Source: an uncultured Candidatus Rokubacteria bacterium (lineage in GTDB: Bacteria > Methylomirabilota > Methylomirabilia > Rokubacteriales > DASRDR01). Taken from it: 12,663 nucleotides of DNA. The notes under the pieces were generated by a model. It had not been told where the DNA came from and ran no database searches. It saw nothing but the letters and a program-made list of their open reading frames with translations. Position numbers and translations under genes: made by a program. Within the stretch, counting starts at the first letter, position 1. Each line of letters begins with the position of its first letter. The stretch lies in the NCBI GenBank assembly GCA_963708025.1, contig CAVPSB010000039.1, positions 1-12,663 of the forward strand, written 5' to 3'. Positions 1 through 12,663 of the stretch are shown piece by piece.

Positions 1-14
1 GCGGGGTTTACAGG

Positions 15-47
15 GGGTGGGCCGGCGGCGAGCCTGGCAGTCCGCCC
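15..47. repeat. GC-rich imperfect hairpin (REP-like palindrome), possibly truncated by the window edge
   Basis: gggtgggc (15-22) can pair with gtccgccc (40-47) using G:U pairs around a GC-rich inner segment. It is preceded by ggggtttacaggggg. No convincing protein-coding frame covers it. Confidence 0.4.
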
Positions 48-92
48 GAGTAATGCCGTGTCGCGTTCAGCGTGAGGTGAGCCAGGAAGAGC

Positions 93-184
93 CTCCGAGC
101 GGCGGCCCAAAGGCCGAAGGCCGTCCAACAGCCGCCGCCACGACGGGGGGCGTGGGGGGGCTTCCAGACCCCCCCGAAGAAGCT
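93..184 (+). repeat. Dispersed intergenic double-hairpin repeat, copy 1
   Basis: ctccgagc, then gcggcggc/gccgccgc stem (99-106 with 131-138), then acgacggggggc, then G7-cttccaga-C7 hairpin (154-175), then gaagaagct. Co-linear with 2306-2378. Confidence 0.65.
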
Positions 185-187
185 AGC

Positions 188-914
188 ATGCTCTTGATGC
201 GACGCAGCGTGCCGGGCCGAATCATCGCGGGCATCGGGGCGGCCATTCGCGCGCCCGGGGACCTTCCTGGGCGTCGCGGCCCTCGTCGTCGTCCTCGATC
301 TCGTCCTGCCGCTCCTGGTCCTCTCGCTCACACGGAAGCCGATGGATTTCTTCACCGTCAACCCCTGGCTCAAGCGGCTGCCTGAGTTCCTGGCCTCGAC
401 CCAGGTCCCGCTCGCCCGCAAGCTCGAGTTCCTGCCGGGGTTGACCCTGCTCACGTTCGCCGCCTCCAGTCCCTACGGGGCCGAGTGGGGGTTCGAGGTC
501 AACGTGACCGACCTCGCCCGGTTCGCGCTGAGTGGCGGGCTGGTCGGCGCCTACTTCGCCCTCTGGCTCTACCGGCGCGACCGGCTGGCCGGCGCCGGCG
601 GAGGATCCCGGCTCGGCCGATCGGGCGGGGTGACGGGGACGCTCAGGTACCAGTCCTCGGACTCTCCACCGGGCCCTGCAGCGTGATGGGCTGTGGGGCG
701 CCGGTGATCCCGGTGGTCGGGCTGGCGTTCGTCGGGCTCTCGAGCGGCGCCCTCGCGCTGCTCGCCGTGGTCTCCCGGGTCGCGACCGCGCTCGTGCTCC
801 TGGCCCTGGCCGTCGGCGTCGCCTGGCTCGGGTGGCTGGTCGGCGGTCCCCCCCGACACCGGGGACCGCGCGACCAGAGACGTCGCCGCGCTCCGCGTGA
901 CCGCGCGCTCCTGA
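188..914 (+). CDS. Uncharacterised integral membrane protein with C-x4-C motif (frameshifted in this sequence)
   Basis: Stitched across frames: MLLMRRSVPGRIIAGIGAAIRAPG / TFLGVAALVVVLDLVLPLLVLSLTRKPMDFFTVNPWLKRLPEFL...LARFALSGGLVGAYFALWLYRR...GVTGTL / VLGLSTGPCSVMGCGAPVIPVVGLAFVGLSSGALALLAVVSRVATALVLLALAVGVAWLGWLVGG. About 4-5 hydrophobic segments. Shifts near 257-260, ~650 and probably the C7 run at 848-854. The stop is uncertain (TGA at 898-900 or 912-914). Confidence 0.7.
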
Positions 915-916
915 TA

Positions 917-943
917 TCGACGGGAGAGAGGCTCCTCCCTCGA
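917..943. terminator. Possible hairpin between convergent genes
   Basis: tcga-c-gggag (917-926) and ctccc-tcga (935-943) form an imperfect inverted repeat in the short gap between two converging stops. No U-tract. Confidence 0.3.
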
Positions 944-945
944 CG

Positions 946-1424
946 TCAGTGCATCTTCGCCGGCATGATCGACGGGCCCTTGTGGTCGGCCGGGAGAATT
1001 TCGAAGAGGACGTGGACCATGGGCGCGTCGGTCTTGTTTTGAGCGGTGTGAGTGACGTCGCCCGACTCGAAGAAGAAGTCGCCGGGGCCGTAGACCAGCG
1101 TCTTGTCGGGCAGGACGTAGGTCATGTAGCCGGAGGTGACCTGGCGGATGCCGGGGCCAGCGTGGTGATGCTCGCCCACGTAGCCGCCGGGCTCCAGGAC
1201 GAGCTCCGTGACCCTCAGCTTGTACTTGCCGTTGAGCTCGGTCAGGTATCCGGACAAGGCGCTCTCGAACTTGATCTTGGCGGTGAGACCTTTGGTGTCC
1301 ACCCTGACGGCGCTCCCGCCGGGCGTCTGGGCGGCGGCCGGGCGGGTGCGCCGACCAGGGCCAGAAGGGGAAGTGCCCCGAGAGCCTGGAGAAGATCGCG
1401 CCGGGTGGTGTCCACGTTTGCCAT
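946..1424 (-). CDS. Cupin-domain protein with twin-arginine (Tat) signal peptide (one frameshift near 1345)
   Basis: ATG at 1424 with SD-like AGGGAGGA (complement of 1431-1438). N-terminus MANVDTTRRDLLQALGALPLLALVG...AAAQ has TRRxLL, a hydrophobic stretch and an AxA site. Cupin motifs LEPGGYVGEHHHAGPGIRQVTSG and PGDFFFESGDVTHTAQN. TGA at 946-948. Confidence 0.85.
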
Positions 1425-1500
1425 GGTCGCTCCTCCCTGTTCGAGCGGGTCCGATGCCTTGGTGACCCACCCGGAGCGTGAGCACACGGCTCGGGGCGGG

Positions 1501-1521
1501 CCAGTACAATTAGCGAACCGG
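1501..1521. promoter_or_regulatory. Candidate HxlR operator (imperfect palindrome) overlapping a -10-like TACAAT
   Basis: ccAGTACAattagCGAACCgg is an AT-richer island with dyad symmetry CC(A/G)GT(A/T)C(A/G)-N5-(C/T)G(A/T)AC(C/T)GG. It lies in the divergent cupin/regulator gap. TACAAT is at 1505-1510. Confidence 0.5.
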
Positions 1522-1548
1522 GCGTCCGCGCGGGCTCGAGGTGCCGCC

Positions 1549-2267
1549 ATGTACCTGTACGGCCAGTACTGTCCCGTCGCCCGAGCCTCGGAGATCCTCG
1601 CCGATCGCTGGACGCCGCTCATCGTCCGCGAGTTGCTCGCCGGGCATCCGTCGTTTCAACGATCTGGACCGCGGACTCCCGGGCATCTCGCGTGCCCTCC
1701 TGGTCGAGCGACTCCGTCGACTGGAGCGGACGCGCATCGTCGAGCGACGCGCGGACCGCGACGGCCGCGGGGTCGAGTACCACCTGACCCCCGCCGGCCG
1801 TCAGCTGCAGCGGGTCATCGACGTCCTCGGCGGCTGGGGGGCGCGCTGGGCGTTCGGCGATCCACGACCGCATCGAGCTGGATCCGGTCGTGCTCCTCTG
1901 GTGGATGAGACGGCGGGTTCACCGGCATCGCCTGCCCGCGCGCCGCATGGTGATCCAGTTCGACTTCCGCGGCGAGCGGACCGGCAGCTACTGGCTCGTC
2001 CTGGAGCGTACCGACGTGTCGGTCTGTCTCCAGCACCCGGGGTTCGACATCGATCTCCGGGTGACCGCGGACATCGATGCCTTCTACCGGGTGTGGCTCG
2101 GTCGGATCACGCTGGACGAGGCGCATGCGCCGGGCCGGGTGCGCCTCGATGGGATGCCGGCCGTCATCCGCGCCTTCCCGCACTGGTTCGCCTGGAGCCC
2201 GATGGCGGATGCGGTCCGCGCGGCCCTCGCCACGCGCTCGACGGTCGCGGCGGCCGCGTCGGGGTGA
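1549..2267 (+). CDS. HxlR-family winged helix-turn-helix transcriptional regulator with C-terminal SCP2-like domain (two frameshifts)
   Basis: Stitched: MYLYGQYCPVARASEILADRWTPLIVRELLAG / IRRFNDLDRGLPGISRALLVERLRRLE...VEYHLTPAGRQLQRVIDVLGGWGARW (classic HxlR signature) / ELDPVVLLWWMRRRV...VIQFDF...YWLVLERTDVSVCLQHPGFDIDLRVTAD...F..VWLG. Shifts near 1643 and 1870. TGA at 2265-2267. Confidence 0.9.
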
Positions 2268-2305
2268 GCAGGCCATCTGCCGCTCCGTTTCGCGACCACT
2301 GCCCA

Positions 2306-2378
2306 CTCCGAGCCGCGGCTTCGCCGCCGCCACCGACGGGGGGGCATCGGGGGGGTCTTCCGATACCCCCCGATAGCT
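2306..2378 (+). repeat. Dispersed intergenic double-hairpin repeat, copy 2 (could double as a bidirectional terminator)
   Basis: ctccgagc, then gcggc-ttc-gccgc hairpin, then caccgacgggggggc, then atc-G7-t-cttccgat-a-C6-gat hairpin (2346-2374), then agct. It lies between the convergent regulator and livF stops. Confidence 0.65.
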
Positions 2379-2379
2379 C

Positions 2380-3105
2380 CTAGCCGCGGAGGGTCTTCAT
2401 CACCTCCGCGTTGTCGAGGGCGCTGCCGGGGCTTCCCTCGAAGATGATCTCGCCTCGGTCGATCGCGTAGAGCCGGTCCGCGACCCGCGCGGCGTTCGCA
2501 GGTTGGACTCGGCGATCAGGAGCGAGATGCCCATCGCCTTGATGCTCTTGACGGCCTCGATGAACCGGCTCACCACGACCGGCGCCAGCCCCTCGAAGGG
2601 CTCGTCGAGGAGCAGGATGGACGGCGAGAGCGTCATCGCCCGGGCGATCGCCACCATCTTCTTCTGGCCGCCGCAGAGGTGCAGCCCTCGCCGGTCCAGG
2701 AAGCTCCGGACCTCCGGAAAGACGGCGAAGACCCGCTCGTCAGGCGTCTCTCGGCGGCCGGCCGGCGCCCGCTGGCGCCGGCCGGCCAGCCACCGGCTGA
2801 TCTGGAAGTTTTCCGCCACGGTGAGGTCGGGGAAGATGCCGGCGTCCTCGGGGGCGTACCCGATGCCCGAGCCGGGCCCGCTCGTGGGCCGGCAGCCGGG
2901 TGATGTCGCGGGCCGTCGAGGGTGATCGCGGCCCGCGCGCGGCGGCAGCAGCCCCATGATGGTGTCGATGGTCGTCGTCTTGCCCGCGCCGTTGCGGCCG
3001 ACCAGGCACACCGCCTCGGCGTCGCGGACGCCAGCGACACGCCGCGGAGGATGTGGGCCGGCCCCCGGTAGGTGTTGATCCGTCGATCTCGAGCTGCGGG
3101 CGAGC
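2380..3105 (-). CDS. livF: Branched-chain amino acid (LIV/HAAT)-type ABC transporter ATP-binding protein, LivF-like (frameshifted)
   Basis: INTYRGPAHILRGVSL / AVCLVGRNGAGKTTTIDTIMGLLP (Walker A) / GIGYAPEDAGIFPDLTVAENF / L(C)GGQKKMVAIARAMTLSPSILLLDEPFEGLAPVVV (signature and Walker B) / ...NAEVMKTLRG* with TAG at 2380-2382. The start is approximate. Confidence 0.88.
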
Positions 3106-3878
3106 GGGTCGCCTCGGCTCCGGCCAGGAGCGTCCCGATCAGGGTCGGCGTCACCTGCTCGTTGACCGGCGGATCTGCGTCGGGCGTGCCGTCGGCCAGG
3201 ATCGTGCCCTCGTGCATCACGACGATCCGGTCGGAGTACTTGAAGACCACGTCCATGTCGTGCTCGATGATGACGGCGGTGATCGCCCGGAGCGCACGAT
3301 GGCGGTGATGATGTCCATGATCGGGGCCTTCTCCCGGGTGCTGACCCCGCTGGTCGGCTCGTCCAGGAAGAGGAGCTTGGGCCGGAGCGCGTAGGCCACC
3401 GCCACGTCCAGCAGCTTGCGCTCCCCCTGGGAGAGCCCCCCCGCCGCCACCCGGGCCCTTGCCGTCGAGGCCGAACTCCCGCAGGACCTCCATCGCCTCC
3501 TCGCCGCACGGCGGCGTCGTGGTCGGCCAGGGCGAACAGGCGCCGGGTCTTGCCCTCCCGGGAGAAGATGGACAGCGCGACGTTGTCCAGCGTGGTGAGC
3601 TGGTCGAACAGGTTGACGAGCTGGAAGCTGCGGCGCGATTCCCGCCGCGATCCGCTCGTGGACCGACTGGCGGTGACGTCGGTGCCCTGGAAGACGATGT
3701 GGCCCCCGTCGGGGCGGAGCAGGCCGCTGATCAGGTTCACCAGCGTCGTCTTCCCGGCGCCGTTGGAGCCGATGAGCGCCAGCAACTCGCCCTGCTCGAC
3801 CGGGAAGTCCACGCCGGTCGACGGCGTCGCATGTCGCCGAAGTACTTCGTCAGGTTCTTGGTCTCGAGCAGCGCGCAC
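3106..3878 (-). CDS. livG: LIV/HAAT-type ABC transporter ATP-binding protein, LivG-like (frameshifted)
   Basis: LLETKNLTKYFG / GELLALIGSNGAGKTTLVNLISGLLRPDGG / RSFQLVNLFDQLTTLDNV / LSQGERKLLDVAVAYALRPKLLFLDEPTSGVS / IIEHDMDVVFKYSDRIVVMHEGTILADGTP. GTG start at 3878, immediately after the livM stop. The 3' end is approximate. Confidence 0.88.
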
Positions 3879-3880
3879 GC

Positions 3881-4873
3881 TCAGGTCGTCCGCCGCCGCC
3901 TGAGGAGAGCCGGCTGGCGGTGCCGACGATGCCGGTCGGCAGCGCCAGCACCAGGACCACCAGCACGACCCCCAGCACCATCTGCCAGTACACGGTGTGG
4001 CCGACCGCGTAGGTCTCCAGGTAGTTGTAGACGATGGCGCCGACGATCGGTCCCGCGAAGGTCTGGAAGCCGCCCAGCACGGTGAAGAAGACGATCTTGC
4101 CGGAGAAGGTCCAGTGCAGGATGTCCGGGGTGGTCAGCCCGTTGAGCGGCACCCACAGGACGCCGGCCAGCCCGGTGTAGACCCCCGAGACCAGGAAGGC
4201 CACCCAGCGGTAGCGCCGGACCTGGACCCCCACGAACTCCGCCCGGGTCTCGTTGTCGCGGATGGCCTGGAGCGCCTTGCCGAACGGCGAGTGCACGATC
4301 ACCCACATCACGCACGACGCACACGGCGAAGAGGACCAGGACGTAGTAGTAGTAGCGGTGGGCCAGGAAGTCAGCTTGTCCTCGGTCTTGCCGAAGGCGC
4401 GTGGACGAGCACCGCCGAGCAGCGTCGGCGTCGGCACCCGCAGCCCGTCGGTGCCGCCGGTCACCCAGAAGAACTTGAAGGCCAGGCTCCACAGCACCTG
4501 GGACAGGGCCAGGGTCAGGATGCCGAAGAAGATCCGGGTGTAGCGGACGCAGACGAAGCCGAAGAGGGCGGCCAGCCCGGCCGAGGCCACCACGCCGCCG
4601 GCGAGGAAGACCTCCATCGACGTGACGCTTCAGGTACTTCACGATGAACGCCACGGCGTAGGCCCCCATCGCCGAAGTAGGCCGAGTGGCCGAACGACAG
4701 GAGGCCGGTGTAGCCGAGGAGCAGGTTGAAGCCGAGCGCGGCGATCGCGAGGATCAGCCCGTAGGAGAGGCAGCACCGTCTGGTAGGGCGGGATCACGAA
4801 GGAGGAGCCGAGCAGGACGAGGAGGATCGCGCCTCGCCCAGAGGACAGGCCGGCGGGCGAGGGCGTCGGCCAT
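3881..4873 (-). CDS. livM: LIV/HAAT-type ABC transporter permease, LivM-like (frameshifted)
   Basis: LILAIAALGFNLLLGYTGLLSFGHSAYF, IFFGILTLALSQV, VTGGTDGL, SPFGKALQAIRDNETRAEFVGV, FLVSGVYTGLAGVL, VLGGFQTFAGPIVGA, LPTGIVG. ATG at 4873, TGA at 3881-3883. Confidence 0.88.
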
Positions 4874-4881
4874 GCGGCGGT

Positions 4882-5779
4882 TCACGGCGCGCCCGAGGAG
4901 GCCGGCCGGCCGGACTCAGGAGCACGACGGCCGCCATCAGGTAGAGCACGGCCAGCTCGATCTCCGGGAAGAAGGCGATGCCCAGCTCCCGCACGATCCC
5001 CACCATGAGGGCGCCGAGCAGCGCGCCCTCCAGGCTCCCGAGCCCGCCGATGACCACGACGACGAAGGCCAGGATGAGGGCGTCCACGCCCATGCCCAGC
5101 ACGGCGCCCTGCTGGGGCACGATGATGGCCCCGCCCAGCCCGGCCATGAAGCAGCCCAGCGTGAAGGCCTGGACGTAGACCCGGTTGACGTTGACGCCCA
5201 GGGCCGAGGCCATCCGCATGTTCTGGGAGGTCGCCCGCAGGATGACGCCGAACTTGGTCCTGTAGACGAACGCCCACAGGACCGCCGCGGCCAGCGCCGC
5301 CCGACGACGATGACGATGAGGTTGTAGGTCGGGTAGATGGACTCGCCGATCGAGAGGCTGCCCGGCGGCCTCGTAGAGCGCGCTGGCCGAGAGCGGGTCG
5401 GTCCCCAGATGAGGCGCATCAGGTCGTCGAGGATCAGGAGGAGGCCGAAGGTGATCAGGAGCTGGTACTCCTCCGCGCGCTTGTAGAGCGGCCGGAGGAG
5501 CGTCGGCTCGAGGACGGCGCCGAGCGCGGCGGCGGCGACGGCGCCGACCGGGAGGAGGAGGTAGAGCAGGGGCTCGGCGTCACGCTCGCGGCGTAGCTCC
5601 CGCCGAGGCGCCCGGCCCACCGCCCACGCGGTCACGTAGGCGCCGAAGGCGTAGAGGTTGCCGTGGGCCAGGTTGACGATCCGCATGACGCCGTAGATCA
5701 GGCTCAGCCCGCCGGCGATGAGGAAGAGGACGGAGGCGTAGAGCAGCGAGTTGAGGAGGTGGATGAGCAGGGTGTCCAT
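4882..5779 (-). CDS. livH: LIV/HAAT-type ABC transporter permease, LivH-like (frameshifted)
   Basis: MDTLLIHLLNSLLYASVLFLIAGGLSLIYGVMRIVNLAHGNLYAFGAY, QLLITFGL, TKFGVILRATSQNMRMASALGVNV, AFVVVVIGGLGSLEGALLG, RPAGLLG. ATG at 5779, TGA at 4882-4884. Confidence 0.9.
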
Positions 5780-5782
5780 CGG

Positions 5783-8105
5783 TCGTACGGCGACGTCCAT
5801 GGCGGGAGCAGGCGGGATCTCGGGCGGTGCGTGGTCTGTCGCCCGTCCACGACCAGCGTGACCGGCCGACCGTGTAGTCCCGGCCGGGCGTGGCGAGCCC
5901 GCGGAGGTCGCCGCCGACAGGCGCCGGCCGGCCGAGGTAGGCGGGCCAGCGCCGGTGCCGGCGGCGACGCGGCCGTCGGGCGCCGACCACCACGTAGCGG
6001 CACTCGGGAAGGTCCGGCGCTGTCGAGGTCGGCGGTGCGCAGCGGCTCCCGCGCGATCGCGTACGTCGCGCTGGAACTTCCGCACCACCTCGACGTCGGC
6101 GTGGACCTCCAGCCGCTCGCCGCGGCCCGCGGCTCGACGCCGGGTACGCGCGGCGGGGGATGCGCGTAGCGGTCGTAGGAGCCGACGCCCAGCGGGTAGG
6201 TGAGGTCGCGGAAGACCTCGAGCGACGACGACGTCGCTCCGACCAGCTTTCAGGCGGTACGGGCCGTTGGTGACGAGGAGGTGTCCGTGCTGCCCGGTAG
6301 AACTCCCGGAGCGCGGTCCAGCGCTCGCGCGGCCTCGTCCGGGCCGTGACCAGGAGCGCCGAGGGCGGCCGGGATCGTAGCCGCCTGGCGCCGAGCTCGT
6401 CGACCAGCGGGCGCGCAGGCGTGCCCGAGCGTGCCCGGGTCGCGGACCAGGTCCAGCCAGGGGACGCCGCCGCCGTGCGGCCTCGGCGGCCGAGAAGGCC
6501 CCGAGGCCGCGCCGGACCGCCTCCTCGGCGAGGACCAGGACGGTCCAGGGCACCGGGCTCCAGGGCGGGGTGACCGAGGCCGCCTGCTGCGGGTCGCCGG
6601 CCAGGCGGTGGCGGCTGTAGACCTCGATCGTCTGGACGACCGAGGTGAACCTCACCTCGCCGAACTCCCGCTCGGTCGCGTCCGACGCGGAGGACCCGGA
6701 GCCCCGGCCAGCCAGTCGCGGAGGCGCGCGGTGGCGGCCTCGACGGCGGGATCGTGCTCGCGCCGGGCGCACGGCCGCGCCCCAGCGGTAGGCGAAGCCG
6801 AGGGCGTAGAGCGTGTCGGCCACCGTCATCCGGGTCCCGTCGTGGAAGGCGGAGGTCGAGCACCCGGTAGACGATCCGGCTCCGCGGCGGTGCGCCGCCC
6901 TCGCCGACCGGGCCGCCAGACCCCCGTGCCCGGCTCGGGCAGCAGCGCGTCCTTCGGCACGGCGAGGCCGCCCTCGAGGCCGCGGTCATCCGACGCCACG
7001 GTCACCCGGTTGCCGATCCAGCTCGCGCTCCCGGGCGCCGGGAAGAGCGCCGGGATCGCCGAGCGCGGCCCAGACCAGGCGGCCGGCGGGATCGGTGAAG
7101 CCGCCGACCGGGTTCCAGGCGGCCCTGGCCCGGGCCGGCGATCCCGAGCCGCAGCCAGCCGTTCCAGGGGAAGTCCTTGAGCTTCACCGTCCGCACGAAG
7201 ATCGGCGAGTCGAGGCCGGTCCTGGGCGTCGGCGGCCGACGTTCTCGATGCCGGTCGGAGAACTCCGGCGTTGTATACCTCGCGGCGCGTGCGTGTAGCC
7301 GACCACGACCCGCTCGCAGCCCTCGAGGAGCCGGCGCACGAGCGCGCGCTCGAGGTCGAGGCGCTCGACGGCGCCGGGGGAGTCCGCCGTCGGTCAGCCG
7401 CTCGCAGCAGGTCGCCGGCGTCCTGCGCGCCGCGCGGGGTCGGCGAGACGTCGGCGGCGAGGAGCGGTACGCGTGGAACCAGCCCGCCTTGATCCACGGC
7501 GGCCAGCCGCCGTCGGACCGGGGCGCGAGCAGGTCGCCGAGCGTCGACCGTCTCCAGGGTCGCGTCCCAGTCGGCCGGCCGACGCCGGCACCCGGCGCGG
7601 CCACGAGCCGCTCGGCCATCGCCCCCACCGGCGCGCACGCGCGAGGGGCGCGGGCCCACCGGCCGGTCGCGGTCGCGGGCCCGGGCGACCTCGACGAGGT
7701 CGGCGTGGTGGAGGTAGTCGGCGTGGTAGGGGGTCACCGGGTAGGGGTGAAAGACGTAGCCCGGCACGTCGGTGGCCAGCGCCGGCAGCAGCGCGCGGGC
7801 CGGCGCGCAGCGGGCCGCCGCGTCCCGCCACGGCGGCCCCGGCCGGTGTCGAAGCGTCAGGACCACGTACGCCGGCGAGGGACTCGATCGTCTTGACGTG
7901 GCCGGGACGGCGCCCCGGCGAACGGGTCGGCGCCCACGTAGGCGTGGAGGTGGTTCTTCTCGAGAAGCTCCGCCCGGGCGCCGTGGGTCTCGATGCGGAT
8001 CTCCTGCGGGTAGAACGACGGGTAGAAGGAGAGCTCGTGGCCGGCGCCGGCCGGCATCGCCGCCAGGACGCCGGCGCCGAGGAGCGTGGCGAGGAAGCGC
8101 TTCAA
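5783..8105 (-). CDS. Large (~770 aa) exported protein of unknown function with family-5 solute-binding-protein-like motifs (heavily frameshifted)
   Basis: TTG start with signal peptide MKRFLATLLGAGVLAAMPAGA, then GHELSFYPSFYPQEIRIE. Protein-like blocks in changing frames: GYVFHPYPVTPYHADYLHHADL, PPWIKAGWFHAY, LDSPIFVRTVKLKDFPWNGWLRLG, WNPVGGFTD, FHDGTRMTVADTLY, PPWSPVPWTVLVLAEEAVRRG, HGHLLVTNGPYRL, FRDLTYPLGVGSYD, PECRYVVV. The 3' end is approximate. Confidence 0.7.
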
Positions 8106-8117
8106 GGTGGCGACGCG

Positions 8118-8153
8118 ACGGCGGGTCCGCGCCAGGCCGGCCGGACCCGCCGT
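8118..8153 (-). terminator. Intercistronic stem-loop downstream of the substrate-binding protein gene (mRNA stabiliser or partial terminator)
   Basis: Perfect 12-bp inverted repeat acggcgggtccg (8118-8129) / cggacccgccgt (8142-8153) with a 12-nt loop. No U-tract on either side. Confidence 0.7.
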
Positions 8154-8174
8154 GCGCGAGCAGAGGAACCCGGC

Positions 8175-9559
8175 CTAGGAGACCTTGGGCCAGGTCTTGT
8201 CGATCCAGGTGTAGGTCGACGTCGGCTCGCCCTTCGGCCACTCGGGCGGCGCCGTGATGTTCCGGATCGGGATCGTGATCATCCGGTTCGGGTCGAGCAT
8301 CTGGAACTGGTACTCGGGCAGGTTCATGCTGAACCCGGTCACCGCGTCCTTGTAGGCCTGGTGGTTGTCCGGGCGGAAGTAGACGTAGCCGGCCGGGCCC
8401 GCCATGCCGAGGTTCTCGAGCTGGCTGATGATGGCGTCGTCGTCAGGCCAGCCGCCGGTCAGCTTGTTCGCCCGCTCGATGGCCATCTTCAGCATGTGCA
8501 TGGCGACGTAGGCGCCCTCGGCCTGGAAGTTCGGGTACTCCTTCCAGCGGTCGTAGTACTTCTTCACGAAGGCGTCGTTGATCGGCCAGCGGCTGTTCGG
8601 CGGGAAGTTGAAGTAGTAGTTCGAGTGGACTCCCGCGATGACCCCCTCGGGGTGGTCCTTGCCGATGGCGTGGGGCGCCACCCCGAAGGCGATCGTGCTG
8701 GCGAACTTCATCTTCTTGAACAGGTCGTAGCGGAGGGCCTGCTTGTAGAAGGCGACGTAGTCGCCGCCCCACACCGACGAGACGAGCAGGTCCGGCTTGG
8801 CCGAGATCGCCTTGGTGATGTGGGAGGTGAAGTCGGTCGTGCCGAGCTTCGGCCAGCCCTCCGACACCACCTCGACGTGCCCGGGATCAGCTTCTTGATG
8901 GCGACCGTGAAGTGGTCGAAGGCGTTCCGGCCGTAGGAGTAGTCGGGATGGATGTGGGCGATCTTCCGGCACCTTCGGCCACGTCAGGGCGATGGCGACC
9001 GCGCAGGTGACGCCGTCCGCCGACTGGATGTTGGTGATCCGGAAGATGTAGTGGGGATTCGGCACCGCCTTGTCGAAGAGGAAGTCGGTGCACCCGTCCA
9101 CGAAGATCGTCAGGAGCTTCAGCTCCTCGGCGACCGGACCGAGGGCGGGCGTGTTGCGCGCTGGAGGTGATGCCGGTGAAGAAGTCGATGTTCTCCGAGA
9201 GCTTCATCCGCCGGAGCTCTTTGACGTTGGCGTCGGTGCCGGCGGTCTCGTCGGCCTTGAGCGTCTCGATCTTTCGCTTCCCCAGGAGACCGCCCTGCGG
9301 CGTTGATCTCTTCGGCGGCCAGGATGTGCCCCTTGTACATGGGTTCCCCGAGGACCGCCGCCGGCCCGGAATGGAAGGTCATGTGGCCGACCTTGAACGG
9401 CTTGTCGGGGATGTTGCCCTTGGGCTGGGCCGGGGTCTGCGCCTGGGCCAGGGCCGGAGCGGCCAGGGGCGCCGCCGCGCCGGCGGCCGCGGCGCCGCCC
9501 ACGGTCACGCCCAGGGTCTTCAGGAAGTCTCGGCGACTCGGACCGGGTTGCTCCGCCAT
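8175..9559 (-). CDS. LivJ/LivK-like (type I periplasmic-binding fold) ABC substrate-binding protein with Tat signal (frameshifted)
   Basis: ATG at 9559 with GGAGGA SD. MAEQPGPSRRDFLKTLG matches the Tat consensus SRRxFLK. Further blocks: FKVGHMTFHSGPAAVLGEPMYKGHILAAEEINA, FFTGITSS, HYIFRITN, IAHIHPDYSYGR, WPKLGTTDFTSHITKAISAKPDLLVSSVWGGD, FVKKYYDRWKEYP. TAG at 8175-8177. About four indels (near 9297, 9160, 8968, 8880). Confidence 0.9.
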
Positions 9560-9625
9560 CGTTGGTGTTCCTCCATGGATACCGGGGGTCGGGGTTGAGG
9601 AGTCTGGGTACAGCCGGTGGGACCA

Positions 9626-9676
9626 ATTACGACCCGCTTGCCACGGATTGTCAAGGGCCTTCGGGTCATCTAGGCT
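9626..9676. promoter_or_regulatory. Candidate back-to-back sigma70-type promoters sharing a -35 core, with an overlapping inverted repeat
   Basis: Minus strand: TTGACA (9654-9649)-N17-CGTAAT (9631-9626), pointing to the transporter. Plus strand: TTGTCA (9648-9653)-N17-TAGGCT (9671-9676), pointing to the dehydrogenase. Inverted repeat CTTGCCA-N5-TGTCAAG at 9637-9655. Confidence 0.6.
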
Positions 9677-9709
9677 GGGGCAAACGCCAGGAAAGATGAG
9701 GAGGTTCTC

Positions 9710-10810
9710 ATGAAGGCTGCCGTCCTGCCCGCGGTCGGGGCTCCGCTCGCGATCGAGGAGATCCCCGCGCCCAGGCCGCGGACCGGCGAGGTGCTGCTCC
9801 GGGTCCGCGCCTGCGGCGTCTGCCACACCGATCTCCACGTGATGAAGGGAGAAGTCCGCTTCCCGGTCCCCGCCGTGCTCGGTCACGAGGTCTCCGGCCT
9901 CGTCGAGGCGGTGGGCCCCGGGGTCACCGGCCTCGAGGCCGGCGCCCCGGTGGTGGCCTCGTTCATCATGCCGTGCGGGCGCTGCCGCTTCTGCGTCGAA
10001 GGGCGGGACGATCTCTGCGAGCCGTTCTTCGCGCTGAACCGGCTCAAGGGCGTGCTCTACGACGGCGAGAGCCGGCTCCAGCGCGCCGACGGGAGCCCGC
10101 TCGCCATGTACAGCATGGCCGGGCTGGCCGAGTACTGTGTGGTGCCGGCCACCGACGTCTTCCGCGTTCCGGCCGGGCTCCCGCTGGAGGCGGCCTGCAT
10201 CCTCGGCTGCGCCATCATGACGGCCTACGGCGCCGTGACCCACCAGGCAGCGCTCCGCCCGGCGGAGACGGTGGCGGTCGTCGGGACGGGCGGGGTCGGC
10301 TCCAACGTGATCCAGCTCGCGCGCGTGGCCGGCGCCGCCCGCATCATCGCGGTGGACGTCCGGGCCGAGAAGCTCGAGGCGGCCCGGGCGCTCGGGGCCA
10401 CCGACGGGGTGAACGCCGCGGCCGGCGACGCCGTGGCGGAGGTCCGGCGGCTGACCGGCGGGGAAGGGGTCGATGTCGCCTTCGAGGCGCTGGGCCGGGC
10501 CGAGACGGTGGCCGCGGCGTTCCGCATGGTGCGGGACGGCGGCCGCGCCGTCGTCATCGGGATCGCGCCCGGCCAGACGGCGGCGCCGATCGAGATCACG
10601 CACCTCGTCCGGCGCGGGATCCGGCTCCAGGGCTCCTACGGCGCCCGGGTCCGCCGGGACATGCCGCAGCTCATCGCCCTGGCGGCCAGCGGCCGCATCA
10701 GCGTGACCCAGCCCATCACGCGCCGCTACCGGCTCGACCAGGCCGAGGAGGCCTACCGCGCCCTCGACCGCGGCGAGATCACCGGCCGCGCCATCGTGGT
10801 CTTGGATTGA
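9710..10810 (+). CDS. Zinc-dependent alcohol dehydrogenase (MDR superfamily), 366 aa, intact
   Basis: SD GAGGAGG upstream. Catalytic Zn motifs CGVCHTD and GHE. Structural Zn motif CGRCRFC-x7-C. Third catalytic ligand region LGCAIMTAYGAV. Rossmann motif GTGGVG. Asp in IIAVD suggests an NAD(H) preference. Confidence 0.95.
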   Translation: MKAAVLPAVGAPLAIEEIPAPRPRTGEVLLRVRACGVCHTDLHVMKGEVRFPVPAVLGHEVSGLVEAVGPGVTGLEAGAPVVASFIMPCGRCRFCVEGRDDLCEPFFALNRLKGVLYDGESRLQRADGSPLAMYSMAGLAEYCVVPATDVFRVPAGLPLEAACILGCAIMTAYGAVTHQAALRPAETVAVVGTGGVGSNVIQLARVAGAARIIAVDVRAEKLEAARALGATDGVNAAAGDAVAEVRRLTGGEGVDVAFEALGRAETVAAAFRMVRDGGRAVVIGIAPGQTAAPIEITHLVRRGIRLQGSYGARVRRDMPQLIALAASGRISVTQPITRRYRLDQAEEAYRALDRGEITGRAIVVLD

Positions 10811-10897
10811 GCTACGAGCAAAGCGTCTGGGACCCAGAGAGCGACACATTCGGTGCCGCTTGGGTGTCGTCGGCGCGTCGCAGCAGCGTGCTCTCTG

Positions 10898-12613
10898 CTA
10901 ATGCCGGCAGTCCCAGTAGGTCGCAACGAGGTCAATATACGGCGGTATCAGCTGGGGCGGAACCTCTGCGTCGTCAGTCGCCACCAGACGCGTTTCCAGC
11001 AGCTGATACTCCGAGGTTTGCCAGCGAACGCCGAACAGCCGGCAGGTCCAGAGAGTTTGACTGGGCGGCGCAGGCGGAGGGACCTCAAGCGGGCACGGCA
11101 CGAAGCCGCCGGCAACGGCATCGTCTTCCTGACCGAGCTGACCCCGGAATACGAGGATGCACCGCGTGGTCGGCGGCGTGTCGATTGGCAGCCGCTGGAC
11201 AGGAACGGCCGTGCTCTGCCCGCGGCTGAGAGAGAGCGACCAGCTCTGCCGGAACGTTCGGGTGCCGTCCTCCGGCTCGACATACAACGCGAAGGTGCCG
11301 TTTACGTCTTCGTCGGGCGAGCCATTGACGACCGTGAAGGTGCGAATTCGGACGTCCTGGGGGTTTTGCTCGTCGGTTGCCGCTATCGAGCCGCGGAAAA
11401 AGTAGTCGATGAGGGCGGCTGAGTAGCCGACGGCGCGGGGGAGGAGGAGGGCGCCGAGGTCCTCGGTCACCTTTTCGTCGATCGTGGAGTTGCGGGCCTG
11501 GATGGCCTCGGGAAGGTAGTCGTAGAGGGCGCCGGGAAGGGCGAGCCGATAGTGGCGCGTGGCGCCAGAGAGCTCCGTGACGTTGGTGTCGCCGTGGCGC
11601 GCCTTGAGGAGGTAGCGGCGCTGCCCGCCCCACGCACCGGGGGCGGGCTCGAGGGGCCCAAGTTCCATGCTCTGACCCGACGGGAAGGGGATGACGCCGA
11701 ACAGGGCGGGCTTGTCAGCGAAGATGGTGTTGTTGCTGAAGAAGTTGGCGTTGGAGTACTCGGCCAGCCCGATGACCGGACGCCCATCCGGCGGCGTCGC
11801 CGTCACATCGGGATTGGTGCCGTCGTACTGCCCGGTGTCGATGAGCCCCGAGACCGGGGAGGGAGCGCGGGACCGGTCGATCCGCGGAGACGTGCCGATC
11901 CGGGAGAATACCCGCTCCGACGGCCGAACGGTCGGCCGATCGAGGAAGGGCGCCAGTTCGGAGGGTTTGCGCTTGTCCACCCACCGCTCATAGCGATCGG
12001 GGTCGCCGAGGTCCAAGCCCAACACCACCTTGTAGAGATGAGGTCCGTTGCGCGTATGAGCAGGGAGCGAGGCGTCCTGGACGAGATGCATCACCTGGCC
12101 GAGGGAGCGGAACAGCTTCGCGAAGGCGATCTTACGGTCGCTCTCGGCCCCTGAGGTGAGGGCTTCGAAGTAGGCTTGCCTGGCGACCGGCCACGACCAC
12201 GTTCCCGAAGCGCCACCAATGCCTTCGCTCTGCCGTGTATTTTGCTGCCAGATGACCGAGGATTGGCCCGGCTGAATGCCGACAACGCGAAGGCCGGCCC
12301 CACTCCAAGTCGTCGCGAGCGGGTTGTGAAAGTGATTCACAACACGGACGTCTGGCATGTCTTCGCGCTTCGCACCCTCCTGAAGCCACTCACGGGCCGT
12401 CAGATTCTCGCCGTCGCTCCTAAAGAATTCATTGAAGCCGTCCGAGAACCCGAGACCTTCTTGAGAACCCGGTCAACGGTCGAGTCGATACCACCAACCG
12501 CACGCTGCGTGATCGCAGCGTGAGCGGCGAGGTCGTACGCCGATGCTTGGGGAGTCAGCAATCGGAAGCGAAGTCACTACGACAAATGCCAGCGTCGTCT
12601 CTATCCGTCTCAC
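10898..12613 (-). CDS. Secreted protein with zinc-dependent phospholipase C / P1-S1 nuclease-like N-terminal domain and uncharacterised C-terminal region (two 5' frameshifts)
   Basis: GTG at 12613 after GGGAGA. Stitched N-terminus: MRRIETTLAFVVVTSL / LLTPQASA-YDLAAHAAITQRAV...DRVLK / EGLGFSDG...EWLQEGAKREDMPDVRVVNHFHNPL, joining the 486-aa ORF 10898..12358. That ORF contains LGQVMHLVQDASLPAH and YERWV. Shifts near 12562 and 12461. Confidence 0.72.
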
Positions 12614-12663
12614 GGCCGTTCTCCCGCGCCAGTCTTGTGAATAGGCTTCAGGCCAAGAAACAC

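What the first reader, a model, noticed from the sequence alone, without database searches (positions are those of the whole stretch)
5783..8105. Large family-5-like periplasmic protein embedded inside a LIV-type ABC importer operon
Seen: a ~2.3-kb gene with a Sec-type signal peptide sits between the LivK-like binding protein and livH, on the same strand with minimal gaps. It contains FHDGTRMTVADTLY and VTNGPYRL, plus aromatic-rich blocks (FYPSFYPQEI, FHPYPVTPYHADYLHH, KLKDFPWNGWL, WNPVGGFTD). Established: canonical LIV/HAAT systems consist of a type I binding protein plus LivH/M/G/F. FHDG-x-x-x-T-x-x-D and GPY-x-L are hallmarks of family-5 (OppA/DppA/NikA) binding proteins, which normally work with OppBC-type permeases. 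Inference: this is a six-component importer with a second, structurally unrelated periplasmic partner. It could be a co-receptor or scaffold, a second-ligand receptor, or a binding fold repurposed to process substrate before uptake. I know of no characterised example of this architecture.
Basis: partly seen in the sequence, partly recalled or inferred. Interest (0 to 1): 0.75.

Follow-up and report, generated by a model that had tools for sequence, protein, structure and literature searches.

The report
Rearranged peptide-receptor-like protein inside LIV-type importer
A large periplasmic protein of an unnamed family, distantly related to peptide and nickel binding proteins but with its two halves in swapped order, is a fixed sixth gene of a branched-chain-amino-acid/urea-type ABC importer in Rokubacteria-like soil bacteria, an architecture nobody has characterised; the copy in this window is riddled with single-base insertions that look like sequencing errors.

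Summary
A roughly 2.3-kb gene ("X") lies on the minus strand at 8105->5783, between a Peripla_BP_6 binding protein and livH. All quoted peptides are present. The frame is broken by 33-36 indels, mostly one-base insertions, with no in-frame stop. Read through, it is colinear with intact 710-780-aa homologues (74% identity to the closest).

X belongs to an unannotated family with no Pfam or NCBIfam assignment; the N-terminal-lobe profile matched 510 representative clusters. It is a remote relative of family-5 binding proteins: a sequence profile hits archaeal OppA 7fi3 at E 3e-21, and Foldseek returns OppA, NikA, DppE and LpqW. The domain order looks circularly permuted, with the C-terminal-lobe equivalent first, the FHDG...GPY half second, and an extra all-beta module at the end.

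Synteny is strict in the loci examined. The type-I binding protein is directly upstream in 70 of 70 testable loci. livH is directly downstream in 68 of 74; of the other six, five carry livHMGF upstream of the pair and in one that flank is missing. Split forms also exist, with the second half fused to a polytopic membrane domain.

Function is not shown. I read X as an accessory receptor subunit of a six-gene HAAT importer. The complex prediction could not be run.

The parts
5783..8105 (-). Gene X: large periplasmic protein of an unnamed family. In this window it is broken by 33-36 indels.
   Evidence: Frameshift-aware alignment to P0001 and P0007. Motifs. The TTG start and the livH ATG are seen.
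8043..8105 (-). Predicted signal peptide: 21 residues ending AGA, before the near-invariant mature N-terminus GHE.
   Evidence: Read from the sequence. The GHE start is conserved in 44- and 45-sequence alignments. No signal-peptide predictor was run.
7185..8042 (-). N-terminal lobe (mature residues about 1-290), matching the C-terminal lobe of family-5 binding proteins. It holds HPYPVTPYHxDYLxHxD and two invariant Cys.
   Evidence: AF2 model of the homologous domain, pLDDT 86.6. Foldseek gives 119 PDB hits at E<=1e-3, and every row shown is a NikA/LpqW/DppE/AccA/OppA-type protein. hhalign maps 177-291 to NikA 413-521 of 524, P 0.05. Boundaries in the window are approximate because of the indels.
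6141..7184 (-). Core half, from KLKDFPWNGWL / WNP through FHDGTRMTVAD to GPY, matching the N-terminal half of family-5 binding proteins with an enlarged domain II.
   Evidence: The profile of 40 homologues hits 7fi3_A at E 3.4e-21, query 333-622 to chain 22-296. hhalign maps FHDG to NikA 95-110 and GPY to NikA 182-192, P 0.005 each.
5783..6140 (-). C-terminal all-beta module of about 110 residues, unassigned.
   Evidence: DSSP on the AF2 model shows only strands from residue 630 to 741. There is no significant PDB or Pfam match.
8175..9559 (-). Type-I (Peripla_BP_6) binding protein with a twin-arginine leader (SRRDFL) and a conserved C-terminal tail. It carries 4 indels here.
   Evidence: Pfam 1.9e-29. 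388/448 identical to the L002 orthologue. Nearest solved structures are at E 2e-24 to 1e-11.
4880..5779 (-). livH/urtB-like permease, with 4 indels.
   Evidence: BPD_transp_2. 256/290 identical to the L002 orthologue. The L008 orthologue scores 168.6 bits on UrtB against a cut-off of 250.3.
3900..4790 (-). livM/urtC-like permease, with 4 indels.
   Evidence: BPD_transp_2. 250/285 identical to the L002 orthologue.
3134..3871 (-). livG/urtD-like ATPase, with 7 indels.
   Evidence: ABC_tran. 202/242 identical to the L001 orthologue.
2383..3082 (-). livF/urtE-like ATPase, with 4 indels.
   Evidence: ABC_tran. 187/230 identical to the L002 orthologue. Colinear homology of the whole operon to the loci ends at about 2380 and 9539.

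Best explanation
X is the sixth, conserved component of a Urt/Liv-type (HAAT) ABC importer found mainly in Rokubacteria/Methylomirabilota.

What the searches and models indicate (nothing is experimental):
- X is a secreted protein of about 720 residues.
- Its body is a remote homologue of family-5 (cluster C) solute-binding proteins.
- It is followed by an extra beta module.
- In every locus examined, its gene sits directly after the gene of the type-I binding protein and inside the livHMGF-like cluster.

Likely: the two halves of the family-5 fold are in swapped order (a circular permutation). The equivalent of the canonical C-terminus is joined to the canonical N-terminus at the invariant KLKDFPWNGW / WNP segment.

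Inferred: X is an accessory receptor subunit. Its two-lobed body would bind something in the periplasm, either a solute or a solute complex that the small type-I protein cannot capture alone, or a part of that protein itself. It would act close to the LivHM-like permease, so that uptake needs or is tuned by two unrelated periplasmic proteins. The membrane-proximal role is suggested by paralogues in which the second half of X is fused to a polytopic membrane domain while the first half is a separate secreted protein.

The 33-36 indels in the window's copy are most likely errors of a noisy assembly rather than real decay.
For: Identity:
- 65 homologues at E<=1e-3. Every name given by a source is 'hypothetical protein'.
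- Profile to PDB: 7fi3_A (archaeal OppA) at E 3.4e-21.
- AF2 model of homologue P0007: pLDDT 88, pTM 0.88.
- Foldseek on the full model: 7fi3_A at 4e-15, then NikA, AgaA, LpqW, DppA and OppA, 40 hits at E<=1e-3.
- The N-lobe alone gives 119 hits at E<=1e-3, and all rows shown are family-5 proteins.
- ESM Atlas: 22 of 30 neighbours fall in the SBP_bac_5 set.

Permutation:
- The core half maps to the first 296 residues of 7fi3_A.
- FHDG and GPY map to NikA 95-110 and 182-192.
- The N-lobe maps to NikA 413-521 of 524 (P 0.05) and 322-353 (P 0.44). The two hits are colinear with each other but in reversed order relative to the core half.
- No internal-duplication signal (P 0.5).

Operon membership:
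- 374 related loci were found and 80 fetched.
- Peripla_BP_6 is directly upstream in 70 of 70 testable loci.
- livH is directly downstream in 68 of 74. Five of the other six show livHMGF-SBP-X, and the sixth is cut off upstream.
- The median X-to-livH distance is 19 nt and the minimum is -21 nt, measured on hit coordinates.
- The window's whole operon (2382-9538) is colinear with the loci at about 75% nucleotide identity.

Split forms:
- L075 carries an N-half ORF, a 134-aa ORF and a 934-aa membrane-domain::C-half ORF.
- 17 of the 65 homologues are 868-930 aa, the length of the fused type; only P0047 and P0337 were read and seen to carry the membrane domain.
- Five N-half-only proteins of 351-383 aa all end at the same point, after the NRI/NRA motif.

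Errors rather than decay:
- All five neighbouring ABC genes also carry 4-7 indels each, with 0 in-frame stops.
- Their read-through identity to orthologues is 81-88%.
- In X, one-base insertions dominate (29 of 36).
Against: - No result here shows ligand binding, contact with the type-I protein, or contact with the permease. The complex prediction could not be run.
- The Pfam family-5 model is not reached by any of 16 homologues. No NCBIfam model matches.
- The N-lobe has no sequence-level hit in PDB or Pfam. Its mapping onto the C-terminal lobe rests on marginal hhalign P-values against a 5-sequence template and on Foldseek rows for which no aligned ranges were given. No model coordinates were available for a non-sequential superposition.
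- No family-5 protein is known to me to dock on BPD_transp_2 permeases (recalled).
- X evolves faster than its partners: mean column identity is 57% against 78% for the type-I protein, and dN is 2-3 times higher (with dS saturated).
- Only the best 80 of 374 loci were examined. The context of the split forms is known for 4 loci only.
- Indels are very unevenly spread. There are none in the adjacent Zn-ADH gene or in ORF 10898-12358, so real decay of this operon is not excluded.
Confidence: 0.5

Rival explanations
1. X is a scaffold or tether without a solute ligand of its own. It would sit on the permease through its second half and beta module, and hold or recruit the type-I binding protein, for example by clasping that protein's conserved C-terminal tail in the peptide-type cleft. 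This would raise the local receptor concentration or gate docking.
For: - The SBP-X gene pair is never separated, even when it moves behind livF.
- The type-I protein has a highly conserved tail of about 30 residues that solved homologues mostly do not cover.
- The second half of X is fused to a membrane domain in paralogues.
- The fold family of X typically binds peptides (descriptions).
Against: - No interaction test could be run.
- No SBP::X fusion longer than 1298 aa was found, which is weak evidence.
- Many invariant His, Asp and Arg residues would also fit a small-ligand site.
Confidence: 0.2
2. X is a binding-protein fold turned into a periplasmic, possibly metal-dependent enzyme. It would release from a larger compound the small molecule that the type-I protein then imports.
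For: - Near-invariant His/Asp-rich motifs: HPYPVTPYHxDYLxHxD, the mature N-terminus G-H-E, and FHD.
- Flanking genes in some loci encode an amidase (7 loci), an acyl-CoA synthetase-type enzyme (10 loci) or a carbamoyltransferase (6 loci).
Against: - No similarity to any enzyme family. All structural neighbours at probability 1.00 are binding proteins.
- The flanking genes are not conserved across loci.
- The spatial clustering of the His and Asp residues could not be checked because no coordinates were available.
Confidence: 0.12
3. In this particular genome the operon, and X above all, is a real pseudogene cluster. The indels are genuine and X makes no protein here.
For: - About 59 indels lie in 7.2 kb of operon, against none in the 2.6 kb of the two genes to its right, one of which has the same G+C content.
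- The indels are not tied to homopolymers: 9 of 36 lie near a run of 4 or more, against a background of 0.16.
Against: - There are 0 in-frame stops in 6 genes after read-through.
- Read-through identity to orthologues is 81-88% in the neighbours and 74% in X.
- One-base insertions far outnumber other changes, which is a pattern of noisy long-read consensus (recalled), not of bacterial gene decay.
- Other assemblies of the same group show the operon broken in the same way (L012, L037, L057, L080).
Confidence: 0.12

Closest known systems
Archaeal OppA of Thermococcus kodakarensis (PDB 7fi3), a large family-5 oligopeptide-binding protein
   Same: It is the only solved protein with clear sequence homology: E 3.4e-21, X 333-622 to chain 22-296. 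Foldseek gives 4e-15, 20% identity and rmsd 4.1 over 304 columns. The FHDG and GPY motifs are shared, with a long spacing of about 180 residues between them.
   Different: In 7fi3 this region is the N-terminus and about 430 more residues follow. In X about 310 residues precede it and only a beta module of about 110 residues follows. The entry name of 7fi3 places it in a dipeptide/oligopeptide system, whereas X sits in a BPD_transp_2 (HAAT) operon. No paper on 7fi3 was found in the library, so only the entry title was seen.
Canonical family-5 / cluster C binding proteins (NikA, DppA, OppA, DppE, AccA)
   Same: Fold-level similarity of both halves of X. The motif-level matches are FHDG and GPY.
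   Different: - X does not reach the Pfam PF00496 cut-off.
- The order of the halves is reversed.
- X has an extra C-terminal beta module.
- X is about 200 residues longer.
- The genes flanking X are never OppBC/DppBC-type permeases in the 80 loci.
LivJ/LivK-LivHMGF and UrtABCDE (HAAT family) importers
   Same: One Peripla_BP_6 receptor, two BPD_transp_2 permeases and two ATPases in one operon. The best NCBIfam matches are the Urt models.
   Different: The known systems have five components with receptors of one fold (recalled). Here a sixth gene of another fold is fixed in the operon. All Urt and Liv equivalog cut-offs are missed by a wide margin, for example UrtA at 89 bits against a cut-off of about 493. 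The substrate is therefore unknown. The nearest solved relatives of the type-I protein are unnamed structural-genomics entries, and urea-binding proteins rank lower.
LpqW of mycobacteria, a family-5 fold protein that is not a transporter receptor
   Same: It appears among the best structural matches of both models. It is a precedent that this fold can be used for something other than delivering a solute to an Opp-type permease (recalled).
   Different: No sequence similarity was detected. LpqW has the canonical domain order and is not encoded in an ABC operon (recalled).

Membership tests
Family-5 solute-binding proteins (Pfam PF00496 SBP_bac_5, cluster C) | Match to the Pfam model at its gathering score | tested here: not met
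   None of 16 homologues reaches 32.4 bits. The best is P0012 at 25.6 bits, E 8.4e-6, and 4 others match at E 0.001-0.05. The pieces of the window's own copy give 0 hits.
Family-5 solute-binding proteins (Pfam PF00496 SBP_bac_5, cluster C) | Detectable homology to a solved family-5 protein | tested here: met
   The profile of 40 homologues hits 7fi3_A at E 3.4e-21 over 290 positions. The split paralogue P0337 hits the same chain at 4.4e-7.
Family-5 solute-binding proteins (Pfam PF00496 SBP_bac_5, cluster C) | Family-5 fold in a confident structure model | tested here: met
   The models have pLDDT 88.0 and 86.6. Foldseek gives 40 and 119 PDB hits at E<=1e-3, dominated by family-5 proteins. TM-scores are low (0.2-0.5) because the matches are partial.
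Family-5 solute-binding proteins (Pfam PF00496 SBP_bac_5, cluster C) | Canonical order of the lobes along the chain (N-terminal half with FHDG/GPY first, second lobe and C-terminal return last) | tested here: not met
   The FHDG/GPY half is at X 300-630, after a lobe that aligns to NikA 322-521 of 524. The second mapping is marginal (P 0.05 and 0.44), and no coordinates were available for a superposition.
Family-5 solute-binding proteins (Pfam PF00496 SBP_bac_5, cluster C) | Encoded with OppBC/DppBC-type permeases | tested here: not met
   The genes flanking X are Peripla_BP_6 (70/70) and BPD_transp_2 (68/74). The rest show livHMGF upstream or a cut-off flank. Only the six operon genes were mapped; the wider flanks were not scanned for Opp-type permeases.
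Family-5 solute-binding proteins (Pfam PF00496 SBP_bac_5, cluster C) | Binds a solute in the cleft between the lobes | not testable with these tools
   No coordinates of the models and no binding assay were available.
HAAT (Liv/Urt-type) ABC importers | Type-I receptor, two BPD_transp_2 permeases and two ABC ATPases in one operon | tested here: met
   Pfam on the window and on L008. The same is seen in all 80 loci as far as their flanks reach.
HAAT (Liv/Urt-type) ABC importers | Five-component make-up with receptors of one fold only | tested here: not met
   A sixth gene of another fold is present in every one of the 80 loci.
Urea transporter UrtABCDE (NCBIfam equivalogs) | Scores above the equivalog cut-offs | tested here: not met
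   Score against cut-off: UrtA 88.7 / 492.75, UrtB 168.6 / 250.3, UrtC 152.5 / 296.2, UrtD 191.3 / 304.1, UrtE 196.3 / 285.8 (L008 orthologues).

The most novel reading that the evidence does not exclude
These operons encode a new class of ABC importer with two obligatory and structurally unrelated periplasmic subunits.

In this reading, a circularly permuted family-5 module sits at the permease and works as a relay with the small type-I receptor. It would either clasp that receptor's conserved C-terminal tail or capture a metal-ligand complex. The second possibility is suggested by the invariant free N-terminal Gly-His, by conserved His/Asp motifs, and by a cupredoxin-like neighbour in the split paralogues.

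The same permuted module also exists in two pieces, with one piece hard-wired to an unrelated polytopic membrane protein. That would make it a portable periplasmic receptor cassette.
Probability: 0.15. Interest if true: 0.85.

Novelty: new variant of a known kind. Interest (0 to 1): 0.63.

Why it matters
Receptor-dependent ABC importers are textbook systems in which one receptor fold matches one permease family. A strictly conserved operon that couples a Liv/Urt-type translocator to a permuted, OppA-like protein would break that pairing. It would also point to an unrecognised accessory role for the binding-protein fold.

The family is sizeable. The N-lobe profile matched 510 clusters at 50% identity, and 374 genome loci were found. 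It is typical of Rokubacteria/Methylomirabilota, abundant uncultured soil bacteria whose nutrient uptake is known only from annotation. It carries no family name in Pfam or NCBIfam, so it is at present invisible to annotation pipelines.

A natural circular permutation of this fold, together with a natural two-piece version, would also interest people who engineer binding-protein biosensors.

Tried and rejected
- Pfam on the raw in-frame pieces of X: no hits.
- blastn of the region against plasmids: only an unrelated 67-nt match. tblastn of P0007 against plasmids: no match.
- Ordinary tblastn of homologues against the window gave long spurious off-frame alignments in this G+C-rich DNA. It was replaced by my own frameshift-aware alignment.
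- Profile of the N-lobe against PDB and Pfam: nothing significant. The same holds for the C-terminal beta module.
- hhalign through the tool against a 3-sequence E. coli template: only the GPY region at E 0.005, and the N-lobe at E 0.35.
- An attempt to enlarge the family-5 template with an A3-profile search returned only NikA orthologues of 83-100% identity and was of no use. Only 2 family-5 ORFs were present in the loci.
- The exhaustive profile search with the N-lobe listed only family members or fragments among its best 150. It therefore gave family size but no link to ordinary family-5 proteins.
- dN/dS between loci: synonymous sites are saturated or constrained by G+C, so the ratios (0.36-0.57 for X) are not interpretable.
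- Conserved metabolic neighbours: none. The two largest 'clusters' are probably antisense ORFs over conserved genes, and the rest occur in 10 loci or fewer.
- Homopolymer explanation for the indels: rejected.
- Fusions of X longer than 1298 aa: none found, which is weak evidence.
- Membrane domain of the split paralogues: no Pfam, NCBIfam or PDB match. The ESM Atlas gave only an automatic label, 'fenitrothion hydrolase family', and the four papers listed for that term gave no indication of what the family is (listing and abstract starts only).
- Literature: searches for the 7fi3 protein, for permuted binding proteins and for Rokubacteria transporters found nothing on this architecture (search listings and abstract starts only).
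- Complex prediction (type-I protein 40-452 with X 1-585): the queue was full, then the tool was withdrawn, and nothing was folded.
Full report
**Observation**

The window is 65-77% G+C, and the finding's region is the richest part. A plot of third-position G+C shows an uninterrupted coding signal from about 8105 down to about 5800 that changes frame every 30-200 bases.

I wrote a protein-to-DNA alignment that allows frame jumps and ran it with two intact homologues:
- Against P0001 the region reads as one protein with 523 of 703 aligned residues identical, 36 frame breaks (29 single-base insertions, 7 two-base steps) and no in-frame stop.
- Against P0007 it gives 493 of 718 identical, 33 breaks and no stop.

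So 'polishing' does not split the region into small unrelated genes. The gene starts at TTG 8105. It encodes a 21-residue hydrophobic leader ending AGA, and the mature protein begins GHELSFYPSFYPQEI. It ends just before the livH ATG at 5779. Its own stop codon is lost among the indels.

**Are the indels real?**

The five other ABC genes are broken too. The type-I binding protein has 4 indels, livH 4, livM 4, livG 7 and livF 4. All have no in-frame stop, and their read-through identity to orthologues in fetched loci is 81-88%.

The indels in X are not bound to homopolymers: 9 of 36 lie near a run of four or more, against a background of 0.16. Against a uniform error model, the Zn-dependent alcohol dehydrogenase gene at 9710-10810 (75% G+C) and the ORF at 10898-12358 read through unbroken.

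Several related public assemblies show the same operon fragmented (L012, L037, L057, L080). I take the indels as errors of a noisy consensus, but real decay in this genome is not excluded (about 0.12).

**What the protein is**

A search with an in-frame stretch found 65 proteins at E<=1e-3. They are 379-930 residues long, and every name supplied by a source is 'hypothetical protein'. None of 16 tested homologues reaches any Pfam gathering score. Five give sub-threshold SBP_bac_5 matches, the best at 25.6 bits against a cut-off of 32.4. NCBIfam has nothing.

Evidence for a family-5 relationship:
- A profile of 40 full-length homologues (A1) hits one solved protein, the archaeal OppA 7fi3_A, at E 3.4e-21. 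Profile positions 333-622 align to chain residues 22-296, including FHDG and GPY.
- An AlphaFold2 model of P0007 built on that alignment is confident: pLDDT 88.0, pTM 0.88.
- Foldseek against the PDB returns 7fi3_A (4e-15) and then NikA, AgaA, LpqW, AccA, DppA, AppA and OppA. There are 40 hits at E<=1e-3 and each covers about 300 columns.
- The ESM Atlas lists 8 'hypothetical protein' clusters of the same family, and then 22 of 30 neighbours with SBP_bac_5.

**Domain order**

In 7fi3 and in NikA the FHDG...GPY region is the N-terminal half. In X about 310 residues precede it, and only an all-beta stretch of about 110 residues follows (DSSP).

I modelled the first 291 mature residues separately from 44 loci (A2; pLDDT 86.6).
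- This lobe alone gives 119 PDB hits at E<=1e-3, and every row shown is a family-5 protein. NikA is first at 6e-7, with TM-score 0.41-0.51 normalised on the query.
- At sequence level it finds nothing in PDB or Pfam.
- hhalign against a small template (E. coli NikA, DppA and OppA plus two family-5 ORFs from the loci) places residues 177-291 on NikA 413-521 of 524 (P 0.05) and residues 10-41 on NikA 322-353 (P 0.44).
- The core half places FHDG on NikA 95-110 and GPY on NikA 182-192 (P 0.005 each).
- The two halves show no similarity to each other (P 0.5).

The simplest reading is a circular permutation. The equivalent of the canonical C-terminus is joined to the equivalent of the canonical N-terminus at the invariant KLKDFPWNGW...WNP segment, and new termini are opened near the hinge. 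This is likely but not proven. The tools gave no model coordinates and no aligned ranges for the Foldseek rows.

The C-terminal beta module has no significant match.

**Conserved features**

Invariant or near-invariant positions include:
- the mature N-terminus G-H-E-x-x-F-Y-P-x-x-Y-P-x-E, which both models predict with pLDDT below 50;
- two cysteines in the first lobe;
- HPYPVTPYHxDYLxHxD;
- KLKDFPWNGW and WNP;
- FHD...D;
- PPWSxVPW;
- RW;
- H...GPY;
- RD...P...G.

**Genomic context**

The scan of one genome per species found 374 loci that encode a relative, and the best 80 were fetched. By their record titles, 57 of the 80 are Rokubacteria/Methylomirabilota assemblies. The rest are labelled Casimicrobiaceae, Kiloniellaceae, Acidiferrobacterales, Armatimonadota, Dormiibacterota, Actinobacteria and others.

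I mapped the six genes with phmmer, using the L008 proteins as queries (Pfam check). The results are:
- The Peripla_BP_6 gene is directly upstream on the same strand in 70 of 70 loci with enough flank.
- livH is directly downstream in 68 of 74.
- Of the other six loci, five have the order livH-livM-livG-livF-SBP-X, and one is cut off at the SBP.

X is therefore never separated from the type-I binding protein and never outside the cluster. The distance from X to livH has a median of 19 nt and goes down to -21 nt, measured on hit coordinates.

The window's operon (2382-9538) is colinear with these loci at about 75% nucleotide identity, and the similarity stops at the operon's edges. Genes beyond the six vary: amidase, acyl-CoA synthetase-like, FAD monooxygenase, carbamoyltransferase, each in 10 loci or fewer.

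The transporter parts score best on the Urt models but far below their cut-offs. The nearest solved relatives of the type-I protein are unnamed structural-genomics entries (E 2e-24 and weaker), with urea-binding proteins lower in the list. The substrate is therefore unknown.

The type-I protein is much more conserved than X, at 78% against 57% mean column identity. It carries a twin-arginine leader and a conserved C-terminal tail that most solved homologues do not cover.

**Split paralogues**

In 4 of the 80 loci (L011, L066, L075, L077), partial X-like hits follow livF. In L075 these are:
- a secreted protein that equals the first half of X and stops after the NRV motif;
- a 134-residue secreted ORF with weak, sub-threshold cupredoxin-type matches (E 0.005-0.24);
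- a 934-residue protein made of a polytopic membrane domain followed by the second half of X.

Of the 65 homologues, 17 are 868-930 residues long, the length of this fused type; only two, Bradyrhizobium P0047 and L075's P0337, were read and seen to carry the membrane domain. Five proteins of 351-383 residues from the exhaustive search end at the same point as the L075 first half.

The module thus exists in one piece in HAAT operons and in two pieces elsewhere, with one piece tied to a membrane protein. The membrane domain has no Pfam, NCBIfam or PDB match. It has only an automatic Atlas label.

**How it most likely works**

Indicated by the searches and models (none of it experimental):
- X is secreted.
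- It is a remote, rearranged relative of peptide/nickel-type binding proteins.
- It is a fixed sixth gene of a Liv/Urt-type importer.

Inferred:
- It is an accessory receptor subunit that binds something in its cleft and acts next to the permease together with the type-I receptor.
- Tight spacing or overlap with livH suggests co-production with the permease.
- The membrane-fused paralogues suggest that the second half works at the membrane surface.

I cannot tell whether the thing bound is a free solute, a metal complex or the partner's tail. Rivals are a ligand-free tether (0.2), an enzyme (0.12) and, for this copy only, a pseudogene (0.12). The planned complex prediction (type-I protein with X residues 1-585) never ran.

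**Comparison with what is known**

X works most like a family-5 binding protein but fails three membership tests: the Pfam threshold, the canonical domain order and the permease partner. The transporter is a HAAT system but fails the five-component rule and all Urt and Liv equivalog cut-offs.

I found no paper on this architecture in five library searches (listings and abstract starts only). No fused form longer than 1298 residues was found (weak evidence).

**Verdict**

X is a new variant of known kinds, namely a rearranged member of the binding-protein superfamily and a six-gene HAAT importer. It is of real interest to transporter biologists, tempered by the absence of any functional test and by the poor sequence quality of this particular copy.

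Noticed in passing
window 2383-9559 (all six ABC genes) versus 9710-12358: Indel density is very uneven. X has 33-36 indels and the other five ABC genes have 4-7 each, but the Zn-ADH gene (9710-10810, +, 75% G+C) and the ORF at 10898-12358 (-) have none. The indels are not homopolymer-bound.
   Followed up: partly
L075 13335-18081; similar partial hits in L011 9676-13932, L077 10582-14857, L066 8755-9825: A second, split version of X lies directly after livF. It consists of a secreted first-half protein, a 134-aa secreted ORF with weak cupredoxin-type matches, and a 934-aa polytopic membrane domain fused to the second half. In L075 the membrane domain carries a Cys-rich insert, and its mature N-terminus would start with His.
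   Followed up: partly
window 8042-8000 (mature N-terminus of X) and alignments A2/A4: The first residues after the predicted signal cleavage, G-H-E-x-x-F-Y-P-x-x-Y-P-x-E, are almost invariant (His2 in all 44 and all 45 sequences), yet both models predict them as disordered. A free N-terminal Gly-His resembles known Cu/Ni-binding peptide ends (recalled, untested).
   Followed up: no
window 8175-8270 (3' end of the type-I binding-protein gene): The type-I protein ends in a highly conserved Pro/Thr/Trp-rich tail of about 30 residues (...TSTYTWIDKTWPKV) that lies beyond the region matched by most solved homologues. The protein also carries a twin-arginine leader, while X has a Sec-type one.
   Followed up: partly
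window 10898-12358 (-): An unbroken 486-aa ORF with coding-type third-position G+C (0.81) and no Pfam match. Its function is unknown.
   Followed up: partly
window 946-1509 (-) and 1541-2383 (+): A Cupin_2-domain ORF and an HxlR-type regulator domain lie beyond the livF end of the operon. The HxlR match covers only residues 44-113 of a 289-residue stop-to-stop frame, so that frame is probably not the true gene over its whole length.
   Followed up: no
loci L022 and L051: Two loci with typical Rokubacteria-type operons are labelled as ammonia-oxidising archaea (Nitrosocosmicus, Nitrosotalea) in their record titles. These are probably binning errors in those assemblies.
   Followed up: no
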